DNA of 59,994 nt from an uncultured Clostridium sp. (GCA_948435735.1 CAOJGX010000001.1:1-59994), one strand, 5' to 3'; shown: positions 1-59,994, numbered from the stretch's first letter. Made by a program: numbers and translations. Notes: generated from the letters alone by a model not told the origin.

Positions 1-229
1 TAATTCAAGTTCTTCTAATATTTTTTCTTCGTCAATCGTTTTTTCAAAAATATCTCTTATTTCTTTGTCTTTTTCTAAATTAAAATATAAATACTGTTCA
101 AAATTTTCTTTTCCAAACTTATCAATTATAAATGTTTTACCAATTTGCCTTACACCGAATGACCATTAATGGCTTTTGCATGCCAGATTTTTTCCAATCC
201 AATAGTTTTTTTTCAAATAATCGAATCAT
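1..229 (-). CDS. AAA+ ATPase (DUF4143-type), 5' part only (gene runs off the window start); frame broken at in-frame CGG 155-157 and continues in +1
   Basis: Own minus-strand translation from ATG at 229 gives MIRLFEKKLLDWKKSGMQKPLMVI, then CGG. The 0 frame stops 5 codons later. The +1 frame reads GVRQIGKTFIIDKFGKENFEQYLYFNLEKDKEIRDIFEKTIDEEKILEELEL to the window edge. Walker A GxxxxGKT exists only if the C of CGG is skipped. Confidence 0.6.
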
Positions 230-366
230 CTCAATTTCCCCCTATTTATTCTATTATTATCATAAAATAAAAAAATAGTCAATATTTTTGCCACTTTTTG
301 TATGATTTTTCGTCATGATTTTGCCACTTTTTGCATATATCTTTCAAATATATTTGCCACTTAAGC

Positions 367-401
367 AAAAAGAAGCTTGTAATGTATTCTTACAAACTTC
401 T
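367..401 (-). terminator. rho-independent terminator after the SpoIIID-like gene
   Basis: Minus-strand RNA agaaguuuguaa / gaauaca / uuacaagcuucu forms a 12-bp stem with one G.U, followed by a U5 run. Confidence 0.55.
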
Positions 402-424
402 TTCACATTATCATATTCAATTAA

Positions 425-712
425 TCATCTTATCACCAACCCCAACCTCACAACCGGATTCCTCTCCGCCAAGAAAACCTTCCTAATCTCAATACTTTCC
501 GGCAATATTCTCTTTTCTCCCCAACCGTTCTTTTGTGTTACTTCCATATGTACCGTACTTTTACTTATCCCAAACTTCTTCGCAGCCCCACGAACCGTGT
601 CCTTTGTATCTATTATATATTGAGCAAGTTTGATTGCTCTTTCTTCAATTGACTTTTTTCCAGTTACTGCCCTACCTGCTCTTGATAAATCATGTGAAAT
701 TATATCTTTCAT
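425..712 (-). CDS. spoIIID: SpoIIID-family helix-turn-helix transcriptional regulator
   Basis: ORF 425..736, with start moved to MKDIIS (712). IEERAIKLAQYIIDTKDTVRGAAKKFGISKSTVH matches the SpoIIID HTH signature (FGVSKSTVHKD). N-terminal extension and C-terminus are divergent. Confidence 0.6.
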   Translation of the reverse strand: MKDIISHDLSRAGRAVTGKKSIEERAIKLAQYIIDTKDTVRGAAKKFGISKSTVHMEVTQKNGWGEKRILPESIEIRKVFLAERNPVVRLGLVIR

Positions 713-868
713 AAAGAAAACCCCCAAACAAATCATTTGATAAATTGTATTCGTTTAGAAGTTGCAATAGAACTATTCATTCTTTTATTTTTGATAAGTT
801 ATTAGTATTTCCGGAATTTCTACACGTTCCATTCCGCCACTTTTAAAATTCACAGGCTTTACTCCCCC

Positions 869-1885
869 CTATAAATTATTTCTATCAATAAATGTTCCCA
901 ACTCAATTTCTCCATCACAATCAAGAATATTTACTTCTTTATATTGGGCTATATCAAAATGATATAATTCTTTAACTTTCGTTACTACATGCTCCATAAA
1001 TTTTGCAACATCTTTATCAGTCGTATAACTTTCTGTTTTAAATTGCATATTTGCGTCAGATCCAAAAGTTGCACCATTTACATTAATATTGATACAAGGA
1101 TTTTCCAAAAGTAAGCCTTTCATTGACTTTCCAGTATGATTTCTTAGATGTCGATTAGCAAAAAAACTTCCAGCATTTCCTTCTTTATAATTAATTTTTA
1201 AGGCACCTATTCTTTCTTCAATTTGAGCATTATAAAATTTCTCCACTTCTTCTTTTCCTATATAATCAGCTTTCAAAACAACTTCTTTTACAAAATACCT
1301 CATTTTTGTCTTATTTTGTTGTTTTATAAAACTATCTCGAATACCAAAAAAATTCTCATCTGGTATCATTTCTATAAAATCTCCAAGTTCAAAATCATAA
1401 ACCATAATTTTTTTTACAAAGTCTGAAAAGTGTTTCGAATAGTCTTTACTAATGACACTTGGATAACTCGAATTGCCAACAACTCCACCTCCAATAACCC
1501 CAGGAATTCCTGTTAAAGCAGAAAAATCATATCCCATTTCTTTGGTATGATTAACAAATGCACTTACGAAAAGATTTGACGTTACTTTAAATTCTTCTGT
1601 TTCTTTCTTGAATTCTATTTTTGCATTTTTTGTATCAACATCTATATATAAACCATCATATCCATTATCTGTTATGTATAAATTTGTATGAACTCCATAA
1701 ATTCTAAAAGGCAAATTTTGTTGATACATTTCATGTAAAACCTTTAAATCTTCTTTTAAATTTTCATCAAATTTTAGCATATAATATCCTTTTGCATTTC
1801 CAGTTTTCTTCTTGTAAAGATGTTTACTTTGTAAATTATAATTATATTCAATACCTCGACTAAATGTATCAAAAATTTTTTCCAT
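869..1885 (-). CDS. MurB-like FAD-binding protein (UDP-N-acetylenolpyruvoylglucosamine reductase family, divergent)
   Basis: 338 aa. GIPGVIGGGVVGNSS and NAGSFFAN resemble MurB motifs GIPGTVGGAxxMNAG and SAGSxFKNP. SD ggaggt lies upstream of ATG 1885. Confidence 0.55.
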   Translation of the reverse strand: MEKIFDTFSRGIEYNYNLQSKHLYKKKTGNAKGYYMLKFDENLKEDLKVLHEMYQQNLPFRIYGVHTNLYITDNGYDGLYIDVDTKNAKIEFKKETEEFKVTSNLFVSAFVNHTKEMGYDFSALTGIPGVIGGGVVGNSSYPSVISKDYSKHFSDFVKKIMVYDFELGDFIEMIPDENFFGIRDSFIKQQNKTKMRYFVKEVVLKADYIGKEEVEKFYNAQIEERIGALKINYKEGNAGSFFANRHLRNHTGKSMKGLLLENPCININVNGATFGSDANMQFKTESYTTDKDVAKFMEHVVTKVKELYHFDIAQYKEVNILDCDGEIELGTFIDRNNL

Positions 1886-2034
1886 GATTAACCTCCTGTT
1901 TCAAATCTTAAAATATCGATTCCATTTTTCCTTGCCATACTCTTCTTCATCTTGTCTTTTTCCAATTTTACCATATCTTTCCCAAAAAATAAAGTACTTC
2001 AAGCATATTTTCAGGATAAAGACATGAAAAAATC

Positions 2035-2063
2035 TTGCAAAATCTTACAAAATAATATATAAT
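2035..2063 (+). promoter_or_regulatory. sigma-A type promoter for purE-purC-purN
   Basis: TTGCAA (2035-2040), 17-nt spacer, TATAAT (2058-2063), about 38 nt before the purE ATG. The leader is too short for a riboswitch. Confidence 0.5.
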
Positions 2064-2100
2064 TTTATTATCAAAAAAAACAATAAGGAGGATTTTACCT

Positions 2101-2619
2101 ATGCAAAACCTTGATGTAGCTATCATTATGGGCAGTGATTCCGATTTACCTATCATGAAAGACGCTGCCAAATTCCTAAACGATATGGGAATTCAATACG
2201 AAGTAAAAATTCTTTCTGTCCACAGAACCCCTGAAAAAGCCCTTGAATATGCAGAAGAATTAAAAAAACGCAACGTAAAAGTCATTATTGGAGGAGCTGG
2301 CGGAGCAGCACATTTGCCTGGAGTCATTGCCGCTTTAGTTCCAGTACCAGTTATCGGTGTCCCAATTCACACCAAAACCTTAAGTGGTGTAGATTCGCTT
2401 TACTCCATTGTGCAAATGCCTTCTGGTATCCCTGTTGCAACCGTTGCCATCAATGGAGCCAAAAACGCTGCCATTTTAGCAGCTACCATTTTAGGAACTT
2501 CTGACGAAACCATGAAACAAAAAATCATTGACTTCAAAGCATCCCTAAAAGACGCCGTTTTAGCCAAAGACGAAAAATTGCAAGCACAAGGATATGAAGA
2601 ATATATGAAAAATATGTAA
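2101..2619 (+). CDS. purE: N5-carboxyaminoimidazole ribonucleotide mutase
   Basis: 172 aa. VAIIMGSDSDLPIM...SVHRTPE...GGAGGAAHLPGV is the canonical PurE pattern. SD aaggagg upstream. Confidence 0.95.
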   Translation: MQNLDVAIIMGSDSDLPIMKDAAKFLNDMGIQYEVKILSVHRTPEKALEYAEELKKRNVKVIIGGAGGAAHLPGVIAALVPVPVIGVPIHTKTLSGVDSLYSIVQMPSGIPVATVAINGAKNAAILAATILGTSDETMKQKIIDFKASLKDAVLAKDEKLQAQGYEEYMKNM

Positions 2620-2653
2620 ATTTTATGTAAATTTTTGAAAGGAACCAAAAACC

Positions 2654-3514
2654 ATGATCAAAAAATTAAGCAGCGGAAAAGTTCGCGAAATCTATGAAAT
2701 TGACGGAGACAAACTATTCTTAGTCGTATCTGACAGAATCTCAGCCTTTGACTATATCCTACCTTCTCCGATTCCTAACAAAGGAAAAATCCTAAACCAA
2801 ATCTCCAAATTCTGGTTTGACTTTGCCCAAGACATCGTACCAAATCACATTATTTCAACAGATACCAAAGATTTTCCTCAAGAATTCCAAACCCCAGAAT
2901 TTGAAGGTCGCTCCATGCTTGTCAAAAAGCTAAAAATGCTTCCTGTTGAATGTATTGTAAGAGGCTATATTACAGGCTCTGGCTGGAAAAGTTATCAAGA
3001 AAATGGAACCGTTTGTGGCATTACTTTGCCAGAAGGTTTGCAAGAATCAGAAAAATTGCCAGAAGCCATTTTTACCCCTTCTACCAAAGCTGAAATTGGT
3101 GAACACGATGAAAATATTTCATTTGAAAAAGTAGTCGAAATGTTAGGCTTCGAATTAGCCACCAAATTACGTGACAAAACCCTAGAAATTTATTCAAAAT
3201 GTGCTGAATATGCAGCCCAAAAAGGTGTTCTAATTGCCGATACAAAATTTGAATTTGGTTTAGATGAAAATGGTGAACTCGTTTTAGCCGATGAAGTTCT
3301 AACACCTGATTCAAGTAGATTTTGGCCAGCCCAAGATTACCAAGTAGGTCGTTCTCAAAAAAGTTTTGACAAACAATATTTACGTGATTGGATCAAATCC
3401 AGTGGTTACAATCCAGAAACTGGCTCACCAATTCCAGACGATGTTATCCAAACAACTGCCGACAAATACGCCGAAGCCTTTGAAATCATTACTGGCAAAA
3501 AATTTGAAAAATAA
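2654..3514 (+). CDS. purC: phosphoribosylaminoimidazole-succinocarboxamide (SAICAR) synthase
   Basis: 286 aa. GKVREIYEIDGDKLFLVVSDRISAFD and LADTKFEFG motifs. Confidence 0.95.
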   Translation: MIKKLSSGKVREIYEIDGDKLFLVVSDRISAFDYILPSPIPNKGKILNQISKFWFDFAQDIVPNHIISTDTKDFPQEFQTPEFEGRSMLVKKLKMLPVECIVRGYITGSGWKSYQENGTVCGITLPEGLQESEKLPEAIFTPSTKAEIGEHDENISFEKVVEMLGFELATKLRDKTLEIYSKCAEYAAQKGVLIADTKFEFGLDENGELVLADEVLTPDSSRFWPAQDYQVGRSQKSFDKQYLRDWIKSSGYNPETGSPIPDDVIQTTADKYAEAFEIITGKKFEK

Positions 3515-3518
3515 AACT

Positions 3519-3547
3519 GTAGGGGTACGATTCATCGTGCCCACATC
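3519..3547 (+). repeat. GC-rich intercistronic hairpin repeat, copy A (GTAGGGGT..GCCCAC family)
   Basis: gtaggggtacgattcatcgtgcccacatc. The stem GGGTACGA/TCGTGCCC (8 bp) sits between the purC stop and the purN SD. Related copies are at 11989 and 16409. Confidence 0.7.
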
Positions 3548-3565
3548 AAAACAAGGAGAAAAACC

Positions 3566-4132
3566 ATGTATCATTTAGTCGTTTTTGCCTCAGGTGGAGG
3601 CACAACCTTACAAGCAATCATCAACGCAATAGAAAAGAACGAATTAGACTGTCAAATTAATCTAGTCATTTCTAATTCACCCGATGCATATGCTTTAGAA
3701 CGCGCCAAAAACGCTGGCATTGAAACCTATGTTATTCAAAACAAAACAGCAGATGCCATCGATACAGAATTAGAAAATTTGCTAGCTCAATACGACATTG
3801 ATTTAATTGTTTTAGCTGGTTATTTAAAGAAAATCGGGTCCAAATTGGTAGACAACTATACGATTATTAATACCCATCCCTCCCTCATTCCAAAATTTTG
3901 TGGAAAAGGCATGTATGGCATGAAAGTACATGAAGCAGTTGTATCCGCAGGAGAAAAAATAAGTGGCGCAACGGTTCACTATGTAAACAATCAATATGAT
4001 GAAGGAAATATCATTGCACAAACACAAATTGACGTTTTGCCAACCGATACACCTGATGATGTGGCTGAAAAAGTAAAGGCTGCAGAGAAAATCCAGTTGA
4101 TTGAGGTCATACAAGACTTGAGTAAAAAATAA
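3566..4132 (+). CDS. purN: phosphoribosylglycinamide formyltransferase
   Basis: 188 aa. VVFASGGGTTLQAII, NTHPSLIPKFCG and GATVHYV motifs. Confidence 0.9.
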   Translation: MYHLVVFASGGGTTLQAIINAIEKNELDCQINLVISNSPDAYALERAKNAGIETYVIQNKTADAIDTELENLLAQYDIDLIVLAGYLKKIGSKLVDNYTIINTHPSLIPKFCGKGMYGMKVHEAVVSAGEKISGATVHYVNNQYDEGNIIAQTQIDVLPTDTPDDVAEKVKAAEKIQLIEVIQDLSKK

Positions 4133-4135
4133 TCC

Positions 4136-4172
4136 AAAAAGGAATAAGTTTTTAGCAAACTCATTCCTTTTT
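4136..4172. terminator. bidirectional rho-independent terminator between convergent purN and the alcohol dehydrogenase gene
   Basis: aaaaaggaataagttt-ttagc-aaactcattccttttt: 11-bp stem with 1 mismatch, flanked by an A-run and a T-run. Confidence 0.75.
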
Positions 4173-4177
4173 TCACT

Positions 4178-5347
4178 TTATAAACACATTTTATAAATCT
4201 TTACAATATCTTTCTGGTCTAATGGTTTAAAAGCTGGAATTACCGCTCCACCACAGGCCTTCTGTGCCATTATTTCAAATTTTGAATCATCAATTCCTAT
4301 TTCTGATAAAGTTTTATTTAATTTTAGTTCTTTGAACAAAAAATCAGCCAACAATTGAATTGCTTTTTTAGCAACTTCCATTTGCGGAAGTTTTTTATCA
4401 AGGTCAAATACATTGATACCAAATTGATAAAATTTTGAAACCGTGGTTTCATCTAAAACATATTCCATCCAACGTGGTGTTAGAATTGCTAAACCTAAAC
4501 CGTGCGTAATATCATAATAAGCCGACAATTGATGTTCCATGGCATGACAACTCCAACTTTGTGTTTTTCCACACCTTACAAAACCGTTCAAAGCCCAAGA
4601 AGAAGCCCACATCAAATTACTACGTGCTTCATAATTTTCTGGTTCTTTTAGTGCAATTGGTGCATACTTTAAGACGGTTTTCATTAAACCTTCCATAATT
4701 GTATCTAACATATACATATCTTCTTTTATATTAAAATAGATTTCAAGAATATGCGATAAAATATCAGCTGAACCGCATGCAGTTTGGTAAGCATTGACCG
4801 TGTAAGTATTCGTTGGGTCTAAAAAGGAAACCTTTGGTAGCATCAGTGGACTTTTTATTCCCTTTTTATCTTGTACCTCTAAGTTACTAATAACTGCTGT
4901 TCCATTCATTTCTGAAGCAGTTGCGGCCAAAGTTAAAACCGTGATAATTGGTAAACAATTTGTTACTTTCGCTTGTTTTGTAACCAAATCCCAGCAATCC
5001 CCATCATAAAACGTGGCTGCACCAATTACTTTTGTAGCATCAATTGTTGAGCCTCCGCCAACTGCTAGCAAGACGTCTATTTTTTCTTTTTTGCAAATTT
5101 GAGCCGCAGCATTTATCGAAGTATGACGTGGATTTGGTTCAATTCCGCCAAATTCAAATAATTCTAGCCCTGCTTGTTTGATTTCTTTTACAATTTCATC
5201 ATACAAACCAATTTTCTTAATAGATCCTCCGCCATATGTTAGTAACACGCGATTTCCATATTTTTTCAGTTCCTCGCCTAAATAGGATAATTGATTTTCT
5301 CCAAAATATACTTTTGTGGGAATATCATAAATAAAATTTGTATTCAT
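4178..5347 (-). CDS. iron-containing alcohol dehydrogenase (butanol dehydrogenase/YqhD-like)
   Basis: 389 aa. VLLTYGGGSIKK, LAVGGGSTIDATK and HAMEHQLSAYYDITHG are typical of the Fe-ADH family. Confidence 0.9.
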   Translation of the reverse strand: MNTNFIYDIPTKVYFGENQLSYLGEELKKYGNRVLLTYGGGSIKKIGLYDEIVKEIKQAGLELFEFGGIEPNPRHTSINAAAQICKKEKIDVLLAVGGGSTIDATKVIGAATFYDGDCWDLVTKQAKVTNCLPIITVLTLAATASEMNGTAVISNLEVQDKKGIKSPLMLPKVSFLDPTNTYTVNAYQTACGSADILSHILEIYFNIKEDMYMLDTIMEGLMKTVLKYAPIALKEPENYEARSNLMWASSWALNGFVRCGKTQSWSCHAMEHQLSAYYDITHGLGLAILTPRWMEYVLDETTVSKFYQFGINVFDLDKKLPQMEVAKKAIQLLADFLFKELKLNKTLSEIGIDDSKFEIMAQKACGGAVIPAFKPLDQKDIVKIYKMCL

Positions 5348-5380
5348 TATTTATACCTCATAGTCTTTCTTATACCATTT

Positions 5381-5641
5381 TTATTTCTTGTAATGAGTTC
5401 TACATTGAGATATCTCAAGAACATCATTCTTTATTCTATATACAATTCTATTTTGGTCATCAATTCTTCTACTCCAGAAACCAGACAAATCATGTTTCAA
5501 AGGTTCTGGCTTCCCTAATCCTTCAAAAGGATTTCTTTCAATATCCTTAATCAAAAGATTAATTCTTTTCAAAGTTCTTTTATCCTGTGTTTGCCAATAA
5601 AGATAATCTTCCCAAGCCTCTTCATCCCAAATTTTTTGCAT
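5381..5641 (-). CDS. yoeB: Txe/YoeB family type II toxin
   Basis: 86 aa. WEDYLYWQTQDKRTLKRINLLIKDIERNPFEGLGKPEPLKHDLSGFWSRRIDDQNRIVY is a near-canonical YoeB sequence. Confidence 0.9.
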   Translation of the reverse strand: MQKIWDEEAWEDYLYWQTQDKRTLKRINLLIKDIERNPFEGLGKPEPLKHDLSGFWSRRIDDQNRIVYRIKNDVLEISQCRTHYKK

Positions 5642-5901
5642 TATTTCTCATCCTCAATTAACTCATGTTCAATCCCTTTACCCTCATCAAGATTTCTCAT
5701 TGCTCTTTTTAAATGTACAATGTTTTCTTCTGAATAAAAAGGGTCTGTTGTTATTTTAAATGGTATCTGTTTTTCTCTTACAACTGTCGATACAAATATA
5801 TTAATAGCAGTTGATATATTCATACCTGTCTCATTACAAAACTTCTCAAAGTCTTTTTTTAAATCCTCATCAATACGAACATTAATCGTAGTTTGTGCCA
5901 T
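5641..5901 (-). CDS. type II antitoxin, RelB/DinJ-type ribbon-helix-helix N-terminus
   Basis: Start moved to MAQTTINVRIDEDLKKDF (5901). Its stop TAA shares one base with the yoeB ATG (5641). Confidence 0.8.
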   Translation of the reverse strand: MAQTTINVRIDEDLKKDFEKFCNETGMNISTAINIFVSTVVREKQIPFKITTDPFYSEENIVHLKRAMRNLDEGKGIEHELIEDEK

Positions 5902-6010
5902 ATTTCTCAATCTCCTTTCAATATAGTATATACATTGTATCACAAAATATACACATTGTCAATACATCTTTCGGCACTATTTTTTGTTATAAAACACACC
6001 GGACTTCCTT

Positions 6011-6568
6011 TTATTTCAACAACTTCTCATTCAACTTTCGATAAATCCTCTCACACATCCATTTTTCCTCTGACATTTTCTCAACCTCTTCTATTTTCAC
6101 CCATTTTACGCCACTGTTTTCATCTTCTTTTATCCTCAAAACTTCATTTTCGGCCACTTCTAAAAGATAAGTGAAATTCAAATGCAGATGGGACGATACA
6201 TATTTTCCTTTTTTCACATGTCCATCTACTGTAAGAATTTCTAACGAAAAAAAAGCTGGTTTTACAATTTTCACATTTTCTACACCCGTTTCCTCTTTCA
6301 ATTCTCGCACTGCAACATTTAATAAATCACTTTCTCCATCCGCATGACCGCCAGACCATGCCCAAGATTGATAGATATTATGATAAATCATCAAAACTTT
6401 GGTTCGTTCTCGATTCACTGCCCAAGAAGATGCTGTGAAATGGCAACATTCGTTGTTTCTAGTTAGGACATCATCAAATGTATCAATATAATTTAGTATG
6501 GTTTGTTTGTCTTTTGCTTCTTGTTCATTAAACGGTTTATAATTTTGGATTTGTTGTTTAAAATTCAT
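6011..6568 (-). CDS. NUDIX hydrolase
   Basis: 185 aa. Nudix box GGHADGESDLLNVAVRELKEETGV. Confidence 0.9.
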   Translation of the reverse strand: MNFKQQIQNYKPFNEQEAKDKQTILNYIDTFDDVLTRNNECCHFTASSWAVNRERTKVLMIYHNIYQSWAWSGGHADGESDLLNVAVRELKEETGVENVKIVKPAFFSLEILTVDGHVKKGKYVSSHLHLNFTYLLEVAENEVLRIKEDENSGVKWVKIEEVEKMSEEKWMCERIYRKLNEKLLK

Positions 6569-6600
6569 AATTTGCTCCTCGCTTAAATTTTAACTAAATC

Positions 6601-6627
6601 GAACAATTAAGGATTCCTTAATTGTTC
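6601..6627. repeat. 27-bp perfect palindrome, copy 1 (gaacaattaaggattccttaattgttc)
   Basis: Perfect dyad. Lies 33 nt upstream (minus sense) of the NUDIX ATG and just after the ITPase stop. Confidence 0.9.
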
Positions 6628-6640
6628 AAATTATTTATCT

Positions 6641-7219
6641 TTAGATCTCTTCAGTTCCCTCAAACCACTCTGCAAATACTTTCAAAGCTTCTTGCGAGCC
6701 GTCAATTTTTCGTCTTTGTTCGCGTTCGGTCTCGTTCATTTGTGCCAAAGTTTTTTCAAAATGTTTTGGCTTAAAAACATACCACAAATCCGACCATTTC
6801 TCATGTCTGTCTTGCCCCTCAACTTCATAGGCTATTTCTCCCGGATGCCTTCCATAAAAATAACGAATCTCCTCCCCATCATAATACGCCAAAACTTCCT
6901 CAAATCGACAATCTCGATTTTCTTGATTTTCCATCAATTTCAAAATCCCATCAATACCAATGGTTTCTAATGCAAAATTCACAAATGTTTTGGGAAAACC
7001 GTTTAAGGCATCAATAAAAAATCCCGTATCCAATGCAATACATGGCTTTTTGACAAGGCTATACGCTTGTTTGACTTTGGCTGTTGCAATTTCTTTTAAA
7101 TCCTCGCTTCGTGGTTCATCGAGTTCAAAATCATAAGTGGTAAATTTAATATTTTTGAAATATTTTTCGGCTGATTTGGCTTTGCCTTTGTTGTGTGTTA
7201 CAAAAACAAGTTCTTTCAT
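6641..7219 (-). CDS. non-canonical purine NTP pyrophosphatase (Ham1/ITPase family)
   Basis: ORF 6641..7243, with start moved to MKELVFVTHNKGK (7219), which has SD aaaggag. FVTxNxGK plus the later family pattern. Confidence 0.7.
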   Translation of the reverse strand: MKELVFVTHNKGKAKSAEKYFKNIKFTTYDFELDEPRSEDLKEIATAKVKQAYSLVKKPCIALDTGFFIDALNGFPKTFVNFALETIGIDGILKLMENQENRDCRFEEVLAYYDGEEIRYFYGRHPGEIAYEVEGQDRHEKWSDLWYVFKPKHFEKTLAQMNETEREQRRKIDGSQEALKVFAEWFEGTEEI

Positions 7220-7249
7220 GGTTTGCTCCTTTTCAATTTCCACTAAATC

Positions 7250-7276
7250 GAACTATTAAGGATTCCTTAATAGTTC
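7250..7276. repeat. 27-bp perfect palindrome, copy 2 (gaactattaaggattccttaatagttc)
   Basis: Perfect dyad, 31 nt upstream of the ITPase start. Confidence 0.9.
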
Positions 7277-7309
7277 AATTTTCCCTTTATTTATAGGTAT
7301 TGTACGATA

Positions 7310-7648
7310 TTAAAAATTTTCTTCATCAATCAAAGGAACTATATCAATTGCAGGTTCTTCATAAGGATGAACTTCCCTTAATCTTTTTAACACTCTTTTT
7401 ACAATTTTAACATCACATCTTACTTCTAATTTTTCCTCTTCTACAAATTCTAATTTATTATTCTTACCAATATACGGATTGGCTTTATCAGAAGGTTTAA
7501 AAGTTCCTATACATTTAGTTGCTATCGTACAATACGTATAATTTCCTATAATTCCAGCACCTTCATTACAAATAGCCTCTCTTATTTCTTTACTATTTTC
7601 GATTGGCACAGTTACTATAATTTTTACTTTCTTAACATCAAACTTCAT
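7310..7648 (-). CDS. small PII-like protein resembling the NIF3/YqfO insert domain
   Basis: 112 aa. KIIVTVP...EAI...VHPYEEPAIDIVPL resembles the HPYEEPAYD motif of the NIF3 insert domain. Family call from memory only. Confidence 0.4.
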   Translation of the reverse strand: MKFDVKKVKIIVTVPIENSKEIREAICNEGAGIIGNYTYCTIATKCIGTFKPSDKANPYIGKNNKLEFVEEEKLEVRCDVKIVKRVLKRLREVHPYEEPAIDIVPLIDEENF

Positions 7649-7744
7649 ATTTTCTCCTTCCCTCCAAATTCTCTCTTTTCAATGGTAACTTGCATCTCAC
7701 AAATCTTCACTTCTTGTTCCTTGTTCAATTTTTACACTTAAATC

Positions 7745-7771
7745 GAACAATTAAGGATTCCTTAATCGTTC
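7745..7771. repeat. 27-bp palindrome, copy 3 (gaacaattaaggattccttaatcgttc, one arm mismatch)
   Basis: Same element, immediately downstream of the broken MNT gene. Confidence 0.85.
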
Positions 7772-7788
7772 ATTTTTTCCTTTAATCT

Positions 7789-8081
7789 CTATTCAGCACA
7801 ATATAATAAAACCTCTTCTAAATTTTCCCCTTCTAATAAAGAACCTTTTATACTATCTGTTGTTATAATATCTACTTGTTTTTCTAAAGCTTCTTCTAAT
7901 GCAAATTTAACCTCTACTATTTTAAATCCGCCCAATACGTCTTCTGTTCTACAATAATATCTATATCACTATCTTCTTTTTGTTTTTTCTTTGCATAGGA
8001 ACCAAATATCCAAACATATACCAAATGATACTTTTCAGCAACTGGTTTTATTTTTTCTTTTATTTTTTCTAATTCAGACAT
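7789..8081 (-). pseudogene. MNT-type nucleotidyltransferase (HEPN/MNT antitoxin-like), frameshifted
   Basis: Own translation from ATG 8081 gives MSELEKIKEKIKPVAEKYHLVYVWIFGSYAKKKQKEDSDIDIIVEQ..stop. It continues in another frame as EDVLGGFKIVEVKFALEEALEKQVDIITTDSIK...CAE. One nucleotide is missing near 7950. This is not a CGG site. Confidence 0.7.
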
Positions 8082-8122
8082 TATATCACCTCATCTAGTA
8101 TTTCTTTACAAAATTCTTTTAT

Positions 8123-8674
8123 TTATAGGTATTGTACAAGTTCTTCCAAAGTATCAAATCCACTTTCACTGTTGATGTGACCTGCATTGGGTAGAAACAC
8201 TTGCTCTGTGGCAATGGTATCTGCAAAGTCTTTTTCTGCTTCCTGTTTTACATAAGGATCATTGTCAGAATAAAAACAAATAATCTCATTGGCGTATCGT
8301 TTTACGTCTGCTAGCTTGTCAAAATACATAGATTGATTAACACTGTCGTATTCTTTATTAATGCCAAAATAATGATTAAATCCACATACAAAAATTAACT
8401 TTTTGACTTTGCATTTGTTCTCTGTCAAAAATTTCGCAATAAACACAGGTGCAATACTGTGACCTATGATTGTTGTCTGTTCATTGATTAAGCCTAAATC
8501 CACATAATATTTTAATAACTTGCTCCAATTTTCATAATTTTGCAAACCAACTCCAATGGGAAAATTCGGTACATAAACTTGTTTTCCTTCACCTTGAATA
8601 AAGTCATGTAACCATGGAAGCCAATTGGAGTATGGAGTGCTGAATGAGCCGTGAATGATAAAATAATTTTGCAT
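8123..8674 (-). CDS. alpha/beta hydrolase (YdeN/RBBP9-like serine hydrolase)
   Basis: 183 aa. FIIHGSFSTP, nucleophile elbow IIGHSIA, and a late D/H (SDNDPYV, NAGHIN). Confidence 0.7.
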   Translation of the reverse strand: MQNYFIIHGSFSTPYSNWLPWLHDFIQGEGKQVYVPNFPIGVGLQNYENWSKLLKYYVDLGLINEQTTIIGHSIAPVFIAKFLTENKCKVKKLIFVCGFNHYFGINKEYDSVNQSMYFDKLADVKRYANEIICFYSDNDPYVKQEAEKDFADTIATEQVFLPNAGHINSESGFDTLEELVQYL

Positions 8675-8684
8675 TTTTTCCTCC

Positions 8685-9437
8685 TTATAATTCTAAGATC
8701 ATATCATCTTCTGCCGAAATTACTTCTATGCCATACTTTTTGCTTAACTTCTCAGCAAGCATAATCGGATTACTATTTAATATATTACAATTAAAATGTG
8801 TTAAAATCACTTTTTTCGGTTCTATTGCTTTTATAAACTCTTCTGTTGCTGGTATATCAAGATGTTTTGGTTTTTGCTTATCTTGTATGTAATAGGGTAC
8901 ATTCATAATTAAAATTTCACAACCTTTATAGCTATCTAAAAGTTCTAGAAAATAGGCCGTATCCGTCACTAAACCTATCGTATGATATTTTGTTTTTATT
9001 TTAAATCCATAATTTTCTACACTGTGTTTATGTTCAATTGATGAAATAATTTCTACATTTTTTATCTGATAACTTGAATTTGCTTTTGTTATTTCTAAAT
9101 TCTCTGGAAAGTCCATTACATACGGGTATAATACTTTTTGTTCAATGGCTTGATTGGGTACAAGCAAAGTTCCATGTTTACATTCTCCTCCATCTGTCAT
9201 AAGTTCCACAAATATATTTAAATCATTCAAGTGATCTATATGAATATGCGATAAAATAATTCCGTCAAGTTTATTTTCATAAGTATGTAAATATTTATAA
9301 AATGTATTGATACCAGGATCGATTATTATGTTTGTATCATCCACACAAAAGTACAAACCACCTGCTGAACGTATTTTCTTAAAGAATATATCTTTGTTGC
9401 CTGTTGTTCCAAAAAAGTGAATAAAGTCTTTTCCCAT
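8685..9437 (-). CDS. MBL-fold metallo-hydrolase
   Basis: 250 aa. HxHxDH motif SHIHIDHLND. Confidence 0.8.
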   Translation of the reverse strand: MGKDFIHFFGTTGNKDIFFKKIRSAGGLYFCVDDTNIIIDPGINTFYKYLHTYENKLDGIILSHIHIDHLNDLNIFVELMTDGGECKHGTLLVPNQAIEQKVLYPYVMDFPENLEITKANSSYQIKNVEIISSIEHKHSVENYGFKIKTKYHTIGLVTDTAYFLELLDSYKGCEILIMNVPYYIQDKQKPKHLDIPATEEFIKAIEPKKVILTHFNCNILNSNPIMLAEKLSKKYGIEVISAEDDMILEL

Positions 9438-9453
9438 AAAAATCTCCTTTTTT

Positions 9454-9480
9454 GAACTATTAAGGATTCCTTAATAGTTC
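9454..9480. repeat. 27-bp perfect palindrome, copy 4 (gaactattaaggattccttaatagttc)
   Basis: Identical to copy 2. Lies 16 nt upstream of the MBL hydrolase ATG. Confidence 0.9.
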
Positions 9481-9516
9481 AATTTTCCCTTATTTATAAG
9501 CATTCTACAATATGTA

Positions 9517-9981
9517 CTACTCCACAAAAGACGTTACATGATATGACTTGAATCCTGCCTCTTCTGTTTGTCTAATCGTGGCATGTTTGTCATCAATAAA
9601 AACAATATCTTCCTTTGAAATATTTAACTTTTTAGCATATTGTTCTAAGGCAATTAGTTTCAAAGAAGAATCTGCTACAAAAATAATATTTTCTTTCTTG
9701 ATAGAAGGATAATATTTTGCAAACCATTCGTACTTTTCATCAATTTCATGGTTTGTTGTGATAACTCCTAACACAAAAATTTTGTTAGCATCTAACTTTT
9801 CGATTAAATGAACCATGGTTTTTAATGGGCGATTATTAACAAATACATTTCCAAAAAATAACTCTTCCCAAGTTTGTCCACCCCAGTCATTTGCACCACT
9901 CACATGATCATTATAACGATATTCTGCCAAGGTTCCATCTACATCAAAAAATACATATTTATCTTTTAATTTTTCCAACAT
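9517..9981 (-). CDS. HAD-superfamily hydrolase (nucleotidase-like)
   Basis: 154 aa. Motif I FFDVDGTLA and a late IDD motif. Confidence 0.6.
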   Translation of the reverse strand: MLEKLKDKYVFFDVDGTLAEYRYNDHVSGANDWGGQTWEELFFGNVFVNNRPLKTMVHLIEKLDANKIFVLGVITTNHEIDEKYEWFAKYYPSIKKENIIFVADSSLKLIALEQYAKKLNISKEDIVFIDDKHATIRQTEEAGFKSYHVTSFVE

Positions 9982-9982
9982 C

Positions 9983-10777
9983 TTACTTTTCCTCCAATAC
10001 TTTTTCTAACACTTTCGCAACGCCATCCTCTTCATTTGAAGTCGTGACAAAATCTGCAATTTGCTTTACCTCTTTGGTGGCATTTCCCATTGCTACACCA
10101 AATCCTGCCATTTTTATCATAGAAATATCATTGATTTTATCCCCAATTGCAACAGTTTGGCTTAAATCAATTCCTAGAAACTTACATAAACCCGCCATCG
10201 CATTTCCTTTTGAAATACCAGTATTGGTAATATGGATAGCCTGCATCACTTTGCCATTTACTTCCCAAATAAATTGATTAATCACCTCAAAAATTGTATT
10301 TTCCTTGATATATTTTTTAAGATTTTCTATTTTTTCTAAACTCTCATTACACACAGCAATTTGAATTACCTTATTATTTTTCAAAAAATCATCTATGTTT
10401 TCTGTCAACTCAATTTCATAACTTTCCAAATATGCTGGTTTATTGACAGCTCTTGCTAAACCAAAATCCAATTTTATGACCATATCTTCTTTTTGTGCCA
10501 TTTCATATAATTTCTTACAACTCTTAGGCTCCATCGCAGATTGATACAAAGTTTCTTTTTTCTCAGTATCATAAATATCAGCACCATTACAATTAACCAT
10601 ATATCTACTTGAAAATTCCTGAAATTTTATCGCAGACATTCGTGATCTACCAGAAATGAGCAAAACATGAATTCCTTTTTTTTGGGCACGTTCAATCGCA
10701 TTTGCTGTTGCTTGCGTAACTTCTCCATTGCCATCTAGCAAGGTTTTATCAATATCAATAAATACTGCTTTATACAT
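9983..10777 (-). CDS. Cof-type HAD-IIB sugar phosphatase
   Basis: 264 aa. VFIDIDKTLL, ISGRS and AIGDKINDISM motifs. Confidence 0.85.
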   Translation of the reverse strand: MYKAVFIDIDKTLLDGNGEVTQATANAIERAQKKGIHVLLISGRSRMSAIKFQEFSSRYMVNCNGADIYDTEKKETLYQSAMEPKSCKKLYEMAQKEDMVIKLDFGLARAVNKPAYLESYEIELTENIDDFLKNNKVIQIAVCNESLEKIENLKKYIKENTIFEVINQFIWEVNGKVMQAIHITNTGISKGNAMAGLCKFLGIDLSQTVAIGDKINDISMIKMAGFGVAMGNATKEVKQIADFVTTSNEEDGVAKVLEKVLEEK

Positions 10778-11945
10778 TTAGGCTCAAAATCTCCTCCGCC
10801 AATTCTTCCAACTTAATTCGTGATTCCTCATTTAAACGTGAACGAATCGTAACTTGCGTATCGCAAATCGTCATATTCTTCATTGTTTCAACAATGTCTC
10901 TCATACATTTTCCCGCCGTTGGTGCCCAGGTCCCATTCTCAATGATGGCAATTTTGCGATTTTGATAGTTTTTGCCTGACAAGTGATGCAAAAATTGCTC
11001 CATTGGTGGAAACACACCGAAATTATAACTAGAAGCTGCTAAAACCATTTTGTCATAACGAAACGCATCTTCAATTGCCTCTGCCATATCATCTCGTGCT
11101 AAGTCTGTTAAAACAACTTTTTTCGCACCTTTTGCTTCTAACATTTTAGCAAGTTCTCTTGCTGCATCTGCCGTATTTCCATGAATCGAAGCATACGCTA
11201 TCAGTACGCCATCATCTTCTGGCTGATAACTGCTCCAAATATCGTATTTTTTTATATAATGTTCCAAATTTTGTTTCAAAATCGGCCCATGCAGCGGACA
11301 AATCATATTTACTTCTAAACCTGCTAATTTTTTTAGCAAAGCTTGTACTTGCAAACCATATTTTCCAACAATGTTGAAATAATATCTTCTTGCCTCGCAG
11401 GCCCAAGGTTCTTCGGTATCTAAGGCTCCAAATTTTCCAAATGCATCTGCTGAAAATAAAATTTTCTCTGTCTTTTCATAGGTTACCATAACTTCTGGCC
11501 AATGTACCATTGGTGCCATGAAAAATTGTAACGTGTGTGTGCCAAGATTTAGTTCATCCCCTTCTTTTACTACTATTTTTCTTGTTTGTAAGTCTGGTAT
11601 GTCAAAAAATTGAGGCAAAAAGGCAAATGTTTTTTCATTTCCAATTAGTTTCATGGCTGGATATTTTTTGGCTAACAGTTCAATATTGTAAGCATGGTCT
11701 GGCTCCAAATGGGAAATGACTAAATAATCTGGTTTTTCGCTTGTTAAAGCTTTTTCTAGATTGGCAAGCCATTCGTCTGTTTTGCGTTTGTCGATGGTAT
11801 CCATAATAACATTTTTTTCATCTTTTATGAGATAGGAATTATAGGAAATTCCATTTGGTACTATGTATTGGCTTTCAAATAAATCAATGGTTTTATCGTC
11901 TGCTCCAATGTAGGTAATATCTTGTGAAATGATTGTGTCTTTCAT
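10770..11945 (-). CDS. flavodiiron protein (FprA-type, MBL-like plus flavodoxin domains)
   Basis: 391 aa. ISHLEPDHA di-iron motif. C-terminal flavodoxin-like LIAYASIHGNTA. Confidence 0.85.
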   Translation of the reverse strand: MKDTIISQDITYIGADDKTIDLFESQYIVPNGISYNSYLIKDEKNVIMDTIDKRKTDEWLANLEKALTSEKPDYLVISHLEPDHAYNIELLAKKYPAMKLIGNEKTFAFLPQFFDIPDLQTRKIVVKEGDELNLGTHTLQFFMAPMVHWPEVMVTYEKTEKILFSADAFGKFGALDTEEPWACEARRYYFNIVGKYGLQVQALLKKLAGLEVNMICPLHGPILKQNLEHYIKKYDIWSSYQPEDDGVLIAYASIHGNTADAARELAKMLEAKGAKKVVLTDLARDDMAEAIEDAFRYDKMVLAASSYNFGVFPPMEQFLHHLSGKNYQNRKIAIIENGTWAPTAGKCMRDIVETMKNMTICDTQVTIRSRLNEESRIKLEELAEEILSLNV

Positions 11946-11988
11946 ATTTGGGTTCCTTTCTTTACATTATTATAAATAGGATAAAGGA

Positions 11989-12012
11989 GTCGATGTGGGC
12001 ATCGACCCCTAC
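11989..12012 (-). repeat. GC-rich intercistronic hairpin repeat, copy B
   Basis: Minus strand gtaggggtcgatgcccacatcgac. The stem GTCGATG/CATCGAC sits between the rubredoxin stop and the flavodiiron SD. Confidence 0.7.
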
Positions 12013-12017
12013 GGTGG

Positions 12018-12155
12018 TTATTCTTCTACTTTTTCAAACATGTCTTTGCCAACACCACATAATGGGCATGTCCAATCATCTGGTAAATCTTCAAATTTTA
12101 CACCTTCGCTTTCTTCATCATAAATATAACCACAAATGGTACATTTGTATTTCAT
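12018..12155 (-). CDS. rubredoxin
   Basis: Not in the ORF track (45 aa). Own translation [45 protein letters not shown] has two CxxCG knuckles. SD aaaggagg. Confidence 0.9.
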
Positions 12156-12191
12156 TGTTTTTCCTCCTTTAATTTTTTAATATATTTTATA

Positions 12192-12227
12192 ATACTAACA
12201 AAATATTTTCAAGTATTTTGTTAGTAT
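12192..12227. promoter_or_regulatory. 14-bp perfect inverted repeat overlapping the putative rubredoxin promoter (candidate operator)
   Basis: atactaacaaaata-ttttcaag-tattttgttagtat. On the minus strand the loop carries TTGAAA and, 17 nt later, TAAAAT, about 35 nt before the rubredoxin SD. Confidence 0.45.
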
Positions 12228-12256
12228 TCATTAAGAAATCTAACAAAATTTTGCTA

Positions 12257-12871
12257 CTAACTTATTTTCTCAAATTCTTCTTTTGTTAATCCTGTTATTT
12301 CTAGGATACTATCTATATCCATTCCTTTTTCTTTCATCTTTTTTGCAATTTTTATTTGTTCTTCTCTTTTTCCTTCTTTCCTACCTTCTTCCTGCCCCTC
12401 TTTTTTTCCTATTTCCCTGCCTTCTTTTCTTCCTTCAGCCAATCCATTCTCTTTCCAATATCTTTGGGCACTTATTTCATCTTTTTCCCATCTTTCTTTT
12501 AATTGAGCAATTCTTCTTAATTTTTTATCTTCACTAATCTCTTCTAGCTTCCACAAGGCGTCAGCTATGTCTTGGTTCTTTTTCTTCATTTCCAATACCC
12601 CCTTATTATTTGGATTGTCCAAAAAGGCTAACCATTGTAATAACTTATCATTTTCATCTTTATTTTCCTTTTTTCTCGCTTTTGGTAGACTTATTATATG
12701 AATTTCTAAATCTTCTGTCAATAGTTTTTCAAAATATTCTTCTTCCCTAATTTGCCATTTTGTATGGACTTTTTCAAGATCTTTGATAAAGTCTAATTCA
12801 TAATCTTTTCCTATTTTTAATTGCATACTATACATCATTCTTTGGTTTGAGTAGTTCCATCTTCTTTGCAT
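12257..12871 (-). pseudogene. Rpn-family recombination-promoting nuclease / putative transposase, 5'-truncated remnant
   Basis: 204 aa, matching only the C-terminal two thirds of the family (LEIHIISLPK..., KEGR/KEG repeats, IAKKMKEKGMDIDSILEITGLTKEEFEKI). The PD-(D/E)xK N-terminal part is missing. Confidence 0.6.
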
Positions 12872-12984
12872 CTCTCCTTTTTTATTTTTTCCTATTTACT
12901 GAAAATTATTGGCTGAATTGCCTTGAAATAATTTATTTAAGATAAATTATTTATATCATGTTTCGTTACAACTGTCAATATTTT

Positions 12985-13028
12985 TGATAAAAAAATATTG
13001 CTATTTTCAAATTCGATAGCAATATTTT
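12985..13028 (-). terminator. rho-independent terminator after the VanZ-like gene
   Basis: Minus strand aaaatattgctat-cgaatttgaaa-atagcaatatttt followed by a T-run. Confidence 0.6.
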
Positions 13029-13034
13029 CAAAAA

Positions 13035-13532
13035 TTAATTCATTATAATTAATAGCAATAACAATAAGAATATAAAAATGCTCCCCAGAAACCCTAAAAT
13101 ATTCAACACTCGATTGGTCTTTGTTTTTAGTATTTTATTCAAGATTTCATAAATTCCCAGACCTAATATTCCACCTAATGTATTCGTTATTAAGTCTGTA
13201 ATGTCAGTGGCACCAATTGCAAAAATATATTGGAGCATTTCAAAGATTAAACTAAGCCCTGCGATTAATCCAACTTTTTTATGCCATTTCCATTCTTTTT
13301 TCAACATATTAACATACAAACCTAACGGAATAAATACAATCACATTTCCCATGATTTCATCAAAATCAATCTTTCCATTGACAATAACGGATTCACCAAA
13401 TGGCATCAAATTAATATTTCTAATCCCCTGCAATTCTTTGACTGAAAACTGCATTTTAAACACAATTATCCAAGTTAATATTATGCCATAAAAAATCGCT
13501 AATCCGATTGTTATTTTACGGTCTCTTTCCAT
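13035..13532 (-). CDS. VanZ-like family membrane protein
   Basis: 165 aa, 4-5 TM segments. NLMPF, GNVIVFIPLG and TDITDLITNTLGG are typical of VanZ. Confidence 0.75.
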   Translation of the reverse strand: MERDRKITIGLAIFYGIILTWIIVFKMQFSVKELQGIRNINLMPFGESVIVNGKIDFDEIMGNVIVFIPLGLYVNMLKKEWKWHKKVGLIAGLSLIFEMLQYIFAIGATDITDLITNTLGGILGLGIYEILNKILKTKTNRVLNILGFLGSIFIFLLLLLLIIMN

Positions 13533-13542
13533 CTTTTCCTCC

Positions 13543-14206
13543 TTACTGTTGTGTTATATTTTCCAAAATTCCTTTGGCAATGGCTTTGGCATATTGCTCT
13601 ATATTTTCATCTAATAATTGATTGTCTTTACGATTACTGATAAAACCTAATTCAATCAAACAACTTGGCATTTTGGTATTTTTATTGACAAAATAATCCG
13701 TTCCATTATTTTCACTTGTCCCAACTTTTACCCCACGATTACTTTGTATATTCGTTTTAGCCAGCTGATTTAAAATATCCTTAGCAAGTTTCTCAGAAAC
13801 TTCATCCTTTTCTTGACTAATCCAAACTTCTACGCCATCACCACTTTTGGCACTGTTTCGGTGAATCGAGATAAAGAAATCTGCGTTTCTCCAATTGGCA
13901 ATTTTACATCGTTTTTCTAGGCTTACTGAAATATCCTCATCTCTTGTTAGAATGACTTTGATATGTTGTTTTTCAAGTTCCTTTTTTACTTGTAAAACCA
14001 CGTCTAAATTATCCTCTTTTTCATATCGTTTATTATCGCTTGCTACAGAGCCGTGCGTCTTTTCCGCCGTGCCCTGCATCAAGACAGATGATGATTTTTT
14101 TGTTTTCTCGGTAGATTACTATAGCTGTTATTATCGTAAGGATGATTACCATAAATTTAAGTGGGTGAGCACAATTTCTCGTGCGTGTACGGGTTTTGTT
14201 TTTCAT
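13543..14206 (-). CDS. N-acetylmuramoyl-L-alanine amidase (Amidase_3); frame broken at in-frame CGG 14051-14053 and continues in +1
   Basis: From ATG 14206: MKNKTRTRTRNCAHPLKFMVIILTIITAIVIYRENKKIIICLDAGHGGKDA, then CGG. The +1 frame continues GSVASDNKRYEKEDNLDVVLQ... (ORF 13543..14082) with ISIHRNS and LIELGFISN. Confidence 0.8.
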
Positions 14207-14224
14207 TTTTTGGTTCCTTTGTTT

Positions 14225-16387
14225 TTATTTTTGTGTAATATCAAAGCATAATTCTACTTTGAATAAATCGCCATCTACTTTTAAATTCATCGTACCTTGT
14301 TGAAGTTCGGCTAAACTTTTGGAAATCGAAATTCCTAAACCGCTACCTTCAGTTGTTCTCGATTTATCTCCTCTGACAAAACGCTGTATTAGTTCTTCTT
14401 CTGAGATATTTAATACTTCTTTTGAAATATTTTTGACAATAATTTGCACTTTTTTGTCTTTTTGTAAAATATCCATATAGACTCTTGAATGTTCCATGCT
14501 ATATTTAGCAACATTACTAAATATATTTTCAATGATTCGATACATATAACGGTTATCGGCTTTAATATAAATTTCCTCTTTTGGGAAATTGGAAATAATC
14601 TCTAAGTTTTTTGCTTTAAATTTATCCTCAAATTCGCCGATTGATTGTTTCATTAATTCTGCTATGTTGATATTTTCTAAGTTTAATTTTACGTTTCCAG
14701 ATGACGCTTTAGAAGCTTCTAACAAATCTTCTGTTAATTTTTTCAAACGTTGTGATTTATTTTCTAAAACTTCTATATATTCAGTTGCTTTCTCGTTCTC
14801 AATTTCCTCTTTTTTGAGTAAATCCACATAATTGATAATGGATGTAAGCGGTGTTTTAATATCATGGGAGACATTGGTAATCAGTTCTGTTTTTAGTCTT
14901 TCGCTTTTGATGCCTTCTTGAATGGCATTTTCGAAGCCATTGGAAATATCATTTATATAGGTCACAGTGTCTTGAAATTCGCTTGTAAATTCGGTTGGAT
15001 TTAGTTTTGCTGTATTGTTTCCTTCATACATTTGTTTTAAATGTGCTTCCACTTTTGTAAAATCGTTAATTCTTTGTACAATTTTATAGAAAATATACAC
15101 AGCTAAACAAAGATCTAAAAGTAATCCGAACCATTGAAAAATCCCTAATAACACCATCGCAATAGCAAGATATCCAACTATTACAAGGATTAATTTTTTT
15201 ACAAGGTCAGTCGATTTTGTCAATTCGTACCACAATTCTTTGGTTTTAGAAATCATCTTTTGAACCATTTTCCAAAACCAGCGACAAACTTTATAAATTA
15301 ATGTATTTTTGATTAGGGTTTTGGCTTTAATTCTTTTCGTAGTTGTATCAAAAGCAACTGCACAAATGATATACGTTATGATATACATAGTAATTAACAT
15401 GCTAATAAATAAATCTATGTTTTCTGTAAAAGCAGACACTTCATCTAACAGCCCAAAACAAATGCCTAGCATTCCCATTCCTATTAATAGAATAATTCCA
15501 ACTAACTCAAGTGGAATTTTGTCTAAGTCATTTAAGTCAATTCCTTCTTTGCCTTTTGTGTGCCCAATACTAATGATTAAATATAAGGCAATTATCAATA
15601 ATAAGCTTAAGCCAACTGGTAAAATAACATAAATATTATCGCCAAATTGAGTATAATTCTGTAAGAATTGACGCATCATCAATTCATCCGAATTTTTCTT
15701 GAGTTCTTCTTGGTAAGAACTATAGATTTCAAAATCTTGAATGTTTACCGCAATGTATTGACGTCTTTGGTTTTCTTCAGCCACTGTCTCATACGCATTT
15801 TCTTCGATCTCATTTTCTTCGATTTCTTCTGGCATTAAGATTTTCTGGTCTGTATCTTCTAGAGCTTCTGTTTCTGTGATGGTGTAATAGTTACTTTCAA
15901 AATAATCAAAATATTTAATTGCTTTGTTGGCTATCACGTCTGAATCAGCTTCTATCGTTCCAGCTAAGATATTGGCTTTTTTTGAGTTTTCCGTTTGGGC
16001 AATAAAGTTTTTGATTTTTTCTATCGTATTCGTCTCAGAGGTTAGCTCAACATTGGTGATGGCTTTATCTTTATATTGAATTAAAACATAGCAGGTTTCA
16101 ATTTCTGTATAATTGTTTTCACGAATATCGTCTATGTATGAGATTTGGGTTTCACCGTCATAGCAAATCGGATAGTCTTCATTTCTGTAAATTAAACGGT
16201 TTGCAAAGACAGATAGATTATTCATATAGCGGGAAACAAATCGGTCGGTTGAGAAATAGTCTTTTTCATTGGTATAAATGCTTTCGTAATTTTGTACGTA
16301 ATTGGATAAAAGTGATATCAGCATGATTGCTATTATGATTGGAATGCATAAGTAGCTGATTATTTTTAGAATTTTGCTTTCTTTCAT
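14225..16387 (-). CDS. sensor histidine kinase (large extracytoplasmic domain, HisKA plus HATPase_c)
   Basis: ORF 14225..16582, with start moved to MKESKILK (16387), which has SD aggagg. H-box SHDIKTPLTSI. G-box GSGLGISI. Confidence 0.9.
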   Translation of the reverse strand: MKESKILKIISYLCIPIIIAIMLISLLSNYVQNYESIYTNEKDYFSTDRFVSRYMNNLSVFANRLIYRNEDYPICYDGETQISYIDDIRENNYTEIETCYVLIQYKDKAITNVELTSETNTIEKIKNFIAQTENSKKANILAGTIEADSDVIANKAIKYFDYFESNYYTITETEALEDTDQKILMPEEIEENEIEENAYETVAEENQRRQYIAVNIQDFEIYSSYQEELKKNSDELMMRQFLQNYTQFGDNIYVILPVGLSLLLIIALYLIISIGHTKGKEGIDLNDLDKIPLELVGIILLIGMGMLGICFGLLDEVSAFTENIDLFISMLITMYIITYIICAVAFDTTTKRIKAKTLIKNTLIYKVCRWFWKMVQKMISKTKELWYELTKSTDLVKKLILVIVGYLAIAMVLLGIFQWFGLLLDLCLAVYIFYKIVQRINDFTKVEAHLKQMYEGNNTAKLNPTEFTSEFQDTVTYINDISNGFENAIQEGIKSERLKTELITNVSHDIKTPLTSIINYVDLLKKEEIENEKATEYIEVLENKSQRLKKLTEDLLEASKASSGNVKLNLENINIAELMKQSIGEFEDKFKAKNLEIISNFPKEEIYIKADNRYMYRIIENIFSNVAKYSMEHSRVYMDILQKDKKVQIIVKNISKEVLNISEEELIQRFVRGDKSRTTEGSGLGISISKSLAELQQGTMNLKVDGDLFKVELCFDITQK

Positions 16388-16408
16388 GGTGGTTCCTCCT
16401 TTTTTATT

Positions 16409-16434
16409 GGGGTCAATGTGGGCATCGACCTGTA
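16409..16434 (-). repeat. GC-rich intercistronic hairpin repeat, copy C
   Basis: Minus strand tacaggtcgatgcccacattgacccc, between the response-regulator stop and the kinase SD. Confidence 0.65.
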
Positions 16435-16440
16435 TGATAA

Positions 16441-17136
16441 TTATATTTTTTCGATTTTGTACCCGATTCCCCAGATTACTTTGAGATATTTTGGGTCTTT
16501 GGGGTTGATTTCGATTTTTTCGCGAATGTGTCTGATATGTACTGCAATGATGTTTTCTGCACCATAAGCTTCTTCTTCCCAAACATTTTTGTAAATTTGT
16601 TCGATGGAATAAACTCGCCCTTTGTTTTGGATAAGAAATTTTAGAATGTTGTATTCGGTTGGTGTGAGTTTTATCTCTTGTTCATCTAGTGTGACTTTTT
16701 TTAAGGTGTCGTCTATCATTAAGCCACCTGTTTGGTAACAATTTTCGTTTTCTTCTTGGTTCATCATGCCAAGTTTGGTGTATCTTCGAATGGAAGAGTT
16801 GACACGTGCAATTAGTTCTAAAGGATTAAATGGTTTTGTGACATAATCGTCTGCGCCTAAGTTTAGACCACTGATTTTGTCTTCATCTTCTGATTTAGCG
16901 GATAACATGATGACTGGAATGGCTTGGGCTTCCCTAATTTTTTTTAAGGCTTGCATACCATCCATGTTTGGCATCATGATGTCTAATATAATTAAATGTA
17001 TGGTATTTTGCCTTAAGATTTCCAAACCTTGTTTTCCGTCATACGCTTTAAAAACATGGTAACCTTCTTGCTCTAAATAAATTTCAATTGCTCCTGCAAT
17101 TTCCTTGTCATCATCACAAACTAAAATATTGTACAT
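16441..17136 (-). CDS. OmpR-family response regulator
   Basis: 231 aa. Receiver DD..D (ILVCDDD, LIILDIMMP). Winged-helix C-terminus IWGIGYKI. Confidence 0.95.
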   Translation of the reverse strand: MYNILVCDDDKEIAGAIEIYLEQEGYHVFKAYDGKQGLEILRQNTIHLIILDIMMPNMDGMQALKKIREAQAIPVIMLSAKSEDEDKISGLNLGADDYVTKPFNPLELIARVNSSIRRYTKLGMMNQEENENCYQTGGLMIDDTLKKVTLDEQEIKLTPTEYNILKFLIQNKGRVYSIEQIYKNVWEEEAYGAENIIAVHIRHIREKIEINPKDPKYLKVIWGIGYKIEKI

Positions 17137-17188
17137 TTTCTTTTCCTTTCTTAATGAGCGATAACTTATTTTTATTATAGCATAAAAT

Positions 17189-17230
17189 TTATTAAGAAAA
17201 AATAGAGAAATTATTAAGATTTTATTAAGA
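17189..17230. promoter_or_regulatory. three direct TTATTAAGA repeats upstream of the two-component operon
   Basis: Copies at 17189, 17211 and 17222 (spacing 22 and 11 bp), 53-94 nt upstream of the regulator ATG. Confidence 0.4.
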
Positions 17231-17250
17231 GAAGCTTCTATTTTGGGGAC

Positions 17251-17317
17251 GGGGACACTCTTAAAAAGTTATTTTCTCTCTTTTTCTTCATTTTTCTAAA
17301 TAATTAAGAGTGTCCCC
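17251..17317. repeat. 14-bp perfect inverted repeat (ggggacactcttaa / ttaagagtgtcccc) with 39-nt spacer
   Basis: Arms at 17251-17264 and 17304-17317, in a divergent intergenic region. Confidence 0.8.
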
Positions 17318-17697
17318 ATTTAGAATTTTTCTTACTCCTCCCAAAAGCACAAAAACGCCCTTTTAAGACGTTTTACCCTCTTTCTGGTATCTTATGTCTA
17401 CTTTTCTCATTAAGGTGCCTTCCTGAGCTTTCTAGAGCTTCTTCAAAAAATTCATTTTTCTGATACCTATGCTTTTTATGCCTCTAAAAAATCACGAAAA
17501 ATACTTTTTTAGCGTTTTCTTGAGTTTTTAATCATTTTTCATTAAATTTTCAAAAAATGGCTTAAATCGAGTTTTTATTTTTTTATCCAGTTTGTTACCG
17601 AAAAAACTCACACTTTGCTTGCAATTTTACATAGCATATGTTATGATTGTATTTGTAACTCTATTGTTTTTTCCCTTGTACAGTAAAGGAGATAAAT

Positions 17698-18030
17698 ATG
17701 TTTTTTAAAAAGAGAACCGTTCCAGAAGTCATACTCATGAAAAAATATGCAGGTTTCTTATCGGATGAAGAAATTCGCACTATTTCCAGAGAACTGAGCA
17801 GTACAAAAGCCAACTCCAAGATTAAAACAATAAAACGTCGTTCTGATCTCAATCGGCTTACTAAAAAATATGATTTAGGAATTATACAGGGCCGCAAAAA
17901 AATACGTTGGTATTACAATACCTATATTACCCTTGACGATCCATTTGGCTCAGCCATCGTAATCGCCAAGCCAAAATCAGGCTTTAATCGTTCTGTCAAA
18001 ATTTTTAGATATACCCCAAATCATTGTTAG
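17698..18030 (+). CDS. hypothetical basic protein
   Basis: 110 aa. Strong SD aaaggag 7 nt before the ATG. No family recognised. Contains an in-frame CGG at 17854-17856. Confidence 0.45.
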   Translation: MFFKKRTVPEVILMKKYAGFLSDEEIRTISRELSSTKANSKIKTIKRRSDLNRLTKKYDLGIIQGRKKIRWYYNTYITLDDPFGSAIVIAKPKSGFNRSVKIFRYTPNHC

Positions 18031-18046
18031 ATTTATTTCTTCTGAA

Positions 18047-18080
18047 AAGGCAGTTTAAAACTCTTGTTTTAAACTGCCTT
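18047..18080. terminator. bidirectional terminator between convergent genes
   Basis: aaggcagtttaaaac-tctt-gttttaaactgcctt: perfect 15-bp stem. Confidence 0.75.
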
Positions 18081-18096
18081 TCTCAATTTTCTATTT

Positions 18097-19740
18097 TTAT
18101 CTTTCTAAAATATATCCTTCTACACGTAAATAATTAAACGTTTTACTGATTTCATAATAACTAAAACCTAAATGTGAAATATAAAAGTCTTCTGTATCAC
18201 TAATTTTTATGATATTATGTTGCTTAAAATCTTCTTCTAACTCAACACCATCATAAATTTTATTTTTGCTTATGACTTCTGTAACTTTTTCTTGTAAATC
18301 AATCGTTCTTTCAGAATCTTGCAATTTAATGATTGCTTTTTGCTCGTCTTCGTTTTCTCCGTTTACATATTTTATTTTGCTGTATTCTTCTATATTTAAT
18401 TCTAGCTTGCAATCCAAATAAACGTATTCCGCACGCTCGTAATTTTTTCTTTCTAGGTTTGTATATTCTTCAATTTGGTTTTTGGTTTCTTCTGACAAGG
18501 TTTCTGGTATCCAATTTTGGCTATTGCCATTATATTGCAAATATTCGTATGCACTTTTTACACGGTCTTTGTCTTTACTAGATAATTCCTCAAAATTCGA
18601 ATTGGTTGCCATGATTTTCTCGATTCTTCCTTTTTGGCTCCAATTGGATACATTTTCATAATGAAGTGGTGTTACAAAACTAATAAAAATAAGCAATGCA
18701 GCATACCAAAAGCTTTGGGAAACTTTTTGACCTTTTTGATAAAATGTAAGACCTAGCACAATTACCTGAAATACAATAAACAAACAGGACATATAGCGCA
18801 TTGGCGTGATGCCAAATTCGACAATTCTAGTGCCTATCGAATAGATTTCTAGTAAAATAAATGGTGTATATAACAAAGGTAATAATTTTGTGATTTTTCC
18901 AATCATTTTTTTCTCGTCTGCATAATTGCTTGCCATGTTCCAAACAGGAAAAGCTGCTATGAAAATCCCTGCCAAAATACGATAGATGGTGTTTTGTGGC
19001 ATGTCTCTTAACAAAATAATCTTGGCAATATAGACATAAATAATAGCAATAGCGATTGTGACAAGTGGCAATAATACATATAAAATCAAGCCTTTGATGA
19101 AAGAATTGATGGGTGTTTTCGAAATTCCAGAAAAGGTATATACCATAGATGGCACATAAAATAAGCCAAATAGTAATACTAGTAACCTTTCCATCACACT
19201 ACCATAGTGACCGTCTAAAATTAATTGAACAAAGATGGTTGCTAAAATCATAATGCCAATGTTTAGGATGATGTACATGGTTGTGGTATTGAAGAAGTCG
19301 CGAAAGACTTTTTGGGTATATTGTGGCAAGGTTAGTTGCTCATTTTGAATGGATTTATAGATGCTAATTAGAATTAAAATTAAGCTATATGCAGCCAGTA
19401 GGCGAAGAGTTGTGGCTATTTGGTTTGTGTTTTGGGTCATGTTGGCTGTCAAAATTTTGGTGAAAATGAAACTGATGCCTCCTGTTAAACCATAACCTAA
19501 GATTTTGTTTGACTTTTTAACAAAAAATATTTCTGTAAAAATCGTACCAATGCCCCAAATTATGCAAAATAAATAAATCTTTTCTAAGATTTCTTCTGTA
19601 TTTCTAGAAAAGTCTTGGTCAATTGCGATGGTGAATAGAATGGTTACAAATGCAATTAGAACCATAGTAAGCGGAAATTTTTTACCTAATTCTTTGATTT
19701 CACTTGACATTTTTTCCATTAAATTTTTAATTTTACTCAT
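18097..19740 (-). CDS. polytopic membrane protein (DUF4153-like)
   Basis: 547 aa. About 10 TM segments, then a soluble C-terminal domain. Family call from memory. Confidence 0.45.
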   Translation of the reverse strand: MSKIKNLMEKMSSEIKELGKKFPLTMVLIAFVTILFTIAIDQDFSRNTEEILEKIYLFCIIWGIGTIFTEIFFVKKSNKILGYGLTGGISFIFTKILTANMTQNTNQIATTLRLLAAYSLILILISIYKSIQNEQLTLPQYTQKVFRDFFNTTTMYIILNIGIMILATIFVQLILDGHYGSVMERLLVLLFGLFYVPSMVYTFSGISKTPINSFIKGLILYVLLPLVTIAIAIIYVYIAKIILLRDMPQNTIYRILAGIFIAAFPVWNMASNYADEKKMIGKITKLLPLLYTPFILLEIYSIGTRIVEFGITPMRYMSCLFIVFQVIVLGLTFYQKGQKVSQSFWYAALLIFISFVTPLHYENVSNWSQKGRIEKIMATNSNFEELSSKDKDRVKSAYEYLQYNGNSQNWIPETLSEETKNQIEEYTNLERKNYERAEYVYLDCKLELNIEEYSKIKYVNGENEDEQKAIIKLQDSERTIDLQEKVTEVISKNKIYDGVELEEDFKQHNIIKISDTEDFYISHLGFSYYEISKTFNYLRVEGYILER

Positions 19741-19756
19741 TTTTCCCTCCTAATTC

Positions 19757-20326
19757 CTAGCAAATTCCTAAAAAATCAATGATTCCATTTTTGGCTTTTT
19801 TAGCTTTGAAATGATGCTCTTCTAGTTCTTCTTGTTTGATATGCTTGTGACCAAAAATTTCTTTCATGTTAACCCAAGTTTTGATATCAACTCGATACAT
19901 AGTTCCGTCTGCAAAACCGACTAGAACAAATGCGATTGCCCCTAATTCATCATATTGTGATAAAACTTGCCTTTGGTGATCGCTTAAAGCCTGGTACGAT
20001 ATCCTATTCGACTGCGTGAATTTTGCATCAAATACGACTGTTCTACCGCCTTTTATGACACCTTTAAAGTCTGGTTGAGCATCTGTCTCAAAAACAGCTT
20101 CAAATCGACCCTTTTCAAGATGCTTTAAAATTTTCATTGGTTCTGGTGTTTTTTCAAGCATCGCTAGCTTTTGTAAACAATAAATTTCTGCGATTGTTTC
20201 AATTTGTTGCTCAAAGTTTTGACCAAGTTGACGGTTTATTTTTCCCTGTAACTGCCTATTGGGATCTTTGTTTTTGGGTGTATTTTGTAATAGCATTTTT
20301 TTATATTCTTCAATTGATATGCCCAT
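19757..20326 (-). CDS. RecU-like Holliday junction resolvase family protein (PD-(D/E)xK)
   Basis: Start moved to MGISIEEY (20326), which has SD aaggag. DFKGVIKGGRTVVFDAKFT...HQRQVL...GAIAFVLV fits the RecU core pattern. Confidence 0.5.
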   Translation of the reverse strand: MGISIEEYKKMLLQNTPKNKDPNRQLQGKINRQLGQNFEQQIETIAEIYCLQKLAMLEKTPEPMKILKHLEKGRFEAVFETDAQPDFKGVIKGGRTVVFDAKFTQSNRISYQALSDHQRQVLSQYDELGAIAFVLVGFADGTMYRVDIKTWVNMKEIFGHKHIKQEELEEHHFKAKKAKNGIIDFLGIC

Positions 20327-20426
20327 ATGAAAACTCCTTTTTTTTACTATATCATATAAAAAAAAAAATGACAATATTTTGTACGCAAAAAGCCAGATTT
20401 AAAGTAAATCTGGCTTCGCCTATCAT

Positions 20427-21575
20427 CTAAGCTTGACAACATGTCTTTGCGTATCCATAAAAATAGTTGTGTAATTGAAGACATGTTTTCGATAAAGCAT
20501 ATTTTCCCTGCTTCAATTCTATATCGAAATTTGTAAGTGGTGTCTCATAAAAATAGGAATCTCTTGTTCCAGCAAGATATTGCCTCCAACATTCTGAATC
20601 AGCAGATAAATAGTCTGCACCTTTGAAAAACTTTCTAAATTGCAAGTCTTCCTCTTCTTTGGCTAACAATTTTCTGAGTTTGTTTGAGATGAAAACAGGA
20701 AGGCTGGCATACAAATATTGCTCGAGCATCTTTACTTCGTATATTTTAATGGCTTCCCGTAAACCCGGCACCATCTTTTTGATCGGAGATGGAAAATCAC
20801 CTGTCCATGTTTCTGGAACATCATGAAAGATTCCCATCCAAAACATTTCTGTTGCCATTTTTTCATCACCTGTTTGCTCGAGTACAGAAAAATAGCCAAA
20901 TAACGCTGTGTCAAACAAATGACCTAATACAGGACATTCGATGTTGTAACACATAACTGACCATCGTGTTTGGTTGCGTAGTTGGGAGATTTTTTCTAAT
21001 AGCATAAAGATTGGTGAATTGATATGCTTAATCTCTTTGACGCCCGGCATATCCAAATAGTTTTCCAAATATTCTGACAGTCTTTGGAAGTGATTGGTAT
21101 ATTCCTCTTGCTTCATTTTATCCTGATTTTCAACTAATTCTACCAGTGTAGCAATTTTGGTTGCTACGCGGTAAATCTGCATTTCATAAGTTCCAATCCC
21201 TTGAGAAATGAATTGTGCAAAACTTTCATCTGTCTCTTCTGCAATGATTTGTTTGGTAGCCTCAAAGAATAATTCTTTTGATATGTCTCCAATTTCGCAG
21301 ACTTCGTCAATAATGTGTTCTGGTCTGTCAAAATATACATATACCTTTTGAAAGGCACGATACATTGCTATCTTCGGAAACATTTCCCCTTGTACTGTTT
21401 GCCCTGCTTCTTCGCAATAAGAGGCTAAAATGTAGGCTACTATACAATTAAGAGACTGTTTGGCTAACTCGTTGTACTTATTTTCTGATAAGTACGAACT
21501 CCACCGCCTAAGAACGTTGAGCCTTTTGAAGACTTCATTTACTGCTTTTAATTTGCTTAGATTTAATTGTGTCAT
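20427..21575 (-). CDS. HD-domain phosphohydrolase
   Basis: Start moved to MTQLNLSK (21575), which has SD aaaggagg. HLFDTALFG...GIFHDVPE (H..HD pattern). Contains an in-frame CGG at 20757-20759 that is read through. Confidence 0.55.
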   Translation of the reverse strand: MTQLNLSKLKAVNEVFKRLNVLRRWSSYLSENKYNELAKQSLNCIVAYILASYCEEAGQTVQGEMFPKIAMYRAFQKVYVYFDRPEHIIDEVCEIGDISKELFFEATKQIIAEETDESFAQFISQGIGTYEMQIYRVATKIATLVELVENQDKMKQEEYTNHFQRLSEYLENYLDMPGVKEIKHINSPIFMLLEKISQLRNQTRWSVMCYNIECPVLGHLFDTALFGYFSVLEQTGDEKMATEMFWMGIFHDVPETWTGDFPSPIKKMVPGLREAIKIYEVKMLEQYLYASLPVFISNKLRKLLAKEEEDLQFRKFFKGADYLSADSECWRQYLAGTRDSYFYETPLTNFDIELKQGKYALSKTCLQLHNYFYGYAKTCCQA

Positions 21576-21685
21576 GTATAAATCCTCCTTTATTTGTCTC
21601 TTGCATAAGCTTGCTGTCACACAAGAAAGACGTATTAATAATGGTTATGAAAGGATTATATCATACTTTTATGTCCACTTCAATA

Positions 21686-22016
21686 CTATATCTTTACTTT
21701 TTCAACTTTTATTTTTTGGTAACAATCACTTTCTATTTTATCACCTAAATATTCTGCTAGTTTTTCTGGTTTGCATATCAATTCTTCTTTTTGTTGTTTG
21801 GTTAATGTTTTTTTGATATGAAATTCTAATTTTGATGCTAGCACTCTGTTTTCACTTTGCCATGCGATTTCTAGCTTTTGGGGTTTGTGTCTTAGGGTGT
21901 ATTTGGCACATTTGTCGCCGGCTAGAGAAATGTTCGTGCATGCGACGGGTGAGGTCGGTTGTAATGCCGGTGTAGAGAGTGGTGTCTTGGCAGCGGAGGA
22001 TGTAGGTGTAGTACAT
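21686..22016 (-). CDS. GIY-YIG nuclease family protein (UPF0213/YhbQ-like); frame broken at in-frame CGG 21918-21920 and continues in +1
   Basis: From ATG 22016: MYYTYILRCQDTTLYTGITTDLTRRMHEHFSS, then CGG. The +1 frame reads GDKCAKYTLRHKPQKLEIAWQSENRVLASKLEFHIKKTLTKQQKEELI... to the stop at 21686. Confidence 0.7.
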
Positions 22017-22048
22017 GTTATTTTCTTTTTCCTTCCTTTTCTTTGCTA

Positions 22049-23158
22049 TTAAAAATTTTTTATAAAATCTAAGTTCAGAAACTTGTTTATTATAGTATTT
22101 ATTCTCAAGGCCAATTTTTCTACAAGCTTCATACAATGAATTTCTATGACATGAATTCTTATTAATTCTATTATTGTACAAACTGTATAAACCATTAGAA
22201 CTGTTATTATAGAATAGGGTATTAAAGCAATTGTATTGGAAAAGGCTTCTCCGTTTAATACCTGCTTCCATAAAAATGGTCTTATTAAATTATTATCATG
22301 TATTAAGTAGACACCAAAGGTTGCAGAAGAAATTACATTAATGATTTTATTTTGTTTTATGTGAGTATTTTTAAAGGCTAATAATAAAAATATTGAGATT
22401 AGTAGTATTGGTAGTCTTTTCATATGGTAAAAATACGTTGCATGTTTTCCAAAAAAGCCTATTTTTAATCCGATTAAATCGAAAATTATCACAGTCAAAA
22501 AATTTAGCAATATAAGTATGAAAGCTATTGAAAAATAAGTTTTATTTTTCGCTTGAAATTTTTGTTCATTTAATTTTATATAGCCTGCTAAACTATATAA
22601 ATAAAAAAACCATATTAAATCATTACTTTCAAAATCCATTGTTGTAAAAGTCGGAATGATACACCAACATATAGTCATTACTATTAGCATTTTTTTGTAT
22701 GTTTCTCTATCTAAATGATTCAAAAAGACATTGATGAATGGTGATAAAAGATATAAAACAAAATAACTAGTTGCAAACCACCATTGTTCAAAAATAATTG
22801 GCAACATATTTTTTATGAAGTCTTTTGGGTTGAAACTTTCCCAGCCACATACGATAAAAATTGCATATATGACTATCGAATAGAAAAATACTTGACCCCA
22901 CAATTTTAAGACTTTGGCTATTTTGAATTTTGAAGAACTTATTAGAAAATAGCCACTTATTAAAACAAATAGATTGACACCAATTTTTCCTCCTATTTGT
23001 ATGAATTGATTCCATAACCTTGGAATGGTTATGGAATTTGTGTCAAAATTAAATCCACTGTGCATTCCAAAATGAAAAAATACAATCATCACCATTGCTA
23101 TGATTCTTAATAGTTCAAAATTGGATTGTCTGTTTTGTCTAATTTTTAGTTTTTTCAT
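22049..23158 (-). CDS. membrane O-acyltransferase (acyltransferase family 3)
   Basis: 369 aa, multi-TM. N-terminal NFELLRIIAMVMIVFFH motif. Confidence 0.8.
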   Translation of the reverse strand: MKKLKIRQNRQSNFELLRIIAMVMIVFFHFGMHSGFNFDTNSITIPRLWNQFIQIGGKIGVNLFVLISGYFLISSSKFKIAKVLKLWGQVFFYSIVIYAIFIVCGWESFNPKDFIKNMLPIIFEQWWFATSYFVLYLLSPFINVFLNHLDRETYKKMLIVMTICWCIIPTFTTMDFESNDLIWFFYLYSLAGYIKLNEQKFQAKNKTYFSIAFILILLNFLTVIIFDLIGLKIGFFGKHATYFYHMKRLPILLISIFLLLAFKNTHIKQNKIINVISSATFGVYLIHDNNLIRPFLWKQVLNGEAFSNTIALIPYSIITVLMVYTVCTIIELIRIHVIEIHCMKLVEKLALRINTIINKFLNLDFIKNF

Positions 23159-23189
23159 CTTTTCCTCCTTTTTCGCTATTCTTTCTTTT

Positions 23190-24332
23190 TTAATCTGTAA
23201 TTTTTTCTCTATTTTCTAATTTGTAAGCAAAAGTTCTTATTTTCTTTTCTATCTGTTCTGATAACTTGCTAAACTTTAAAAATCTAAAAACCAAAATACG
23301 AACTTTATCTATAAAAATTCCTATCGTAAAAATAATAATCGTCAAACCAATTATTGCAGGTAGAATTAAATAAGCAGGAAGATTGGCTATATAAGAAAAT
23401 TTTTCTCCTATTATATTATCAAATACTAAAGGCTGTACATGTATTAAATATACACCAAAAGATGAAACCGTTACGAACCTAATAAGTTTATACCAAAATG
23501 GTTTTATTTCTAATTTTGCAAAAATTAATAACATTATTATTGCTATTCCTAAAATTGTTGGTGATGTATAAGAAATTAATAAATCAGTCATTATTTTTTT
23601 GCCAAAGAAATACATCGTTAATTCTCCAATTTCTATTTTCCAAATCCAAGTTACTATCAGTAAAAATATACCAATTAATACCGTTTTTTTCTTATTCAGT
23701 TTATTAAATATTTCATACTTTTTTATGTAAGCACCCATCAAATATAAAATTGCAAGCCATAAAAAACTATATCCTGCATTTAGTCCAAACGGATCTCCTT
23801 CAAATGTAAATAAATTGGCTATTGTAACATAACAAGAAAATCCCAACATACAAATCATAACTGTTTTTAATTTCTCCTTTTTTGAGCTTCGTACAATTTT
23901 ATTAAGCCATGGTATCATAAAAAATACTCCTGTATATGCTGAAAAATACCAATATTGATTACTAGCTACTGGAAAAAATGATTTTACTAATTGCTTTATT
24001 CCTATTAATCTAGTCCAGAATTTCCAAAAAATTAAGGTAATCATTACATTATAAAATACTACTTGAAGCCATAATGAAATATAATTAGAAATTTTTAATG
24101 GTTTATCTTCTTCTGAAAAATAAACAAATCCACTAATTAGTGCATAACAATTAACCGCACAATATACTCCTATTTGTATAAAACACGTAATAGCAAATTT
24201 AGTTTCGTTATCCTTAACTCCTAATAAAATTCCACCCTTCCCTACTATATGTAAGATTAAAACAAAAAACATTGCGATTATTCTTAATAAATCAATTCCA
24301 TAATTTCTTTTATTTACTTTTTCTTGTTTCAT
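23190..24332 (-). CDS. membrane O-acyltransferase (acyltransferase family 3)
   Basis: 380 aa, multi-TM. YGIDLLRIIAMFFVLILH motif. Confidence 0.8.
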   Translation of the reverse strand: MKQEKVNKRNYGIDLLRIIAMFFVLILHIVGKGGILLGVKDNETKFAITCFIQIGVYCAVNCYALISGFVYFSEEDKPLKISNYISLWLQVVFYNVMITLIFWKFWTRLIGIKQLVKSFFPVASNQYWYFSAYTGVFFMIPWLNKIVRSSKKEKLKTVMICMLGFSCYVTIANLFTFEGDPFGLNAGYSFLWLAILYLMGAYIKKYEIFNKLNKKKTVLIGIFLLIVTWIWKIEIGELTMYFFGKKIMTDLLISYTSPTILGIAIIMLLIFAKLEIKPFWYKLIRFVTVSSFGVYLIHVQPLVFDNIIGEKFSYIANLPAYLILPAIIGLTIIIFTIGIFIDKVRILVFRFLKFSKLSEQIEKKIRTFAYKLENREKITD

Positions 24333-25882
24333 CTCTTATTTCTCCTTTTGGCTAATAAAGTTCTAATCCTTTCTTTATAAAAAACAAATTCTGGCATCTT
24401 TATAGAACATAATAAATATAAAATATTAGGCACAAACAAACATAATATTCCATTAAAAATAAGTTGTAGCCAATTATTTTGTACTACTATCAAACTTGAA
24501 ATATAGGCTGTAATAATACCTATTATTACAGTTATTAAACCATGTTTTATATGTAATTTAAAATATTCCGGATATTCTCCATCTAAAACTAATTTATAAA
24601 CATATTTCGGGTAACTATATAAAAATAATACTAATGTACTCGTTATTGTACCTAAAAATACGCCTGCAAAACCAAATATTCTTACAAAAATTAAAGATGC
24701 AATTATATTGATAGCTGACTCTATCAATGGAACAAATCGATTTTCATAAAAGATTCCACCAGCATCTGAAAAAATTCCACTTGTAGTTCTAATTCCTTGT
24801 ATATATAGATTGATAACTAATGTTATTAATACAAACTTAGGAAGTAAATATTCACCACCTACCCAAATTTTGACAAATGGTTCTATCATACAGTAAATAG
24901 ATATAGAACAAAAACAAAATAACCATGAATTTAATAAGAAAATCGCTTGATAAATAGAACGAGCTTTTACTTTATCCTTTTCTATTAATAAATTACCAAC
25001 ACTAGCTGTTAAAGAGTTTATTATATTTCCAAATAAACTTTTAACTTGTCCAATTATCATATTATAATTAGCATACATTCCAACTGCTACTACCCCTAAT
25101 CCTTTTGTCATAGAAATTATAATATTATCCGTTCCTAAAACAACAAATGCACCAATTTTATGAAATAATAACCCTTTTACCTTTGTTGTGATATCTTGTT
25201 TTAATTCTTTTGGCATATTTTCTACATTGCTTAAATCTTTAATGTATTGATATTTTTTATTAACAATGATATTTATTGTTACATTTTCCAATATGGCAAA
25301 AATAATTTGACTGAATAAATAAATAATAAAGTTTTTTGTTAGTATAATAATTGCTATTTGCACCAAACTTCTTAAAATGATAAAAATACTGCCAACCGTA
25401 TTTGTTATATAATTTTTTTGGTCAGCATATAATACCGATCTTTTATAAGTTAGTAAATAAGAAACTGCTGTACTTAATAAGTATAAGAAAAACAAAAATC
25501 TTATGTTTTCTGGTACAGAAACTTCTCCGACAATCATTGGAATAATTGGTAAAATAAGCATTCCAATTGTAAAAATAATAGCCGCAATCATATGATAAAT
25601 ATTTCGATAATATTTAACTAAAGTTTTTATTTTCTCAATATCCTTTTCCGCCATCGGTTTATATAAATGATACACAATAGCTGATCCAAAGCCCAATTCG
25701 GCAATACTTAGCATATTCAATATATTACTAAATAAACCTTTGATTCCATTGTATTCAGCACCTAAGGTTCGAATAAATATTGCTTGTGAAATAAATCCCA
25801 TTAAAGTTGTTATAACATAAACTATCGTAGAAGCTAATCCATTTTTTATGGAATTGACAGTTCTATTTGAATTTTTAACCAT
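24329..25882 (-). CDS. oligosaccharide flippase (Wzx, MOP superfamily)
   Basis: 517 aa, about 14 TM segments. Position inside the glycosyltransferase cluster. Confidence 0.7.
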   Translation of the reverse strand: MVKNSNRTVNSIKNGLASTIVYVITTLMGFISQAIFIRTLGAEYNGIKGLFSNILNMLSIAELGFGSAIVYHLYKPMAEKDIEKIKTLVKYYRNIYHMIAAIIFTIGMLILPIIPMIVGEVSVPENIRFLFFLYLLSTAVSYLLTYKRSVLYADQKNYITNTVGSIFIILRSLVQIAIIILTKNFIIYLFSQIIFAILENVTINIIVNKKYQYIKDLSNVENMPKELKQDITTKVKGLLFHKIGAFVVLGTDNIIISMTKGLGVVAVGMYANYNMIIGQVKSLFGNIINSLTASVGNLLIEKDKVKARSIYQAIFLLNSWLFCFCSISIYCMIEPFVKIWVGGEYLLPKFVLITLVINLYIQGIRTTSGIFSDAGGIFYENRFVPLIESAINIIASLIFVRIFGFAGVFLGTITSTLVLFLYSYPKYVYKLVLDGEYPEYFKLHIKHGLITVIIGIITAYISSLIVVQNNWLQLIFNGILCLFVPNILYLLCSIKMPEFVFYKERIRTLLAKRRNKR

Positions 25883-26861
25883 TTTTTTGCCCTTTCAATT
25901 TTTTTCTAATTATCATTAAAACATAATATAGTTTTATTCTTCTTTTTACTAAACAATCTATAAATGTTTTATTTGTTGTTTTATATTGTTTATTTCTATC
26001 AAATTTTTCAAATAGTATAGTATTTAAGTTTTGATAAATTTCATTCATTAATTGACAAAATTCTTTATAACTAATTGAGAAATTTAATGAAATTTTTAAA
26101 AGCTGCCCATTTACTTCCTCAAAAAATTTGTTTGTTCTAAAATTTTCAATCTCTTTATTAAAATTACTGTAAATTTCATTATATACAACTGATAATTCAT
26201 AGATATTTTTCTTCATTAAATCTTTATCTATCTTTTTGGTAATGCTGTTTGCATTATAAAAAATTTTATAACCATCAAAATGTGCTATTTTTATTGTCTT
26301 AGCAGCAATCATGGTATGAATGGAAAATAATAAATCTTCTCCAAATCCAGCTTTTTCATTAAATCTAATCTTATTCTCCATTAATAATTGTTTTTCAATT
26401 AACTGAAAACAAGCTGTATTAAATTTACCTGTGTTTTCAAAAATATCAAAAAATCTTTGCGAATATACTTTTAATTCCTCAAAATTACTATTTAATATAA
26501 TTCTAACAACCCTTGTATCCTCACCTATCAAATTAGATAAATTCTCTACATAATTCTCTAACACATAATCATCACTATCAATAAAAGTAATGTATTTTCC
26601 TTTTGCATCTTCTAAACCAACATTTCTCGCACTAGACACGCCTCCATTTTGCTTATGTATCACTTTTATTCTATTATCCTTTTTAAGCCATTCATCACAT
26701 TTTTCCCCTGAGTTATCGGTTGAACCATCATTTACTAAAATAATTTCTAAATTCTTATACGTTTGATTTACAATACTTTCTACACATCTGTCTAAATATT
26801 CCTCTACATTATATACTGGAACAATAACACTAATTAAATCTTCCATTATTTTTTCTCCCAT
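25875..26861 (-). CDS. family 2 glycosyltransferase
   Basis: ISVIVPVYNVEEYLDRCVESIVNQTYKNLEIILVNDGSTDNS and FIDSDD. Confidence 0.9.
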   Translation of the reverse strand: MGEKIMEDLISVIVPVYNVEEYLDRCVESIVNQTYKNLEIILVNDGSTDNSGEKCDEWLKKDNRIKVIHKQNGGVSSARNVGLEDAKGKYITFIDSDDYVLENYVENLSNLIGEDTRVVRIILNSNFEELKVYSQRFFDIFENTGKFNTACFQLIEKQLLMENKIRFNEKAGFGEDLLFSIHTMIAAKTIKIAHFDGYKIFYNANSITKKIDKDLMKKNIYELSVVYNEIYSNFNKEIENFRTNKFFEEVNGQLLKISLNFSISYKEFCQLMNEIYQNLNTILFEKFDRNKQYKTTNKTFIDCLVKRRIKLYYVLMIIRKKLKGQKNG

Positions 26862-28021
26862 TCCTCTATTATCTTTGCAAAATCTTCATAATATTTTCGC
26901 ATTGAATACTGTTTTGCTTTTTCTTTTCCATGTATACTCATTTTTTCTCTTCTTTCTTTGTCTTGATATAATTTTAAAATAGCATTTTTCAAATGTGATA
27001 CAACTTTTTCATCTTTTTCTATAATCTCAGCACATTTTTCATCAATATATTCTACCATTCCACCTGACTTAGTCGCAATAATCGGTAAACCACTTGCCAT
27101 GCCTTCTATTGCCGTTAATGGTGCTGCATCTTCCCATAACGAAGGAATTGCTTGAATATCTGCAATTTGACAATATTGATATACTTCTTCATTGGGTATA
27201 TATCCCGTAAAAATAATCTGATTTTTTAAAGCTTCCGCTTCTTTTTTTAGTTCCTCAGCATACTCACTATTCGCCTCTGCTCCAAAATTAGGTGAACCAA
27301 TGATTAGTAATTTTATTTTATCATCATTTATTTCTTTTATTGATTTTATCAATTCTAATACACCTTTTACTTGAATTAACCTACCACAAAAAAGAATGAC
27401 AAAATCATCTTTTTTTATATTTAATGAATTACATATATCAATTTTTTCTGTTTCTTTTAATTCTCTATCAAATTTTTCTAAATCGATTCCATTTTTTAAG
27501 ACAACTGTATCAACATTTTTATTAGCCTTATATTGTCGTATGCAAAATTGGCTCACACCAATAACTTTTCCAAATATTTCATTTAATTTTTCAGTCGATT
27601 TTAAGTCTTGATGAATATGTAATACCATTTTTTCTTTTCCAAAATATTCTTGAAACTCTTTATAGGATTCATAATTCCCGCCTTCTACAATTATGTAGTC
27701 CGCATCTTTTTCTATATTTCTAAAAGCACGATAATAGTAATAATTTAATGGAAAAATTCTAATTTTTAATTTTTTTAAAATTCTATACAATAATAATAAA
27801 ATTTTATATTTCATTTCTGTTTTTGTAAATATAAAATTCGTATTTTTATATTTTTTACTTTCTTCTAGTGCTTCTTTATTATATTTAGAAACAATATTTA
27901 ACTTAATTAAATTTTGTTTTTCATTTTCCTTTGCAAGATTCGTCACTAATTTTTCTATTGCTCCACCCTGCACATCTGGACAAGGTAATAATGGGGACAA
28001 AATCATATAAACTTTTTTCAC
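26846..28021 (-). CDS. family 4 (GT-B) glycosyltransferase
   Basis: 391 aa. C-terminal PSLWEDAAPLTAIEGMASGLPIIATKSGG (E-x7-E). Confidence 0.85.
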   Translation of the reverse strand: MKKVYMILSPLLPCPDVQGGAIEKLVTNLAKENEKQNLIKLNIVSKYNKEALEESKKYKNTNFIFTKTEMKYKILLLLYRILKKLKIRIFPLNYYYYRAFRNIEKDADYIIVEGGNYESYKEFQEYFGKEKMVLHIHQDLKSTEKLNEIFGKVIGVSQFCIRQYKANKNVDTVVLKNGIDLEKFDRELKETEKIDICNSLNIKKDDFVILFCGRLIQVKGVLELIKSIKEINDDKIKLLIIGSPNFGAEANSEYAEELKKEAEALKNQIIFTGYIPNEEVYQYCQIADIQAIPSLWEDAAPLTAIEGMASGLPIIATKSGGMVEYIDEKCAEIIEKDEKVVSHLKNAILKLYQDKERREKMSIHGKEKAKQYSMRKYYEDFAKIIEEWEKK

Positions 28022-28038
28022 TTTTATACCTCACACAA

Positions 28039-39139: not shown

Positions 39140-40960
39140 TTATTTTACTTTCTTATTATAGTACGTATTATAATACTTCTTATTGGCATCTGGAATCTTA
39201 TTAATAACAGTTCCAATAACTTCTCCACCAATTTCTTGAATATTCGTTTTGATTTTGTTTAATTCATTAATTTCTGTATTACCATGTTTTAAGACAATCA
39301 TATTCGTATCTACCATTCTAGAAATAATAAATCCATCTGCCACAACAGAAACAGGTGGCGTATCCACAACAATCATATCAAATTCTTCTTTTAATTCTTC
39401 TAGCGCATCCTCCAATTTATTCGTTGATAGCAACTCAGAAGACTCCAATCTCTCACTACCAGATGATATCACATATAAGTTCTCAATTCCAGTTTCACTA
39501 ATAAATTCAAATATATTTGGTTCATTCTCATTTTCTTCTCGTGAAATTTCTTCTTTTTTATCCACCATTTTATCTACTGTTTCGATAGCTTTTTCTGGCT
39601 CTTCTACTTTTTTTACTTTCTTTTTCGCAGTTGATTTTTTAGGCGTTTCTTCCACATTTTCTTCTACTTTCTTTCTTGCTTTAGTGGCCTTTTTCTTTGT
39701 CTTTTCCTCTTTTTCATCCGTCTTTTTAGCAACTCTTCTACCTTTTGTCTTTTTATCTGACTCAATCATAACTTCTACTTCTTCTGAATCTTCAGTTTCC
39801 ATCTTCAAAGATTTTGTTTTACCTTTACCATCTGTTTTAGAAGAAATATAATCATCTTTATAAATCACATCCGACATACCCGGTATTTTTTCTATTTTTA
39901 AAAATCGATTTAGCACACCTAAGCCTTTTTTCGCAACTCTTCTACCTTTCACTGCAATCATATCTGTACTTCCCAATGTTGACCTTAAAAACTCAGACAA
40001 GCCTGGCACTTTTCTTACCTTAAACAAACGATGTTGTCTACCTCTTCTCATATCTGCATCAATAATCAACGTCTTTTTTCCTGTATTCGCAAAAGCTACC
40101 GCAAGATTGGCTGTCAACCAGCTTTTTCCTTCTCCTGGCAAACTACTTGTTATCGCTACCGTTTGCAATTCACCTTTATCATACATATATTGCAAATTGG
40201 TTCTTAATATTTTTATACTTTCTGCATATGGTGATTTTGAATCCTTTAAAGTAATCAAATCCTCATTTCCACTATATCTTGGAATAGATGCTAATGTAGT
40301 AAGTTTCGTATAACGTTTAATTTGCTCTGAATTAGTAACTGTATTGTTAAAAATAAACATTATCATAACAGCAGTAGCAGCCACTACAAATCCAATCCCT
40401 GCAAAAATTTTAATATTTTTTGCCATATTAATATTAGTAGGTCCATCTGGCACTTCTGCATTATCTACTACATAAATATTGTCAATTTCATAAAATTTCT
40501 TAACTTCTTCTGAAAATACTTTAATAAATTCATTCGCAATCTGTGCTGCCCTTTCTCGATCTGTACTTGTAACACTTACTTGATAATATACTTTCGTAAG
40601 TGGTGTCAAAGCAACGGAACCGCTTAATTGTTTGGGGGTCATATTTAACCCTAAATTTTGGATAACTCGACCAACTACCAAATCACTTTTTATCAACTCA
40701 GCATAAGTTTCTGCCAAACTTGATGGCATAGATAATTCGGATGAACTAACTGTCGCACCTTCATTAATCGATTCTTCATTTCTCGCACAAATCATTTTAC
40801 CAGCTGCTTCATATACAGGTGTTGTAAAATATTTCGTTTTAGCACCACCCATAACTGCAAATATAATCATAACAATAATAATCAATAATTTTTTATCCCA
40901 AAATAACTTTAAAAATTGTTTTAATTCTAACTCTTTAATAACAATCAACTCCCTTTTCAT
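39140..40960 (-). CDS. fused chain-length determinant (Wzz) / BY-type tyrosine autokinase with a long Lys/Glu-rich insertion
   Basis: 606 aa. N-terminal Wzz with 2 TM segments. Walker A SSLPGEGKS, IIDADMRR, VVDTPP and a C-terminal Tyr cluster KKYYNTYYNK. About 150 aa of extra sequence lies between GLSEFL and NLYVISSG. Confidence 0.8.
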   Translation of the reverse strand: MKRELIVIKELELKQFLKLFWDKKLLIIIVMIIFAVMGGAKTKYFTTPVYEAAGKMICARNEESINEGATVSSSELSMPSSLAETYAELIKSDLVVGRVIQNLGLNMTPKQLSGSVALTPLTKVYYQVSVTSTDRERAAQIANEFIKVFSEEVKKFYEIDNIYVVDNAEVPDGPTNINMAKNIKIFAGIGFVVAATAVMIMFIFNNTVTNSEQIKRYTKLTTLASIPRYSGNEDLITLKDSKSPYAESIKILRTNLQYMYDKGELQTVAITSSLPGEGKSWLTANLAVAFANTGKKTLIIDADMRRGRQHRLFKVRKVPGLSEFLRSTLGSTDMIAVKGRRVAKKGLGVLNRFLKIEKIPGMSDVIYKDDYISSKTDGKGKTKSLKMETEDSEEVEVMIESDKKTKGRRVAKKTDEKEEKTKKKATKARKKVEENVEETPKKSTAKKKVKKVEEPEKAIETVDKMVDKKEEISREENENEPNIFEFISETGIENLYVISSGSERLESSELLSTNKLEDALEELKEEFDMIVVDTPPVSVVADGFIISRMVDTNMIVLKHGNTEINELNKIKTNIQEIGGEVIGTVINKIPDANKKYYNTYYNKKVK

Positions 40961-42027
40961 AAATTTCCAAATACTGCTGTGCTATCTGTTCCATATTATA
41001 ATTGGTCACAATGCTCTGTCTTGCCTTATCTTTGATTTTAATATAATCAACATCTTCGTTTCTGATTTTTTCAATAATCTGACAATAGTCTTCTTCTTTT
41101 TGGCAAACAAACCCATTTTGGCCATTTTCAATCACATCTCGATTCCCCATTACATTACTTACCACACAAATTTTTTTATAATACATCGCTTCTAATAATG
41201 TAATCGGCAATCCCTCCCACAGAGAAGGTAAAATAAAGATATCATTCTGATAAAGCTGTTTCATCGCTGTTTTTCGATTGCACCAACCTAATACATTTAT
41301 GTTGGGTGATTTTAGAATTTCTCTTAAATTACCATCACCAATCCAAGTAAACTGTATGTCTGGAAATCGCTCTGCTATTTTATTAAATAGCATTGGATTT
41401 TTTTGATAGCCAATTCGGCCTACTGTACATATTTTTAAATGCTTTGTATCTATCAGCCTTTCAGTTTCTCCTAAAATAGCCTGTTCCATGTCTTGTATAT
41501 CAACCCCATTATTAATATACATACGTTTTTTGGTAACTTTTCTTGCTTCTTCATACTCTCCTTTCGAACATGCAATTGTGGTACATTTTCGCAGGCCCAA
41601 AAGTTTTTCAATCATTTTGTAAATCTTGATTTTTATTTTCGATTCATCTTTTTTACAAAATGCGTAACTATGCGGTGTGTAAAACAACTTGGCTTGTTTT
41701 TGTGAAATCGCTAATCTGCCAATAGCTCCTGCTTTAGAGGAGTGCATATGTACAATATCTGGCTTTTCCTCTTGGATTAATTTTTTTACTTCAAACATTG
41801 CTTTGATATCTTTAATTGGATTTATATTTCTCGTAAAATTCTTTACTCTAACTAATTTGATATTTTCTTTAAAATATTTTTCAAAATCTTTTGGCGTTTG
41901 TTCTCTTGTTGAGTATGCTACAATTACATCTAAGTGCTCCGCCATTCGGTTCGCCATATCAACCATATAGGTAAATACACCACCACCGCATCGCTTCCAC
42001 GAGATATAAAATTTTCTTTTTCCTCAT
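40935..42027 (-). CDS. family 4 glycosyltransferase (first gene of the locus); frame broken at in-frame CGG 41986-41988 and continues in +1
   Basis: From ATG 42027 (SD aggagg): MRKKKILYLVEAM, then CGG. The +1 frame reads GGGVFTYMVDMANRMAEHLDV..., which is ORF 40935..41966. PSLWEGLPITLLEAMYYKKICVVSN. Confidence 0.85.
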
Positions 42028-42369
42028 TTAATCCTCCTGTGTTTTTATCAGCTTTTTTCTATTGTAATTTTTCTGAAAATTTACATAACTTTCAAGCTTA
42101 TAATCTTTTGTTATATTTATTTTACCACATTTTAGAAGACAAATCAATAGTTTTTTATGTTTTTATGTAAATTTTACATAAAAACTATGATTTATTCTTT
42201 ATTTTCCCTTTTTTAGACTAGAAAAAACAGTACCAATAAAGTAAGTATTTTACTGGTAACGCTTTATTTTTCTTTCTCTCTAATTTATTTATATCAAAAA
42301 ACTTTTTTTTATGCAAGACTTTTTTTCATTTGTAATAAAAATGTAATAAAGAGAAGACAAACCTTCTCT

Positions 42370-44430
42370 TTATTCTATGGATAAAATTCTCAAAGTATTC
42401 ATAATCGTAAGCAAAGTAACGCCAACATCTGCAAAAATCGCTTGCCACATATTCGAAATTCCAACTGTGCTAAGAATCAACACTAAAATTTTAATACCAA
42501 GGGCAAACACCAAATTTTGTTTGATAATAAGAGAGGTTCTTTTCGAAAGTTGGATACTATCCACAATTTTATTAAGATTATCTGTCATAATCACAACATC
42601 CGAAGCTTCTATCGCAGCTTGTGAACCAACACCGCCCATTGAAATTCCAATATCACTTCGTGCTAAAACTGGCGAATCATTTATCCCATCTCCTACAAAT
42701 GCAACTTTACTCGCATGTTTTCTTTCTTTTAAGATTTTCTCCATTTCATTATATTTATCTGTTGGTAACATTTCTGATTTGACTTCTTTTATTCCCAATT
42801 CTTTGGCAATTTCCTCAGCAACTTGCTTACTATCTCCTGTAAACATTTTCGTTTGGATACCAAGTGAATTTAATTTTTGAATTGCCTCTTTTGTGCCTTC
42901 TTTTATTTGGTCACTTAATACCAGACTTCCAACCAATTCTTCGTCTACCTTTATAAATATTGCAGTGCCATCTTCTTCCTTATCTGTTTGAATCAACTCT
43001 TTATTACCAATCCATACTTTTTTATTTTGTATCTTATAACACAAACCCTTACCAGCAATTTCCTCAAACTCTTTGACTTGTGCTATATCCACTTGAATTT
43101 CACTGCTCTTTATCACTGACTTTGCAATGGGATGATTCGAAAAGCTTTCTCCTAAAACAGCCAATTCCAAAATTTGTTTTTCTGTATACTGTTCACTATA
43201 TCGCTTTACTTTTTTAATAGCAAATTCACCTTTGGTAAGAGTCCCAGTTTTGTCAAATACGATTTGTTTCACATCTTTTAACGCATCTAAATAATCGCTC
43301 CCTTTAATTAAAATTCCCAATTTTGACGCCTTCCCAATTCCTGAAAAATAGCTCAATGGTACCGAAATGGCTATTGCACATGGGCAAGAAACCACCAAAA
43401 AGATTAAAGCTCGATAGATACTTTGTGAATACTCTATCTGGGTTATCCAAGGCAAAAATAGAGCAACACAAATCGCTAAACCGATTACAATTGGTGTATA
43501 AATTTTGGCAGCTTTGTTGACAAACGTTTCTGCTTTGGCTTTTTTGTCAGTGGCATTTTCCACTAATTCTAAAATTCTGCTAGCCGTGCTATTCTCATAT
43601 TTTTCCGTTACTTCTACTTCTAGCATTCCTTGTACATTAATACTTCCTGATAAAACTTTTTGTTCTGCCTTTACTTTTCTTAAAGCACTTTCTCCTGTTA
43701 AAGAAGACGTATCCAAATCTGCTTCTCCACTTACAACAATACCATCTAATGGAATTTTTTCGCCTTGTTTAATGATAATCGTATCTCCAATTTTGACATC
43801 TTCTGGAGCAATCTGACGCGTTTCCGAATCCGTTTTTAAATTCGCATATTCTGGTTGAATATTCATCAAATCTGAAATCGATTTTCTGGTTTTATGAACC
43901 GCTTTATCTTCTAAAATTTTTCCGATTTCATAAAGCAAAATAACCATCAGACCTTCTAACATTTCTCCAATCAAATACGCACCAAAACAAGAAATTGTAA
44001 CAAGAAAATTCTCATTAATACTTTTGCTCGTTTTCCATATTTTTATGGCATTTCCAATGGTTCGATATAATAAAATCAGGTAGCCTATCAAGATTAAACT
44101 GTTAGAAAAAGCACTTGGTAAACCTGCCAAAAATCCAATGGCAGCAATTCCACTCCCGCTCATTAATCGTAATATTTGAACTGCTGTTTTATTGTCTTTT
44201 TCTATCGATTTGGATTTCACATCCATTACTTCAACATCTGGCTCCTCTGACTTTACCAATTTTTCAATTAATGCTTTATTTTCTTTTTCTGCTTCGTAAC
44301 TTAATTTTAACGTATTAAAATTAACCACAACATTTTGAAAATTTTTATTTTCCGCAATTTTTTCCTCAATTTCTCGCGCACAATTGGCACAATCTAGATT
44401 TTTTAAAATAAACTCATACTTCTTCAACAT
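42370..44430 (-). CDS. heavy-metal (Cd/Zn/Co-type) translocating P-type ATPase
   Basis: HMA domain LDCANCAREIE, SCPCAIAISVP, DKTGTLT and VGDGINDSP. Start probably MLKKYEF (44430), overlapping the ArsR stop; the ORF track start is 44472. Confidence 0.9.
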   Translation of the reverse strand: MLKKYEFILKNLDCANCAREIEEKIAENKNFQNVVVNFNTLKLSYEAEKENKALIEKLVKSEEPDVEVMDVKSKSIEKDNKTAVQILRLMSGSGIAAIGFLAGLPSAFSNSLILIGYLILLYRTIGNAIKIWKTSKSINENFLVTISCFGAYLIGEMLEGLMVILLYEIGKILEDKAVHKTRKSISDLMNIQPEYANLKTDSETRQIAPEDVKIGDTIIIKQGEKIPLDGIVVSGEADLDTSSLTGESALRKVKAEQKVLSGSINVQGMLEVEVTEKYENSTASRILELVENATDKKAKAETFVNKAAKIYTPIVIGLAICVALFLPWITQIEYSQSIYRALIFLVVSCPCAIAISVPLSYFSGIGKASKLGILIKGSDYLDALKDVKQIVFDKTGTLTKGEFAIKKVKRYSEQYTEKQILELAVLGESFSNHPIAKSVIKSSEIQVDIAQVKEFEEIAGKGLCYKIQNKKVWIGNKELIQTDKEEDGTAIFIKVDEELVGSLVLSDQIKEGTKEAIQKLNSLGIQTKMFTGDSKQVAEEIAKELGIKEVKSEMLPTDKYNEMEKILKERKHASKVAFVGDGINDSPVLARSDIGISMGGVGSQAAIEASDVVIMTDNLNKIVDSIQLSKRTSLIIKQNLVFALGIKILVLILSTVGISNMWQAIFADVGVTLLTIMNTLRILSIE

Positions 44431-44767
44431 GCTCACGACCTTTCTCATAAATTTCTCTGACATGTTCGTCATCTAACGAATAATAGACGATTTTGCCTTC
44501 TTTTCGGTATTTCACAAGTTTCATTTGCTTTAGCACTCGCAATTGATGCGAAATAGCCGATGGTGTAGAATTGGTTAAAACCGCTATATCGCCTACACAT
44601 AATTCGTCTTCTAACAAGCTACTAATGATTTTCATTCGTGTCGAATCACCAAAAACTTTAAATAATTCTGCCATTTCAAAAATTAATTCATCTTGTGGCA
44701 AAACTTTTTTAATTTTTTCGATTTTTTGAAAATCGACTATATTTTGTTCTGCTATTTCAAAATCCAT
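44414..44767 (-). CDS. ArsR/SmtB-family metalloregulator (CadC-like)
   Basis: Start moved to MDFEIAEQ (44767), which has SD aaaggagg. FKVFGDSTRMKIISSLLEDELCVGDIA...SHQLRVLK. Confidence 0.9.
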   Translation of the reverse strand: MDFEIAEQNIVDFQKIEKIKKVLPQDELIFEMAELFKVFGDSTRMKIISSLLEDELCVGDIAVLTNSTPSAISHQLRVLKQMKLVKYRKEGKIVYYSLDDEHVREIYEKGREHVEEV

Positions 44768-44818
44768 ATTTCCTCCTTTATATGAATATATGTTCATATA
44801 TTTATATTATATGCTGAT

Positions 44819-45001
44819 TTATCCACAATGTCAATACTTTTTTTGTAACATTTTTATTACTATCTAAACCTTTTTGTAATACTTCTGTTATATTTTTGTC
44901 ATTTTGTAATCAATTTGTAAAACTACATAATATTTTTACCCACTTTTCCACAGAAATCACTTTTCAGATTGTGTGGACAATGTGGATAAGTCTGTGAACA
45001 A
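44819..45001. promoter_or_regulatory. cluster of DnaA-box-like 9-mers
   Basis: TTATCCACA at 44819-44827 and TGTGGATAA at 44981-44989 are perfect. TTTTCCACA at 44944-44952 and TGTGGACAA at 44972-44980 have 1 mismatch. TGTGAACAA at 44993-45001 has 2 mismatches. Confidence 0.5.
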
Positions 45002-45176
45002 CTCAAATTTATGGTTTGTGGGGTTGTATATTTTAACAGGCAAATCAATTTTAGAATTATTATTTGGTTAACAAAATATAAAAGAAATTTTATACAAAAA
45101 AATCCCTCCTTGCAGAGAGATTTTTTGAATAAAAAAACTGACAGCATAGCCTGCCATCAGCAAATTTATTTTACTA

Positions 45177-45440
45177 TTATTTTCTTGACTCTATAATTAA
45201 TTTGATACCAGTTCTGTCCTCTCCTTCCACTTGAACCTCAGCAAATGCTGGTATACAAACTAAATCAACACCAGCTGGTGCTACAAAACCTCGGGCGATT
45301 GCCACTGCTTTAATTGCTTGATTTAATGCTCCTGCTCCTATTGCTTGCATTTCTGCTCTTGTACTTTCTTTGACCAATCCAGCAATTGCCCCTGCAACTG
45401 AATTTGGATTTGATTTTGATGAAATCTTTAAAACTTCCAT
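45177..45440 (-). CDS. spoVS: stage V sporulation protein S
   Basis: 87 aa. MEVLKISSKSNPNSVAGAIAG...IGAGALNQAIKAVAIARGFVAPAGVDLVCIPAF is nearly identical in pattern to B. subtilis SpoVS. Confidence 0.95.
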   Translation of the reverse strand: MEVLKISSKSNPNSVAGAIAGLVKESTRAEMQAIGAGALNQAIKAVAIARGFVAPAGVDLVCIPAFAEVQVEGEDRTGIKLIIESRK

Positions 45441-45745
45441 TTTTTTCCTCCTATTATTTTAATTTTTCTTGTGTTTCTGCATGAAAATTTTATTCGTCAA
45501 TAAAATTTTATCTGCTTAAAAAGTACTATGATTTTTAATTTTTATTGTACTCTTTTTTTGAACAATCTAATCTTATATCAAATTTTTAATCGTGTCTATA
45601 GAAAACAAGCTTTTTTTTGGAGTTTCGAACGTCCGATTTCGACACTATTTTCAATGCTTGTATCGTTTTTTGACGAACCATGTCGAAGTTTGTCTTTTGA
45701 TGTTGAAAATATAACTAAAGAATTTATTTCCATTTAGATTTTTGC

Positions 45746-45774
45746 TTGACTTTTGCAAACAAAAGTTTTATAAT
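45746..45774 (+). promoter_or_regulatory. consensus sigma-A promoter upstream of the KilA-N gene
   Basis: TTGACT, 17-nt spacer, TATAAT. Confidence 0.6.
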
Positions 45775-45791
45775 ATAAAAAATTATATCGA

Positions 45792-46670
45792 TTGGAAGTG
45801 ATATTTATAAAAAAAGAAGTTATAAAAATACAAATGAAAGTAAAAGATAATTTAGTAAATATTATGAAAGTTGAAAATACAGACTATATCTCATTAACTG
45901 ATTTAGCACGATATAAAAATCCCTTAACTCCTGGAGATGTTATCATAAAATGGATGAGCAATAAAAGTTCTTTTGATTTTTATTGTTTATGGGAAGAACT
46001 TTCAAATCCTAATTTTAAACTAGCGGAATCCCGCGAGTTTAAAACTGATTCTGCAACTCAATCATTCACAATGAGTCCATCTAGATGGATTAAAGAAACA
46101 AATGCTATTGGGTTTATTTCCAAAAGAGGAAAATATAATGGTGGAACTTTTGCACATCCAGATATTGCACTAGAATTTGCTTCTTGGATAGATACAGCTT
46201 TTAAATTACATCTCATAAAAGAATTTGAGCGACTAAAACAAAATGAGAGTTATCAAAATAAAATTAATTGGTCAATTAGACGAGAACTTGCAAAAACCAA
46301 TTACAAAATACATACGGCCAGCATAAAAGAGAATATCATCCCTGCACTTACAGAAAAACAAAAATTATATGCTTATGCAAATGAAGCAGATTTATTAAAT
46401 GTTGCATTGTTTGGAATGACAGCAAAAGAATGGAAAGCTAAAAATACTCATTTAGAAGGCAATATGAGAGATTATGCTAATATCCTTCAGTTAATCATTT
46501 TAAGTAATTTAGAAAATCTAAATGCTGAAATGATAGAACAAGGAATCGAACAAAAAGTTAGGCTTGATCAATTAAATGCAATCGCTAAAAAACAATATAC
46601 AATTTTACAAGATAACACCAATATTAAACAAATAGCAACCCTAGATGAAGAAAAAAATTTGAAAAAATAA
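45792..46670 (+). CDS. KilA-N domain-containing DNA-binding protein
   Basis: DYISLTDLARYKN...VIIKWMSNKSSFDFYCLWEELSNPNFK...GGTFAHPDIALEFASWIDTAFKLHLIKEFERLK. The true start is likely the ATG at 45834 or 45864. No SD is visible. Confidence 0.75.
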   Translation: MEVIFIKKEVIKIQMKVKDNLVNIMKVENTDYISLTDLARYKNPLTPGDVIIKWMSNKSSFDFYCLWEELSNPNFKLAESREFKTDSATQSFTMSPSRWIKETNAIGFISKRGKYNGGTFAHPDIALEFASWIDTAFKLHLIKEFERLKQNESYQNKINWSIRRELAKTNYKIHTASIKENIIPALTEKQKLYAYANEADLLNVALFGMTAKEWKAKNTHLEGNMRDYANILQLIILSNLENLNAEMIEQGIEQKVRLDQLNAIAKKQYTILQDNTNIKQIATLDEEKNLKK

Positions 46671-46742
46671 AATTTCTTATCTTTAAATAAAACTCCCCAC
46701 CTCATAAACGAACTGAAGTGGGGATAAAATCAAATTTTTACA

Positions 46743-47114
46743 CTAAAATAAAACTTCCAAACATGTTTTATTCTTCAAGGAACATTTTTTTAATTTTCGT
46801 AAGGAAGCAAGAAATTTTTTTACACTCTCAAATACTTCTTGGTCGAATGGTATTTGATTTATTGCTTCAATTTCTTTAATCGTTGGATAATCTTGACAAG
46901 GCCAAAGTACCAGAGAAAAAGTTGAATGGACATTTTCATATAAATCAAAACCTGTTAAAGAATAGTTGAGTTCTTCCATTTCAAATTCCTTTTCTAAAAC
47001 GGTAATAATTAAGTCAACTATTTCTTCCGCCTTTTCCTTTTTCTTCTGCTTTTCTTTTTTTACAAAATAGCCATCAAATCTCTTCCGAAGTCTTTGTTCT
47101 GCTCTCTTTTTCAT
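46743..47114 (-). CDS. hypothetical protein
   Basis: 123 aa with a basic N-terminus. No family recognised. In-frame CGG at codon 10 (47085-47087). Confidence 0.4.
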   Translation of the reverse strand: MKKRAEQRLRKRFDGYFVKKEKQKKKEKAEEIVDLIITVLEKEFEMEELNYSLTGFDLYENVHSTFSLVLWPCQDYPTIKEIEAINQIPFDQEVFESVKKFLASLRKLKKCSLKNKTCLEVLF

Positions 47115-47216
47115 GTAAGCACTCCTTCCTTTTATTTTAGTTACTTTTCCAAAAATTTATAGGCATTTATTATACCATATTTATGTAAATTTGTCAACAA
47201 GCTACAGCCGTTAATT

Positions 47217-47250
47217 TCAAAAGGAAGAACACACCGTTCTTCCTTTTTCC
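47217..47250 (-). terminator. rho-independent terminator after the DUF1540 gene
   Basis: Minus strand aaggaagaac-ggtgt-gttcttcctt followed by tttt. Confidence 0.6.
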
Positions 47251-47251
47251 T

Positions 47252-47425
47252 CTAATCACATTTACAACGATAACTTCCACACATCGATTCATCTTTTGCT
47301 CTACCGTTTGAACAATTCGTACAAGCTTCCACTTGAATTTGTTGTAACTCACATAAATTATGATCACAATTATGATATTGACAGCTTTCTACTGTACAAT
47401 TGATTGTTTGATTGTTTTCTTCCAT
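47252..47425 (-). CDS. DUF1540-like cysteine-rich small protein (sporulation-associated family)
   Basis: Not in the ORF track (57 aa). Own translation MEENNQTINCTVESCQYHNCDHNLCELQQIQVEACTNCSNGRAKDESMCGSYRCKCD. Confidence 0.6.
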   Translation of the reverse strand: MEENNQTINCTVESCQYHNCDHNLCELQQIQVEACTNCSNGRAKDESMCGSYRCKCD

Positions 47426-47523
47426 ACTATATATCCTCCCAATTTGAATTATTAACCTATTAGCAAATTTTTATTTGCCGTTAATGATAGTATGAACATT
47501 TTTCTTATTTTTAAACTCCCAAT

Positions 47524-49161
47524 TTAATCTGTATATACCTGATAAAATTTATCCCCCACAAAATGAAATGTTATATCTTTTAACTCCTTCAAAAACGCTT
47601 CATAACGCGTCACATAGGCAACCGATTTATCATTTGAAATTTGGTAATAATTTCCATAAATTTGTTCTATTCCATCTAATATGGTTTCCCCTTTTTCATT
47701 CAGTAACCTACCATTCATTTTGGCAAAATTGTAATCATTAAAATCAATGGCTTGATCCGTATTAGCACAAATGTATAGACCATATTGGATTAAAGTAGGG
47801 TCAATCATATCAAATTCCTCTTCAAAAACTTTATGAAATTCTGTGTCTAGCACCATATATTTATGATTACTATTTTTTACAATATAACGATTTTCTGCCA
47901 TATAAATATCTTTATAAATATCGGACAAAATATTGCCTTCTGAATTGATAAAGTAAATTGTGTCATCATTATAATTGCGAATTAAAATTTTATCTTCGAT
48001 AAAATCTAAAATTTGTGCCTTGCCTGTCATACTATTTTTCTTGCCATAACTGGTAAACCATCCTTGTTCTTTCGATGCAATATCAAAAAACGGAATCGAT
48101 TTATCACGATAGACATACACATATTCCTCATCATAATCTAGATTAGAACATGGTAAATTAATGCGTATATTTAAGTTATCTTTTTTAGCTAATTCAAATT
48201 TATCTCCTAAACCAAGATTGGATTGTGTGATGATAATATCGTATTCCTCATTGTAATCATAGCGATACGTATATTCATCTGATAATTCTTCATATCTTGG
48301 TATTTTCTGTATGGCATCTGTTTTGGTTTCGATTTCTGTTTGCATTTGACCACCTTGGCCTAATGTATTGGTGAAAATGTCTTCTAACTCTTGTTTTTTG
48401 GCTTCGTAATTTTCATTTGATGATTCGGCTCGGTAAGACATGACTTTTCTTTCATTTTTCATCATAATATAGGAAGTTTTATCCTCACAAACCAAAGCAA
48501 CTTGAAAATCCTTATTAAACGCTGTAATATTCACAAAAGGACTTGCATAATCATACTTAAAATCAATCACCACTTCTCCTTTTGGGTTAATATAACCATA
48601 CTTTCCATCTTTTTTCACATTAATATATGGCTCCGTAATTTCTAATTCAGTAACATATTTAAAATAATCACTTTTATACTCTTGATTATCCTCATTTTCC
48701 TTATTTTTAATTGCTTGCCCAATGATTTCATACGAAAAGGAAACACCTATTAAAATTACAATACTTACAATCATCAAAGCAATGATTGATATGGCTGTTG
48801 TACTGTCAAGTTCCACACTCTTATCTTTTACTGTTTGAACCATAACGATGATACCAGAAAGAATGGAAAAAATCGCAATCACTGGCTCTTTCAAAAATAT
48901 AAAACTAAGTGCAAAAATACCAATCAAATAACCCGTTTTCATTTTGCTATTATCTTGATTATGATGATATTGAAATCCATCCATACCAATCATTAAAACT
49001 AAAAGCACATAACTTACCTTTAAAATAACATTTGTGACACTTAATTCTTGAATCGTAAGGTCTACGATTTCCTGTGGTATGTAAATTGTATAAACCAAAA
49101 TCAGCAAACCAAATAAGAGGTTCATACAACCAATACATAAATTAACAACTTTTCCTTTCAT
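47524..49161 (-). CDS. membrane-anchored WG-repeat protein
   Basis: 545 aa, 4-5 N-terminal TM segments. KKDGKYGYINPKGEVVIDFKYDYASPF-type WG/KWG repeats. Confidence 0.55.
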   Translation of the reverse strand: MKGKVVNLCIGCMNLLFGLLILVYTIYIPQEIVDLTIQELSVTNVILKVSYVLLVLMIGMDGFQYHHNQDNSKMKTGYLIGIFALSFIFLKEPVIAIFSILSGIIVMVQTVKDKSVELDSTTAISIIALMIVSIVILIGVSFSYEIIGQAIKNKENEDNQEYKSDYFKYVTELEITEPYINVKKDGKYGYINPKGEVVIDFKYDYASPFVNITAFNKDFQVALVCEDKTSYIMMKNERKVMSYRAESSNENYEAKKQELEDIFTNTLGQGGQMQTEIETKTDAIQKIPRYEELSDEYTYRYDYNEEYDIIITQSNLGLGDKFELAKKDNLNIRINLPCSNLDYDEEYVYVYRDKSIPFFDIASKEQGWFTSYGKKNSMTGKAQILDFIEDKILIRNYNDDTIYFINSEGNILSDIYKDIYMAENRYIVKNSNHKYMVLDTEFHKVFEEEFDMIDPTLIQYGLYICANTDQAIDFNDYNFAKMNGRLLNEKGETILDGIEQIYGNYYQISNDKSVAYVTRYEAFLKELKDITFHFVGDKFYQVYTD

Positions 49162-49169
49162 TCATTACC

Positions 49170-49691
49170 TCATTTATATAAATTCTTTTGTTTGATATAA
49201 GCTATCACTTGTGCAGGCACAAAATCCTCAATCGGTTCATTTTGTTTTATTTTCTCTCTGACAAGACTAGAACTAATCTGTTTCATATTTCCATTTTCTC
49301 TGTCTAGCACAATATATTGATAATTCCTCAGCAAATCATCTGCATTTTTCCAAAGCAGCATTTTCTGATAATTGTCACTTCCCATAATAAAAAATCGCTC
49401 TGCTTCTGGAAATTTTTTGTCAATGATGCGAAACGTATCAATCGCATATGTTTTTTCGTTTTTATTAGAAATGGCTAATATCTGCATTTTTTCTTCTTGC
49501 TCAAAAGCTATTTTAAGCATTTCTATTCGATGTTCTAATTCAATTAAATCTTTTTTCTCATACCAATTTCCCATTGGCACAAAATATACTTTGTCTAAGT
49601 TTTTTTCTTGGATTACCTTTTTAATCAATTGTACATGCGCGTTTGTTATTGGGTTAAAACAGCCACCAAAAAAACCAATCCTACTTTTCAC
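49170..49691 (-). CDS. nadD: nicotinate-nucleotide adenylyltransferase
   Basis: 173 aa. IGFFGGCFNPITNAHV (GxFxPxHxGH-type) and IMGSDNY. Confidence 0.75.
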   Translation of the reverse strand: MKSRIGFFGGCFNPITNAHVQLIKKVIQEKNLDKVYFVPMGNWYEKKDLIELEHRIEMLKIAFEQEEKMQILAISNKNEKTYAIDTFRIIDKKFPEAERFFIMGSDNYQKMLLWKNADDLLRNYQYIVLDRENGNMKQISSSLVREKIKQNEPIEDFVPAQVIAYIKQKNLYK

Positions 49692-50364
49692 TTTCTATTT
49701 CCTTCTTTACTTCTTCATAAATTTCTGCATGGATTTCTTCAATTGTTTTAAGTTGATTATTTGCTGTACAGGCAATTTCATACCAACCATATTTTTTTGC
49801 CACAGAACACGCTGCCTCATAACTTTCTTGTAAATGGCTATGACTACGTTCATGAATATCTTTTTCTTGTGTATGAGAAAATTTATTTTCCCTATTTTTG
49901 ATTAGTTCCTCTGCTTTTTCTGGCGGCATATTCAAAAAAAATACTTTCGTTGGTTCTGGAATGCCATACAAATTAAATTCCAAATCAAATAGCCAATTAA
50001 TAAATTTTTCTCTTTCTTTTTCATCTTCAATTTTTCCAGCCTGATGTACCATATTCGCTGTTGTGTAACGATCAGCTAAGATAATACCACCTTTGTTATA
50101 ATATTCTTCAAAATCTTTTTTATAAGTCGCATAACGATCTGCTGCATAAAAAGTAGAAGCAATATAGGGGCTGATTTGTTTTGGATCATTTCCAAATTCA
50201 CCCGATAAATACATTTTTACTAAGCTAGAAGATGGACTATCATAATTGGGAAAAGAAACAGTTTGAAATTGGATTTTGTCTTGTGTTAAATGTTCTTGTA
50301 ACTTTTCAAATTGCGTTTGTTTTCCACTTCCATCGGTTCCATCAATTACAAATAATTTTCCCAT
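49681..50364 (-). CDS. tmk: thymidylate kinase
   Basis: Start moved to MGKLFVIDGTDGSGKQTQ (50364), which has SD agggagg. P-loop GTDGSGK. Confidence 0.85.
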   Translation of the reverse strand: MGKLFVIDGTDGSGKQTQFEKLQEHLTQDKIQFQTVSFPNYDSPSSSLVKMYLSGEFGNDPKQISPYIASTFYAADRYATYKKDFEEYYNKGGIILADRYTTANMVHQAGKIEDEKEREKFINWLFDLEFNLYGIPEPTKVFFLNMPPEKAEELIKNRENKFSHTQEKDIHERSHSHLQESYEAACSVAKKYGWYEIACTANNQLKTIEEIHAEIYEEVKKEIESEK

Positions 50365-50431
50365 GTTTTCCTCCCTTTGGGGTTTGATTTTTGGTTTGAT
50401 TATCCGAGCAACTATAAACATTTGCCCTAGA

Positions 50432-52012
50432 TTATTTTTTCATAGCGTTTTTGATATATTCAATTTCTTCTTCTTTCTCTTTTCTCATAAATAATGGTTC
50501 CCCTTTTTCCACAACTTTTGCATTGTTGGGGATTACATGATAGCTTTTAAGCGAATCCCAAGTTTTTAAATTTTCCTCTTCTAAGCCTAATTGAGAAAAC
50601 ATATTAGCTGCTGTATTGGGCATAAATGGTGTTAACAAAATTGCAATCTTCCTTAAATTTTCCGCTAAATGATACATGACTGATTTTAGCTTTTCTGTGC
50701 TTTCTTCTTTCGCCAAAACCCAAGGTGCTGTTTCATCAATATATTTATTGGTTCGTGCAATTAAATTCCATATCTCGGCTAAACTATTGCTGATATGAAA
50801 ATCATCCATGCATTGTTCCACCATTTCGCATTGTTTGATTGTAAATTCTTCAACTGCTTCATCTGGCTCATTTTTTTCTGAAAATTCGGTTGGAATACTT
50901 CCCTCAAAATACTTATTCATCATACCAATCGTTCGATTTAAAAGATTACCTAAATCATTGCATAAATCAAAATTATATCTTTCCACAAAATTTTCTGGCG
51001 TAAACGTAGAATCTTGTCCAAAAGACAATTCGCGTAACAAATAATATTTCGTTGCATCCAAACCATATCGTTCCATCAAGTCTTCTGGATAAATCACATT
51101 TCCTTTTGATTTCGACATTTTACCGTCTTTCATCACAATAAAACCATGCGAATAAATCTGTTTTGGAAGTTCTAAGCCAAGTGCCATCAAGAAAATTGGC
51201 CAATAAATGCCATGAAAACGAATGATATCTTTGCCAACAATTTGAAAATCAGCTGGCCAATATTTTTTAAACAACGTATCATCCTCTGACAAATACCCTA
51301 AAGCTGTAATATAGTTAGTTAACGCATCTACCCAAACATACAAAACATGTTTTGGGTCATTGTTCATTTTAATCCCCCAATCAAACGTTGTTCGACTAAT
51401 GCACAAATCTTCCAAACCGGGCTTAATAAAATTATTGAAAATTTCATTTCGCCTTGATTCTGGTTTAATAAAATCAGGACGTTCTTCATATAACTGAATC
51501 AATCGATCTTGATATTTTTTCATATCAAAAAAATACGATTCTTCTTGCATTTTCTTAACTTCTCTGCCACAATCTGGACATTTGCCATCGACTAACTGCG
51601 TCTGCGTAAAATACGTTTCGCAAGGCATGCAATACCAGCCTTCATAGGTTCCTTTATACACATCACCATTTTCAAGGAATTTTTCGATGATTTTTTCCAC
51701 TGCTTTTTCATGACGTTCTTCTGTTGTACGAATAAAATCATCATATTGAAGTTCCATTTTGTGCCATAATTTTTGAGCATTGGTTGCCATTTCATCAACA
51801 TACGCTTGTGGTGTCATTCCTCTGTTTTCAGCAACTGTCTGAATTTTCTGACCGTGTTCATCTAAACCAGTTAACATATAGGCATCATAGCCTCTTAAGA
51901 TTTTATAACGTTTGATGCAATCTGCCAAAATAGTCGTATACACGTTGCCAATATGAAATTTCCCACTGGGATAATAAATTGGTGTTGTTACATAAAATTT
52001 TTTGTTTTCCAT
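50432..52012 (-). CDS. metG: methionine--tRNA ligase (short form)
   Basis: 526 aa. PIYYPSGKFHIGNVY (HIGH), four Cys zinc knuckle and KMSKSKGN. Confidence 0.95.
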   Translation of the reverse strand: MENKKFYVTTPIYYPSGKFHIGNVYTTILADCIKRYKILRGYDAYMLTGLDEHGQKIQTVAENRGMTPQAYVDEMATNAQKLWHKMELQYDDFIRTTEERHEKAVEKIIEKFLENGDVYKGTYEGWYCMPCETYFTQTQLVDGKCPDCGREVKKMQEESYFFDMKKYQDRLIQLYEERPDFIKPESRRNEIFNNFIKPGLEDLCISRTTFDWGIKMNNDPKHVLYVWVDALTNYITALGYLSEDDTLFKKYWPADFQIVGKDIIRFHGIYWPIFLMALGLELPKQIYSHGFIVMKDGKMSKSKGNVIYPEDLMERYGLDATKYYLLRELSFGQDSTFTPENFVERYNFDLCNDLGNLLNRTIGMMNKYFEGSIPTEFSEKNEPDEAVEEFTIKQCEMVEQCMDDFHISNSLAEIWNLIARTNKYIDETAPWVLAKEESTEKLKSVMYHLAENLRKIAILLTPFMPNTAANMFSQLGLEEENLKTWDSLKSYHVIPNNAKVVEKGEPLFMRKEKEEEIEYIKNAMKK

Positions 52013-52059
52013 TCTCTTTTCTTCCTTTCCTAAGTTAAACTACAACTTGACCTAAAAAT

Positions 52060-53364
52060 TTATTCTCCTCTTTCTCTTCTTCCTGGTACTTCCCAAGCTT
52101 CTACTTCCTCTTGGATATCTTCTGTATGTTCATCTGTTGCACTGTCTATATTTTTATCATCATTTAAACTAATGTCATTTTCTAACGCAATTTGAGTCGT
52201 TTCTTTATCGCACCAATCATCAATTTTCTGGATTTGTTCTATTTTTTGCTCTGGTGATAAATTGCTGTTATATTTTATCATATAAATATTTTGCGAGTAT
52301 TTTTCTAATACTTTCTCCATATCTCTTTTATAATTTTCTATCTCCTGCACAGACAAATCCATTTTATCATCAATTTGCTCTCTAATGACTAAACCTTCAC
52401 TATCCGTATATTCAATATATTCCGGAGACTGTAATTTCAGAGGCTTTACAACTTTTCCCATTTGCGTTACATTTCCTGTTACATCTCTTACTTCTTGATT
52501 CTCCGTTCCATACGAAATCATGCGATTATCTTGGAATCCATAATACTTATTAGGCCCTTCAAGATTTGAACCATCTGCCACTTCTAACATTAAAACTCGA
52601 TTTCCATTTTTGTTAACACGTGTTCCATCCACTTTATCGCCTAATTCACTTGCATTGACATAGAAATAACTTTTAATTTGTGTAACACCTAATCTTCTAC
52701 ATGCTTTTACAACATCTTCTGGGCCTGTTTCCTTTTCTTCTTGCCCTATTTCAACTTCTTTTTTGTCCTTGTTTTTATTCTCTAAAGCTTCTCTTTCTTC
52801 CTTTGTCTTTCCATTTTCCTCATTTTTCTCATCAATCTTTTGATCCACCGCATTTCGCACTTTTTCATCAATATTTCGCTCTCCCATGGTAGCTATTTTA
52901 TCCATATCATCCAAAGTTTTCGGTGCAATTTCGTCTATCATCTGTTCCTCTTCTTTTGCTGTCATGGTATCTTTTGCATATTTTTTGATGTGTTCCCTAA
53001 TGGTTTTTCTAAGTTCCTCGTTGGTAAGCTGAAATTCATGCTTCTCCAAATCATAAACCCCAAACTCACCTTCTGGAATTTTTCCTTCTTTATTCGTGTT
53101 AATCAGAACTGCCGTATTCTTTTGTCGATTAACAACCGTATAAATTCGTTGCAACTCTTGATTATTTTCATAATCCATTCGCGTCCCAGTAGTTCTATCA
53201 TATTTTTCTGGATGTTCCGCAATTAAAAATTCTGCCAAATTACAAACTTGCACCTCAGACAATTCACTCATCTCATATTTTTCAAAAATCTCCGGATATT
53301 TTTTCATCAAATTTTGCTTAATATAATTTGCTTTTTCTGGATTATTTTCATAATTTCTTTGCAT
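52060..53364 (-). CDS. hypothetical acidic protein
   Basis: 434 aa with a central Lys/Glu-rich linker. No family recognised. Confidence 0.5.
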   Translation of the reverse strand: MQRNYENNPEKANYIKQNLMKKYPEIFEKYEMSELSEVQVCNLAEFLIAEHPEKYDRTTGTRMDYENNQELQRIYTVVNRQKNTAVLINTNKEGKIPEGEFGVYDLEKHEFQLTNEELRKTIREHIKKYAKDTMTAKEEEQMIDEIAPKTLDDMDKIATMGERNIDEKVRNAVDQKIDEKNEENGKTKEEREALENKNKDKKEVEIGQEEKETGPEDVVKACRRLGVTQIKSYFYVNASELGDKVDGTRVNKNGNRVLMLEVADGSNLEGPNKYYGFQDNRMISYGTENQEVRDVTGNVTQMGKVVKPLKLQSPEYIEYTDSEGLVIREQIDDKMDLSVQEIENYKRDMEKVLEKYSQNIYMIKYNSNLSPEQKIEQIQKIDDWCDKETTQIALENDISLNDDKNIDSATDEHTEDIQEEVEAWEVPGRRERGE

Positions 53365-53377
53365 TTTTCCCTATCCT

Positions 53378-54733
53378 TTATTTTAATTTTTTCTCTATCA
53401 AATCAGCCAATTCCTGCGCTCTTTTGGTGATATATTCTTGATTTTCACCTTCAATCATCACACGTACCTTTGGCTCTGTCCCAGAAGGACGAATCAGCAC
53501 TCTTCCATTGCCTGAAAATTCCTTTTCTAACTCCTCAATTTTTTGCCTAATTTCAGAATCTGTTTCATACTCATACTTCTTCTCACTAGAAACTTTGGCA
53601 TTAATCAAAACTTGTGGATAAATCGTCACGATTTTTCGCATTTCTGACGCTTTCATTTTTTTCTCTAACATCGCCCCAATTAACATCAGCGAAGTTAAAA
53701 TTCCATCTCCTGTCGGATTATAATCCAACAAAATGACATGACCAGATTGCTCTCCACCTAAATTATAGCCATTTTTTAACATTTCTTCCAACACATAACG
53801 ATCTCCCACTTTCGTAGTAACCATATGAACCCCATTTTTCTCCGCATATTTCGTTAACCCAAGATTGCTCATAACCGTCACCACTAGCGAGTTTTGGCTT
53901 AATTTATTTTGACTCTTAAAATAATCCGCCAAAATTGCCATAATGATATCACCATCCATCACCTCGCCATTTTCGTCAACCGCCAAACATCTATCTCCAT
54001 CCCCATCATAAGCAATGCCTAAGTCAAATCCTTTTTCTTGGACATACTTGGAAATCGTTTCTAAGCAGGTAGAACCACAATTTTGATTAATGTTCACACC
54101 ATCTGGCTCATGATGGATAATTTCAAAATCAATCCCCAATTCTGAAAAAACTTTTTCTGCGACTTGATAGGTTGCTCCATTAGCAGTGTCAACTGCCACT
54201 TTTAGGTGACTTTTTTGAAGCTTCGTACCAAAAATATCTTTAAAAAATCCAATGTATTCCTTCATATACTCGCTCGCTTCTTCTGCCACCCCAATTTTAT
54301 CACCCACTGCCATCAACGTTGACAATTTTTCCGAATCAATGATTTCTTCAATCTCTTCTTCAATTTCATCTGGAATTTTCATGCCTTGATTACTAAAATA
54401 TTTTACCCCATTAAATTCAAAAGTATTATGCGATGCTGAAATCACAACACTAGCATCTGCGTTTAATTTTTTCGTCAAATACGCAACAGCTGGTGTTGGC
54501 ATAACACCTAATAATTTAACATTGGCACCATAACTTAAAAAACCTGCTGTCATAGCACTTTCAATTAAAGTTCCAGAAATTCTTGTATCTCTTCCAATCA
54601 AAATCGTTGGTACATGGTCGGTATGCTTGGTTAACACATGGGCACCAGCTTTTGCTACACGAAAAACTAAATCTGGTGTCAGTTCCAAATTGGCAATTCT
54701 TCTAATGCCGTCTGTTCCAAAATATTTTCTCAA
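53378..54733 (-). CDS. glmM: phosphoglucosamine mutase
   Basis: KYFGTDGIR, ISASHN and GEQSGH. The ORF track starts at 54751, but AAGGAGG lies inside those first codons, 9 nt before an in-frame TTG at 54733. Confidence 0.9.
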   Translation of the reverse strand: MRKYFGTDGIRRIANLELTPDLVFRVAKAGAHVLTKHTDHVPTILIGRDTRISGTLIESAMTAGFLSYGANVKLLGVMPTPAVAYLTKKLNADASVVISASHNTFEFNGVKYFSNQGMKIPDEIEEEIEEIIDSEKLSTLMAVGDKIGVAEEASEYMKEYIGFFKDIFGTKLQKSHLKVAVDTANGATYQVAEKVFSELGIDFEIIHHEPDGVNINQNCGSTCLETISKYVQEKGFDLGIAYDGDGDRCLAVDENGEVMDGDIIMAILADYFKSQNKLSQNSLVVTVMSNLGLTKYAEKNGVHMVTTKVGDRYVLEEMLKNGYNLGGEQSGHVILLDYNPTGDGILTSLMLIGAMLEKKMKASEMRKIVTIYPQVLINAKVSSEKKYEYETDSEIRQKIEELEKEFSGNGRVLIRPSGTEPKVRVMIEGENQEYITKRAQELADLIEKKLK

Positions 54734-54878
54734 AAAAGTGGCCTCCTTCATCTAACTTAAGTTTTATTTCTTTTTATTATATCTATATATTAATATAATT
54801 TCAAGATTTTTGCTACATTTTTTCAAAAAAAACATTTTACAAGGCTAAATTTCTGTGTTATAATAAACAAAAAAGGAG

Positions 54879-55421
54879 GTGCCTTGTGTTTTGAAGCAAA
54901 CTTTTGATGCAACCCAAAATTCACTAGCAGAAGATAAAATATTAATTTTATACATCTTAAAAAAAGTAGGAAAACCGCTGTCACACAAAGAATTATTAGA
55001 ATTAATTTTAATGGTAGCTGATATTAATTACTTCTATTTTCAACAATTTTTAAGTGAATTAACGGAAGAAAATTATATTACAAAACACGCTGGAGAAATC
55101 GAATTATATGAATTAACCGAAGAAGGCACAAATGCTTTGGCTCTTACTATCGACCTCATTCCCGGCATTACCAAGCTAAAAATCGACAGCCAATTTAAAG
55201 AAAGCCTGGATTCCATTAAAGATAAATTTTCTATTTCAGCTGAGTATAACCCAATTTCTGAAAAAGATTTTATCGTAACCTGTAAAATTATCGAAAACCA
55301 TACGATTACTTTTAAACTAGAAACTCACGTTGGTTCAAAAGAACAAGCCAGTTATCTTGTTAATAACTGGAATCATAATGCTTCTGATATTTATCCTGAA
55401 ATATTGAAACTTTTAACATAA
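54879..55421 (+). CDS. DUF4364-like (PadR-like winged helix) protein
   Basis: SLAEDKILILYILKKVGKPLSHKELLELILMVADINYFYFQQFLSELTEENYI. The start is more likely TTG 54891, 10 nt after aggagg. Confidence 0.55.
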   Translation: MPCVLKQTFDATQNSLAEDKILILYILKKVGKPLSHKELLELILMVADINYFYFQQFLSELTEENYITKHAGEIELYELTEEGTNALALTIDLIPGITKLKIDSQFKESLDSIKDKFSISAEYNPISEKDFIVTCKIIENHTITFKLETHVGSKEQASYLVNNWNHNASDIYPEILKLLT

Positions 55422-55430
55422 TAACCTAAA

Positions 55431-55461
55431 AAGCGGAAATAATTTAATCTTATTTCCGCTT
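55431..55461 (+). terminator. stem-loop terminator after the DUF4364-like gene
   Basis: aagcggaaata-atttaatct-tatttccgctt. Weak T tail. Confidence 0.45.
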
Positions 55462-55548
55462 TAACACACCACTAATTATAGCATATTTTTGACTTTTTGT
55501 CAACTTGACATTTCCCCCAAAATATGATATAATAAAAGGTTACCCCTT

Positions 55549-56332
55549 TTATCTTCCCTTACGATTCATCTCATACAAAATAATTCCAGCAGCAACTGCC
55601 GCATTTAAACTTTCTGTCTTGCCTGTCATTGGAATTTTGATTTTTTCATCTGCTAATTGCAACATACTTTCTGAAACCCCATTTGCTTCGTTTCCAATAA
55701 TAACAGCCGATTTTTCATACCTCACATCATAAATCGTTTGATTGGTTTTCAAATCTGTTGCGTATACTTTTATTTCACGTTTTCCGCATTTCTTTAATGA
55801 CTTTTTCTAAATCTCGCTCAATAACCTTTACTCGAAAAATTGCTCCCATCGTAGAACGCACAACTTTTGAATTATAGCAATCCGCTGTTCCCGGTGAAAC
55901 AATGATTTGTTTCATATTTAAGCTATCTGCTGTTCTTAAAATCGTTCCCATGTTTCCTGGGTCTTGAATATTGTCTAATAGGAGAAAATGTTTGGCTCTA
56001 TAATCAATTTTGTTTTCTGTTTTGGTTGGTTTTTCCACAATTGCTAGAATGCCTTGTGGAGCTACTACTTCTGTTATCATCGTGAAAATTTTTTCACTTA
56101 CATAAACACATTCATATTTGGCAATATCGTATAATTGCTCTTGGGTCATCGAACTTTCCGTTCTGCAATCATCACAAACAACGATATATTTTATATTAGC
56201 TTCTTCTTGAATTGCCTCTTCTATCATTTTGACACCTTCTATGACAAATTCGCCAAATTCATCGCGGTATTTTTTTTCTTTTAATTTTCGGATGTGTTTG
56301 ATTAAATCATTATCTTTGCTTGTAATTACCAT
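55549..56332 (-). CDS. TrmH/SpoU-family RNA 2'-O-methyltransferase; frame broken at in-frame CGG 55784-55786 and continues in +1
   Basis: ORF 55775..56362 (start MVITSKDN at 56332) ends ..LEKVIKEM, then CGG, 2 codons, stop. The +1 frame reads GKREIKVYATDLKTNQTIYDVRYEKSAVIIGNEANGVS...ESLNAAVAAGIILYE, which is ORF 55549..55752. Confidence 0.85.
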
Positions 56333-56334
56333 GC

Positions 56335-59994: not shown

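Follow-up and report, generated by a model that had tools for sequence, protein, structure and literature searches.

RhuM-type palindromes inserted between the genes of a small hydrolase operon in an uncultured Clostridium

A perfect 27-bp palindrome is repeated four times between the small hydrolase genes of an uncultured Clostridium sp. (GCA_948435735.1, CAOJGX010000001.1:1-59994; the whole stretch of 59,994 nucleotides is referred to as the window). What are these palindromes, where did they come from and what might they do? To answer these questions, we examined the sites, compared the operon with its relatives and searched for the same sequence in other genomes. The same palindrome is a conserved site inside RhuM genes of many phyla, and the best reading, although tentative, is that it is an operator-like site for the predicted winged-helix DNA-binding domain of RhuM.

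Four palindromes in intercistronic spacers

The observation was confirmed. The palindrome GAAC-N-ATTAAGGATTCCTTAAT-N-GTTC occurs at 6601, 7250, 7745 and 9454, as the original prediction from the sequence had stated. A search for GAACWATTAAGGATTCCTTAATWGTTC with up to 3 mismatches found exactly these four sites, three without mismatch and one with a single mismatch (A..C on the plus strand, which is G.U on the minus, gene-sense strand), and none was found in 100 dinucleotide-preserving shuffles. A scan allowing 7 mismatches found no further credible copy in the whole window, so that the four copies cluster in 2.9 kb with none in the other 57 kb. The sites, spacers and genes are as follows (no strand is given for the palindromes themselves).

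6601-6627: dyad copy 1 (GAACAATTAAGGATTCCTTAATTGTTC), exact match, between Ham1/ITPase and NUDIX, 13 nt after the Ham1 stop codon and 32 nt before the NUDIX ATG
7250-7276: dyad copy 2 (GAACTATTAAGGATTCCTTAATAGTTC), between the 112-aa gene and Ham1/ITPase
7745-7771: dyad copy 3, one mismatch, between the nucleotidyltransferase and the 112-aa gene; other strains have A-T, G.T or G..G at the same pair
9454-9480: dyad copy 4, between the 154-aa HAD gene and the MBL-fold gene, followed directly by AAAAAAGGAG-N7-ATG; public assemblies break at this repeat
6569-6640, minus strand: whole intercistronic module 1, with an A-rich left flank, the dyad, GATTTAG, AAATTTAA and a Shine-Dalgarno sequence (SD)
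7223-7309, minus strand: intercistronic module 2, including a 19-nt remnant of the Ser_hydrolase 3' end (7287-7305; GTACAATACCTATAAATAA, identical to 8119-8137)
7649-7788, minus strand: intercistronic module 3
9438-9516, minus strand: intercistronic module 4, including a diverged Ser_hydrolase 3'-end-like remnant (9490-9508)
8119-8137, minus strand: true 3' end of the Ser_hydrolase gene, a direct repeat of 7287-7305; the two copies bracket the nucleotidyltransferase-dyad-112aa block
6011-6568, minus strand: NUDIX hydrolase gene (PF00293, E 2.6e-13), ancestral member of the operon, syntenic in relatives L173, L174 and L210
6641-7222, minus strand: Ham1/ITPase gene (PF01725, E 7e-28), ancestral member, with homologues at 80-86% identity in compact operons
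7310-7648, minus strand: 112-aa conserved protein without a Pfam family, at a different place in the operon of relative L210
7789-8081, minus strand: nucleotidyltransferase (Polbeta/NTP_transf_2) gene, frameshifted in the window, an intact 97 aa in other strains and absent from the operons of the relatives
8123-8674, minus strand: Ser_hydrolase gene (PF06821), ancestral member
8685-9437, minus strand: MBL-fold hydrolase gene, absent in several strains
9517-9981, minus strand: 154-aa HAD-like gene, with an internal deletion in several strains

All flanking genes are on the minus strand. The gap from the upstream stop codon to the palindrome is 13, 33, 17 and 36 nt, and the gap from the palindrome to the next start codon is 32, 27, 96 and 16 nt, which matches the 16-95 nt originally given. 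The minus-sense tail GATTTAG or GATTTAA follows three copies, as had been claimed, and the description of the genes as small hydrolases is correct (NUDIX, Ham1/ITPase, Ser_hydrolase, MBL fold and HAD), although a nucleotidyltransferase and the 112-aa protein are also present. The stem is indeed 12 bp with a 3-nt loop, and it extends to 14 bp with the flanking TT/GA or TT/AA. RNA folding of the spacers gives -14 to -24 kcal/mol (z -2.3 to -6.9). The claim that no U-run follows needs qualifying, because the sense tail is UUUAGUU and a loose consensus scan flags the sites as terminator-like, one on the sense strand and three on the antisense strand; none, however, has a canonical G+C-rich stem with a U-tract. 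That the motif is not a known one holds as far as could be tested: no family of Rfam (release 15) reached its gathering threshold in the window or at the dyad of 12 rhuM and metagenome-assembled genome (MAG) loci, the best sub-threshold hit being caiA at 31.4 against 55.5 bits, and no paper that could be searched contains the sequence.

The palindromes are secondary insertions in a compact operon

The orthologous operons of relatives L173 and L174 have 0-14 nt junctions and no dyads, and in both Ham1 and NUDIX abut or overlap, so about 72 nt are inserted at module 1. The copies in the window are thus secondary insertions in an originally compact operon. The right flank of module 1 is homologous to that of module 2 up to the ATG. 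Relative L210 carries decayed copies, including one at its SerHyd|Ham1 junction that is homologous to copy 2. Three of the four copies directly follow genes that relatives lack, namely the 154-aa HAD gene, the nucleotidyltransferase and the relocated 112-aa gene.

The same dyad lies inside rhuM genes of many phyla

The core 25-mer is not specific to this lineage. It recurs in 78 loci of the species-representative genomes, and most of these lie in frame inside RhuM genes (PF13310, E 5e-108; PADLOC PDC-S05) from Planctomycetota, Verrucomicrobiota, Bacteroidota, Bdellovibrionales and Cupriavidus, among others. Hits in PLSDB are annotated "virulence RhuM family protein". We define here a RhuM-embedded dyad family, a 25-29 bp perfect dyad with outer AACTRT/AYAGTT (or AGTTGT/ACAACT), a central AAT/ATT and purine-rich inner 5' arms. 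The window cores AACTATTAAGGAWTCCTTAATAGTT and AACAATT..AATTGTT are identical, or differ at one base pair, to the dyad in rhuM genes such as those at loci L013, L011 and L024. In contrast to the copies in rhuM genes, the window copies are intergenic, and no rhuM gene and no rhuM-related winged-helix gene lies in the 60-kb window; they are dispersed derivatives, like those in MAG CANSTR01 and in relatives L206 and L295.

The dyad in rhuM genes is selected, being kept by massive covariation. In RhuM genes collected by amino-acid patterns, a 10-14 bp perfect dyad sits at one fixed place. Among 47 distinct sequences, which show an 11-13 bp dyad at one fixed codon position, every one of 13 pairs shows double changes, and the covariation score is 0.685 against 0.27 in shuffles (0 of 500 reach it) and 0.05-0.19 in slid controls. 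Covariation extends to synonymous sites, as GTT..TTA and GTC..TTG encode the same TVKESLTV, and AT-rich codons are kept in genes with GC3 up to 0.81. In 54 distinct cores, 507 of 540 pairs are Watson-Crick, and the rest are 12 G.U, 10 A.C and 11 other mismatches. This lack of G.U bias indicates that in rhuM genes the dyad acts at the DNA level rather than as sense RNA.

The dyad class is associated with the predicted recognition helix

The AlphaFold model of the N-terminal part of RhuM (mean pLDDT 78) is a winged helix, with weak fold matches to DdrC, TFE and RTP, and the dyad encodes strand 70-79 of the wing. The six alignment columns that best predict the dyad class all lie in or just before the predicted recognition helix (normalised mutual information of 0.98, 0.96, 0.93, 0.90, 0.90 and 0.85 for positions -19, -20, -23, -24, -22 and -26 from the central codon of the dyad, in 74 sequences). 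The same helix motif goes with the same inner arm across different outer-arm and C-terminal subfamilies, for example KS[TG]ISRH with TTGCAA. Among genes that encode the same inner peptide VK[ED]SL, the synonymous T or C at dyad position 7 tracks helix residue -23 perfectly, 16 against 6 (P = 1.3e-5, Fisher's exact test, not corrected for phylogeny), although the T-class sequences were found through the DNA pattern itself. The helix-dyad association as a whole is likewise uncorrected for phylogeny, and part of it could reflect packing of the wing strand, which the dyad encodes, against the helix.

Relatives of this organism carry RhuM genes truncated after the N-terminal domain, at two different points, with dN/dS of 0.10-0.21 over the N-terminal domain, which indicates purifying selection, together with dispersed dyads of the matching variant. 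In L295 such a gene holds a perfect GAACGATTAAGGAATCCTTAATCGTTC and lies among small enzyme genes separated by the same dyad. In L206 all four dyads of that form, the one inside rhuM included, carry the compensated variant TTAAAGATTCTTTAA, and a fifth after sufD has the same arms around a different centre. Both rhuM genes of MAG CANSTR01 have a dyad 28-38 nt upstream of their start; however, the only intact rhuM in this MAG has a different dyad class from the dispersed copies.

A possible operator for a RhuM-derived winged-helix dimer

The comparisons establish that the four sites are copies of a 27-bp perfect dyad belonging to a cross-phylum family (AACTRT..inner arm..AAT..inner arm..AYAGTT), whose archetype sits in frame inside RhuM/PDC-S05 genes in the codons for the first strand of the predicted beta-hairpin wing, and that in this lineage the dyad has been copied, together with 15-30 nt of flank, into the spacers of the hydrolase operon. 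How the sites work, including their binding by any protein, is inferred from sequence alone. In the reading that we favor, tentatively and at somewhat less than even odds, each dyad would be an operator-like double-stranded DNA site for a dimer of a RhuM-type winged-helix protein. The two recognition helices would read the inner half-sites ATTAAGG and CCTTAAT, whose centres lie 10 bp apart, about one helical turn as for operators of dimeric helix-turn-helix regulators, and the wings would touch the outer GAAC and GTTC. The candidate binding protein is a RhuM N-terminal domain without the C-terminal RhuM domain, with helix motif ..ANINIH.., of the kind that relatives keep under purifying selection; it is not encoded in the window. 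Bound between cistrons, it would act as a roadblock or occupancy site that tunes read-through into the downstream hydrolase genes, while the same sequence inevitably also folds as a hairpin in the mRNA. Against this reading, no rhuM or rhuM-related winged-helix gene lies in the window, and the sites lie between cistrons with no strong promoter-like site adjoining them, which is unusual for an operator.

The original prediction had offered a repeated operator for a dimeric regulator, an RNA processing or stability hairpin, or a REP or cassette-boundary element, and this interpretation is partly supported. The operator is now the best supported of the three, in the unexpected form of a dyad that RhuM genes carry inside their own coding sequence; the hairpin remains a live rival; and the third candidate is right in that the copies are secondary insertions accompanying newly acquired genes, but it is contradicted by the breakpoints and defining features described below.

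A broader reading is not excluded but is rather unlikely. RhuM/PDC-S05 anti-phage proteins may be sequence-specific DNA binders whose cognate operator is written into the codons of their own winged-helix wing, so that protein and site would co-diversify as a self-referential pair. In a clade of mouse-gut Clostridia, the effector domain would have been lost and the DNA-binding domain kept and domesticated, and its site would then have been copied between the genes of operons of small hydrolase genes (NUDIX, ITPase, HAD, MBL), creating a new regulon. The same dyad sits in inter-domain linkers of unrelated phage proteins, which in this view suggests that it is also what RhuM recognises, or is titrated by, on invading DNA.

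Alternative explanations

The main rival, possible but less likely, is an intercistronic RNA stem-loop. In the polycistronic mRNA each copy would fold into a 12-14 bp hairpin placed after the upstream stop codon and before a conserved GAUUUAG-AAAUUUAA-SD leader, and it would protect upstream 3' ends, terminate weakly or uncouple translation, and so set different levels for the cistrons. All copies lie in transcribed spacers, the predicted stems are stable, the downstream leader is conserved across copies and species, and the sense tail is flagged as terminator-like. The architecture also resembles, though only weakly, that of the caiA motif. Moreover, the decayed copies in a relative change through sense-strand G.U pairs, and in the operon lineage the intergenic copies depart from perfect pairing mainly by sense-strand G.U (8 against 1 A.C), which favors an RNA constraint there. 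However, in rhuM genes the same dyad shows no G.U preference, intergenic copies occur in both orientations relative to transcription in MAG CANSTR01, and a plain structural hairpin explains neither the exact sequence identity across phyla nor the link to the recognition helix.

A selfish dispersed palindromic repeat (REP-, MITE- or SPRITE-like) is unlikely. Such a repeat would spread by an unknown trans-acting enzyme or by gene conversion without host function, and its identity with the rhuM dyad would reflect origin from, or conversion with, a resident rhuM copy. The copies are indeed secondary insertions absent from relatives, the repeat is multi-copy and breaks assemblies, it also sits next to core genes in the MAG (pgk, greA, sufB, mutL|miaA and ftsK), its variant is uniform within a genome, which points to concerted evolution, and copies decay in L210. 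On the other hand, no transposase, RAYT or integrase was found next to any copy examined, the four copies are clustered, the dyads stay perfect, with compensated changes, across strains of this species, and 27-60 nt is below the size of known MITEs. As to REP elements proper, the flanks are A/T-rich with a CGATTT tail, and the conserved 5' GTAG/GTGG tetranucleotide next to an imperfect palindrome is absent.

It is also unlikely that the dyad is a recombination joint or cassette boundary, that is, a crossover site or short universal homology at which gene or domain modules are exchanged. In favor, besides the genes that relatives lack, a Bro-N plus truncated-rhuM block inserted in the suf operon of L206 is flanked by dyads, and in L171 a rhuM gene is truncated exactly at the dyad. 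In viral contigs the 25-mer lies in inter-domain linkers, and L183 and L185/L192 share a C-terminal domain but have different N-terminal domains, with the join at the dyad. Only one reading frame is open, and it reads the same peptide on both strands. However, strain-level losses of the MBL gene and the 154-aa HAD gene are internal deletions that leave the gene ends in place rather than excisions at the dyads, and the nucleotidyltransferase-dyad-112aa block is bracketed by the 19-nt Ser_hydrolase repeat rather than by a crossover inside a dyad. No recombinase is nearby, and an odd 3-bp centre does not fit serine invertase sites.

Ordinary intrinsic terminators are very unlikely, despite the loose scan, because the stems are A+U-rich with 4 G-C pairs of 12, the sense tail is GAUUUAGUU with only 3 U rather than a U-tract of about 6-8 nt, and the sites sit inside a tightly linked operon; integron attC sites are equally unlikely, and a CRISPR array is rejected because the spacings are 649, 495 and 1709 nt and contain genes, in place of a regular period with spacers of about 30-40 nt.

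Comparison with known systems

One of the closest parallels is with the phage lambda ori iterons inside gene O and its lambdoid relatives, where a dyad-symmetric binding site for the N-terminal DNA-binding domain of a protein lies inside the coding sequence of that protein, so that the local amino-acid sequence is dictated by the DNA site and site and domain differ together between relatives. RhuM differs in having one dyad instead of four iterons plus an A+T-rich region, in that its dyad encodes a structured wing strand (in the model) instead of a linker, in being a defence candidate and not a replication initiator, and in that its binding is only inferred; here the site is also dispersed to other loci. 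In ParB/parS, a short palindrome conserved at nucleotide level likewise lies inside the gene of its binding protein (spo0J/parB), with further chromosomal copies in both coding and intergenic DNA. However, parS is nearly invariant across bacteria, whereas the inner arms of the RhuM dyad diversify together with the helix, and there is no origin-proximal clustering and no ParA/ParB genes here.

REP elements with their RAYT transposases are short, multi-copy intergenic palindromes, often inside operons, with a family-specific sequence tied to one resident gene, different between lineages and homogeneous within a genome. In the present case no HUH/Y1 transposase was found next to the copies examined, the 5' tetranucleotide is lacking, the associated gene carries the palindrome internally rather than being flanked by it, and copy number appears low and clustered. 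Integron gene cassettes share the layout of a co-directional string of small genes, each followed by an inverted repeat whose arms end in AAC and GTT (recalling the attC R boxes), with gene content varying between relatives. However, the sites are 27 nt (38 nt with the conserved flanks) rather than 57-141 nt with R''-L''...L'-R' boxes, their flanks (TTTGAAC / GTTCGAT) do not match RYYYAAC / GTTRRRY, and their 12-14 bp stems have no extrahelical bases or unpaired central spacer. No intI or other tyrosine recombinase was seen among the ORFs of the window, judged by reading the translations plus partial Pfam scans, and both orientations occur in the MAG.

In pdif (Xer) modules of Acinetobacter plasmids, small gene modules are also separated by repeated palindromic sites of about 28 bp. 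The pdif sites are 11+6+11 with distinct XerC and XerD arms and alternate in orientation, whereas the sequence here is unrelated and has a 3-bp (or 7-bp) centre, and no evidence of module exchange at the sites was found. Finally, the caiA RNA motif (RF02934) is a hairpin followed by about 30 nt of spacer, an SD and a start codon, but its sub-threshold score shows that the sites are not members; SPRITE and BOX are dispersed terminator-like hairpin repeats of low-G+C Gram-positives (Firmicutes) and have no link to a protein-coding dyad.

Distribution of the dyad in the window

The pattern GAACWATTAAGGATTCCTTAATWGTTC has exactly four sites in the window, at 6601, 7250 and 9454 (perfect) and at 7745 (one mismatch), whereas none occurs in 100 shuffles. 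A scan allowing seven mismatches found no further copy in the other 57 kb. The original prediction, in which four copies of a palindrome were described between small hydrolase genes, is thus confirmed as an observation. All neighboring genes are on the minus strand, and in transcription order they are as follows.

10770-11945, minus strand, FprA-type flavodiiron protein
9983-10777, minus strand, Cof-type HAD
9517-9981, minus strand, 154-aa HAD-like gene
9454, dyad
8685-9437, minus strand, MBL fold
8123-8674, minus strand, Ser_hydrolase
7789-8081, minus strand, frameshifted nucleotidyltransferase
7745, dyad
7310-7648, minus strand, 112-aa protein
7250, dyad
6641-7222, minus strand, Ham1/ITPase
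6601, dyad
6011-6568, minus strand, NUDIX
5381-5943, YefM/RelB-YoeB toxin-antitoxin pair, followed by Fe-alcohol dehydrogenase (Fe-ADH)

The dyads lie 13-36 nt after the upstream stop codon and 16-96 nt before the next start, and three copies carry the GATTTAG or GATTTAA tail. As RNA, the spacers fold at -14 to -24 kcal/mol. A loose scan calls the hairpins terminator-like, but the stems are A+U-rich and the sense tail is only UUUAGUU. A second, unrelated hairpin repeat, which is G+C-rich (GGRGTCRATGTGGGCATCGACC), is also found in intergenic DNA at 11986-12034, in the rubredoxin|FprA spacer, and at 16409-16457, in the response-regulator|histidine-kinase spacer. In addition, an exact 53-nt direct repeat with a 60-nt period (59882-59934 and 59942-59994) runs into the end of the window upstream of mfd.

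The nucleotidyltransferase gene is split by a frameshift near 7935-7950, whereas other strains have an intact 97-aa gene and one run shows an extra T at 7949; this is either a strain-specific pseudogene or a homopolymer sequencing error. Similarly, the transcription-repair coupling factor gene mfd (56335-59792) is broken into three ORFs, which could be due to assembly error or decay. A KilA-N domain protein (45792-46670) stands alone on the plus strand between the P-type ATPase gene and core genes.

Secondary insertion of the copies

To explore how the copies came to lie in this operon, we compared it with those of relatives in which homologs of the Ham1 protein show 80-85% identity. The order in relative L174 is FprA-HAD-ACT-Ser_hydrolase-Ham1-NUDIX and that in relative L173 is Ser_hydrolase-Ham1-NUDIX-FeADH; their junctions are 0-14 nt or overlapping, and both lack dyads. 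In the window, the Ham1|NUDIX junction has gained about 72 nt, and the Ser_hydrolase|Ham1 junction has gained two genes and two dyads. A third relative, L210, bears the module at FprA|112aa, 112aa|cupin, Ser_hydrolase|Ham1 and Ham1|NUDIX, but the copies are decayed. The unit that is copied is longer than the dyad and consists of an A-rich left flank, the dyad, GATTTAG, AAATTTAA and the SD (Shine-Dalgarno sequence), and the right flanks of copies 6601 and 7250 are homologous up to the ATG. The YefM/RelB-YoeB pair, which has its own near-consensus promoter (TTGACA-17-TACAAT, 5962-5934), is also an insertion between NUDIX and Fe-ADH when compared with L173 and L210. In L178/L179, relatives at 73% Ham1 identity, a long co-directional string holds three NUDIX genes, Ser_hydrolase, an MBL protein that hits the anti-Pycsar Apyc1 family, Ham1 and a YfbR-like HD protein. 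The recurring gene set suggests a conserved nucleotide house-cleaning or signal-degrading operon in these Clostridia.

Other strains of this mouse-gut species keep all the dyads but vary at pair 5/23, where A-T, T-A, G-C, G.T, A.C and G..G are all seen. They also vary in gene content: the MBL gene and most of the 154-aa HAD gene are missing in several strains, by internal deletions that leave the gene ends in place. This argues against recent cassette excision at the dyads. Moreover, a 19-nt piece of the Ser_hydrolase 3' end (8119-8137) is repeated at 7287-7305, with a diverged copy at 9490-9508, so that the nucleotidyltransferase-112aa block is bracketed by a gene-end repeat and not by a crossover inside a dyad. 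Just upstream of the rubredoxin-FprA-hydrolase operon lies a truncated PD-(D/E)XK Rpn/transposase_31-type gene (12257-12871), which in other strains is longer and carries an HTH_Rpn_C domain. Rpn proteins promote RecA-independent recombination, which may bear on the rearrangements seen here. One of the strain variants lacking the MBL gene came from RNA-labeled runs that contain the locus; because these runs are represented only by contigs with flat depth, they show no transcript ends.

The same dyad in other genomes

Scanning one genome per species for AACNNTTAAGGANTCCTTAANNGTT gave 78 loci, which fall into three groups. In low-G+C Clostridia MAGs, the copies are intergenic and multi-copy. Some form gene-dyad-gene arrays, such as locus L026 with four copies around Ser_hydrolase, MBL and an unassigned 450-aa gene, whereas others sit next to core genes (pgk, greA, sufB, mutL|miaA, ftsK), and they occur in both orientations relative to transcription. 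In nearly all other phyla, the 25-mer lies in frame in a gene reading ..NIFxEGELxxxA-T[VI]K[ED]SL[TI]V-QxEGxRxVxR..YNLD, which is RhuM (PF13310, E 5e-108), in agreement with the annotation in PLSDB. There, the flanking codons follow the host G+C, up to 0.66, while the 25-mer stays A+T-rich. A few further hits lie between type I restriction-modification genes, Fic genes or HEPN genes, often as two or three different dyad classes side by side, or directly upstream of an SD and start codon. In L057 (4729-4790), L008, L025, L187 and L027, two or three dyads of different classes stand 20-50 nt apart in intergenic DNA near phage methylase, HEPN or hsdM genes, one example pairing TTAAGGATTCCTTAA with CCGGAAATTCCGG. 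A scan of JGI metagenomes with the 27-mer gave only 10 hits, mostly rhuM, and one rhuM dyad class searched in E. coli genomes gave no match.

In viral and genome contigs (L183, L185, L192, L188, L190, L193-L195, L052 and L059), the 25-mer lies in frame, as T[VI]K[ED]SL[TI]V, in P/E/A-rich inter-domain linkers of unrelated phage proteins. L183 and L185/L192 share a C-terminal domain but have different N-terminal domains, and the join is at the dyad. In L171 (3590-3814), a Bacteroidota-like contig, a rhuM gene is truncated exactly at its dyad and followed by unrelated DNA (a DinB-family gene).

Selection on the rhuM dyad

RhuM genes collected through amino-acid patterns carry a 10-14 bp perfect dyad with a 3-5 nt center at one fixed place, and no other recurrent hairpin occurs in those loci. 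The peptide slot takes the forms TVKESLTV, VVKESLTT, TIRKFRIV, TVAKFATV, VVANFATT, TCKNYLQV, TTEESSVV, TISKMETV and others, every one of which is a palindrome at the DNA level. On an ungapped alignment of 47 distinct sequences, all 13 pairs show double changes; for example, columns 14-24 read AU 18, GC 14, CG 11 and UA 3. The covariation score is 0.685, against 0.27 in shuffles (0 of 500 reach it) and 0.05-0.19 when the partners are slid. The same peptide TVKESLTV is encoded by GTT..TTA or by GTC..TTG, so synonymous sites covary too. Among 54 distinct cores, 507 of 540 pairs are Watson-Crick, whereas the rest are 12 G.U, 10 A.C and 11 other mismatches, which is roughly the ratio we would expect from mutation alone, with no wobble preference. 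The constraint is therefore symmetric between the strands, as expected for a double-stranded dyad, and not what a sense-RNA hairpin would give. Only one reading frame is open on either strand, and it reads the same peptide both ways, the center A or T giving E or D.

No Rfam family reached its gathering threshold in the window or at the dyad of 12 related loci, and an E-value scan gave only a weak caiA resemblance. A text search for six dyad sequences found no paper among those searchable. Integron attC, REP/RAYT, CRISPR and a classical terminator were each tested against their defining features and rejected, with no RAYT gene found next to any copy examined. A role in SD/anti-SD pairing for AAGGA/UCCUU was also considered but dropped because other dyad classes lack it, and a promoter role for the TTGACA inside some classes was dropped because it is not general.

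Association with the predicted winged-helix domain

RhuM equals PADLOC candidate PDC-S05, one of the most widespread single-gene defense candidates, which was recently reported to protect E. coli against T4, T5 and T7 (bioRxiv 10.1101/2024.09.26.614923). In the material that could be searched, we found no mechanism for it and no mention of the dyad. An AlphaFold model of the first 164 residues (mean pLDDT 78) shows three strands, two helices and a beta-hairpin, which is a winged helix, and the dyad encodes the first predicted wing strand (residues 70-79). The fold matches are weak (DdrC, TFE and RTP, best E 0.06).

To explore whether the protein and the dyad vary together, we computed the mutual information between each protein column and the inner-arm class in 74 sequences not ascertained through the DNA pattern. 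The top six columns all lie in or just before the predicted recognition helix, with normalized values of 0.98, 0.96, 0.93, 0.90, 0.90 and 0.85, against 0.81 or less elsewhere. The mapping is regular and holds across different outer-arm and C-terminal subfamilies.

Helix motif and inner arm of the dyad in RhuM genes
..SRH goes with TTGCAA
..EH goes with YCGGA
..AISKH goes with TTTCCA
..N[IV]S[ILM]H goes with GT[TC]AAGG
..N[IV]N[IM]H goes with ATTAAGG

Among genes encoding the same VK[ED]SL, the synonymous T or C at dyad position 7 tracks helix residue -23 (Q against H, N or P) without exception (16 against 6; P = 1.3e-5, Fisher's exact test). It should be noted that these statistics are not corrected for phylogeny, that the T class was found through the DNA pattern itself, and that part of the signal could be packing between the helix and the wing strand. 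The geometry fits a helix-turn-helix dimer: the inner half-sites are centered 10 bp apart, and the conserved outer four base pairs lie where wings would reach.

Truncated rhuM genes in the lineage of the window

The closest relatives of the rhuM in MAG CANSTR01 are all truncated after the N-terminal domain (94-159 aa). The truncation points differ, yet dN/dS over the 86 shared codons is 0.10-0.21, so the predicted DNA-binding domain alone has been kept under selection. Such proteins in L206 and L295, which are of the ANINIH type, are 94-116 aa long. In the contig L295 (G+C 0.29), such a gene contains a perfect GAACGATTAAGGAATCCTTAATCGTTC and sits among acetyltransferase and cupin genes separated by the same dyad, and the contig ends in dyads at both sides. 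In the relative L206, a Bro-N plus truncated-rhuM block inserted in the suf operon is flanked by dyads; all four dyads of the form TTAAAGATTCTTTAA, the one inside rhuM included, share that compensated variant, and a fifth dyad after sufD has the same arms around a different center. Both rhuM genes of MAG CANSTR01 have a dyad 28-38 nt upstream of their start. The intergenic copies also keep rhuM-like flanks (AAATCGAAC..GTTCAAAA, reading NRTIK[ED]SLIVQK).

Interpretation

The analysis establishes that the four sites are real, that they are secondary insertions, that they belong to a cross-phylum dyad family whose archetype is inside rhuM, and that this archetypal dyad is under strong, strand-symmetric selection. 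What remains inferred is that the dyad is the DNA site of the RhuM winged-helix dimer, binding included, and that the window copies are operator-like sites for a domesticated RhuM-N protein that would be encoded elsewhere in the genome. We prefer this reading over the others, but only tentatively. The interpretation offered in the original prediction (a repeated operator for a dimeric regulator, an RNA processing or stability hairpin, or a REP/cassette-boundary element) is supported in part, the operator being the best supported of the three.

The main rival, which we regard as less likely, is that in this operon the module works as an RNA hairpin. It is supported by the sense-strand G.U bias of the intergenic copies (8 against 1), the conserved leader and the intercistronic position, and the two readings are not exclusive. 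If the RNA-hairpin reading is right instead, the element is a more ordinary intercistronic punctuation module. A function-less selfish repeat is unlikely, and a recombination joint is slightly more doubtful still. Terminator and attC readings are essentially excluded.

A dyad kept by covariation at one fixed place in the gene, strong enough to override amino-acid and codon preferences, and tracking the predicted recognition helix, gives a concrete and testable handle on what RhuM binds. For this window, it turns an unexplained repeat into a specific hypothesis, namely a domesticated defense-protein DNA-binding domain controlling an operon of nucleotide-cleaning hydrolase genes, and it also gives a clean example of short regulatory or structural modules being inserted into previously overlapping gene junctions. 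The inferred arrangement, in which the DNA site of the RhuM winged-helix dimer lies inside rhuM, parallels lambda ori within gene O and parS within parB.
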